From assembly GCF_009914755.1 (NCBI RefSeq), contig NC_060938.1: DNA of 64,000 nucleotides, one strand, 5' to 3'. This DNA comes from the human T2T-CHM13v2.0 reference genome, Homo sapiens. This document shows, piece after piece, positions 1-64,000 of the stretch (positions are counted from its first letter, which is position 1; each line of letters opens with the position of its first letter). A program made the position numbers and the translations under genes. The notes beneath the pieces are model-generated. The model was not told the origin of the DNA and did no database searches. It worked only from the letters and a program-made list of their open reading frames with translations.

Positions 1-168
1 TATCTATAGGGAGACTACCTTTCCCTGGTGCTGCCTGCAACTTATTGTTATTTTAGTGAGGCGGTGTGACAACTGCCTGTCCACCACTTGATGGTTGCCT
101 AACTTTCCTGGGAGTGTGGGGGCCCAGTCCTGCCCTATTTGTGTCTGACTAGCTGCCCTCTCTGACAC
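1..168. mobile_element. ERV1-class LTR end (MER39/MER21-group-like), nested in an MLT2 LTR
   Basis: Ends ...cctgccctatttgtgtctgactagctgccctctctgaca, resembling the MER39-group terminus; truncated by window edge. Confidence 0.55.
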
Positions 169-169
169 T

Positions 170-323
170 CTGATGAGGCCCACCCACATTGTGGAGGATA
201 ATCTTCACTTAAAGCAATTGAAGGTAGATGTTAGCCCCCTCTAAAGAATACCTTCTCAGCAACACCTAGATTAGTGTTCTATTAAATAACTGTCCACGTT
301 AACATATAAAACTAACCATCACA
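170..323 (-). mobile_element. MLT2 (ERVL) LTR fragment
   Basis: gatgaggcccacccacatt...aactaaccatcaca is the reverse complement of the MLT2 5' end TGTGATGGTT. Confidence 0.8.
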
Positions 324-1147
324 CCTAGTGTGCTCTCAACCAGTGTAAAAGACACTGTGTGCTAAGGATTATATCAATAGATTTTAGACTATAGATGCTG
401 ATGTCATCAAACATCCAAATGAATGTTTGTGCTTCGAGTTCTCAAAAACATTTCTGTTCTTAGTGACAGGAGAGCATGTATGGTGATGGAGAGTTCTGTG
501 CATGTTTATCCTACTTGTCTGAGGAGGCTGTTCTCCCCCATTTTGAGTAGTTAAATATGAAAGTTATGATTTGAGCCTCTTTCCTTCATGCTTATGTTTA
601 GTGAAAAGATCTGTATATTGGCTAAATTCCAAAAATTTCATAAAGAACCTGATTATTTAGAATTCAGGCCAAATACACAGTTGTTACTGTAGAGAGGAAA
701 GCAAACATTGCTTTCTGATTTATTCAGAGTGCTCTGAAGGAGAGAATGGAGAATTCGTGTAGCAAAATTACGGCTTAATAAATTCAGTGACTGCTAAGCT
801 GATACCCTTAGTACATACCCTTGAGAATGAAAACTAATGGTTTGCTGAAACATATCTCTAGTGTATTCTATAGCAATTCATTTTTTCTGTTAACCTGTAT
901 AATTGCTTCTTACATAAGTAAAGATGTCACCTCTACTTAAAATGAAAATCTCTTCTATGGGCTATGGAATTGCTCATTTTGAAATAGTGCTGTTAGAAAG
1001 CAAACAATGAATTAGAGCTGAATCAGCTAGAACTGTCACTTGATGTCTCTATGTAACTTACCATCTGTTTTAAAGATTTCGTACATACTGTAACCCACAT
1101 AATATGGTCCATAATATTCTAAATTCTGAACATTATTATATAATATT

Positions 1148-1444
<297 letters not shown>

Positions 1445-1891
1445 TAGCATTTAAACCCAAGAAAAGTAGATAGTTATCTTTGATGCCAAATTTAACTGTT
1501 TACTTTATGATGTTTTCAAACTGTTAAAATGTGTTAACTTTAAGTGGTATAAAGAACCCTTTGCTTTAAGGGTGGTTACTAGGCCTCTAAGTGCACCTCA
1601 CTCTAACTTGGATCAGGTCAGCTTGGCAATGGTGACACCAGTGCTGATTGAAATCAGACGCATCATGGATAGAACTCTAAGCATTCTGCTCATGTGATGT
1701 TGTTTTTGGTTTTGTTTTAAAATCCAGTTATATTGATTTGAAGAGTTTAATTATTTTGGTTGAAATTATGCTGTTCTTAAATACATACATATTTAAACAA
1801 ATTGATACACTCTACTTGATCTGAGCCTGAGAGAAACAATCTCACCTGTCCCTGTAGCTGAGTAATAAAATAGCAGGATTTTTTATTAACC

Positions 1892-2152
1892 TTTTTTTCT
1901 GAGACAGGGTCTTGCTTTGTTACCCATGCTGGAGTGCAGTGACACCATCGTAGCTCACTGCAGCCTTGACCTTCTGGGCTCAAGTAATCCTCCCACCTCA
2001 GCCTCCTGAGTAGCTGGGACTACTGGCATGTGTCACCATGCTTGGCTAATTTTTAAATTTTTTGTAGAGATGAGGTCTCCCTGTATTGCCCAGGCTGGGC
2101 TCAAGCAGTCTTCCTGCCTCAGCCTCCCAAATTGTTGGGATTATAAGTGTGA
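1892..2152 (-). mobile_element. AluJ
   Basis: gggctcaag diagnostic, diverged dimer. Confidence 0.9.
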
Positions 2153-2167
2153 GACTTACTTTTTTTA

Positions 2168-2490
<323 letters not shown>

Positions 2491-2949
2491 CATTTTTTTT
2501 TCTTTTAAAAAACCACAGTGTGAATGGTGCTTTCTCAAGAGTTTTAATTGAAGTTTGGGAATGTAAGTACCTTCTTATAAATAAAAATGACATCTATGGT
2601 TTTGTTTTATTTCGTTTAATCTAGTGTGTGCCATGGACTCACTGTCATTTTCAAAACTGGGGGATCACATTATTGTATCTTGGTGGACATAATTGTATAT
2701 GTCTTGGAAACATCTAGAATACCTAGTACAAAACTTTTGGGAAGCTTTTAATGACTATTAAGTGATACTGGCCCAGTCTTCAGTAAGCTTGTAATGTAAT
2801 TAAAAAAATTTTTTTTGGTTTATTACAAATTTATTTCGGCATAGGTACTGAGGGACATTGTCCCCTTGAGTTTTTTCACTTGATGCATTTAACATCATGG
2901 TTCACTGATTTTCCTGCAAACAAAACCACATTCTGTTTTCTTATTTTAC

Positions 2950-3470
2950 TGTTGGAATTTGAGTTGTTTGCAGTTTTCTGTGGGTATAAACAATTATATG
3001 TGTCTCCGGGCGACACGTCTCTCAGTGAACATAAATTTAAGAGTGAAATTGCTGGATGGTAGGATATGCCGTACCATCTGCCTACCTAACATCTTGACTG
3101 CCTTTCAAAGTGATTGTACCAATGTACATTCCCACCAGAGCATCTGAATGTTTCCATTGCCCCACAGCTTTGCCACATTCTTGACATTGTTTGACTTTTT
3201 AAATTTAGTCAAGCTAGTAGTGTGAAAGGTGCTTTTCATTTATATTTTCCTAATTACTAAGGAAGGAAACTGAGCATCATTTTTTTGTATTGAAGGACTT
3301 TTTGTATTTTGTAACTTTTATATATTTTTCTCTCGGATTGTTTATCTTATACATTTATAAGAGTTATATACTCTGGATACTTATATTTTGTTGATATGAT
3401 TTTTAATTTGTGGCTTATCTTTTTATTTTCTTCATGGTATCCTTTAATGAACAGAAGTTTTTTATTTTAA
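2950..3470 (-). mobile_element. Old L1M fragment
   Basis: gagtgaaattgctggat...tttcaaagtgattgtaccaatgtacattcccaccag typical of antisense L1 ORF2 3' end. Confidence 0.7.
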
Positions 3471-3496
3471 CATAGAATGAGGCGAGCTGCAGTGGC

Positions 3497-3790
3497 TGGA
3501 CGGACACAGTGGCTCACACCTGTAATCCTTCCACTTTGGGAGGCTGAGGCGGGTGAATCACTTGAGCTCAGGAGTTAGAGACCAGCCTGGGCAACATGGC
3601 AAAACCTCATTTTTACAAAAAATACAAAAATTAGCCAGGTTTGATGGCTCACACGTGTAGTTTCAGTTACTTGGGAGGCTGAGGTGGGAGGATTGCTTGA
3701 GCTTCAGAGGCGGAGGTTGTAGTGAGCCAAGATCATACCACTGCACTTCAGCCTAGGCAACAGAGGGAGACTGTCTCAAAAAAAAAAAAA
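3497..3790 (+). mobile_element. AluJ
   Basis: Full dimer with A tail. Confidence 0.9.
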
Positions 3791-4155
3791 TTGTATTTTA
3801 TTTTTTAAATGCAAGTCTTTAGTTAAGTTGGGATTTATTTTTATATAGAGAGTAGAACAGGAATCTAGTTTAATTTCCCTCCACATGCATAAACACATTT
3901 GCAAGTACCATTATTAAATAATTCAACCTTTCTCCATTAACCTGGAAGTCTTACTGTGTTATAATTAATAGTTGGTATGGCAGATCCCCTCATTACTGTT
4001 GTCTTCATGTGTAGTATCTTGATTTTTCTTGGGCTTTTGATTTTTCATGTGAACTTCACATATAGTCAGCTTGTGAAGTTTTTTTCTTTTTCTTTACTTT
4101 TTGTTACTAGTATTGGCACCATTGATTGGAATTTGTCGAGTTTTTAAAATGTCCT

Positions 4156-4810
4156 GCTGGATGTAGTGGTTCACGCCTGTAATCCCAGCACTTTGGGAGG
4201 CTGAGGCTGGCAGATCACTTGAGCTCAGGAGTTCAGCACCAGCCTGGGCAACATGGCAAAACACTGTGTATTAGTCTGTTTTCATGCTGCTGATAAAGAC
4301 ATACCTAAGACTGGTAAGAAAAAGAGGTTTAATTGGACTTACAGTTCTACATGGCTGGGGAGGCCTCAGAATCATGACGGGAGGCAAAAGGCACTTCTTA
4401 CATGGCGGCGGCAAGAGAAAATGAAGAAACAAAAGTGGAAACCCCTGAAAAACCCATCAGATCTCTTGAGACTTACTCACTATCACAACAATAGCATGGG
4501 AAAGACCAGCCCCCATGATTCAATTACCTTCCCGGGGTCCCTCCCACAACACGTGGAATTCTGGGAGATACAATTCAAGTTGAGATTTCAGTGGGGACAC
4601 AGTCAAACCATATCACCCCATCCCTACAAAAAACTAGAAATATTACCCGGTCGTGGTGGCATGCACCTGTAGTCCCAGCTACTTGGGAGGCTGTGGTGGG
4701 AGGATCACTTGAGCCCAGGAGGTTGATGCTGCAGTAGTGAGCTGTGATTGCACCACTGCACTTCAGCCTGGGCAACAGAGTGAGAACCTGCCTCAAACAA
4801 AAACAAAAAC
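4156..4810 (+). mobile_element. AluJ split by a THE1 LTR
   Basis: Left arm 4156-4266, remainder resumes at 4616. Confidence 0.9.
4267..4615 (-). mobile_element. THE1C (MaLR) solo LTR
   Basis: tgtattagtctgttttcatgctgctgataaagacatacc...gggacacagtcaaaccatatca; THE1C-type ggcacttcttacatggcggcggcaagag. Confidence 0.9.
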
Positions 4811-5037
4811 CCTCCTAATAAAATCCTATGGATGTAGATATATGTGTAGATGTATAACACACATGCATTTATATTCCCTAGCACTGCCATTGACAGTGCC
4901 TGAAAGTATCCCCCAATAACAATGAACATATCTGGCACCCTAATCTTGATTTCTAAATACAATTCTCTAATAAAAGGAACCAGTACTCCTTGGAGAAATG
5001 AGACCAAAACATGTAGTTTCAGAAAATGAGGAAATGA

Positions 5038-5350
5038 TTGCCAGATACAGCAGCTCATGCTTGTAATCCCAGCTACTTGGGAGGCTAAGGCTGGAAAATT
5101 GTTTGAGGCTGGGAGTTTGAGACCAGCCTGGGCAACATAGCAAAACCCTACCTCTAAACAAATAAATTAAAAAAAAAAATAGCCAGACATGGTGTCACAC
5201 ACCTGTAATCCTAGCTACTCAGGAGACTGAGGCAGGATTATTGCTTGAGCCCAGGAGTTTGAGTGAGTTATGATCATACCACTGCACTCCAGCCTGGGTG
5301 ACAGAGTAAGACCTAGTCTCTTATGGAAAAAAAAGATTGATTGATTGACT
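5038..5350 (+). mobile_element. AluJ with (ATTG)n tail
   Basis: Diverged dimer. Confidence 0.88.
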
Positions 5351-5451
5351 GATTGATTATAATAGTGATTAATTATAGTAAACAATAATAGTAATGGATT
5401 ATAACCCACTGAATAAATTGATGAATAACATAAATGTAAGAATGAATAAAT

Positions 5452-5612
5452 GATTAGCTGGTTGTGGTGGCAGCACACACCTATAATCTTAGCGGCTGAG
5501 GACAGAAGGATTGCTTGAGCCCAGGAGATCGAGGCTGCAGTGAACTGTGATTGCACCACTGCACTCAAGCCTAGGTGACAGAGCAAGACCCTGTCTCAAA
5601 AAAATGAAAAAA
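5452..5612 (+). mobile_element. Alu right monomer (FRAM/AluJ)
   Basis: Single arm with A tail. Confidence 0.85.
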
Positions 5613-6162
5613 CAAATTTTTTTTAAATAATGAAATGCCGTTAATTGAAAGCTTGATGAGGTACCAGATATTTATATAGTTTCAGATTACCTCCATATGA
5701 AATACTTACTAATTACAAAGGGGGAAAGAATAAATTACAGTGGTGGAAGCCTGGCAGATACCACCTTAATCAGTTCATCAAAATGAACATCATTGGTAAG
5801 AATACAAATCAAAATTGTTTGTCACTGATAGGATGCCATGAGAACACAGTATTCTTTCTGTGATATTCTTGCTAGTGTTTTTGCTTATTATTTATTTTTA
5901 AATAAATGTTATTTTGAAGTATGATATACACACAGAGCACAGATCATAAGTGGATAGGTCAGTGAATTTCAAAAATTGGACTCATCTATGAAACCAGTCC
6001 CGAGATCAAAAAAATGAAGTGTCACTCTGGAAGCCCCTGATGGGACTCCTGCGAGTTATAGCAGTGATTAGTTTTGCCTGGTGTTGAACTTTCTGTAAAC
6101 GGAATTAGGTAGTGTATACTTTTGTATATGGCTTTTTTCTTTCAGCATTACATGCATGATAG

Positions 6163-6549
<387 letters not shown>

Positions 6550-6640
6550 TAGCTTTTCTTTCTGCTGTGGATGTGCACTGCAGTTGTTTTCAGTTTTGGG
6601 CTATTAGGAATTGCACTGCTATGAACATCCTTGTTTATGT

Positions 6641-7128
6641 TGTAGGGGAGAAAGATTTCTTTTTCTTTCCAATGGCTAGGTACATGGCTGACATCCTATC
6701 ACAAAAGACAGATTAACAAGAGAGAAGCATACGAATTTATTAATATAAGTTTTACGTGACACAGGAATTTTCAGGAATTAAGACCCAAAGAAGCAGGGAC
6801 ATCTCTGTATTTTTATGCTAAATTTGATGATGAGTGGACAGTTGTGCAGAAGTCTGATTGGGCAAAGGGAGTATGAGGCAGTGGTAATAAACTAGGCCTA
6901 TTTGTTCAGCTGCTCCATGTCCCTGTGTCTTCAGAGATAAGGGCATTCCTTTCCTGCAGGTATAGGGAGGGTATCTGTGGAATGAAGGTCTTATGACCTA
7001 CTTCAGAGGAAGGCTAGAGAATTCTTTTATGGCCTACTTCATAGTAGAAGGACAGGAGAAGGTTGCTTCTGTGGTTTTCTCAAATGCTAAGATGCCATAT
7101 TTTGCAGTAGCATGTGCTGAACCCCATT
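6641..7128 (-). mobile_element. ERV1-class solo LTR (MER31-like) inserted in an L1M fragment
   Basis: acaaaagacagattaacaagagagaagcat...gccatattttgcagtagcatgtgctgaacccc; L1 sequence is continuous on both sides. Confidence 0.65.
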
Positions 7129-7894
7129 AGTGTCTTTTGCTACAAATATGTGTCCATTTATGCTGGCTGTCTACCTAGGTGTGAAATTGCTGAGTTATAG
7201 CATATGCCTATGTTCAACTTTAATAGATGCTGCCAGTTTTCCAAAGGAGCCGTATCAGTTAACACTGCTACCAAAGGTGTAAGAGAGTCCCATTTGCTCC
7301 ACATTCTTAGTGACATGGTTTTAATTTCAGCCATTCCAGTGGGTAGGTAGTAGTACCACATTGTGATTTATTTATCATGACTAATGGGGTCAGTCATCTT
7401 TCATCTGACTGTTAACCCTTTATTTGGTTGTCATCTTTTGTGTGGTATCGCCATTCATCTGCTTTTTAAGTCTGTCATCTGGGATCATTTTCCTGCTGTG
7501 CAAAAGTCATATAATTTATTGTGTGTCTGTTGATGGTAAAATCTTGGTTTTGTTTGCCTGAAAATGTTTATTGTTCTAGAAGGAATTATCTCTAGCTATA
7601 TAATTCTGGGTTGATAGTTCTCTCTCTTAGTTTATTGAAAATAATAGTTCTCTCTGTCTTGTGGCTTCCATTGTTGCTTTTGAGAAATAAGTCATCACCT
7701 TAATTGGGGTAATTTGTAGGTGATTTTCTTTTCTCTGCTGCTTTTAAGATTGTTTTTTATTTAGTGGTCAGTATTTTTACTTTTATGTCTCTTGGTATTG
7801 ATTTTTCACTTGCTTCTTGTTTGCTGGCCTTTCTGGATTCAAGGATTGGTGTGTCATTTATACCAGAGAGTTTCTCCATTATCTTCTTCTAGTA

Positions 7895-8125
7895 CAGTGT
7901 GAGTATCCCTGATCTGAAATGCTTGGGACCAGAAGTGTTTTGGATTTCAGGTTTTTTCAGATTTTGGAATATTTGTAGTATACTTTCTAGTTGAGCATCC
8001 CTATCTGAAAAACTGAAAACCTGAACTCCAGTGAGCATTTCCTTTGAGCATCATGTCAGCACTCAAAAAGTTTGAAGTTTTGGACCATTTCGGATTTCAG
8101 ATTTTCCGATTTGGAATGCTCAAGT
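7895..8125. mobile_element. Tigger4a/MER46A MITE
   Basis: TA-cagtgtgagtatccct...aaatgcttgggaccagaagtgtttt...gagcatttcctttgagcatcatgtcagcactcaaaaagttt. Confidence 0.85.
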
Positions 8126-8181
8126 GGCACTCCTTTTAGGCAGATTTTAGGTCTATTCACTCTATCATCTAAGCTTCTTAA

Positions 8182-8468
<287 letters not shown>

Positions 8469-8849
8469 TTACTCTCTCTTTTAAGGTTTGCATTTTTTTA
8501 TTTGAGAAACACTCTGGGTAATTTTTCAAGGTCAGTCTTACAGTTTACTGATTCACTGTTCATCTGTGTCCATTCTGTGATTTATCCACCTAATGAATTT
8601 TTTTAAAGTTCAGTTATCACATTTTAAATTTCTCGATGGTTTGGTTCTCTCTCCATTCTGTTTGGTTATTTACAGTCCCTTATTTGCTCATATTTTCAAA
8701 CTTCTCATTTACACATATATGCATATATGTTTTTTTTTAGATATCACACTTTGTCAGCTTTAATATTTGGCATAGAGAGAAAAAGGCCTGCAACTAGATT
8801 TTAGATGAAAGTTATGACTCAGAATCCCTTGTCTATCCATATTTTTCTT

Positions 8850-9760
8850 TTTTTCGCTTTTTATTTTGACATAATCTCAGAGTTTAAAAAAAAAAAGTTA
8901 GATATGTCAAGCAACTTCCATCTACCCTTTGCCCACCTTTCCCAAATGTTAATATCTTACATAACTATAGTAAAATTATCTAAATCAGGTAATTAACCTT
9001 GATAGAATACTGCTAACTGATCTCTACACTGCATTTGTTTTTTATCAACTCTTCCAATAATGTCTTTTGTTTGGACCGTGGTCCAATCCAGGATCAAACA
9101 TTACAGTTAGTTATGTTTCCTTATTTTCTTTAACCTGTGGTGTTTGTCAAATGGTGGTTTTTCTACTTCCATTATCCTTTTTGCATGTGTCCATTAAAAT
9201 TTTCCTATAAGAAAGAGCTTGGCCTTCTCTTCCATGTACTACACATTCAGTTATTTATTTTTTATCACTATGGACTTGTGGATGTTTGTTTTATCCTATG
9301 GGTTATAATCCTTTAAATTGTTCCAGATGTGGCCTCTTCAGTTTGGTTCCACTTTCCTTTTAAGAAGTCCCCAGCTTTTTTGAGCACTTCCTTACTTTTT
9401 GGCACCACAAGATATTTCAGGCTCACCTGATATTTTCCCTGTCTCAGTTTTGCAGCCAGACATCTCTCCAAGTAGTCCTGGTTCTTTTTATTGAAGGATG
9501 GTGTTTAGAAACCACCGTCTGGGTGCTAATTGTGCTATTAAGATGTTATTACCCTTAGGCTCTCTCAGAGGACAGAGCTGGGAGATGAATATATGTATGT
9601 ATACACATATCTACATTTATCTGTTCCTGTCTGTTGAAATACATGTTAAAAACTATGATTTCATAGTGATACCGCTGATTCAAATCTAACACCATGAAAT
9701 TCATTCTAGCCTTTCTCCTTTCTGTATTTGTTTTGTCTCTAGCCTCAGTGTCTATTATAG
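8850..9760 (-). mobile_element. L1MC4-type 3' UTR
   Basis: ttttttgagcacttccttactttttggcaccacaagat...tagaaaccaccgtctgggtgcta; same family as 4830-5875, opposite strand. Confidence 0.7.
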
Positions 9761-10103
9761 TCAAGATACTGGCTTCCACAGTGGTTAGTTCTTCTGCATT
9801 CCCTTCAGGGTGGTCATGTGGTTATGTTATGTATTCCTAATGCAGTTTAGTTGTTACTGTTTATGTTTCGCTTTAGGTTCCCCTTATATACTGGTTGATG
9901 TTAATTGTTTGCTTTTTTTATTTCGGGAAACATTACCATGGTTCTAAATGTCAAAACTATGCAAAAAGATATATTTTGAGACATGCCACTTCATTCTCAT
10001 TCTCCATTCTCATTCCCCAGTTCCCACTCCCATGGTTCCATAATGCTTGTAAGATAAAATTCAAACTTCAGTGTGATTTACAAGTCCTTTCATCATCTCA
10101 GTT

Positions 10104-10244
10104 TTATTTATTTGTTTATTTTTAAATAGAGATGAGGTCTCACTATGTTGCCAAGGCTGATCTCAAACTCCTTAGGCTCAAGTAGCCTCCTGCCTTGGCC
10201 TCTCAAAGTGCTGGGATTATAAGCATGATCGGCTGCACCTGGCC
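10104..10244 (-). mobile_element. FLAM/Alu left monomer
   Basis: Single arm. Confidence 0.85.
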
Positions 10245-10496
10245 ACATCTCAGTTTTAGCTTGTCCTTGTACGTCACACTCTGGTTGTCTCAGATTTGTG
10301 ATTATACCTCAGATATGACCGACTCATTCATGTCTCCATGCATACGTTCTCTCCCTCTGCCTAGAGTGATACTTCTATTCTCCTAACCTTGCCTATCTGT
10401 AATCATTCAAAACTTATTTCCATTCTTACCTCTATGGGAAAACTTCCTTTCCTTTTTTTCTTTTCACTTGCCTTTTACTCTCCCTACATTTAATAA

Positions 10497-10682
10497 TCTT
10501 GCTCTGTCACCCAGGCTGGAGTGAAGTGGCATGATCATGGCTCACTGCAGCCTCAACCTCCCGGGCTCAAGTGATCCTCTTACCTCAGCCTCCTGAGTAG
10601 CTGGGACTGCAGGCTCACACCACCACGCCTGGCTAATTTTTGTATTTTTTGTAGAGATGGGGTTTTGCTATGTAGCCCAACT
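10497..10682 (-). mobile_element. Partial AluJ
   Basis: Right arm plus linker. Confidence 0.85.
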
Positions 10683-10685
10683 GAC

Positions 10686-10978
10686 TTTTTTTTTTTTTGA
10701 GTCAGAGTCTCACTCTTGCCTAGGCTGGAGTGCAGTGGTACGATCTCGGCTCACTGCAAGCCCCACCTCCTGGGTTCAAGCAATTCTCCTGCCTCAGCCC
10801 CCTGAGTAGCTGGGACTACAGGTGCCTGCCACCACACCCGGCTAATTTTTGTGTGTTTTTAATAGAGACAGGGTTTCACTGTGTTAGCCAGAATGGTCTC
10901 CATCTCCTGACCTCGTGATCCACCCGCCTCGGCCTCCCAAAGTGCTGGGATTACAGGCGTGAGCCACTGCGCCCAGCC
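10686..10978 (-). mobile_element. AluSc/Y-like
   Basis: gtgttagccagaatggtctc...gacctcgtgatcc. Confidence 0.92.
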
Positions 10979-11689
10979 TGTAGTGACTAGATTTCAATTA
11001 TTTTCACCTTCTTTTCTTTATTTCTTCTCTTTTCATTTCACTAATGACATAAGCCCATACAATAGAACGTAAATCCTCATAATGTGAAAACATGTCAGCT
11101 TTGAAAGTCAAGACTGTATCATTGCCACGTTTGCTACTTCACTTGAAAAGTTGAAACTTCCTGTCTATTTAATCTGTTAGATTGGAAGAAATTGTTGTAC
11201 CAGAAATAAATCCCTTCATCAGTCTTTTAAGAGCCTTAGTAAGCTTTTAAATTGTCGTTATTTTTAATGTCCAAAAGGCAAGTTCAGTGACCTTCCAAAT
11301 TGTGTTTCTAAGCTGTTTGTGTTACTTTTTAAATTCTGTATTGCTTACTTAGCAGATTATGTTAAAATGCAGGGACTTATTTCTACCAGTCTCTTCACCC
11401 ATCTGTTACTTTCCTTCCTCCCTCTGTATTGCGTTTACCTCCTGCCACTCCTGTGTACGCTATCTAATCATAGCTCGTTCTCAAGTCCTACATGAAACTT
11501 GGAAGAGGAGTTTAGTTGCAATGCAGACATCACACTGTAGATGTGAAGGGAGAGCTTCAGGAACTTGCTTTGTGAGGGCACAAGGCTTGCATTCCATCAG
11601 TGTTTGAATCTGGGTATAGCATGCTATGAGAAAGCATCCACTTAGTAATGTGTCCCGTATTGTTTATTTATAATAATTACTGAAATGTT

Positions 11690-12640
11690 TTACTTTTTTT
11701 ATTCAGAATGAAGACAAGTACATCATAAATTTATACCTTAATGAATTTTTCCAAATTGAACATAGTCGTGAAACTACCACTCAAATCAGGGAATCTAATA
11801 TTATTAGCCCACCGAATTTCCCCCCTTTTCCTTCTCCCAGTCTGTATTTTCCCCTACATCCTACACTCAGTGGAAACTATTATTCTGACTTACATAGTTT
11901 TACCTATTACTGAACTTTATAAAACAGAATCATACAGTATATTCTTTCATGTGTCTGGCATCTTTGTCTCAACATTATGTTTGTGAGATTTATCAGTGTT
12001 CTTGTATTAGTTATGGTTCATTTATATTCATTGCTGTGTAGCAGGCGAAACTAAGGCTGGTGGACTGGCTGTTTTTGTAAATAAAGTTTTATCGGAACAC
12101 AGCCAAGCCCGTATTGTCTATGGCTGCTTTTGTACTCCAAAGGCAGGTTTGAGCAGATGTGACAGGGACAGAGATTTTATGGCCTGCAAAGCCTGAAATA
12201 TTTACTATTTGGCCCTTTACAGGAGAAAAAAAAAATCCTGATTCCTGCTCTATAATATTCCATTATATGAATATTCCACAATTTGTTACTGGGTTTCGGC
12301 TATTACAGCTAACACTTATTGGAAAATTATTGTATAGGATTTATGTTTGCACATTCCCAGGAGGCATTTACCTAGGAGTGGAATTGCTAGGTTGCAGGGT
12401 ATGTTTATGTTCTGCTTTATTGGATGCTGCCAAACAGCTTTACGGTTTGTATTCCCATCAGCATTGTGTGAGAGTTGAATTGCTGCACATCCTAAGTCTT
12501 GGTGTTGTCAGATTTTAAAATTTCAGCCATTTTCATCATTATGTAATTTTATTTCATTGTAGTTTTAATTTGTATTTCCATGGTGATGCATGAAGTTGAA
12601 CACCTTTTTATATGCTTGTTAGCCATTTTTATATTCTGTT
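11690..12640 (-). mobile_element. Old L1M fragment
   Basis: tacctaggagtggaattgctagg, ttcccatcagcattgtgtgagagtt. Confidence 0.7.
12042..12247. mobile_element. MER58A (hAT-Charlie)
   Basis: tttttgtaaataaagttttatcggaacacagcc...tggcctgcaaagcctgaaatatttactatttggccctttacag. Confidence 0.85.
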
Positions 12641-12668
12641 TGGGTGGCTTGTCTTTTTCTTCTCCCCC

Positions 12669-13003
12669 TAGGACAGAGTCTTGCTCTGGTTGGGATGTGG
12701 TGGTGCAATTAGAGCTCACTGAAGCCTCGAACTCCTGGGGACAAGCGATCCTCCTGCTTCAGCCTCCCAAATAGCTGGGACTATAGGCGCACACCACCAT
12801 GCCTAGCTAATTTTTTATTTTTATTTATTTTTATTTTTTAAACCAAGGAAGATGTTGAATTTTTTTTATTTTTTAATTTTTTTGTAGTGACAGGGTCTTG
12901 CTATGTTGCCCAGGCTGTTCTCAAACTCCTGGGCTCAAGCAATCCTCCTGCTTCAGCCTCCCAAAATGCTGGGATTACAGACATGAGCTACTGTGCACAG
13001 CCC
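12669..13003 (-). mobile_element. AluJ
   Basis: Dimer with expanded linker. Confidence 0.88.
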
Positions 13004-13385
13004 TCTTATTAATTTGTAAGGAGTTCTTTATATGTTCTGAATCTGTCCTTTGGTAGATATATGTATTGCAAATATTTCCTTCTGTTTTGAGGCGTCCACT
13101 TTTCTTCTTTTAATGCTTAAAAATTTTTTTTTTAAAGCTTATTAACTATAATGAATACAGCAACATGGCTGAATCTCACACACACTGAGGCAAGTGAAGT
13201 TAGACACTGTATTTGTGGATACATGGACAGTGATCCTCAGCCTTGTCATCATACTACCTGGAAACTTAATTGTCTTAAAGCTTAGTTAGACTTTCATGTT
13301 TTTCAGTCCCTCTTAATTGAAAGTGTGGTTTGTTATATAGTTATGTGGTCTGAGGTTTGGATAAGGACAGAGTTCTTATCTTTCC

Positions 13386-13546
13386 TTTTTTTTGTTTTGA
13401 GACCGAGTCTCGCTCTATCGTCCAGGCTGGAGGAGTGCAGCAGCACAATCTCAGCTCACTGCAAGCTCCGCCTCCCAGGTTCAAGCGATTTTCGTGCCTG
13501 GGTCCCCAGAGTAGTTGGGATTACAGGCGTGAGCCATTGTACCGGC
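13386..13546 (-). mobile_element. Monomeric Alu
   Basis: Single-arm length with both termini; TSD ttatctttcc. Confidence 0.8.
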
Positions 13547-13868
13547 TATTATCTTTCCCTTTTGAATATTAAAAGCAATTCCAGCATCTTAAAAATCTCA
13601 AGTTCTGTGGGTGTGTTTGTTCAGCACTCCATAGTGTGCTGAATATTCATAGATTTTACTAAGTAAGATGATGCAGTATCAGATATTGGAATCATATTTT
13701 TGCATTTTTTTCTCCTGAGAACTGTCTCCTCAGATCTTCAAGTTAAGGAATTTAGAAATCGAAGCTTATTTATCTAGCTTTAAATTGCATTGGGTTGAAC
13801 AGGTTAGTTGTGTCTTGTAGTGAGTAGACTACATGATTTTTGAGGTCTGTTTAATAATTCTATTTTTC

Positions 13869-14160
13869 AGCTGGGCGCAGTATCTCACGTCTGTAATCCC
13901 AGCACTTTGGGAGGCCGAGGCAGGTGGATTACCTGAGGTCAGGGGTTCGAGACCTGTCTGGGCAATATGGTGAAACCTTGTCTCTACTAAAAATACAAAA
14001 ATTAGCTGGGCGTGATGGTGCGCGCCTCTAGTTCAGCTACTCGGGAGGCTGGGCAGGAGAATTGCTTGAACCTGGGAGGCAGAGGTTGTAGTGAGCCAAG
14101 ATTGTGCCACTGCAGTGTAGCCTGGGTGACAGAATGATACTCCATCTCAAAAAGAGAAAA
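13869..14160 (+). mobile_element. AluS
   Basis: Full dimer; TSD aataattctatttttt. Confidence 0.95.
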
Positions 14161-14326
14161 ATAATAATTCTATTTTTTCCCCTTTTTGTTTCAGCTTTAT
14201 AAATAGCAGTCCAGGGCAACAGTACTTGATAAAAAGGTATTTTGTTTGTTTTGGTTTGTTATGGTCAGCTCTACAAAGATGCATGTGACCTTAAAAATAT
14301 TTAGAAATATTATAATACTACAGACA

Positions 14327-14628
<302 letters not shown>

Positions 14629-14807
14629 ATATGATAATACTAGAGACATTTTTCTCTAATGTCTAATTTAAAAGCAACTATTTACCTTAGAAAGGCTGGT
14701 TTGCCTCTTCTAGAACAAAGATAAGACCTGTGTAAGTTATACAGCTATTGTATTTTAGTGAAATTTATTGTGCACTTAACCAGGTTTTTTTTCTAATTTT
14801 ATTTCAG

Positions 14808-14866
14808 GTTATACCTTATTGGTGTGGACGTTGTCTAAATTTCGGTAGCCATGGCACAAGAATATA
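14808..14866 (+). other. SIPA1L1: 59-nt internal exon, probably a 5'-UTR exon of SIPA1L1, containing an upstream ATG
   Basis: Seen: poly-T tract, ctaat branch-like motif, tttcag|G acceptor, ATA|gtaagt donor, CpGs retained in unique sequence, GCCATGG at 14848-14854. Gene identity is from memory of the SIPA1L1 mRNA leader (ggtgtggacgttgtctaaatttcggtagccatggcacaagaatata), not verified. Confidence 0.65.
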
Positions 14867-15199
14867 GTAAGTACTATGCCATACTTCCTATGACCTACCT
14901 GCTTTACAAAGTGTTGATTTTCTGTGTTTAAATTTCTGATTAGAGAAATGAAAACATAGAAACAAAATTTTAAAAAATCTACTTTTCTCAAAGAGATGAA
15001 GTCGTTTGTCATCTGCTTTTTGAATCTATAGCTTTATATACAAATACAGTGTAATAGTGATTTATTTCGTATTCTGATACAGTATTGCTCAGGCTATTGC
15101 CTGTAAATAGTACTGACTGAACATTAGGGTTGGATCCATATCATGCGTTGCATCTATTCCTCATGTTATGGGGTTGAAGAACTGACTGCAGCTCGCCCT

Positions 15200-15605
15200 G
15201 ATTAGGAGCAGTCTCATTTCTGCCTTGTCCATGATTGACTCATGAACTCTGGCTACATCAGTGAGTGCTGAGTGTTACCTGGCCAGGGGGATGGTTTCAG
15301 AGATGGTCCTGTAATCCTTTTCTACCCAGCGTGGCTCCAATGTGGGTTTGCCTGGAGCTTCTGGCAGAAGGCTTCTCATGGTTAGGACAGAGCTGCCTCT
15401 TACTTCTGGATGTTGTTGTGCGCTGGTGTGAGGTCTGGTGTAGCTGCAGCATTGTGGCTTCCGGACTGAGTGAGAAGCCACACAGGGTGGAGGACGGAGT
15501 CCAGAATCACAAGGAAACCAGCCCTGAAGCTTGCCCTTTCTCTGACGTCCAAGCATTTGAGCCAATACATTTCCTTTTTATTTAAGCCAGTTTGAGTTAG
15601 GAGCC
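15200..15605 (+). mobile_element. Ancient MLT1 (J/K/L-type) LTR
   Basis: 3' end gagccaatacatttcctttttatttaagccagtttgagtt. Confidence 0.65.
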
Positions 15606-17025
15606 AAAACAGCCTAAGTGATTCACTTAGTCTCCATTTTATTTTTAGTAATCCATTAGTTTCTCCCTGGGGAAATGTAGGAGTAATTGCAAAGCAAGGC
15701 AAAATAATACCATTAAATTAAACTGGCAGAGTGTGTTGGTGTTGACTGGCATACTCTTCACTCTTAACAGTTAGCAGGTAGTGATTTAGTATTCAAAGAC
15801 ATGAGAATAAAATATATCACTTTCAGATTCTACCCCACCCCCACACCCCCAGAAGGTTTTGCGTCCTGATCGACCAACTTGTGCTGTGAATGCTAAAAAG
15901 GGTCTTGGATACTGGCAGACTCATCCCTTTGCATAGGTAGGTGCATATTTGGCAGTGCAGACTTGTTCTTTGTGTTTTCTTAGAACAGTCTATACCCTTC
16001 TAATTCCTTGTTTTTGTTCTTGAAAAATTAGTAGGAATATTTCAAATATAAAAAGCATATAAGGCATAACACAAATATCCTTACCCCAGCTCCTTTTTGA
16101 TTAGCAGAAAAACAAAATCCATGTTACCTCTCCTCAACACTCTATAGAGAAATCGAATGTTTACCAATTCCATTGAACATTAAAAAACCCAGGATATTTC
16201 TCTCTAACAGCAGTTCCCTTTCTTAATCCCCAAGAAGCCACTATCCTGGTTTTGGTCTTTATTATTCCCATGCATTTGTTTGTGTTCTTCCCACATAGTG
16301 TATTGTATGATTTTTGGATGCTTTTTAACTTTGAGTAAATGTAGATGCTATGTGCATTTATTACTCAAAATCGTAAGGGAGTTTAGAATAAATTGAGGAT
16401 CGCTGAAAGAGGCTATAAATCTGTTCTTAGGTACTTGTGAAAAGATCTATTATTGGGTATCCTAGTGATCTGTGATAGAATGTTTTAGGTTTTGAATGGT
16501 CAATGAGTTTGAACCAACATGCTGATAGCTTTCTGTCTTATCTACTAATACGAAGCACTTTTCTCTGGTAATTGGCCTACCATTGAGTTCACTCTCTGTA
16601 TCTACTTCTACACTCCTGTGCAGGTGTGGAATGTGCAGGATACTTATAGATCAATTGTGTCATTAATGAGGTTTTCAGAGTGTGTTGGTTGCTGTTTCAT
16701 TTAAATAGCTCTATTCATTCTGTAGTCCAAATGATGCTTCTGGCATCATTTTTCTGCATTGTGAGAATTCGCCATTATGCCTACAAAATTTACTTCTTTT
16801 TTTTTTTTTTCTAAATTTGTCAGTTTGTCACTATGTTACTTTGTACTGGTAGCAGTAGTACAGAAGAGGGGTCTACTCCTAAGAACTGGCTGTCAGGTTG
16901 CACCTCGAAATAGTACTGTGTATCAGTCATCTGGGAGCCTCCTTGGAAATCTTTGTTGTGCCTTTATGTCCCTTGTGACCCAATATTGGGTCTTAGGGAT
17001 CATTTTCTATCTTGTTCTTGTGTGA

Positions 17026-17302
<277 letters not shown>

Positions 17303-19437
17303 TGAAATGAATCTTAAGTCATTTAAATTTTGCATTCAAAAAACTAATTCCCTTACTATTGGGGGAGTCCTGTTACCCTTTGCTCTTGCTTGGAATGTTG
17401 CCTCCATGAAACTGAATAGTCAGTTCCATTCAAAAATCATTAATCCTTTCAACTTGAGAACCTAATTACTGATAAAGTATCAGAGAAAAATTTACAACAA
17501 TATAATTTCTGTTTTGTTTTTTTTTCTGGGTGCCATTTTTACTTAAATGTTTAACATTTGAAAAAAAGTGAACTCAAAAGATTTTTTCCCCTTTAATTTA
17601 TACATATTATATCCATGTTACAGGAAGGAAAACATTAACATCTTTTGTTGAAATTGTTTGAAGATCTTACACTTTGTGAATGTATTGGTTGTTGTGTAAT
17701 ATGTTTTGTGTGCATTTTCTTTTTTAAAAAATCTGCATGTTATAGTTGGGTTTTAAGGGGAAAAGCCTATTGAAAATTTTCTTTGAAAAATCAATTCGGT
17801 GAACTGATATTACTCTTTTTTGTTTGTTTCTTGTGGAATGGAGTCTTCTTCTTTCTTATATATGAAAGGACTTGTATATATATTAATGGCATACAAAAGG
17901 ACTTGTGTAAATATGGAAAGTGGTACAAAAACTTGGCTTGTTTTTGTACCGCCAGATGAAATGCTGCCTTTGTGGGGAACGGCCCCCTGGGCTGAGGGAG
18001 CTTCTAGACACTGACTCAGATCTGTAATTAGGTCTTGCTCTCCGCACCCTTGTTGACTTGAAAGCACTGGCCATAGACCATTTAGTCTGGAAAAGCAATA
18101 CTACATGAATCATCTAAATTGGCACAAATTATCCAGAATGCTACTAAATGTTTTGTACTCCTCTGTAATTGAGAGAATTAGAAAAGGAGACTTGTTCTTT
18201 AAAAGTATTATAGAGGGTACGTATACACTGATGAAAGTAAATTTTTTTTCCCTGGATAGAATGAAAAGCAGTGGAATATTTGACATTTGTAAGCAGTTCT
18301 GATCTCATGGGTCAGTTTTAGGAGATTCCTCCATGGTTCCCATACTATTTTCCTTTGTGAGAAGGTAGGAAGTGTGGCCTGTCTTCCAGCTCCCGTTTAT
18401 TTCTCCACTCAGACCTTTTAGACCTGTCTTGCCATCTGTAGCCTCTGCTTAACCTCTACAGGGTGGTGGAGGCAGGGGAAATCCTGGAAACATATTGTAT
18501 CTGTTTTGCTTCCTCCTAACTAGTCTCACAAATCAGTATCTCAGTATTTAGAATGGAAATATGATACTCCTCTCTTCCCTTTCGAAAATGTTGGGTCGTA
18601 GACTTATTGAGACCTGTTAGGTACCTGGCAATGAAGTGGGTGAAAGTCATTTTTTTGGTGTGTTTGCTAAGTAGTAAGTTGACAGTGTTTCCATTTATTT
18701 TTAAAAAATCAAATCAAAAGTTTTCTTACTTTGTCTCAATTTACTTTATAACAAGACTTTAATTATATTCTAAAGTTGAAGGCATTTATAAGTCACTTAG
18801 GAATAGACATAAAATGAAGACTTTTCCTAGAGTACCCTTTTTCATTTTTTTCTGATAATTTATTAGGAGTCTTTACCAGCACTTCTTTCCCAGCGCTGTG
18901 TCTGCTCTAAAAAGGACAAGCAGATTTATTCATTCAGCAGCAAAAAGGCCAAATTTTCAACTTGTAATGTGAGTTGGCTTTTTAATATGTGAATAAACCC
19001 TTATTTTCATGTTGGAATATATGTGAGCAGGCATCTCAGAGGAATGCGTCTTTGGCAGTAAGTAGAAGAAAGCCACAGATCACTATGTAATTTTGTGTTG
19101 TGAAGGCATAACTGCCATTTTGTGTCTGCGGTTGTACATGCACATGCTTGTGATTCAGGTTGTCTTTGTTAGTATAGGGCATTGCTATTTGTCAGACCTT
19201 GCCACTTTCATTTTGGAGTTGTTGAAAATCACATATTCAAATTATAAAATTGTTAGAACATATGCTGAGTTAAATTGAAAGACTTTAGAGTGAGTTTCTA
19301 AAAAACTGATTGGTAAAATATTTCATCAGTCAGTACCCTTGATAAAATTCCTCATTAGGTGGGTAGGTGAATATTTTTTCCCTAATATAAATTACAAAAA
19401 CCTTCATTTAGGCTGTGTTTACAAAGAGTGCCAGTTT

Positions 19438-19600
19438 GGCTGAGTGCTGTGACTCATGCGTGTAATCCCAGTACTTTGGGAGGCCAAGGTGGGAGGATTG
19501 CTTGGAGGCCAGGAGTTTGAGACCAGCCTGGGCAATATAGTGAGACCCCATCTCTACAAAAAATAAAAATAAAAATAAAAATAAAAATAAAAATAAGAAA
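19438..19600 (+). mobile_element. FLAM with (TAAAAA)n tail
   Basis: Left monomer; TSD aaagagtgccagtt/aaagagtgctagtt. Confidence 0.9.
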
Positions 19601-21072
19601 AGAGTGCTAGTTCTCTAAGAATTGTGATCCTGTTTGTCACAGAACTTGCTTAGTACCCAGTTAACCTTTCACTTAATCTATTTTGGCAATTGTAAGCCAA
19701 GAGACCATGCCTTAGTACCAAAAACAAATCACCCAACCTCATTACCCTTGGTTTGCATTTGTATAAATAATTGGGTCATTAGCCAATATGTAAATGGAGG
19801 GGCATGAAAGGTTGACCTTAGTGGGAATTTAACAATACTTTATGGCTTCTAGATTAACTCGTGTAAATTATTTATTCGTGGCAGCAAATATCTTTTGTTT
19901 GTGGGTGCAGTGCTGTAAGACCTCAATCAAGACTTCTAGAGTTCTTAATGGGTAGGAAAATATCTAAAGGAGTTTTATGCGTGATTATATCTTATTCCAT
20001 CTAGTAACAGATGCTTTCCCAATTTTGTGAATGAATGGTAATCCCTGATGAAAGAGCTTCCCAACCTCATTTTTAAAAAAAATTTCCTTCACAAACCAAT
20101 TGAATAAAATTAGTCTGGCCTATGGAGTTAGGTGCCCCCTTTGTAAAATGGAAAGCTTTACTAAACAGTGTGTGCAGAGAGACCATCTGTCTCTATTTCT
20201 ATCTGAATATTTGGCTCCCTCCCTAAATTTGATGGTATCCCCATTGTATTACTATGCAGTGGCCTCAATTTAAAGATGGAGAAGCCAATGTACATTCATC
20301 TGTTCTGCATGTGTATAGAGTCTGTTGATCGTAAAGATTTAGGCCAAGATCCTGCATTCATTGTTACTATAATTTGATCCTTTAGTTGTATTTTGATGAT
20401 CACTTGGAATAACATTCAGTTGTATTCGTTCAGAGCATCAAGGAAAATCTCATTTAATACACTATTCTCAACAAATGTTAAAAGTAACTTACAAAAATAA
20501 TACATACTGGTAAAAAAGTAGAAAATGCAGGTAAACATAAAGACAAAAATGAAAACCATCTATAATTTTACCGTCCAGAAGTGGCCATTACTAACATAGG
20601 CTAATAATAGGTTCTCACAGAACACAGAGCACACCATTGAGAAGGGGCAGGGGGACCCTATGCCAACAATTAATAAGGGACTGGCTGGAGATGATGACAG
20701 CTAGAAACTCTTAAATACCTATGTATGGTGTGTGTTAGACTTAGTGTCTTCTAAACTGGAAGTATTTATTAGCTGTGTTCATTTTATTTAAGATAAAAGA
20801 AAGCACCTGTTGAAGGAGTAACTGCCCTATTCTGGTTGACTTTTGTTTCCATTGATTTTTTAGGAAGTGTTTTTCTTATGCAGGGCATGTTTCTCTATGT
20901 AAGCATGAATTTTCCTCTTGATTCTTAAGTGAAGGGATAATATAAAATGAGCTGCTATATAGAAAGAGTAGAATAATAACATACTTTTAAAAGGAATGCC
21001 TTCTGCTCCTCTGATGGAAAGATAGGAAAGTCAAGTCACCAGAAGCTGCATGTGGTTATTATCAAGGGATAA

Positions 21073-21406
<334 letters not shown>

Positions 21407-22651
21407 CTTCTAGATTTTTAAAAATGGTTTTTAACATAGTGTATCTGTCCCCTGCTACATCTTATCTGATGTCCCTCTTCTTCTGTCTGTTGCCTTGCCA
21501 TCCTACGGCAGCTTCACGTAACTTAACAATGCTACATTGTAAAATCTAAGGAATTCTGTGCTAAGATCTCTGATTATTCCACTAACATTCTCTCATCCTT
21601 CAATTTACAATAGCTTTCAAAAAAAAAAAAAAAAGAGTCTGGCTTTCAAATCATTACACTACAAAGGTTTATGTAAGCAACAGTCATCTCCCTGGATATG
21701 AAAGTAGTTGTCCTTTGTGCTGTTTTGATGGCTTCCGAGTGCTTGTTTGTTGGTTTCCTTCTCTGATGCTCAGGATAACTTAGTATGCCACAACCCTCTT
21801 AACTTCCAATGGGCTTCTTTTAAGTGTCTATGCTTAACAGAAGCTTTCTCTATGAGCAATAATGTACTTCAACCAGTTGGTCAGTGATGATCCCCACAGT
21901 TTGTTGTCTTGAAGCCATTGTGGTATAAACAGAGCAAATGATGAGAGCTTTGTCCTCTGCCCTCTCTTCCAAGTAAAGAGTGTAAAAGTTGTTTTAAAGG
22001 AAGTCTGCATTTTGTGGTATCATTCAGTTTTGGAACAGTGTCTATTTAGATTTTAGCCTGGAATTCTTTTGGAAACTCCACCCCTGGAAGAAAATGATTT
22101 TAAAAAGAATGTGTTTCAGCAGCTGTTAATGTCAGCAGCAAGAACATAGCACTGTCTTGGAAGATCTTTTGGTTATACAACAGTAGCTTGCTGGATTTCA
22201 CTTCTGCAGTTGCAGTCCCTTCCATTGAGAGACTGATTTAAATTAGGCGAATATTGCCAAGTTTTAAATTATAATGTTGTATTGTTGGAAAATGCTCAAA
22301 TGTTGATTCTCTGGCGTTATAATGTGTTTTTAATTTTAAGCATCACATTGAGATTTTAGCATTTAAATACCTGAAGGAAGCGATACGCAAATTTTAACTT
22401 GTTAAAAAATATTAATAAGTAGCAGTTGTTTCTTTCTTGCCTGTTTTTCTTTTATGGAATATTTAGATTTTGTATGGTCATATGCAATAGTTCTGAACTC
22501 TTGTCTTCTTATGCACAATGTTAGGGTTGTGCATGGGTTGGTTTTCTTGCACAGCTCTCATTAGATTTATTTCAGTTACCTATTCACAGCCCTAATGGTA
22601 GTGACATCCCTGTTTATTTACTTCTTGGATTCTTACCAAGTTACAACATGA

Positions 22652-22999
<348 letters not shown>

Positions 23000-24111
23000 T
23001 AAGTTTACTACTTCTACACGAAGACAGACTGATAGGTTTTTATTTTAGATAAGCAATTCCAGTGTAATCTCTTTTCAGAGGATTTAGATAAAGTATTTTC
23101 AGTTGGCCTCCCATTCCTCCTTCTCATTCCTTCAGTGTGGGCGAGTGGGCTATCTTTTTTCCCCTGCATCTTCATTTCCTTTTCTCTCTCTCTCTTTTTT
23201 TTTTTCTCCCTTGACAGAGAAGTTTTACTTTCTTCTAAGTGGAGGATGGTAGTAAAAATCAAGTTCAGGTAAAGAATGAAGTTGTGGGCCAGATTTGGGA
23301 AGAAAATGAGAGAGAAAAAGAGTTCAGGTGAGGAATTTGTAGTCTTAAAAAGTAAAATCTGCCACTGTTCCTTTAGCTGTTTCTGTGTGACCCTGAATTG
23401 GACCAGGTAACTGCCATTTTCTCATCAGGGTCTGAGGATGGCATTTGAGCAATAGCTAGCTTGTCAGTGTTTGTTTTTATAATGCATAGTCAGTTAAGAG
23501 TTTGACTGACTTGCTGATTTGTTAACTGCAGGGGGAAAAAAAAGATTCACTCTCTCCTTTCTAATTTCTTACCAGATGAATTCCTCCTTCATCAGTTCTG
23601 TGAAGAGGCTATGAAATAATTTGAACAGTTTTTATTTTTAATAATTGAATCTTCTTCCCTACTGTTATACACTAAGATCTCCCTTTTTCTCAAAAGGAGT
23701 GAGAAGTTATTTTCCCTTCAGGTTTTAAGGTAAGAATTGGTCCCAGCGAGGTGATTTCTAACTATTCTTACTTTTTTTTTTCTTCAGTCTTCCATAAATT
23801 AGCCGAAATAAAATTTTGTTCTGAAATTTTACCAAATTCTTTGAGATTCTTGGAGTCCTCTAGAGGTGGTATGGAGCCACAGCTTGGAATAATTGCTTTA
23901 GGAATAATCCTTCCACCTGGTACACAGGGACATCATCCTTTGCAAGGAAGGCGGTTAAATGTGTGTAGTCTGGCAGATTGGGATCTGGACTCCTGAGTGT
24001 GTCTCTTCTGCCTTCTTTAGTTTGCTGTTTCAGATCTCTCTGTCCTTATTGCCAAGTCAGGTCTCTAAGCTTCATTGTCAAGTTCACTGTCTTCCTAAGG
24101 TTGTAATAGCG

Positions 24112-24311
24112 GCAGGGTCATGGTGCTTTTTGGAGTTTGTGTCTGTTTTCTGGTGTTTGCTGGATACAAGACGGCAAAGTAGTCCCATTTCTGTTGCAGT
24201 GCTTGATAAATGCAGGGTCATGGTGCTTTTTGGAGTTTGTGTCTGTTTTCTGGTGTTTGCTGGATACAAGACGGCAAAGTAGTCCCATTTCTGTTGCAGT
24301 GCTTGATAAAT
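24112..24311. repeat. Perfect 100-bp tandem duplication
   Basis: 24112-24211 is identical base-for-base to 24212-24311. Confidence 0.98.
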
Positions 24312-25872
24312 GACTGAAGAAAGGAAAAAGGAGAGAAAGAAACAAAGAAAATCTGATTTCTTAAGTAGTTACAGTCTGTTCTTCAGACTGTTTTTTGTTT
24401 GTTTGTTTTGATGGTGTTTATTAAATGTGCACATCATTAACTGCAGTCATACAGGGTTGCTTTCAAATCTGGGAGAACACAGTGGTCTACAAAGTAGCTT
24501 CTTAGTATTTCTCAACTGTTTTTCAGCACAAGGGAAGATGCACTCATTTTGATTTCCTTCGTTTTTTCCTCCAAGAGCAGAGAGCCGCATTGTTTTTCCT
24601 GTGACCTTTATAAAGCCATGTGGTCTGTTTGGAGGACAGTCAGTGCACACTCCATTCAAGGATGCTCTCTACAGTCCTTCCTGCTCCTTGGCCCGTTTTC
24701 CAAAATGAGATAATGAATATAAAAACACTCTCTCATAAGCTGTAGAAGTGTCAGAAATGGAGGAGAATATTGTCTTTACTATATTACTCTTTGCTTGTGT
24801 GGCCTAGTGTAAATATTCTCTATTCACTACATGATCTCCATTGGTGAAATGGCTGCTTTTGACAATACTGTTTCCAGAGAATAGCTACTTCTCGATTAGG
24901 CCAGCTTGGAACTTTTCCAATGGAAAACTATTTGCACATTGAACAAATATGACATATATTGCATTAAAATGAGTTGCTGGTATTTCATAATATTTAGAAG
25001 TTGAAGAATCACTGCCCTTTATGTATGGCAGTAAATTTCTTTTGGCAGTGACCATGAAGTTCTTGGCCACATGAGAAATAACTGACCAGAGAGTCTGAAT
25101 CTAACTTCTTATTCAGAGAGGACTGTTTCTCTGACAGATGGATTTTGTAGCCTTTGTCGAGCTTTTATATAGAATAATGCTTTTTGTTTTGTGATTTAAC
25201 TCATTGCCCTCAGGCTTTTCAATTTGTATATGTTGATTTGAAGAGCTCTTCCCATGGAGAGATGTGTGACCTGGACTACAGGAAATATAATGTGCAGGAA
25301 GAGTTGGGGAGGGGGGCATTTCCTTCCTCGATCTCCCAAAATAGCCAAGTAATTAAATCTATTACTGTAGCTAGAAAGCAGAACTATTGTCTATATTGTC
25401 AGCAACACCCTAAGGGTGAAGAGAAGCTGCCTGCCTCTGTGCAAGACATTATCTGAGCAGGCGCCTCATCCAGTGGGACGATGCCATCCACATTTGGAAG
25501 CAGGCTGAGAAATGCTTCGGCACTGGCAGCAACTCCTCATCAGAAATGCTCTCTCGCATTTTATAGTAAACCTGTGTTGACTCTGGTGGGGAGCTCTAAA
25601 AATACCTTATCATGGAGATTTGACATTTCTTATAGCAGCCGATAGTTTACATTGACAAGCCCCTTGGAATTGTTTCAGAACACTAATCACTTGCTGTCAG
25701 CAGCTAGTTCCTCTGAGGGGAAGAGCGGGGCTGATCCTGCCTCTGTTGTGAGACTGCATGATTAGAGGGACATTTCTGAATTCATGTCCATTCCTTCATT
25801 TCCAGTGCATACTGAAATCAAAATACCATCAAAGGCTGATAGAACTGATTCACAGAATTTGTTTTTAGGAAT

Positions 25873-26050
25873 TTTGGATTTTTTAAAGTACAGCTAAGCC
25901 TGGTGGTGGCTCATGTCTGTAATCCCAGCACCTTGGGAGGCTGAGGTGGGAGAATTGTTTGAAGCCAGGAGCTCAAGAGCAGCCTGGGCAATATAGCAAG
26001 ACCGCATCTCTACGAAAAATAAAATTTAAAAAATTTTAAAACTAAATAAA
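25873..26050 (+). mobile_element. FLAM/Alu left monomer
   Basis: Single arm, A-rich tail. Confidence 0.85.
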
Positions 26051-26336
26051 AAGTGCTGTGTTATAGCTAGGACAAACAAAAAAAAGGTTGTGTCATTTGT
26101 CTTGGAAGTGATGTCTTTGCTGAATGAGAAAAAGAATACAGTGACAAGGGAAGCAGTTTCACTGCTGAAAACATTCTGACTCTTGTTAGAACAGAATTTT
26201 CCTCCTCCAAGAGAGATGGTTATTTAGACATGACATTGTTTGAAATTAGGGCAAAATCATGTAGTGTTTTAAAAAAGTACTCAAATATACAGTGAAAAGA
26301 AAGCCAAGCTGTAACGCATTAATCAGAACTTATTCA

Positions 26337-26630
<294 letters not shown>

Positions 26631-26973
26631 GAACTTATTTATGCTATATGGAAGATAATTTTTTCTCTCTCCTTCTGGTGAGAATAATTTGCTGCTCCAT
26701 GTGAGGTTAAGTTAGTTCCTTTATTGGATCATTTATTAAATGTTAAGTTCTGCCTATGGATGAGTACATTAACCAAGAGGGCATGTTTCATTTTTAGAAT
26801 AATTGACTAATGTAAGGATTCTAATGTTTATTATATCTATAACAATTCCTCTTTAAGGATAAGTAAATAAAGACCCAAATGCATAGTTACTTGTTAAAAG
26901 TAGCAAAACAAGTCATTCAAAGAGCAGGAAACAGATGGGCCAGTGCATGTTTCTTTCTATAAAAGTTAATCTC

Positions 26974-27285
26974 AGCCAGAAGCGGCAGCTCATGCCTATA
27001 ATCCCCCAGCACTTTGGGAGGCCAAGGTGAGAGGATTGCTTGAGCCCAGGAGTTTGAGACCACCCTGGGTAACATAGTGAGACCCTATCGCTACATAAAT
27101 AAGAATTAAAAAATAAAAATTAGCCGGGCATGTTGGCACACACCTGTAGTCCTAGCTGCTTGGGAGGCTGAAGCAGGAGGATTACTTGAGTCTAGAAGGT
27201 CAAGGCTGCAGTGAGCTATAATTATGCTACTGCATTCCAGCCTGGGTGACAGAGTGAAACTCTGTCTCTGACAACAGCAACAGAA
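26974..27285 (+). mobile_element. AluJ
   Basis: Full dimer. Confidence 0.9.
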
Positions 27286-27569
27286 ACATTAAGGTATGTT
27301 GACACAATGCATACATCATTCAAAACAGAGATTCTAGTGCCAGTTATTGTGTCATTATTTTTAGATAAGTATTGTAGCCATTGCACAGTAATAGCTCAAG
27401 GCTCCCCATTCCATATATTTCCCATTGGATGGCACAAAGGAATTCTAAAACACGTAAGGATCAGTAATAACTTACTGACTTTGGGGTTAAGGGACAGGAG
27501 GAAATCAATGGCACGACCATGGATCCAACCTGCTAGAGAATGAACTTACTTCCCAGTCCCCCAACTCCT

Positions 27570-28006
27570 TATTTCTATATTTTTATTTTTTTAGAAATAG
27601 GGTCTTACTCTATCACCCAGCCTGGAGTACAGTGCACAGTCGTAGTTCACTGGCAGGCTTGAACTCCTGGGCTCCAGCTCAAGCCGTCCTCCCCACTCAG
27701 CCTCCCAAGTAGTTAGGTGTGCACCACCATGCCTGGCTCCTCCTCCTCCTCCTCTTCTTCTTCTTCTTCCTCTTCCTCTCCTCTTCCTCTTCTCCTCTTC
27801 CTCCTCCTCCTCTTCCTCCTCTTCCTCTTCCTCCTCCTCCTTCTTTCCTCTTTCTTCTTCTTCCTGCTGCTGCTGCTGCTGCTTCTTCCTGCTGCTGCTG
27901 CTGCTTCTGCTTCTTCTTCCTGCTGCTGCTGCTGCTTCTGCTTCTTCTTCCTGCTGCTGCTGCTGCTTCTGCTTCTGCTTCTTCTGCTTCTTCTCCTCGT
28001 CGTCCT

Positions 28007-28039
<33 letters not shown>

Positions 28040-28377
28040 CTTCCTCCTCCTCCTCTTCCTCCTTCTCTTCCTCCTCCTTCTTCTTCCTCCTCCTCCTCTT
28101 CCTCCCCCTCCCCCTCCTCCTCCCCTTCTTCCACTTCTTTCTTCCCCTCCTCCTCCTCCCTCCTCCTCCTCCTCCTTCCTTCTCCCTTCTCCTCCTCCCT
28201 CCTCCTCCTCCTCCTCCTCCTCCTCCTTCTTCTCTCTCTCTCTTTTTTTTTTTTTTTACGAGATACAGTCTTGCTATGTTGCCCAGGCTGGTGTGGAATT
28301 CCTAGGATCAAGCAATCCTCCTTCCTGCCTTGGCCCAAAGTGCTGGGATTACAGGCATGATCCTCTGTGCCCTGCCC
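27570..28377 (-). mobile_element. AluJ whose linker is occupied by a large triplet-repeat tract
   Basis: Right arm 27570-27737, left arm 28258-28377. Confidence 0.85.
27737..28257. repeat. Compound (CCT/CTT/CTG)n polypyrimidine-rich tract
   Basis: About 520 bp with almost no A; CTG block 27863-27990 includes a 31-bp higher-order unit. Confidence 0.97.
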
Positions 28378-29280
28378 CTTCATTTCTTCTGTGTTCTATT
28401 CTTAACTTTGTATGTTTCTCAACTTTTATGAAGTCCTACTCTTTTCTGTAGCTAACGTCTTTGTTCTGTCTTTACCAGTCCCTCTCTTCTCTGGGATGTG
28501 AATTCTCTAATTGTGTCATTGCACTTACTCCTCCTTCCTCATCTCTTCATGCTTTTTCTGTGTCTGTAAATCTTCTCTGGCTCTTTCCTGTCCTCTCCAG
28601 CACCCACTGCCCCATCCACTCTCAGATCTTTTCCATTCTCTCTCTTCTTGCTTCCAGTATGTCACAAAAAGTGAAGGAGTGGGAGAATTACCCCATCACT
28701 CTTTTTTATCTTTATTCTTAATTCTTAAAAGTTCTTTTTAAATTTGGGTATTATATATCCAACAAAATGCAAAGGTCTTAGTTGTCCTTTAAGATTTGGG
28801 TTTCTGATTATTGGCTGTTAGGAATAAGATTGCTATCAACATTCTTGTACAAGTCATTTTGTTGACATGGAATTTCATTTCTCTTGGGTGATACCTAGGA
28901 AGAGAATAATTGGGTCATAGGATAGATGTATATTTTACTATGTAAGAAACTGCCCAACTGTTTTTCTGAAATGGCTGTGCCATGTTATAGTTGCACCAGC
29001 AATTCATGAGGGTTCCAGTTGCTCCACATTTCTTACCAGTATTTGGTATTATCAGTTTTTAAATGAACTTTTAGCTCTTCTGCTGGGTGTTTAATAGTAT
29101 CTCATTATGATTTTAATTTGCTATTTCCTGATGACTGATTTTGAGCATCTTTTTATGTGCTGATTGGCCATTCATGCGGTCAGTAACTTTTTTCTTTTTT
29201 TTTTTTTTGCAGTGTCTTTTGCAAGTCTTGACTGTTTTTCTAAATTATCTTCGTTGTCTTTTAATTGCTGATTTGTAAGA

Positions 29281-29866
29281 TTATATATGTATATAATGTA
29301 TGTATATGTATGTGTATATATACATATATCATATGTATGTGTATATATACATATATCATACGTATGTGTATATATACATATATCATACGTATATGTGTGT
29401 ATATATACATATATCATACGTATATGTGTGTATATATACATATACGCACATGTATGTATATATACACACACGCACATGTATATATACACACACGCACATG
29501 TATATATACACATACGCACATGTATGTATATACACACGCACGCACATGTATGTATATACACACGCACGCACATGTATGTATATACACACGCACATGTATG
29601 TATATACACATATATGCACGTGTATGTATATACATATATGCACGTGTGTGTATATGTACATATATGCACGTGTGTGTATATATACATATGCATGTATGCA
29701 CATGCATGTATATATACATATATCATGTATGTATACACATATGTATATACACATGATATGTGTATATACATATGTGTATATACATATATATCATGTGTGT
29801 ATATACATATATGTATATACATATATCATGTGTGTGTATATACATGTATCATATGTGTATATATGA
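29281..29866. repeat. Alternating purine-pyrimidine (TA/CA/TG/CG) minisatellite-like tract
   Basis: Recurrent units such as tatatacatatatcatacgtatgtg and acacgcacgcacatgtatgtatat. Confidence 0.95.
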
Positions 29867-30377
29867 TTTCTTTGTCAGATATGTATATTATGAATACTTT
29901 TCCTTGTCTGTAGCTTGCCTGTTCATTTTCTTAACGATGTCTCTTGATGAACAAAAAGTTTAATAAGTCAAATTTCTTGAGTTTTTTTCATGGTTAACGC
30001 TGTACTATGTGTTACCTAAGAAATCTGCTTAGCCAATATTGGGAAGATATTTTCCTATGTTTACTCCGAGAAGCTTTAGGGTTTTGTCTTTTACTTTTAG
30101 GTTGATAAACCATCTCTAATTTTTTTTGAGTGTGAAATGAAACAACTGTTAAGGTTTACTTGCACTGTTTTCCTGTTTCTATCTAGTACCATTTGTTGAT
30201 AATACTGTTCTTTTCCCATTGAGCTGAGTTAGTTCTTGGTTGAAAATCAGTCGACTATATACGTGTGAGTCTCTTCTGTTCCACTGGTCTCTTTGTTCTT
30301 AAGTCAATTATACACTGTCTTGAATACTGTAGCTTTATAAAGGCTTCAAATCAGGTAATTAAGTTCTCTAACTTTAT

Positions 30378-30652
30378 ATTTTTTTAAATTTTTATTTTTT
30401 AGAGATGTGCAGTGGCATGATCATAGCTCACTGCAGCCTTGAATCCCTGGGATTGAGTGATCTATCTGCCTCAGCCTTCCAAGTGTCTAGGACTACAAAT
30501 ATACACCACCATGCCCAGTTAATTTTTATTTTTGTAGAGGTGCTATCTCACTATGTTGCTCAGGCTGGTCTCAAACTTCTGGACTCAAGCAGTCCTCCTG
30601 CCTTGGCTCCCCAAAATGCTAGGATTATAGGCATGAGACACTGCACCCAGCC
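30378..30652 (-). mobile_element. AluJ
   Basis: Diverged dimer. Confidence 0.87.
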
Positions 30653-31070
30653 TCATTCTTGCCTTTTAATTGCTTTGTATATTATAGATCCTTTGAATAT
30701 CCCTGTAAATTTTAGAATCATTTGTCATTAAAAAAATAAATAAAAGCCAATTAGATTTTGACTGGGATTTCATTGATACTGTTTTTCAGTCTGTGGAGAA
30801 TAGACATTTTAATAATACTGAGTATTCCATTTACGAACCTCTTCACTTAACTTCTCAGCAGTGTTGTGTAGTTTTCAATATAGATGTTTTGTACATCTTT
30901 CATTAGATATAGATTTTCATTAGATATACTGGATTTTCTGTGATCCTCTAAGTAGTGTATTTCAAATTCCATTTTGTTGTTCACTTGCTAGTACTCAGAC
31001 ATAACAATTGCTGTTTGTGTATTGACCTGATATCCTGCAAACCTCCTAAATTCAGTTGCTAGTTCTAATT

Positions 31071-31095
31071 TGTGTGTGTGTGTGTGTGTGTGTGT
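31071..31095. repeat. (TG)n microsatellite
   Basis: About 12 TG units. Confidence 0.95.
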
Positions 31096-31311
31096 AGTTG
31101 TCATATGTGATCATGATTGCTTCTGTTAATAATGACAGTTTTATTTGTTCCTTTTCCATCTTTATACATTTTTAAACTCCTTTTTCTGGCCCATCGAACT
31201 AGCTAGAACTTGCTGTGGAGTGCTAAGTAGGAGTAGTGAAAATGGACATCTTGCATTATTCCTGATCTTAAGAAAAAAGTATTCATTGTTTCACTGTTAA
31301 GTCTCATATTT

Positions 31312-31600
31312 GGCTGGGTATGGTGGTGCATGCCTATAATCCTAGCACTTTGGGAGGCTGAGGTGGGAGAATTGCCTGAGTCCAGAAATTTAAGACCAGC
31401 CTGGGCAACACAGTGAGAACCCATCTCTACAAAAAATAAAAAATTAGCCAGGATTGATAGCACATGGCTGTAGTTCCAGGCTGTCGCAAAAGGTGAGCCC
31501 AGGAGTTCGAGGCTGCAGTGAGCTGGGATTGTCCCACTGCACTCCAGCCTGGGAAACAGAGCGAGACCCTGTCTCAGGAAAAAAAAAGAGAGAGAGAAAA
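31312..31600 (+). mobile_element. AluJ
   Basis: TSD aagtctcata. Confidence 0.9.
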
Positions 31601-31819
31601 AGTCTCATACTTAGGTTTTTTACACTGTGGCTTCTGCTTTTAAAGCCCTATAATTTTGTGAGCTCCTATTTTTTAAGTTCACAATGTTCAATCTACATAT
31701 TAAGCTTTCTTGTGCTTGTGATGTTACTGCATTACTCCCATTTTTCTGTTTTCTGCCTCTTTTTCCAAGCAGTTACTTGTTGCTTTTTCCCCTTGGCTCT
31801 TCTACTTTTGCGAACATAG

Positions 31820-32164
<345 letters not shown>

Positions 32165-32385
32165 TAATGAATTCTTATTTATCAAATATTTATTGAGCAG
32201 GTACAATATGACTAACCGTGTTAGTATCTGAAGCTATACAAGTTGATGAAACATGGTCTCTGTCCTTAAAGAGCTCACTGTAAAGCATGGAAAGTAATGG
32301 ATGCTTCCCTTGGACCTCTTTGGAAGGAATGGACATCTCACTTGATCTGGTGAGGGTCAGTGAAAAGGCCTACTGAAGGAGTTGA
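32165..32385 (-). mobile_element. L2 3' fragment
   Basis: caaatatttattgagca...gtctctgtccttaaagagctcac. Confidence 0.65.
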
Positions 32386-32780
32386 TTGTACCACTTATTT
32401 TTGCTCCTTTTGTGCAGTCATCCAAGATTGAGGATCGGTTTTCTTTTTTTTCCTTCACATGTGATTATACCTCTTCTCAATTGTTTTCATGCCACAATTT
32501 CCAAATCTAGCCAGAAGCGTAGTTGTCAGAACTATATTGTGGTGCTTATTGCCTTGTACCCTATGTAATTTTTGTGTAAAGAGCTCCCCTAATAGCTCTT
32601 TAGCTCTTGGTGGTAGTAACTTGTTTGTCCTGATTTTTAGAAATTCTATGGAATGTTATATGTGTTAGAAACTCAAATGTTTTTGAATGAATGAACTAAT
32701 TGAATAACTTTTATTTTTTGTTCATATGTGTCTTATATTTCATTATTGGATAGATTCATAAGATTCGTCACTTAATATGA

Positions 32781-33088
<308 letters not shown>

Positions 33089-33352
33089 TCAAAATAGTTT
33101 TGGATTGTATTAATTTTCTAGAATAATTATTTTGTTCAAATAATAATTATTTTGTTCAACTATTCCTTTGGGGGGCTTCTTTCCTTCCACGCTGCTGGAC
33201 AGTAGGATGACTCTCTAACTTGCTACTGTACCCAGAGCAGACCCTTTCCTTAAATAACAGATGCTCGTGAGCTGCACTTCAAGATTCCTGTCTTGGGTTT
33301 TTCATTCCATTTCTTCACCCAGACCAATGTCTGTTGCTCCATTTTTGTTTGC

Positions 33353-33458
33353 CATGGTGAAACCCTGTTTCTAGTAAAAATACAACAACCAGCTGAGCGC
33401 GGGTGGCACACGACAGTAGTCCCAACTACTTGGGAGGCTGAGGCACAAGAATCCCTTG
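33353..33458 (+). repeat. 106-bp local copy of the internal part of the Alu at 34207-34312
   Basis: Shares private mutations (ctagtaaaaat, caacaaccagctgagcgc, cacacgacagtagtcccaact, gcacaagaatcccttg); no Alu ends or tail. Confidence 0.9.
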
Positions 33459-34110
33459 CCTCTCTTATTCAGTAGCTCTGCTTATTCTTGTAAAGCCATA
33501 ATGACATCACAGAATAGATTTTATTTTTGAGCAGGTACCAACTAGTGATTATTTTCAGATAATTAAATTATAAAACCATGAACAATGCCTTATTGCAAAT
33601 GTAATGGTTATGTGAGGCATTGTTTAGTGATTTCATTGGAATGAAGGTGAAACAAAGGCATTTAATTTTTTTCAAATTGAATTATGTATTTCTTTCAGGC
33701 AAACATGTGCTACTTAGTATCCATTAAATATGAGGGCATATAGCTTAATTTTGCTTAAGTGTAAGGTCAGAAGTCTTTAAACTCAACTGTGTAATGAAGT
33801 CTGCTGTCAGCGTTTTATTTACTAAATTTTTATCATTTACAAAATTTGAAATAATTTTGAAAGATAAATTGTCTTTTATCACCAGTAGATTTTTTTTATT
33901 TATATCCTTGTGGGGAGGAGTGTGGTGATCATATTTAGATATCAGATAAAATCAGTGTGCATGGAAATGTTACGTGTGCCTTAAAAATGTAGTTATCAAC
34001 TTTGAATCAACAGAAAAATAAGTGTTTTAAGTGTAATTTACATTAGGATGTTTACATTTCTAATATTCTTAAGAAAGTAAATGTGGTATTTAGTATAAAA
34101 ATGAAATGAG

Positions 34111-34446
<336 letters not shown>

Positions 34447-35471
34447 TTATTTGACTATGAGCAATTAAGCCTTATCAATTCAGAGGTTACTATTAATTGT
34501 TTATAATTTTAAACCCAAGTCTGCTTTTTCTCTTTTCCTTACATATGATAAAAATGCCTCACTTTTATTAAACTTAATAAGAGTTTAAAATAATTCAGCA
34601 TTTAAGTGGTTTTAAGTGCTGGAGAAAGATTTGGAATGCGTTTTTCAAGGGTGACCTTGGTGGCTCCCTTGGCCTTCCAGGGGGCCCACAGTGACAGGTC
34701 CATTTATCAGTAGATCGGGATTACTAGGTGTAATTTATTCCCATTAATTGCCTGTCTCTGGAATTCTACCTTTTCATTCACCTGATCATCTAGGGAAGAG
34801 ACTACCTTTTTTTTTTTCTTTTTTAAATGCCGAGATTTCTTGTTCTCCCTAGCCATGATGCTTGCCCTCACAGAGAAGGAGCTGTCCCATATGTGAACCA
34901 AGTAATTCTGCTGACAGCCGTTCCAAGTCCCAGGATCTCTTTTGATTATTTCTGATGTTTTATTTATTCTCTTATTATTTCTGCCTAGATTGGCCAGAAA
35001 GAGTTAGATTTGAAGGTCAGCTGCAAACATCTCGTATTTTTAATCACAAGTTGGCCAATTGGGAGGTTTCTAACCAGTTCCTTGAAATAGGTCACCAGAC
35101 ACATTGTACGAATCCCAGAGTTTAATGGGCCATCTGTTGGGTCACTCTGGTAATTGTTCCTTTTTATAAATTCCAATGTACCCAGTTAAGTTGAAGCAAA
35201 GGTTGTTAGACTCTTCATGTGCTGAACAGTGGGACCCTCTCAACTGAAACTTGCCCTCAGAGAGTTTTTGTTGACTCCATTTCTTATGTATTTCTTCCTC
35301 AATAGTGAGAGTTTGGTTTTTTTAATTGCGGAAGTTGACGGTCATGCTTGCTGAAGATAATTAGAAAAGTGGGGAAGTAGTACTGCTTGGTATTAGGAAA
35401 AATGAGGCCAATCATTTGGCTGTAGCAATAGTGGGATTTCTTTGCAAAGAAGCTTTGGACAAGGCGAAGGG

Positions 35472-35760
35472 AGCTGGGTGTGGTGGCTCACACCTGTGAT
35501 CCCAACACTTTGGGAGGCTGAGCAGAGGTAGGAGAATCACTTGAAGCCAAGACTTGGAAACCACAGCGAGACCCTGTATCTACAAAAAATTTTCAAAAAA
35601 ATTAGCCAGGTGTGTTGGTGCATGCACTTGTAGTCCCAGGTACTTGCGAGGTTGAGGTGGACGGATCACTTGACCCCAGAAGTTTGTTGCAGTGAGTTGT
35701 GATGACGCTGCTGCACTCCAGCCTGAGTGACAGAGTGAGACACTGTCTCAAAAACAGAAA
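35472..35760 (+). mobile_element. AluJ
   Basis: Diverged dimer. Confidence 0.87.
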
Positions 35761-36294
35761 TTTTTTTTTAAGTTTAAAAAAGCCAAAGGGAAATGATGGA
35801 CAATAAACTTGCTCCATGCAGCTGGGTTTCTCTGTGACTCTTAGGAGAGGACCTCAGAAAAGGTATAGTGTGGAGTAGTCTAGAGCTGAAGTTATAAGCA
35901 AAGCAGTTTGTTAGCTCACTGAAAACATCTGAAATGTGAATTTTACTTGGTGTTTCTGATTTTCTGGTAAGATCTGGAAAGTGAGAGTCAAAACATGGAG
36001 TTCAAGTCTGAAGGGCAGTGAGTGTGTTGATGGAGAACCAGACTGAGGCAGATGTCTTTCAGTATATTATCTGTGAAAAAGAGAAAGACAGCTCCGTTCT
36101 GGGCTGGTTTCTCTTCTCTCTCAAAGCGATGTTATCTAGTTGCATGACTTGAAATATCCTCTGTATGCCTCTCTTGTTCCTAACTCTGCTTATCCAACTC
36201 TTCAGACTTGTATTTCCAATTACTTTTCTGATATTTCCACCTTTATGTCCAATAGACATCACTAATTTAACATGGTCAACAAAGAATTATGAGC

Positions 36295-36740
36295 AATCCC
36301 AGCACTTAGGGAGGCTGAAGCAGAAGGATTGCTTGAGCCCAGGAGTTTGAGACCAGCCTGAGCAACAAAGCGAGATTCTATCTCTACAAAAAATAAAGAT
36401 TAGCTGGGCATGGTGGCATGTACCTGTAGTCCCAGCTACAGCTAGTTCCAGCTAGTGCCCGGGTCATTTCCCTTTCCTCTCCAGCCACACTGGCACTTTT
36501 TACCTTGGACACGCTGTTTGTTCATATCCTAGGGTCTTTCCACTTGCTCTTCCCTCTGCCTGGAACATTCATGCCTTGTGTAGCTGATTCCTTTATGATA
36601 TTTAGTCATTTAGTCATATCATCTTAAATGACTTCTTTGCAAAGAGGCCTTCCTTGACCAAATCAGTTGAGGCTGATGTGGGAGGATCGTTTGATCCCAG
36701 GAATTGGAAGCTGTAGTGAGCTGAAAAACAAAACAAAAAC
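36295..36740 (+). mobile_element. AluJ interrupted by an L2-derived local copy
   Basis: Alu breaks at cccagcta (36438) and resumes at gaggctga (36669). Confidence 0.85.
36461..36668 (+). repeat. ~200-bp local copy of 37239-37438
   Basis: Roughly 16 substitutions plus one 8-bp indel by eye. Confidence 0.93.
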
Positions 36741-36753
36741 CTTGATGTGTGTC

Positions 36754-36865
36754 TAGGGTAATGAGCTCATCCTTGTTTCCTGGGACTTTCTTGGTTTTGA
36801 CACTGAAGTCTCACATTCTAGGAAACCTCTTCTTCCCAGGCAAACCAGGATGGCTAGTCTCCCTA
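36754..36865. mobile_element. MER81 (hAT-Blackjack) MITE
   Basis: tagggt...ggttttgacactgaagtc...cccaggcaaaccaggatggctagtctcccta, ~112 bp with terminal inverted repeats. Confidence 0.7.
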
Positions 36866-37896
36866 TTTATAGTCCTTAAACCTGTTTCTGTCTCACTTGA
36901 AATTCCTTGGGAGAATCATCTGTCCAGTTGCTCAAGCTAAGCATTCAGCAGTTATCCCTGATTCATCTCTTTCTAAACCCATCAGTAACATATTTCTTAA
37001 CCACATCTAATCCATCAGTATGCCTAGTTGGCTCTACTACCAAAAGTGTCCAACTCTGTCTGCTTCTCTGCATCTCTGCTGATCCCACCTTAATGCAAGC
37101 TGGTTTGATCTTGAGCTGCGTTATGTCATGAGACAGTGATGTGGAACCTGCAACCTTTCATGTTGCTCTTAAAGTCCAACCCCATACCAGGCCCTGCAAG
37201 CTTCCTCACAGCCCCACACCATCTGTCTTTTCTTTTCTGGGTCATTTCCCTTTCCCCTCCAGCCACACTGGCACTCTTTACCTTGGACACGCTGTTTGCT
37301 CATGTCCCAGAGTCTTTCCACTTGCTCTTCCCTCTGCCTGGAACATTCATGCTTTGTGTTACTGATTCCTTCATGACATTTAGTCATCTTATCTTAAATG
37401 ACTACTTCACAAAGAGGCCTTCCTTGACCAAATCAGTTTAAAGTAGCCAGCCAGCCAGCCACTCTTGATCATATTACTATATTTTAATTTTCTGCATGGC
37501 ACTTCTAGCCATCTGACGTTTATCTTGTTTATTGATTTGCTTGTTCTCACTCTCCCCTACTAGACTGTAAGCCCCTCAAGAGTGATGGCTTTGATTGCTG
37601 TACCCGCCATCCTTTCCCCAGGCTTTAGGACAGTTCACAGAACAAGGGCCAGAAAATATTATTAATTGTAGTAAAGAATAAATGTATCCTAAGCCATTTA
37701 ATTAAAACTTTGAGATCTTGAAAGTTTTAGCAAGCAAGAACCAGTAAGTGGAAATTAATTGTACCATAGCTATTATTACTACCACAAAAGGTACAGAATA
37801 TCATTGATATTATCTTCATTTAATAGGTTATACTGATTTTATGTTAGCTAAAATTTTAGGTTTATTTACAAATGTATTTTCCCATACCCTGTTTCT

Positions 37897-38168
<272 letters not shown>

Positions 38169-38393
38169 CCTGTTTCTTTTAAGCTGGTAATTTATTGAAT
38201 GGTTGAACTTTTCTCCTGCAGCAGCTTTTGAGTTTGTATCCTTAGTATGAAAGTTCAGTCATTCCATACATCAGTCTGTGGGGACTACCGAGTGCCTTGG
38301 AGCCTTCCTTCCTTACTTTGACCTAAGGGACTGTCTTTTGGAACTTGAGTGGTTATAAATCTGCACATTTCAGTGTCGAAAGTATTTCTAAAC

Positions 38394-38592
38394 CAGGGTC
38401 TCAACCTTAGGACTCTGGCATTTGGGGTCAGATAATTTTGTTGTGAAGGGCTGTGGAATTACATGTTCAGCTGCATCCCCGGCCTCTACCCACGAGATGC
38501 CAATAGCGCCTCCTCAGTTCAGATTGCCGATATCTCCAAATGCTGCTTAGTGTCACTCTGGAGGGCAGAGTCTCCCCTGTTGAAATCCACTC
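38394..38592. mobile_element. MER20 (hAT-Charlie)
   Basis: gcatccccggcctctacccacgagatgccaatagc. Confidence 0.85.
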
Positions 38593-40536
38593 TTCTAAGC
38601 AATGAATACTTTTTCTTCTATTTCCTTTATACTGAGAGATAATAATTTTTAAAAAATCAGATAGAAATCTGGCTCAGCTTTTTTGGTGGGGTGAATGTAG
38701 CAGATTTTTAAAAGCTATTATAAGGAAAGATTGTTCATCTTCCACCATTACTAAGTTATAAGAATCTATTTTCAACTTGTATGTTTCTATAATTCCACAG
38801 TACACTTTGTGTTAGGAACCCTAAAATATTCTGGGGGAATTTGTTCTTTCAGTGTTTCTATATTTTTCGCCTGCTCCCATCACCATGGAGCTAAACACTT
38901 TGAGACATGTTAAGTTAAAAACAGTAATGACAGAAGAGGAAAAAACATTTTGCTTCTGCATTCTTTTTTCCTCTCTTCTCTTCCTCCTTACCTCAGTCAG
39001 CCAAATAGGGTATTAGTTTGAATGTTTTAATTGGATGTCAAGATAGGAAAGGCATGTTTTTCAGAGCTTATTTTTTCTTAGGAAATGCTAACAGTATAAT
39101 TTGAACAGACCTGTGAATTGATATTCTGAGATAAGGTAAAATATACCAGGAATGTGTAGGGAAGGAGACTTTTTCCTTGGCCTGAACCCATTTTATAGAT
39201 TTCTGTGCTTCAGAGATCCCATTGTATTGTTTAGGTAGGGCTACTCTACATCATATACAATTCTTTTTTTTTCATATAGAAAACAAATATCAGAATGTAT
39301 GTAACCTAGTTTTTAGTGTAGAACTGATTGATTCATTGAATAAATGCAATTCTTGTCAGCTTTCTTAAATTGAGACCTTAGCATAGTGTTTTGTATAAAG
39401 TAACTAGAGACAGACTATTTTTCAGATTGTGGTTTGTGTTTGAAATTCATGTCCTCATCCAGGTACAGACTTTGAACTTTGGCCTATCTGAATGGAATAT
39501 TCCGTTCAGTCCTTTCAAATGTAGCAAGAATGAATATAAAATTAGAGAAAAAAGTTTTCTTTCTTAATATTTACGACCTGTAGCATCTTCTGTTAGTTTG
39601 TAGGAACATGGTACTGATACGTTATTTCTGTTCAGCAAAGGTAGTTTAGAGATTTTTTTCTGTTTAAGATACAGTATTTTTTTTTCTGAACAAATTAATG
39701 TCTTGATATTGAACCTTGGTTTCACTGTGCTCAAACCTTCAAATGTTAATTTAAGGAAGTTTAGATTCCTCATTTCTTTTTAAACAGTATTACTGCTTTC
39801 TTTGCACACATGAAGCCATGATATTGAATTTAAAAGCAGATGACCTTAAAGAAAATCGTGCAACTTAAACACCACAGACTTAAAAATAAAAAATATAAAG
39901 ATTTTTAAAGAAGAAAGTTAAAAAAATGTATCTGCTTTTCTGATGTAGGCTGGTGAGAAAAGATGTTCTTTTTCTGTTGCTTTCAGTCTTTAGCTCCCTG
40001 TCAGTTCTGCCCCACTGTGAAACCGAAGATGTTCTCAGCATTCTTGAGTAACACTTCCCACAGGTGACCTTCTGTATAAAGAGAGCTTGTTGTTGTTGTT
40101 GTTAACTTCTATATTGATAAGAAAAAGATAACAGTTCACAAATTACAACATCCTGTGATTTGATTCTTCATAAAATTTTTTGGTGAGGTTTTGGGAATTT
40201 CATTCTTGTTCCCCTGATCTGCTACACTTGGGCTACCACACTTTTTATAATATTTATTGCTATAAACATAGTTTGGGAGCATTTAAGTTGTTTATAGCTC
40301 CTTGCTATCCTAAATAATGCTGTGATGAACCCTTTTTTTGCACAGAATTTTGTCTTTTGAATTGTTTCCTTAAAAAATACTCAGGAATAAAATAACTGGG
40401 AAAAAAAGTATGTAAGCATTTTAAAGGCTCTCGATACATATTCCTAATTTAAAAAAAAAACAACAATTTCACTCTTCCAGTAGCTAATGAGCACATTTTA
40501 TAAAAATTAATACCTCTTATTTTTCTTAAAGCATAC

Positions 40537-41667
40537 TTAAGGGCCCTACGATTTTCAGATTGTAAATAAGCATTGGCTTCAACTTTAAGTCTCCAGCTGC
40601 ATTAGCCCCTAATAAGAGAGTCAGACTGTTCTTTGAACCTTTGAAGCCAGGCATTGACTTCTCCTCTGTAGCTATGAAAGTCCTGGATGACATTTTCTTC
40701 TAAGAGAAGGCTGTTTCATCTATACTGAAAATCTGTTGTTTATTGTAGTCACCTTATCAATCATTTTAGCTAGATCTTCTGGATAACTTGCTGGTGAGCT
40801 TGCACTTTCATGTTATGGAGACAGCTTCCTTCCCGAAACCTGATGAACCAATGTCTGCTGGCTTCTAACTCTTCTTCTGAGTTTCTTCACCTCTCTCAGC
40901 CTTCATAGAATTGAAGAGAGTTAGGGCCTTGCTCTGGATTAGGCTTTGGTTTAAGAGAATGTTGTGGCTGATTTGATCTTCTTTCTCTCCAGAACACTAA
41001 AACTTTCCATCTCAGCAGTAAGGCTGTTTTGCTTTCTTATCATTTATGTGTTCACTGCAGTAGTACTTTTAATTTTCTTCAAAAACTTTTCCTTTGCATT
41101 CACAACTTGGCTAACTGGTACAATCCTAGCTTTCAGCCTCTCAACTTTCAAATGTCTTCCTCACTAAGCTTAATCATTTCTAGCTTTTGATTTAAAATGA
41201 GACACCTGTGACTCTTCCTTTCACTTTCAAGTTTCGCTTGAACTTAGAGGCCATTCTAATTTCAGTGTTGTGGTCTCAGAGACTAGAGAGCCCAAAGAGA
41301 GGGAGGCAGATGGGGAATGGCTGGTGGGTGGAGCAGTCAGAACTCAAACGACATTTGTTGATTGTTTGACATTTGTTGATTGATTGCCGTCTTCTGTGAG
41401 TGCAGTTTGTGGCATTCCCCAAAAGATTAGTAGTAACATCAAAGATCACAGATTAGAAATCACCAAAACAGATGTAATAATATGACAAAGTTTGACATAT
41501 TGTGGGAATTACCAAAATGTGACACAGAGACAGGAAATGAGCACATGCTGTTGGAAAAATAGCACTGACAGACTTGCTCAATGCAGGGTTGCCTCACACC
41601 TTCAATTTGTAAAAAAAACACCTGCAAAGTGCAATAAAGTGAAGTGCCATAAAATGAGGTGTGCCTG
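40537..41667 (-). mobile_element. Tigger1 5' half (decayed pogo-like transposase)
   Basis: TIR ...aaaatgaggtgtgcctg-TA; minus strand near 40650-40740 reads as a degraded [27 protein letters not shown] motif. Confidence 0.88.
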
Positions 41668-41735
41668 TATTGTATTTGTTGAACAGAAACATTTTTCAAA
41701 TGTTTAACCAATTTTTTCTTTTGTGAATTGCCTAC

Positions 41736-42610
41736 TGTTTCAGAAAAACTCTCAAACCGTGTCTTTCCTCTGCTTTCATACCACCATGACAATCATCAAC
41801 ACAGAAAACACTTCTGTGACAAAAGCTGTGGGTTTTTTTCTCCACATGCCAAACAGCGTACACTGGCTGGATGTTCTCAATTCAGTTCCAACACTATCCA
41901 CCCTAAGATAGTGTCAGATTCCACAGGTTGGGGGCTCAGTCCCCAAGACTGCCCCTTACATGTTTGGACATCATTGGTAAATCCAGGCCTCCAGACTTCT
42001 GACTGACCAACTTTAAGTTGGTGTTCCCACAACCCCATGTTTGGGTTTAATTAATTTGCTGGAGCAGCTTACAGAACTCAGGGAAACATGTTTACTGATT
42101 TATTTAAAAGGATATTACAAAGGATTCAGATGAAGCGTTGTGTAGGGCAAGGTATCAGAGAAGGAGCACGGAGCTTCCGTGCCCTCCTTTGGCGTGCCAC
42201 CTTCCAAGAACTTCTACATGTTCACCTCTCCAGAAGCTCTTCAAACCTGGTCCTTTGGGTTTTTATACAAGGAGGCTTTATTACATGGCCTGGTTGACAA
42301 CCGTGTAGAAATGTGATTGGACAAAAAGCACATTATCTAAATCCAGCAAGGCCTGTCTATTCAGACTTTTCTTGGCCTTTCTGTGTAGCTTTCCTTCCCG
42401 TAGGATATGGAGCAGGACTCTCTGGAATGAGTGTCTTTTGATCCACAATCAGATTAGAGCCCTGCCTTGGGCAGGTGAAAGGACAGGAGGTCAGAGAGAG
42501 AGAGATTCTGTTTCCTGAGGCCTAAAGTACCCCAGCATTATAACAAGGACTGTGGGAGTTAGGAGCTAGGAACTGTGGACAAAAACCAATATAGCTATCA
42601 TAACACCATA
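41736..42610 (-). mobile_element. MER21-family solo LTR
   Basis: gatagtgtcagattccacaggttgggggctcagtccccaagactgcccc; gagctaggaactgtggacaaaaacc. Confidence 0.8.
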
Positions 42611-44187
42611 CCCATTAATACTTCTTTTCCCATTTTTCTTTTGGAATCTTAGTATTTTATCTTCCTTCACAAATCTTTGCATATATTCAGTGTATTCAGT
42701 CTGCGTTGTATTTATGGTATTTTTTAAACTAGTATTTGGTTTGCCTTTTAATGTACAGATGTTTAAAAGTTTCATGTACCCAAATCTGTCAATGTTTTCT
42801 TTTGTGATTTCTTTCATTAGTTTTGCTCATGGAAAATGTTTCCCCATTAGATATCACATTTTTTCCCTGATATTTTATTAATTTCAAACTAAGTCCTTAC
42901 CACCCATTAATTTCATAAGAAAAGAAATCCACTATTTGAGAATTAGGAGCACTTTGCTGCTGATCATGGTTACTACAGGTTGTATTTTTGTAGTTCTCTG
43001 CACAAAGGGGCCACTTGCACTAATTGTTAACTTTTGGCTTTGATGTGGTACTTGAGATGTGAGTGCCTGTTTAATTCTGTGTTAATCTGTGGTTCTGTTA
43101 CATTTGGATCGTTGCGAAAGTACCTTATTGAATACAAATATGAAAATGAACAAAGTAAAATAAAATTAAACTAGTCATGATTGACTCCTATGTGAGTTCA
43201 TACTTTAAGAGGCCCAGAAATTGTGACTCTTTTCAGATGTAACTGATATAAAAAAACCTACCTTACTTTCCTGTGATAGTTATGGATTGTAGCATTAGGC
43301 TCAAGTTGACTGCCAACATAGTTTATGGTGATAACTGCTATATTTCTAATTTGTACAAGTTCAATTTTTTAGAAATATATAAATCCATTGAAGTGAAAAT
43401 GCTTCCAATTTGCTGGAAAATGAATATTGCTAACTTACATCGTAGGTAATTATTAAGTGTTGGTTTGTGATACTTAAATCAGTTGTCTCATGATTTTTAC
43501 ACCAAAAACTCACTTTTAGAAGTAATATTCTTGTTGGCATTCCAGGTGACATAGGTAAAAAAATATTTTATTGAATTTAAAGCCTAAGTATGTAGTGATA
43601 CTCTTACATCATATGTTTGTTTATTGTCTGTCTCTCAAAGTAAATATAAACATTTTTAGGGCAGTATTTTCAGCACGTAGAATGATGCCTCAAATATTTA
43701 TGGAATAATGGATATTTGTTGAGTGAATATCAGGGCACGGACTTAAAATTATAGGAAAAAGAAATACTTCTGCTTGAGTACCTAGAATTTACCAGCCATT
43801 GTATGAGATGTTTGGTGATCTCATGACTATATAGAGAGCATTGTTTTTCTAAAGATGAACCTGGTTTTACCTTTGCCATTAATTTTCTGGATAACATCAA
43901 GAGTGATAGGTTTTTAGGAGACAGTAGGAAACTACAGACAGTGGAGAGCTCCATCATGTTTCAAGGTAGATTTCTCTCCTGGGAGAAGGTTACTAAAGAG
44001 CCTTAGCTAACCACTCTCTCTGTTTTCACTTGGCTGTAACCAGAACTGTAATCAGAAATGGCGTGGAAGGCTGGTGAAAGCCGTGGTTGCTGTTGAACGG
44101 GCATATGTGCACTTAGGTAGTTTGCTGATGTAGGTTTAGTTTGTGAATCTAGATAATCTGGGAGTCTCTTTTTAATTTCCTGAAGCA

Positions 44188-44487
44188 TTTTGTTTTTGTT
44201 TTTTTAGAGACAGGATTTGCTCTGTCACCCAGGCTGAAGTACAGTGGCACAGTCATGGCTCACTATATACTCAAACCTCCAGGGTCAACCAAGTCTCCTA
44301 CCTGAGCCTCCTAAATAGCTGAGACTACAGGTGCACGCCGCTACACTTGGCTAAGTTTCTTATTTTTTGTAGAGACACGGTCTTGCTGTATTGCCAAGGC
44401 TGATCTCAAGCTCCTGGCCTCAAGTGATCCTCCTGCATTGACCTCCCAAAATGTTGGGATTACTGGTGTAAGCCAGGGCACTTGGCC
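44188..44487 (-). mobile_element. AluJ
   Basis: TSD gaagcattttg. Confidence 0.9.
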
Positions 44488-44569
44488 TTGCCGAAGCATT
44501 TTGATGCATGCAAACTAGCAGCAGATGTCAACATTTTCATTTTCTACTCAATCGTAATTTCAGCTTTAC

Positions 44570-44887
<318 letters not shown>

Positions 44888-45706
44888 TAGAGAAAGGCAT
44901 CAAAAGGAAGTTTTTCCAACTTTTCTTAATAATAGGTACTTTTTATAGATTTTCCCCTGCCCAGTGGCATTGGACTCTCCCAGAAAAATTTTATGCCAGG
45001 ATTGTTGTAAAATATTGTCAAGCATTCATGATTTTATCATTTATGGTGGTAAGGGTCTCATAGAGATGTTATGTGAAACACTGTAACATTTTCTTTACCT
45101 GCCAAATAAGTATAGAGTAATAAAAAGAACAATTGTTTTTAAAGCCAAAAGATTTTGACCTGGTTCCTGATTTATCATGAGTATGCTTTTAACCTGATCT
45201 ATGGTTGTGAACAGAATAAAAACTTTTCTGCATTTTTTCTACGAAATTAAAATGTAATTCTTAAAATTTCCAAAAGCATGTTTTCTAACTATTGAAAAAA
45301 TAAGTTTATTCCCATTCAAAGTAGAATTATATAAACTTTTTTTTTTTGTATAAAGTTTCACTTCATGTTACTGAACTGGACTTGACATGGAAAACTTGTC
45401 CTTGAATAATCATTGAAAAATAGGCTGGGGGAGTGAGACTTTTTCATTAACACACTAAATTTATGCTCCATATGTAAGATATTTGTATATTTTTTAGTGG
45501 ACTCTGATTATTGTAACTGAATTTAAAGATGCATCTTAAGACCCTACTGTAATCTACCTACCATTAATGTGTTCATTCGTTTCTTCATTCTACTTGCAAA
45601 CTTCTGTTTAAACTTTATCTTTGATCAAAATATTGTCTACTTTTAGTAAAAATTAAATTGTTAAGTATTTGTGAATAAAATTCATATTTACCTATTCAGA
45701 TTTACT

Positions 45707-46230
45707 TGTGTCAGGAATGCAGTCATCTGCAAGCATTAGAAAACCTCTCTAGTAGCATAAGCAAAAGGAAATTAATTCTCCCACATAAAAAGTAGCCCCA
45801 GAAATCAACAGTCCAGGGCTGTTACACATGTTCAGTGATGCCACAAGAGACCCTGGAGCTTTTTCCTTGATTGTGTTGGTATCTTTCCTCATGCTAGTCT
45901 TATGAATGATAAGATGGCTGTTGCTCTTCTAGGTACCATGTACTCCAGGAGGAAGAAGGGGGAGTAAGAAGGTAGCAGGTAAAGGCTAGGTGAATCAGTC
46001 CCTTTTTATCAGGAAAGCTAAAGAGTGTTGCAGGCTTCTGTTTACTTTTCATTAGTCCTGATTTAGGACTAATCTGTTCCTGACTAGTTACCCCTAAACC
46101 AGTCCATGGCCACAGGGCAAAAGAGTCCATTAGAAAATTTAGAAAATTCCTGATGTATCTTCTAGGACACACCAAGGTGTCCCACACCCACCTGAACAAC
46201 TTGAGAATCTATTGTTAGTAAAGAATTGGG
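45707..46230 (-). mobile_element. Ancient MLT1 (L/M/N-type) LTR
   Basis: cagtccagggctg..cagtgatgccacaagagaccc, caagatggctg-like motif. Confidence 0.55.
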
Positions 46231-47061
46231 AGAACAGTATGGGTTAGTTAATGGACTGTGTCTTCCATACCTGCTGGAGTGAGGACAGTATGTATTAGAT
46301 AAACTTAGAAGCCCTGTGCATTTTGACTTCTTGATTCTTGGTCTTCTGGAATAAATTAGGGATTTTTTTTCAGGTTCTTCAGATATTCTTCTGTAGTCAT
46401 ACATATCCTGTCATTGTAGGGGATGATTTAGATATTAGGATAGCAAATACTGTGTTTTAGAGACTTCCTTGTTATTAAGTATATGATGAAATGGGAATTG
46501 AGTCATAACACTCTAAAATTGAAATTTGAAAGCTATTTAATGAATTTATGCTTTCTAAAAAGAGTTCTTTTTAGTAGCTCTCTAGAAGATTAATTTTGTT
46601 TTATTTGTAATTAAAATGGCTTGAAGATTCATTTTCAAAAAACATGGGCAATGATCATCATATATATACATTTATATTCCACTTTTTAGGCTTACCATAT
46701 CATAAAATTTTTCCCATGTAGTATAGTACTTTAAAAATTGCTTTGGTGTCACAATGTACTTAATCATTTCCCAGTTATACATTTAGTTCCATTTTGTGCT
46801 GCCATTAGCAATGCTATAATTCCATCTTTATATAGGTTATTTTTAATGTTGTATATTACTTTCTTTAGATTCTTCATATTTTAATGTCTTTTGAAACATT
46901 TAGCTGATCGCAATCCAATAGCATTGTACAATCCAATAGCATTAATTCGCAGTGCCCACCAGCAAGATATAAAAATAAAAGTTTTTCTGTCAATTTCCCC
47001 AGCATTGATTATTGGCAATTAAAAATTTTTTTGTTAATTAACAAGTGAAGAATTACTTTGA

Positions 47062-47389
<328 letters not shown>

Positions 47390-48221
47390 CAGGCTAAATA
47401 TTTCCTACTTATTTTTTTTCCTCTTGTAAATGGCATTCTTCTGTTCTTGATTAGTCTGTTACTTTCTTAAGTAACACAGTATATTTTTTCACGTTGTAAA
47501 ATGATACATTCTTGGTGTAGAATATTTGTTAGCCATAGACGTCACCTCACAAAGATCTATTAATATTTTTTCTGAACAATTTGTGTAAACTTTTAATGTA
47601 AGTAATTATATATTTTATTCATAATATATATACTATATTGTCTCAATCTATGTGCCTGATAGTGCATTAGACTCTTGGGGATACTATGGTCAGTATAACA
47701 GGTATCATATCTATGACATCAGAAAAAAAATGATACTTTTGTTTATTTTTCCCTAATATTTGTATCATTTCATTTTAGGACATAGTAAATTACCCAGTCT
47801 TTATAATAATAATAATTTTTTGTTGTTTAAAATAAGTGTGTTTATCAAAAATAGAACCCATAAGAAACTTCATGTAGAATTTTATTATTAAATGCTTACT
47901 TTGTGTCTGTTAAATGATTTTTACACTTTTTTCATGTTTTAGTTATATGGATTATTAACAGATTTACTAATATTGCCTAAAACTTCATTTGTGTACATCA
48001 ATAATGTATCCAAAGTTGCTATTAAAGTGTTCAGCACATAATAAATGCTCAATTAATAGAATAGCTTTTTCAGTAACTTGCATGTTAAGATTGGCATCCT
48101 ATTTAACCCAGAATTCGTTGGATAACCTGCTGGTTTTTATTTCATGTTTTGTTATTTGTATTTTTTTCCATGTGTATGGAACATATAATGTGTGACTTCT
48201 TAATTTAATCAGGAAATTAAA

Positions 48222-48442
48222 GTCTCAGCTCACTGCAACTTCCACTCCCGGGTTCAAGCAATTCTCCTGCCTCAGCCTCCCAAGTAGCTGGGATTACAGG
48301 CACCTGCCACCACACCCGGCTAATTTTTTGTATTTTTAGTAGAGGTGGGGTTTTGCCATGTTGGTGAGGCTGGTCTTGAGCTCCTGACCTCAAGTGATCC
48401 GCCCGCCTCGGCTTCCCAAAGTGCTAGGATTACAGGCGTGGC
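48222..48442 (-). mobile_element. Partial AluS
   Basis: Both ends truncated. Confidence 0.9.
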
Positions 48443-48449
48443 CCCCTTT

Positions 48450-48650
48450 CTTGCTTTATTATTGTTCATAGCACTTTGTAGCATGTCAAAAAATGTTGTT
48501 ATTTATTTGTTGTCTGCCTGTTTCCCTGGACTGTAACTCCATGGAAGGCAGGCAGGGACTTTTGTCAGTTTGACCAGTGCTGTAGTCTGGGTACTAAGAA
48601 TAATACCTGGCGTAGAGTAGACATACAATAAATATTTGTCTAATTATTGT
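48450..48650 (+). mobile_element. L2 3' end
   Basis: ctccatggaaggcagg...cctggcgtagagtagacatacaataaatatttg. Confidence 0.75.
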
Positions 48651-49439
48651 GATTCGTTTCAGTTGATTTCTCTTTTTATATCTCAGTTTTTGTCTTGATT
48701 TTATTTATTACTACTTGACATAAAATGTCATGTTTTAGTACAAATACTTCTTTTATCATAGCATCTAGCTTGATGTTTTTCTTTTAAACTTGACAATAAT
48801 AGTACCTCCTCGTTTTTTTTTTTTAACACGATTTTGTTAAATATCTTCTTTAAAATTTTTTCTGTCTTCTTTTGGTTTGTACATCTTGGATTTCGTATTT
48901 TCTTTCTTAATACAAACTGAGGTTCTTTTAATAAGTTAAAGTAATTTGCTTTTGTTTTTGCACTTATATTACTAAGGTGTTTTTTAAAACTATGACTCCT
49001 TAAGAATTACAGTCAGTGCCTTTTGATTTATTGGACATGACATTTCCTTTTATATCTTCAAATGATTTTGAGTGTAACATCTGAACTAAGCTACTTCTCA
49101 TGACCTATTTATCTCATTGCTTCTGTTCTCAATCCTATTATTATTCTGTACTACCTCACAATGCAGTGGATTTCAATTCATTCCTTTCTGCTATAGCACA
49201 CACTATCTTCTTTACTGAACTTCTGTCTCCTAGGTTTGTCCTATTTTACCTCAGAGTTTCAGCTCCACTGTTTTCTTTGTGAAAGTTTTCGTAACTCTCC
49301 AGCAATCTTAGGCAGTGGTCCTGTGTATTCTTACTGCACTATATGTATATTTCCAGGCATTTTCTTCTTATACTGCAGTGTGCTTTCCACAGTCATACAG
49401 AAAGTGGCATACAGAAAGTGCTCAGTAGATATTAGTTAT

Positions 49440-49751
49440 GTTTTTTTCTCATTTTCCTTTTTTATTTTTAAAAAACTGGAGTCTCACTCTGTTAGGCTGT
49501 AGTGCAGTGGCACGAACACAGCTCACTGCAGCCTCCACCTTCTGTCTCAAGGGATCCTCTCACCTCAAATTCCCAAGTAGTAGGGACTACAGGCATGTAC
49601 CAGCATGCCTGGCCAATTTTTAAATTTGTTTTTTTGAGATGGAGTCTTGCTATGTTTTCTAGATTGGTCTTGAACTCCTGGGCTCAATCGATCCTCTTGC
49701 CTCAGCCTCCCAATGTGCTTAGATTACAAGCATGAGCTGCAATATCTGGCC
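49440..49751 (-). mobile_element. AluJ
   Basis: TSD ctcattttcctt. Confidence 0.87.
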
Positions 49752-49985
49752 TCATTTTCCTTCTTAATACTATTTTCTTTTATAACTTAAAGTTATACTC
49801 TCTATACTTTTCTTGGGTATAATGTGCATAAATGAATGTATTTCTGTGACTTTTTTTTTCTTTTTCTTCTTTTTTTTTTTTTAAACATACATGGAGGTCT
49901 GCTTTTGTTTCAGCAGGTACTCCATTTAGAAAAATGTGTAGTCTTCTTCCTCTTCCTTGATGTCCTGACTTCTTATCCTCGGCAT

Positions 49986-50302
49986 TTTCTTTCTTTTTTT
50001 TTTTTTTTTTTTTTTCCGAGACAGAGTCTCACTCTGTCGCCCAGGCTGGAGTGCAGTGGCACGATCTTGGCTCACTGCAACCTCTGCCTCCCAGGGGTTC
50101 AGGCAATTCTCCTGCCTCAGCCTCCCAAGTAGCTGGGATTACAGGCATGTGCCACCACGCCTGGCTAATTTTTTTGGTATTTTTAGTAGAGACGGGATTT
50201 TACCATGTTAGCCAGGCTGGTCTCGAACTCCTGACCTTGTGATCCGCCCGCCTTGGTCTCCCAAAGTGCTGGGATTGGAGGAGTGAGCCACCACGCCCGG
50301 CC
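49986..50302 (-). mobile_element. AluS (Sc/Sg-like)
   Basis: TSD atcctcggcattttct/atccttggcattttct. Confidence 0.95.
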
Positions 50303-53130
50303 ATCCTTGGCATTTTCTTTCTTCTTTCTTTAGCTCTTTCTCCGCTTAGTGTAGCTGTCCACTTAATAGTAAAATAAGTACTAGTTACTTTCACAGGTTC
50401 TTATCGTTACTTTTCCATACTTTAATTCCTCACTTAAAGGTATGTTTTTGGTCTTTTCTCTTCATCCAGTGAACCATGCCTGCTGTTTCTGTCCCTATAA
50501 AGAGTACTTGGTTTCACACGATCAGATTGACAAAAATTTTAAGTTGGTGAGAATGTGGAATAGAAAAGTGTGTCCTCTTCTGAAGAACATTGGCTCTTTT
50601 CTATTTGTTAATATTTTCTTCTTTTGGAGTTTGTATTTGGAAATTCTCATTTTTATCCTAGTGTCTTGTTTTTCATGTTTATCCTAATGTCTTCCATTCA
50701 CATGATCTCTCCAACAATTTTCCCTTCATTCTGTTGATCAATTTTTGTCTGTCTTATATAACACAACCTTTTCAGTTGGGTCAGGTGTTGTTTTTGTTGG
50801 TTTTCTTCTTAGTAATTTGCTAGGCTCTGGAGACCTTGTCTTACAGGAGACTTTTTTGAAGTTATTTTCCTTATGTGCTCTTAATTGCAGAGATACTGAA
50901 TTTGGTTTTGGGAAGGGGTTTGGTAGGCCTGCCTAGAGATTTTACCGAAGGTTCCACCTTCCATGAATTTTGTAATCAAGCAAAAATTAATTGCATTTCA
51001 AGAATAATTTTGAAAGTATAATATCTTTTCCACACTAAAGTCATGCAGTAAGAAATATAATAATATAATCTGTAACAAACTCCTTGCCATGTCCTTTAGT
51101 GAAGGTGGTGGATTATATGCAATAGTCATTTGGGTTGTCAAATCCTGTATCATTGCATAAATAAATATCCACATATGGTAAGATTTACTCCTCCTTTAAA
51201 TATTCTGGCCATGTTTTTATAACTTTCTTACTGATCTCTCATTACTTTTAATAAAAATTATGGGGTGTATGTAATTTCCTGTGTATTACTTCCAAAGTAA
51301 TTACAGTTTTTGGAAAACTCCTTTATAGAAAATATTTATAAAAAGAAAAATCCTTCCAAAAAATTAACTTTCTATTTTTCCATATTCCTCTGAAGTCCTT
51401 GTGCTTTTGCATATATAAATATGTGTTCACAGAGTAGAATGTAATATATTTATTTTTAAATTTAACATTATATCTTAAATTTAGGCCATGTTAACTACTA
51501 GCCAACTCAATAAGACAACAAAAGAAAAACATTGTCATTTTGAAAATGACATGAGTGTCTAACTAGGGAAATTAAAGAGAATCATCAAAATATTAACTCT
51601 AATAAGACTTCAGTAAGATTACTAGATATGAAGTAAATAAACAAAAAAACCCAATAGTTTTGTAGTACACCAGTAACGGTATATTAGAAAATATGATCAC
51701 ATGAATGATCTTAGTCACAAAATAAAATAATTTACTTTATAATAACCTAGCAGAAGATATGTAATGGCCTTATGAATTAAAAGTTATTAAAGCAGATCTA
51801 AATAAATAGGAGCTGTATATGTTACTGAGTGGGAAGTCTCAATATTAAAAATAATTTAAAGTTCCCTAAACTAATTTATAAATTTGTGCAATTCAAAAAC
51901 GAAACAGCAGAACCAAGAGTGTTTGGCATGAAACTTGACAGAGTGATTCTAAAATTAGCCGAGGAAGTAGAATTAATGGGGTTAGCAGGATGTATTATAA
52001 TGCTGTGGCATTTGAATTGGTGTGGCATTAGCACACGGAGAGAGAAATGCACCATCAAAACAGAAGAGAGACCACAAAAAGAGACCTCCACATGCACGGG
52101 AACTTGTTTTTGACATTGTATACAAGTCAGTAATTCAAAAGTATTGATGGCTATTTAAGAAGTAGTGGTGGGACAGTATGATAAAAATATATTCCTGTAA
52201 ATTCTAGATGAATTAAAGCCATTTAATCCTATTTTAAAGGAACATTTCTAAACTTTTAGAAGAAAATATGGGAAGACATCTGTATGATATTGGTGATTGG
52301 GAGGCCTTTAGAGCAAAACACCCAATTACAAATCTTACCATGTTAAAATTTTCAAATACAGATATATAAAAAATACACTTTAAACAAAAGCCAACACAAG
52401 GTACAGACTCTGCGAATAAAGTCAGACGTATATGTCTAATGAAGGGTTAATATCCATAGTATATAAAGGAATTCTACCTTATCAGTAACAGTGAAGAAAA
52501 AGACCTATTAGAAAAATGGACAGAACATAAGTGGGTAAGATCAGTAAACAAATTAAAATTCTCTAATTATCAGGGAAAGCCTAATGAAAGCAACAAGATA
52601 ACACTTTATATTCTTATATTAGTCATAATTTAAAAGCAAAGCTGTGGCAGCAAGCAGGGCCCCCCACACATTACTATGAGTTGTAAAATTGTTACAACTT
52701 TGGAGTGAAGTTTGACTTTCTCTAAGGATGTTGAAAGATGCTCCAACTTAAACTTTCAGCAGTTCCCATTCTAGAGCTCTCTAGAGAGACTTTTGCATGT
52801 TTCTAAAGAAGATGTGAAAGGAAGGTTCCTCCTATCATTGTTTTTAATAGCAAAAAATTGGAAATCTAGACATCAGTCAACAAATTCTGGTGTATGCAAA
52901 AAATGGAAAAACAGAAGCCGTTTATAAAGGATCTATAACTTTTTGTAGCAACGTGGAGAAATCTTGATAGTAATTTTTTTTTTTAAAGTGAGGGAAAGTT
53001 TATGTAGAAAGTAAAGGAATAAAAGAATGGCTACTCCATAGGCAGAGCAGCAGCATGGGCTGCTCAATGGAGCAAACTTATAGTTATTTCTTGATTATAT
53101 ACTAAACAAGGGTCAGATTATTCATGAGTT

Positions 53131-53139
53131 TTCTGGGAA
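53131..53139. promoter_or_regulatory. GAS (STAT) motif TTCTGGGAA, copy 1
   Basis: Matches TTCNNNGAA at the position of the MER41B-type GAS site; function untested. Confidence 0.5.
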
Positions 53140-53357
53140 TGAGGTGGACAATTTCCAGAACTGAGGGTACCTCCCCTTTTTAGACCATATAGGGCAACTT
53201 CCAGATGTTGCCATGGCATTTGTAAACTGCAGTAGTGCTGGAGGAATAAAAGAATGGCTACTCCATAGGCAGAGCAGCAGCATGGGCTGCTCAGTGGAGC
53301 AAACTTATAGTTATTTCTTGATTATATACTAAACAAGGGTCAGATTATTCATGAGTT

Positions 53358-53366
53358 TTCTGGGAA
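53358..53366. promoter_or_regulatory. GAS (STAT) motif TTCTGGGAA, copy 2
   Basis: Created by the 227-bp duplication; function untested. Confidence 0.5.
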
Positions 53367-55769
53367 TGAGGTGGACAATTTCCAGAACTGAGGGTTCCTC
53401 CCCTTTTTAGACCATATAGGACAACTTCCAGATGTTGCCATGGCATTTGTAAACTGCAGTAGTGCTGGTGGGAATGTCTTTTAGCATGCTAATGTATTAT
53501 AATTAGCGTATAACGAGCAGTGAAGACAACCAGAGGTCACTTTGATTGCCATCTTGGTTTTGGTGGGGTTTGGCTGGCTTCTTTATCACAACCTGTTTTA
53601 TCAGCAAGGTCTTAAAGACTTGTATCTTGTGCTGACCTCCCATCTCATCTTATGACTTAGAATGCCTAACCTCCTGGAAATGCAGCCCATAGGTGTCAGT
53701 CTCATTTTACCCAGCCTCTATACAAGATGGAGTCGCTCAGGTTTGAACACCTCTGACATATTTCTCTCCTCCCTTTTACAAGGGAACCCTTAATCCTAAG
53801 GGTTGTAGAGGGACAAAAATCCATCTTTTGTAACTTCTTCAGGCCGAATAGGTGTGATGATATTCTTGCCAAACTGTTAGGGTGTCTTGTATCCAGGGAA
53901 TAGAGGAGCTCAGTCAGAAAGCATCAGTATGGTGAGGGCCATTCACAAGCCTGAGTTCTGACAAAAGGTGGTATCCAGAGTTGACCAATTGGTGTTGCAC
54001 TGTTTCCTCTGGGTCAGAGGTCTCCTTAGCATAGTTCCTCCTTGGTTCGCTAGGAAGATGTTACTGGAAAGAGGTCCCAATCCAGACCCCAAGAGAGGGT
54101 CCTTGGATCTTGTGCAAGAAAGAATTCGAGGTGAATCCGTAAAGTGAGAGCAAGTTTATTAAGCAAGTAAAGGAATGAAAGAGGAATGGCTGCTCCATAG
54201 ACAGAGAAGCCAAATCCTGATAATAATTTTGTGTGAAAAAAGAAAGTTGCAAAAGGATACATTCCAAATGATACCATCTATATAAATTTCATAAACACAC
54301 AGTACTATTATGGGTCCATTTCCGTTTTGTAAAAGTTTAACAAAATGTGTGTCGGAAGAATGCATACTGTCCTTAGGAAGACAGTTCCTCTGGAGAGGCC
54401 AGGAGAAGCATGGGATGGGAAGTTGATATTTTAGCTATATTCATAATGTTTCTTTCCTTTTTGATGTGCAGCAAACTTGACAGATTAATAGTTATTAAAT
54501 CTGGATGGCTGGTATGTTTTTGCATATGTCAAATATTTTATAATCAATAGTTTTCAGTTTTATCGTGTAGCAGTTTCCAGTTAAATACGTTGCATTGAAC
54601 ATGTGTAGTTATTTACTTTCCCTCATCAAGCCCTATGCCAGTGTTACTCAAGGAATATAAAAAAATGTATGAAGACAGGTAAGGGGGAAAGACATAGGAG
54701 CAGATTTGAATGATCAACACCATTTTTGTCACCAGAGAGAGGGGCATGAATTTTAATTTAACTAATTTAGTGACGTGAAAAGAGTGTCTTGAATGGCTTT
54801 ACTGAGGGATTCCAAAAAATGTTGACTCTCTGCAACCCCAGGATTGGAGGGTCCCAAGTAGCTGGGAGGATTGCACTAAGGGGTGGAATTAGTTTTAAGT
54901 AGATACTTGGGGTCCTTTCCCTAACCATAGTGTAATTATAGAGGCTCTGGAAATAGGAATTATTTGAAACCTTTGTTGCTGAGATTTGTTCCCAGGATGC
55001 TGGCAGTCAGACGGGAAGTGGAACCATTCTTCTTCAGAGACACTGAAATGTATCCTAGAAATGAACTACAAATATGGCATTTGTGGGTCCCCCAGTATAG
55101 AAGGGGAAACCCTCTGTCTGATTTAAGAAGGAATGGAATTTATGGTAATAATATTTAGTAGCTTGTAGAATCACTGGAAAGGCTGTAGAACTGGGTTCGA
55201 AAAATAGGAAAAACAAGGGAGGCCAGGTAGCCAAGACAACACTCGTTCCCACAAGTAGGCTGGTGTGGTGTTGCCCATGAACACTGGATGTCTGGCTTGA
55301 CATTGCCACTGTCAGTACTTGCCTGAGGTTGTCAGTGTGCAGCATTGGCACTGCTTCTGCCACCACCTTCCATGTAAATGGATTCGCCTCTTTCCTGCTT
55401 TCTTTAGACACTACTGTTGATTCAGAGTCCAGGACATGCATGTCTCATTGGCTGAGGGGCTGACTGTGTGTCTGCACCCTGTCTGTAAGAACGGCTATGT
55501 TAAGTAACATTGTGGCATTTTTAGCTTCTACTATGGAAGGCAGATTTTGTATAACGAAAGGAGAGGTGATTCCCTGGATGTAGATACAAAGTTTAGAGGA
55601 TAAGCAGATGTTAGGAAGTCATAGTGTTTTCCCCTCTATCCAGTTTCCCCAGGTAAACCAACTAGATCTCTACTTAGTCCCTTTCATGAAGTCTACTTAG
55701 TAGTCAACAAGCCGTGCCTCACACAGAGCTTCAGTCTACTATTTTTTTTCTTTTTTCTTTTTTAAAATC

Positions 55770-56079
55770 CATTTATCTTTATTTATTTATTTATTTATTT
55801 ATTTTTGAGATGAGGTCTCACTCTGTCACACAAGTTGGAGTGTAGTGGCATGATCTCGGTTCACTGCAACCTCCACCTCACAGCCTAAAGCAGTCCTCAC
55901 ACCTCAGCCTCTCAGGTAGCTGCGACCACAGGTGAACGCCACTACACCTGGCTAAAGTTTTGTAGTGATAGAGTTCTGCCATGTTGCCTAGGCTGGTCTT
56001 GAACTCCTGAGCTCAAGAGATTCAGCCACCTTGGCCTCTCAAAGAGCTGGGATTACAGGTGTGAGCCACTGTGCTTGGC
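55770..56079 (-). mobile_element. AluJ
   Basis: Dimer with (TTTA)n tail. Confidence 0.9.
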
Positions 56080-56300
56080 CCAGTCTGCTATTTTAATGCC
56101 TCAATTTTAAATACAAAAGGATAGCCAGTTATAGCAGACATATTAGCAAAACTTAGCATGTAAAAGACAGTGATGAAAACAAAACAGAAGAAAAGTAAAT
56201 TTGGGGAATATAAGATACTGAAGATGAAATGGAAACATAAAAAATTAGTTTATTAGAAGGACGAGAGAAAATACTGCATTCATGAAACAAGAATAGAATG

Positions 56301-56610
56301 ATTTTTTATTTTATTTTTTTGAGATGGAGTCTTGCTCTATCACCCAGGCTGGGGTGCAGTGGCACCATCTCGGCTCACTGTAACCTCTGCCTCCTGGGTT
56401 CAAGCAATTCTCCCTGTCTCAGCCACCTGTAATCCCAAGTAGCTGGGATTACAGGTGCGCACCACCACACCCAGCCAATTTTTGTATTTTAGTAGAGGCG
56501 GGGTTTCACCCTGTTGGCCAGGCTGGTCTCGAACTCCTGACCTCAGGTGACCCAGCTGTCTTGGCCTTCCAAAGTGCTGGGATTATAGGCATGGGGCACT
56601 GCACCTGGCC
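56301..56610 (-). mobile_element. AluS
   Basis: TSD agaatgattttt. Confidence 0.95.
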
Positions 56611-57082
56611 AGAATGATTTTTTTAAACGGAAGAAACAGAGAACACAAAATTTCTTCAAAATTGAGCCCAAGAATCAATGTGAAAGATTAAATAATCTGG
56701 TTGGAAAACGATGTTTTAAAAAGTCTCTCAAATACCTAAGAGAAAAAGATAAAGAAATGGAGGGTGCAGGAGAAAAAAATAAGAAAGTGTTCAGGTGGCC
56801 CAGTGTCCAATGAATAGAACATTTACAGAATGAAAGAACAAAGAATGGGAAGGAAAAGGAATTAATCAAAGAGTAATAAAATAAAATTTTACTCAACTGA
56901 AAGTTGTGAAGGTCCACTGAGTGTCCAGTACAAGGACCATAAAAAGAACAACACAAAGACTACTCCAGTATTAAACAGATGATCCTAAAAAAAATCCAGA
57001 AAAGAGCATATAACATAAAAAAAACTGGAATCAGACTATTTTGGGCTGCTCAGTTCCAACAGTAAAAGCTAGAAGTTAATGA

Positions 57083-57833
<751 letters not shown>

Positions 57834-60800
57834 ACCTTGAAAATTCTAATGGCAAATGTTTTACTACCTGTCATTTTATGCCCAGCCAACCATCAGTCAG
57901 TTTAAAGCTAGGCATGCTAAGACTCAAAGCTTTTACCACCCATGCACCCCTTCTTAGGCAGTTACTAAATGAAGAAGGTAGTGGTCCATCCAGGTGAGGG
58001 AGTGAATTAAGAAAAGAAGAAATGAAATCTGGGAGACGTGGGATCCATCCAGGAGAGAAAGAAAGGAACTGTCAGGATGGTGATTGGTGGGATGTTCCCC
58101 AGAATACCTCTTCAGGAGACCTAGAGATCAGCAGCTAGATTGGGGCATGAGAAGAGCCCTAGGAGAGAGTTCTTCAGGGAAGAGAAATGGAATTGATAGG
58201 AATCTGTTGTTTTTGACTGTGTGGAAAGAATAACAAGATTTTTTTGCTTCTTATGTTGTATGTAGGAAAAATTAAGCGTAGGTATATAGAAATAAAGCAA
58301 ATGAAAATAAATGAAACTGTTACTAAGTTCGGGAAAAGTAAAGTAAGCAACTGAGCAAATATAGCCGTAGTAACGTAAATCCTAATATATATAGCTATGT
58401 GATATAACTAATATACACACATGTGAACATAAATAGGTACATAGAATGGGGTAAGGAAATGGGAGAGACACTTAATGGAAGCATGCTAATTTCTCATCTT
58501 CCACAACAGGACTTCAACATTTACTACGTAAGATTGACAAATTAAAAAGTAGCAATATGAGCGTGTTATTTAGGAATAAGGAAATAGTGAGGGAAACAGT
58601 GCTATGTATTGAAAGTGGCTGTGGCTGTTCTTGGGACTGAAGAAGATGGAGTCAAGCAGTATCGGTTTCCCCCACTTTATATGCCTGTGGTACTATTTGC
58701 CTTTAACTACTATGTATATTACTTTGATAAAAACATAAACGAATTAAAAATAAAATAGCATTGCAGTAAGTATCTTTGGACAATTATTACAGATTGTAAA
58801 ATCACGTCTCAGTGTTTGTTTTACCACCTATTTTCCTATTCAAATGTGGTTGACATTTATGATTAAGCCTCTGCTAAGGACTAAGTATCCTAAAATCAAA
58901 TAAGATGCAGTTCCTGGCCTGAAGCACTTACATTTCAGTGGGTGGCGCATCAGAAAACTGAGCATTCACAGTGTGTCCTGTTTGATTGTCTTTTGGGAAC
59001 CAAGGATGTGGAGAAAGTTTGGGACCTCAAGAGAAAGAGTGGATGTCTACAGCTGCACAAGGAAGGGCAAACCAGCAGAGCTCCTGGGACCTGCTGAAGG
59101 AGGAAAGATGCCCGAGAGCTGGGCAGAGGAAAATCCCTCCTGCTTTCAACAACTATGCATTTCCAAATGTCGAAAGAGAGATTGCAGAGCTCAACAACAT
59201 GAATATTTTCTGGCTTACCTGCCAATGGTTTTTTTCTCCCCCTAAAATGAAACAATATCCATTATCTCTAGCGACATGTCTATTTTAACTTTGTCACTGT
59301 TAACAGTGGTTACTGGTATTCCAATACTTTTTCCTAATGTGTATAGTGTTGTTTTGATTTGTATGCCTTTGATGCTTATTATACTCAGAACAGTAGATGG
59401 GCCTTTTCTTGTGCTTGTGTTCTGTCAAAGAATTTTTCTTAGTTCAACATATTCTTTCTTTAAAACTTGTTTTAACTGCAGTGATGCCAGAAAGTTTCAA
59501 AAAGACAGTTCCTCACTTTTTCTTGGCAGCAGTTCTGGTGTTAGAAGGTAATAACACATAGTGAAATCATGATTTATTTAAAGTAGAAATTTTGATTTCT
59601 ACAACAAAAATCTTGATTTTTAACCACCATAAATTTCCTGTAGTAATCCCAAGGGATGCTGTAAAAAGAATAAGGTGGGGTAGGGGTGGGAGTGGAAGGG
59701 GTGGACAACTTCCTGAAAGAGAACATACCCCAGTGCAATCTTGAAGGAGGAGTAAGAGTTAGAGGAGTAAAGGGTGGATAAGAATAAAACAGGAGGAGGA
59801 AGGAAGAGAATTGAATGGAGTTGTGTTCCAGCAAAAGTTACCACTTGGCTTCACCTGAAGTCTCACGAGAACCCGGTGCATTCAAGAAATTTTAACTGGT
59901 TTCCTTTCCCTTTGACTGGAGCTCAGGGTTCAGGGAGCATGGTGGGAAGAGTGTGGAGAGATTGGGCTGTTAATTAGGGAGATTTATCTTGCACTTAGGA
60001 AATTCTGACATTGCAAAAACAGAGAGGCTATCTCCTTGAGGATTTAAGCGAAGGAGGCTAAGACTCGTGCTAATATGCACCTTATAAACAGTCTTGAATA
60101 GGCAAAGTGATCAGTTTTTAAAATAAGCATTATTGCAGACACACAAGACTATGTTTTAAGATCAAACTTACATTCTAGTTAGAGGATTTATTTTACTTTG
60201 TCACAAAAATGAAAAGGTTGGCAAAAAAAAAGAAGACTTCGTGCCACAAGGTTTTATCTTTGAACACTTTATTGGTTTGCGTTTTGATTAATTTTTTTTC
60301 TAGTTAATAAGAGTTTAAATGATCAAGTTAATACATTTGTGAGGAAAATCTCACTTAGAAATCAGAGATTTTTAAGTTTAGGGGATTAGATTAAAAATAA
60401 TTTTATTTGAAAGTTAGGCATAAAATGTATGTATATTTGCATATGTGCATAGTTTTTAAAAAAAACTGGAAGGATGTGGTATGCATTAAAGAAAGATACT
60501 TTGTTTGCTCCTGCTTTCATTTCTGTTGACAAGTTGCCAGAATTATTTGTATAGGGCCTCTATTTTCGGAACCATGATATAAATAAAGGATTCAAAATGT
60601 TTCCAATATGAAGCATTTCATCCAGCATTTTTACATCAGCTTTGAATGGGAGGAGGTCCTTTGCTGCTTGTGAGCATAAGTGGATTCTTTGGCTCTTAAT
60701 CATCCACCCCTTTGCCTTTCTTTTTCTGGCTCTGTAAATACTTAAGTTGCTGCGGAACTGACTGTCCCTTGCACTGGATCCTTTCTCTCCTCTGCCCTTA

Positions 60801-61764
60801 TCATTCAGTGTCTTACTGTCTGTGCCCCCAGCCCACACACAGTGCCTGGAAGAATATGTATACTATGATGAGTGACTATCATTGGGCTTGGGATTGGGAC
60901 ATGTAGAAGAAGACGTATACTTTTCACTTTTTCTGTACTATTTCAATTATTAAAATTTTCAGTAAGCATATAACCGGGTTCAAAAATGACTGAAAAGGGG
61001 CAAAGGAGAGACTTGTGTGGGGAGAAAAATTATTTGAGGGTAAAAGATAAAAATTATTTTGACCATCATTAATTTGATGGTAATTGTTTTAAATTTCTGG
61101 TTTTAGTTGTCTCTCCCTTTAATGCTGTATTAACCACACTGCCTTCCATTGTCCTGTGAGAATATGTTTATTTGCTGGGATTTTAAATAGTCGATTCTAT
61201 TGTGGATTAGTTTATCTTTTAGTTACTTCATTGTGACAGTGTTTTATCCAGTTCTGTGTCACTTCTTGTTAATCTTTTAATAGATTTGCTCCTTTTTATG
61301 CCTGTTTTTCATGCTCCTTTGATGAGTGGATTGGGGTGAGAAGGTCAAACCCACTATTTTTTATTCATTACTGTTGTGAAGGCTCTTCAAGAGAGAAAGA
61401 TGAAGCTGAAACCTTTATTAAATTTTGCTAATGTGGACTTGTTTTTGGCATTTCTCCGTCAACACAGATATGTGTGAAATAACCATGATTACGTTTTAGA
61501 TTACAATAGAAGTTCTGATAATTTATCAGTTAATTTCCATTCTATTTTAGCTGAAAGCACGTAACTTTTATTTCTAGTGATTACATTTCAAGGGTACTAA
61601 GCTTAGGTGCTTTCAGGATAAGGATTGGACAGATCTTTTCCTCAAGAGCCTGAAAGTCTCACTGGGGAGAGAAGGCTGAACCACAGGTAGACTGAATCTT
61701 GAAATTTCAGTAAGTAGCAGAAAGGGAAGCATTTTTAGAAAGGAGGGTGCCCTGGTACAAGGAA

Positions 61765-61910
61765 CATGGCTTAGGGATCAGACTCTCGAGCAGTGACCCA
61801 GTCTCGTCTAAGCTGCTGGGTCTTCATGTACAAACTGCAGTAGATAATAGCTCTTTAAAGATTGCTTTAGCGAGTTAGTGAGATAATGAGCAGTGCCTGA
61901 TGCATACATA
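61765..61910 (+). mobile_element. MIR
   Basis: ggcttagggatcagac...gagttagtgagataat..cagtgcctg. Confidence 0.55.
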
Positions 61911-62318
61911 ACTGGTTACAATGGATGGAAACAGATTATTGAACAAGCATGCTCTGAAAGGACAGCATGGTGCAACAGGCAGGGTAAGAGTAGGGGAGTG
62001 AGGAAATCTGGATGTAAACCTGGACTTGACACTTGCTATTTAATCCTAGGTGGACTTACAGTTTCTGGCTACTACTGGTGGAAAATGATGGGCTCAGACA
62101 AGGTATTCTTTATAATTTACAGTTTTAAATTGTCAATATTGAATTCTTCATGCAGGCTGAGTCACTTGGTAGAGCTTTATGAAGAGGGCACAGTGGTTTG
62201 TTTAGGGCAAGCCTGTTTCCTTCTGTTAATATAAGAAGGAAACAGTTTGTGGGCAGGTGCCAGTTACTCTTGAATTCCAGGCCTAAAATCCAGGCCTAAA
62301 TAAGAAAATAATGGCAGG

Positions 62319-62650
<332 letters not shown>

Positions 62651-62866
62651 TCAAAGTGACATGACTACCATAGCATTTTTAAAAAGTTAAAGTTAATTAT
62701 CAATAAATACTTTTTCTCTCACTGTATCCATATCCACAGGATATAGAAATTCATGCCTGCGCTGGACTGCAGAAGTGGTACACAGGCTATAAGGGAGCCT
62801 TTTTTCTTTTATATTTTCAAAGTAGTTTTTCTACCATAAATTTTGTAACCACTAGCCCAGTATTGA

Positions 62867-63884
<1,018 letters not shown>

Positions 63885-63936
63885 TGACCACTCCTTTACC
63901 TCTCTATGCTCTTTCTTCATTCGTAAAATGGAGATA

Positions 63937-64000
63937 CAGTTAACCCTTGAATAATGCAGCGATTGTGGCACCAAAACTCCCACCCTGAATGCAGTTGAAT
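63937..64000. mobile_element. TcMar-Tigger end (MER8/Tigger2-like)
   Basis: TA-cagttaacccttgaataa terminal repeat; runs off window. Confidence 0.6.

What the first reader, a model, noticed from the sequence alone, without database searches (positions are those of the whole stretch)
52959..54230. A MER41 endogenous-retrovirus mRNA retrotransposed by L1 (processed ERV pseudogene)
Seen on the minus strand, in order: start of R at 54211 (no U3); U5 ending TGTTAC/GTAACA at 54059; a PBS-like tcttcctagcgaaccaagg; only ~300 bp of internal sequence; a polypurine tract (aaaagggaggagagaaata) abutting the LTR at 53758; U3-R stopping ~15 nt past the poly(A)-signal position (no U5); an A11 tail; and a ~15-bp TSD with 2 mismatches plus TTTT at the cut site. 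Established: retroviral integrase yields two complete LTRs and 4-6-bp TSDs, whereas long TSDs and poly(A) mark L1 target-primed reverse transcription. Such processed copies are well known for HERV-W; I am not aware of them being emphasised for MER41. The 5' end lies ~25-30 nt downstream of where the TATA (tataag, revcomp near 53077) sits in the intact U3. Inference: the copy is full-length and records the ancestral TSS and poly(A) site, and L1 offered MER41 enhancers a second dispersal route.
Basis: partly seen in the sequence, partly recalled or inferred. Interest (0 to 1): 0.88.

Follow-up and report, generated by a model that had tools for sequence, protein, structure and literature searches.

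The report
L1-copied MER41 retrovirus transcript remnant
This is a real, roughly 40-million-year-old DNA copy of a short RNA from the MER41 endogenous retrovirus, pasted into an intron of SIPA1L1 by the LINE-1 machinery rather than by the virus itself, and many similar copies lie elsewhere in the human genome.

Summary
On the minus strand, window 52959-54230 reads 19-nt target duplication (17 of 19 identical), R-U5, a PBS, about 300 nt of internal sequence, a polypurine tract, U3-R, A11, then the duplication again. Ordinary copies of the same LTR are about 636 nt. The 5' piece starts where R starts and the 3' piece stops where R ends.

The LTR carries the 43-nt STAT1-motif block that a review gives as the MER41B/MER41A difference. 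No repeat library was available to confirm the name.

The copy is not unique. Seven other loci share the same short internal structure. All seven start at R, and all six whose 3' end was in view stop at R. Genome-wide, the R end runs into poly(A) at 321 places (control 1) and into U5 at 1735. Of 20 sampled places, 16 are R-only copies of about 66 nt.

Age is about 35-50 My, with wide error. Held papers call HERV-W the only L1-mobilised HERV group, and none reports this for MER41.

The parts
54212..54230 (-). 5' target-site duplication (AAAATTATTATCAGGATTT)
   Evidence: 17 of 19 identical to the 3' copy, and it abuts the first base of R.
54141..54211 (-). 5' R, from the transcription start to the poly(A) site; AATAAA at 54160-54155; no U3 upstream
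   Evidence: aligns to ordinary LTR positions about 485-550; 58 of 68 aligned bases identical to the 3' R.
54059..54140 (-). U5, ending ...GTAACA
   Evidence: aligns to ordinary LTR positions about 551-636.
54034..54058 (-). Primer-binding-site region: 6-nt spacer, then a decayed PBS of the tRNA-Trp/Arg type
   Evidence: conserved in 7 short copies, 5 of which start TGG; resembles the HERV9/HERV-W PBS printed in PMC4724089.
53759..54058 (-). Internal remnant of about 300 nt: a short leader block joined to the block that lies just upstream of the 3' LTR in ordinary proviral copies; one junction, no gag, pol or env body
   Evidence: 6 other loci match it end to end and 33 match only the 3' block; 7 copies are colinear with no gap.
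53759..53777 (-). Polypurine tract abutting the 3' LTR
53053..53758 (-). U3 of the 3' LTR, MER41B type, lengthened by the tandem duplication; TATAAG at 53082-53077 and at 53309-53304
   Evidence: it contains the 43-nt block that A-type copies lack.
53015..53468 (-). Two 227-nt tandem units covering distal U3, the TATA box, the start site and the first ~40 nt of R
   Evidence: 224 of 227 identical. No other copy scored has the duplication.
53131..53139 (-). GAS-type motif TTCCCAGAA; second copy at 53358-53366 through the duplication
   Evidence: 2 matches; a 9-mer, not significant alone; it lies in the 43-nt block.
52985..53052 (-). 3' R, ending at the poly(A) site; hexamer decayed to CATAAA at 53004-52999; no U5
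52974..52984 (-). Poly(A) tail, A11
52959..52977 (-). 3' target-site duplication; its first four A overlap the tail

Best explanation
Window 52974-54211 (minus strand) is a processed, LINE-1-made copy of a polyadenylated RNA from a MER41B-type provirus.

Shown:
- The copy begins at the first base of R and ends at the last base of R plus A11.
- It is flanked by a 19-nt target duplication that opens on an A-run, which is a T-run on the nicked strand.
- It is colinear with seven other such copies.

Inferred:
- The RNA started about 30 nt after the U3 TATA box of a 5' LTR.
- It had lost everything between a short leader and the last stretch before the 3' LTR. The cause was most likely splicing; the alternative is a deleted source provirus.
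- It was cleaved 12-14 nt after AATAAA in the 3' R.
- L1 ORF2p nicked the SIPA1L1 intron at TTTT/G, primed on the A tail and copied the RNA to its 5' end.

The copy arrived without a 5' promoter, but it carried a whole U3 with its STAT1-type motif at its 3' side. Insertion was roughly 35-50 My ago. A few million years ago, 227 nt of U3-R were tandemly duplicated.
For: Anatomy and limits:
- The element was read directly and compared with ordinary 636-nt LTRs.
- The target duplication is 17 of 19 identical.

Same architecture elsewhere:
- In all 6 other loci that match the whole internal stretch, the 5' LTR piece covers positions about 481-636 only and the 3' piece about 1-550 only.
- A seventh locus, on chr12, also starts at position 485 with no U3.
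- 5 of the 6 have an A tail or A-rich tail plus flanking repeats of about 8-18 nt.
- All 7 internal stretches align without a gap.

Genome-wide:
- The R end followed by A8 occurs at 321 places with up to 3 mismatches. The reversed-pattern control gives 1.
- The R end followed by U5 occurs at 1735 places, control 0.
- Of the first 20 exact places, 16 are R-only copies. Fifteen of them start within about 10 nt of position 485 and one starts about 15 nt upstream. Three carry U3-R and 1 is rearranged.
- 10 of the 16 R-only copies have flanking repeats of at least 10 nt, against 14 of 240 mismatched-pair controls.
- Of the 10 best leader-bearing 5' ends, 7 start at R without U3 and 3 have a full LTR.

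Family: the 43-nt block with two GAS-type motifs is present here and absent from L010, L011 and L022. This matches the MER41B/MER41A difference in PMC9963469.

Age:
- 5' R against 3' R gives K2P 0.164.
- Identity to other B-type short copies is about 79-81%.
- The literature age for MER41 is 45-60 My.
Against: - No repeat library was at hand, so the name rests on one published diagnostic feature and on recall.
- The yardstick LTR hit a full copy about 18 kb upstream of IFI6 and only a 68-90-nt fragment near AIM2. It hit nothing above chance level within 20 kb of APOL1 or SECTM1, two genes reported to have MER41 elements nearby.
- The base after the nick is G, not the usual A.
- The orthologous empty site was not examined, because no primate genomes were available.
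- One of the 6 fully viewed sister copies (L009) shows no clear tail or duplication.
- The samples are small and were ranked by likeness to this copy or chosen as exact pattern matches.
- The origin of the internal junction was not tested.
Confidence: 0.9

Rival explanations
1. An ordinary integrase-made provirus that later lost its 5' U3, its 3' U5 and most of its interior through three separate deletions.
For: Old proviruses often carry deletions. Among ordinary copies, L004 is cut near the R end without a tail.
Against: - Both limits fall exactly on the R start and the R end.
- An A11 tail and a 19-nt duplication flank them instead of a 4-6-nt one.
- The same limits recur in seven other loci on other chromosomes and at hundreds of R-poly(A) ends.
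Confidence: 0.02
2. The processed-copy reading is right, but the short interior comes from a deleted, non-autonomous provirus lineage whose unspliced RNA was copied. It does not come from a spliced RNA.
For: - Deleted proviral lineages are common in HERV groups (established knowledge).
- The junction is identical in all 7 aligned copies, as a single ancestral deletion would give.
Against: - None of the 7 other junction-bearing loci has a complete 5' LTR, so no DNA master of that form was seen.
- The junction occurs with both A-type LTRs (L010, L011) and B-type LTRs (window, L009, L012, L013, L014).
- Only 40 of 235 candidates were scored, so a master could have been missed.
Confidence: 0.3
3. 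The locus is a DNA-level duplicate (segmental duplication or gene conversion) of another processed copy, not an independent insertion.
For: Some R-poly(A) places are clearly multiplied by segmental duplication: six identical 1-mismatch variants lie in chr1:120-149 Mb.
Against: - The flanks are unique. The 5' flank has only 3 weak, short matches elsewhere.
- The element has its own duplication and tail.
- The nearest sister copies are only 73-81% identical.
Confidence: 0.01
4. This concerns the sister class, not the window copy. The R-only copies arise when the L1 enzyme, copying a long MER41 RNA, switches from the 3' R to the homologous 5' R and runs off the RNA end. They do not come from short RNAs that start and end in one LTR.
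For: Both routes give R + poly(A) starting at the transcription start. Template switching by reverse transcriptases at repeats is established knowledge.
Against: Nothing here separates the two routes. Thousands of solo LTRs could each make the short RNA.
Confidence: 0.35

Closest known systems
HERV-W processed pseudogenes (LTR17/HERV17 copies made by LINE-1)
   Same: - The 5' LTR is reduced to R-U5 and the 3' LTR to U3-R, with a poly(A) tail and L1-type duplications. These are the defining features quoted from Pavlicek et al. in PMC5016936.
- The group is related: MER41 sits with HERV-W and HERV9 in the HERVW9 supergroup, and the PBS is of the same type.
- Some HERV-W processed copies also lack an internal stretch thought to be an intron (PMC6995185).
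   Different: - The family and LTR differ, and MER41 is older (45-60 My).
- The recurrent form here has almost no interior.
- A large class of R-only copies was seen here. I found no report of such a class for HERV-W.
- Held papers call HERV-W the sole HERV group mobilised by L1 (PMC5537654 abstract).
Cellular processed pseudogenes (retrocopies) made by LINE-1
   Same: The copy runs from the RNA 5' end to the poly(A) site. It has an A tail, a 7-20-nt duplication, a T-rich nick site and no promoter of its own at the 5' end.
   Different: The template is a retroviral RNA with R at both ends. The copy therefore carries a complete promoter/enhancer (U3) inside its 3' part.
Ordinary MER41 solo LTRs and proviruses, the interferon-inducible enhancers of Chuong et al. 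2016 as described in reviews
   Same: Same LTR sequence family, 84-86% identical to the best copies. It has the B-type 43-nt block with GAS-type motifs.
   Different: Those have complete U3-R-U5 LTRs set by integrase. This copy has neither a complete LTR nor a short duplication.

Membership tests
L1-made processed pseudogene of an endogenous retrovirus | 5' LTR lacks U3 and begins at the R start | tested here: met
   the 5' piece aligns only to LTR positions about 485-636, and unrelated sequence lies upstream.
L1-made processed pseudogene of an endogenous retrovirus | 3' LTR lacks U5 and ends at the poly(A) site | tested here: met
   the 3' piece ends at LTR position about 550, 14 nt after the hexamer.
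L1-made processed pseudogene of an endogenous retrovirus | Poly(A) tail directly after R | tested here: met
   A11 at 52984-52974.
L1-made processed pseudogene of an endogenous retrovirus | Target duplication of L1 length (about 7-20 nt) rather than 4-6 nt | tested here: met
   19 nt, 17 identical.
L1-made processed pseudogene of an endogenous retrovirus | Nick site like the L1 endonuclease consensus TTTT/AA (consensus recalled) | tested here: inconclusive
   the target reads TTTT/GT on the nicked strand. The T-run is present, but the following base is not A.
L1-made processed pseudogene of an endogenous retrovirus | Empty orthologous site with one copy of the target in species that diverged before insertion | not testable with these tools
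MER41 LTR family, B subfamily | 43-nt block with the STAT1 motif, present in MER41B and deleted in MER41A (PMC9963469 passage) | tested here: met
   the window, L001 and L012 have the block with two GAS-type motifs. L010, L011 and L022 lack exactly 43 columns.
MER41 LTR family, B subfamily | Match to the Dfam/Repbase MER41B model | not testable with these tools
MER41 LTR family, B subfamily | Likeness to copies that papers name as MER41 (near AIM2, IFI6, APOL1, SECTM1) | tested here: inconclusive
   a full LTR about 18 kb upstream of IFI6 (77.6% over 646); a 68-90-nt fragment in the AIM2 region; nothing above chance level within 20 kb of APOL1 or SECTM1.
MER41 LTR family, B subfamily | PBS of the HERVW9 supergroup type | tested here: met
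   the sister copies read like the W/R-type PBS printed in PMC4724089, with one extra base and CpG decay.
Integrase-made provirus | Two complete LTRs and a 4-6-nt duplication | tested here: not met

The most novel reading that the evidence does not exclude
MER41 was mobilised by LINE-1 on a scale comparable to HERV-W, as a second and so far unreported case.

- About one in six detectable MER41 R ends runs into poly(A) (321 against 1735).
- Most leader-bearing 5' ends sampled lack U3 (7 of 10).
- A recurrent single-junction short RNA was copied at least eight times.
- Hundreds of R-only retrocopies of about 66 nt form a fossil record of where MER41 LTRs started and ended transcription in the germ line about 40-60 My ago.
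Probability: 0.55. Interest if true: 0.75.

Novelty: new member of a known kind. Interest (0 to 1): 0.66.

Why it matters
Held reviews state that HERV-W is the only HERV group copied by LINE-1. These data indicate that its relative MER41 was copied too, and often. Four things follow.

- Many 'MER41 fragments' in repeat annotation would not be decayed LTRs. They would be whole copies of defined RNAs.
- Those copies mark the ancestral transcription start and poly(A) site of an LTR family now studied as interferon and placental enhancers.
- Counts of MER41 'integrations', and age estimates that assume integrase-made pairs of LTRs, would need correcting.
- L1 spread some U3 enhancers with STAT1-type motifs, such as the one in this SIPA1L1 intron. 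Here that enhancer was later doubled by a young duplication.

Tried and rejected
- **Cap-derived extra G at the 5' end: rejected.** Ordinary LTRs read ...CCCTTGGGGCTGCTCTG, so the G before GCTGCTCTG is templated.
- **'Inside continuous L1ME': not confirmed.** The 5' flank 54231-54900 has only 3 short weak matches in the genome. Nine ORF pieces from both flanks gave no Pfam family apart from one chance-level hit.
- **Naming by published anchors: partly failed.** The first 10 kb fetched around the supposed AIM2 start gave no hit. The whole gene span gave one 90-nt hit. APOL1 and SECTM1 gave nothing above chance level within 20 kb on either side.
- **Class from pol: failed.** Five sense ORF pieces of the long chr18 copy L015 gave no Pfam family. 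Its 5' end was not reached.
- **The 3' end of the chr12 copy:** the stretch I guessed (L069) did not contain the LTR.
- **RefSeq table for the locus:** it shows only two short masked stretches and no functional element.

Papers:
- Chuong et al. 2016 and Pavlicek et al. 2002 are not held. I saw nothing of either and cite them only through passages of reviews.
- I saw passages only, or the abstract plus passages, of PMC4724089, PMC5753468, PMC9963469, PMC5537654, PMC6995185, PMC5016936, PMC6452852, PMC10069462 and PMC11359688, and of the two 2026 bioRxiv preprints.
- 'Not in print' rests on searches. Subscription papers and all supplementary tables were out of reach, including the locus tables of the HERV surveys, and they may bear on this claim.
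- Recalled, from no call: the GAS consensus TTCNNNGAA, the L1 nick consensus, the neutral rate of about 2.2e-9 per site per year, and the label 'Alu-like' for the insert in L024.


Full report
**What is there.** Read on the minus strand, window 52959-54230 holds, in order:
- a 19-nt repeat (54230-54212);
- R, starting at 54211/54210 with AATAAA at 54160-54155;
- U5, ending GTAACA at 54059;
- a 6-nt spacer and a decayed primer-binding site;
- about 300 nt of internal sequence;
- a polypurine tract (53777-53759);
- an LTR start TGTCAG at 53758;
- U3 and R, ending at 52985;
- A11 (52984-52974);
- the 19-nt repeat again, down to 52959.

The two repeats are 17 of 19 identical.

**Are the limits meaningful?** I searched the reference genome with the 3' LTR. 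There were 3754 first-look candidates, of which 40 were scored. The best non-self matches are 84-86% identical.
- Eight copies were fetched and compared by local blastn.
- An ordinary copy, L001:410-1045, is 636 nt long. Six of the 8 run from R on into U5.
- Against this yardstick the window's 5' piece covers only positions about 485-636, which is R-U5. Its 3' piece covers only positions 1 to about 550, which is U3-R. R is about 68 nt.
- The 5' end lies 31 nt after the T of TATAAG in the element's own U3. The 3' end lies 14 nt after the hexamer.

A 227-nt stretch of the 3' U3-R is present twice in tandem (53242-53468 and 53015-53241).
- It covers the GAS-type motif, the TATA box, the start site and the first ~40 nt of R.
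- The units are 224 of 227 identical, K2P 0.013.
- No other scored copy has this duplication.
- At a recalled rate of 1-2.2e-9 per site per year, it is only about 3-7 My old.

**Family.** No repeat library was available, and I built no consensus.
- A review (PMC9963469, passages) says that MER41B and MER41A are nearly identical except for a 43-bp deletion in A that removes the STAT1 motif.
- In alignment A1 the window, L001 and L012 carry a block with two GAS-type motifs. L010, L011 and L022 lack exactly those 43 columns.
- The family therefore shows the published A/B dimorphism, and the window copy is of the B type.
- In five of the six sister copies the primer-binding site begins TGGCGAACC/TGGCAAACC (TGGAGAACC in L013; TAG for TGG in L014), and the site as a whole resembles the Trp/Arg-type site that PMC4724089 prints for HERV9/HERV-W. 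This fits MER41's place in the HERVW9 supergroup.
- Against, or neutral: the yardstick LTR found a full copy about 18 kb upstream of IFI6. Near AIM2 it found only a 68-90-nt fragment. Near APOL1 and SECTM1 it found nothing above chance level within 20 kb.

**It is one of a class.**
- The 300-nt interior finds 382 candidates, 40 of them scored. Six other loci match it end to end at 78-81%. The other 33 match only its 3' block, which is the stretch just upstream of the 3' LTR in ordinary proviral copies.
- In all six, the 5' LTR piece is R-U5 only and the 3' piece is U3-R only.
- Five of the six have an A tail or A-rich tail and flanking repeats: L011 has A24 and a 17-nt repeat, and L013 has an 18-nt repeat. 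L009 shows neither clearly.
- A seventh locus, on chr12, also starts at position 485 with no U3.
- L028, met by another route, appears to have the same build, but its 5' end was not in view.
- The seven interiors align with no gap where the two blocks meet.
- The form occurs with B-type LTRs (window, L009, L012, L013, L014) and with A-type LTRs (L010, L011).
- No junction-bearing copy with a complete 5' LTR was seen. I therefore favour a spliced RNA over a deleted provirus as the source. I did not examine splice signals, because that step is barred and was referred.

**Genome-wide signal.**
- A 27-nt string copied from L010 (19 nt of the R end plus A8) matches 321 places with up to 3 mismatches, 40 of them exactly. 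The reversed control gives 1.
- The same R end followed by 8 nt of U5, copied from L003, matches 1735 places, control 0.
- About one detectable R end in six therefore runs into poly(A).
- I fetched the first 20 exact places other than L010.
  - 16 hold only R, about 66 nt. Fifteen of them start within about 10 nt of position 485, and one (L021) starts about 15 nt upstream.
  - 3 hold U3-R with internal sequence.
  - 1 is rearranged.
- Ten of the 16 R-only copies have flanking repeats of at least 10 nt with at most 1 mismatch, abutting the element. The mismatched-pair control gives 14 of 240.
- Of the 10 best-ranked leader-bearing 5' ends, 7 begin at R with no U3 and 3 have a full LTR.
- One of the 7, on chr10, lies about 2.8 kb upstream of an R-poly(A) place on the same strand.
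- These samples are small and are biased toward well-kept copies and toward relatives of this one.

**Age.**
- 5' R against 3' R: 58 of 68 identical, K2P 0.164. At a recalled 2.2e-9 per site per year this gives about 37 My, with a binomial range of roughly 20-70 My.
- B-type sister copies are 79-81% identical to this one. This gives about 50 My per lineage as an upper bound.
- The target repeats differ at 2 of 19 positions.
- All of this fits the 45-60 My quoted for MER41.

**Mechanism.** The copy is a LINE-1 target-primed reverse transcript of a capped, polyadenylated MER41B RNA. The limits, the tail, the duplication and the T-run at the nick are shown. The nick enzyme, the source provirus and the splice are inferred. 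The R-only class could come from short RNAs made within one LTR. It could also come from a switch of the enzyme between the two R copies of a long RNA. Nothing here separates these routes.

**Comparison and novelty.** The kind is known from HERV-W, with 65 proviruses and 135 processed pseudogenes (PMC5016936).
- PMC6995185 reports none for the platyrrhine ERV-W-like group.
- Six searches and the passages I read found no report for MER41.
- I could not see subscription papers or any supplements.

I file the window element as a new member of a known kind. The scale of the phenomenon and the R-only class are the bolder reading.

Noticed in passing
window 53015-53468: A young 227-nt tandem duplication (224 of 227 identical) doubles the GAS-type motif, TATA box, start site and first part of R of the 3' LTR. 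It is absent from all other scored copies. Whether it varies among people or is shared with apes is unknown.
   Followed up: partly
G000 chrX:61564607-61565137 and 61663475-61664005: Matches to the MER41 internal 3' block recur every 228 nt, three in a row at two nearby places on opposite strands. This looks like a tandem array built from a piece of the element.
   Followed up: no
G000 chr1:120343000-148743634: Six R-poly(A) places share the same single mismatch. This suggests one L1-made copy later multiplied by the segmental duplications of this region.
   Followed up: no
L024 (chr3:53247082-53248758) and L017 (chr1:91708616-91710292): One R-only copy is split by an Alu-like insert of about 300 nt. 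Another sits right after an A-rich tail of an Alu-like element. Both could be used for relative dating.
   Followed up: no
L019 (chr1:202861770-202863446): An R-poly(A) copy is flanked by inverted pieces of the same LTR, so this locus is rearranged.
   Followed up: no
L006/L015 (chr18:50738000-50747400): A longer copy ends at R plus an A-rich tail, with internal sequence upstream. No 5' LTR lies within 8 kb, and 5 sense ORF pieces gave no Pfam family. It may be a 5'-truncated L1-made copy.
   Followed up: partly
   Followed up: partly
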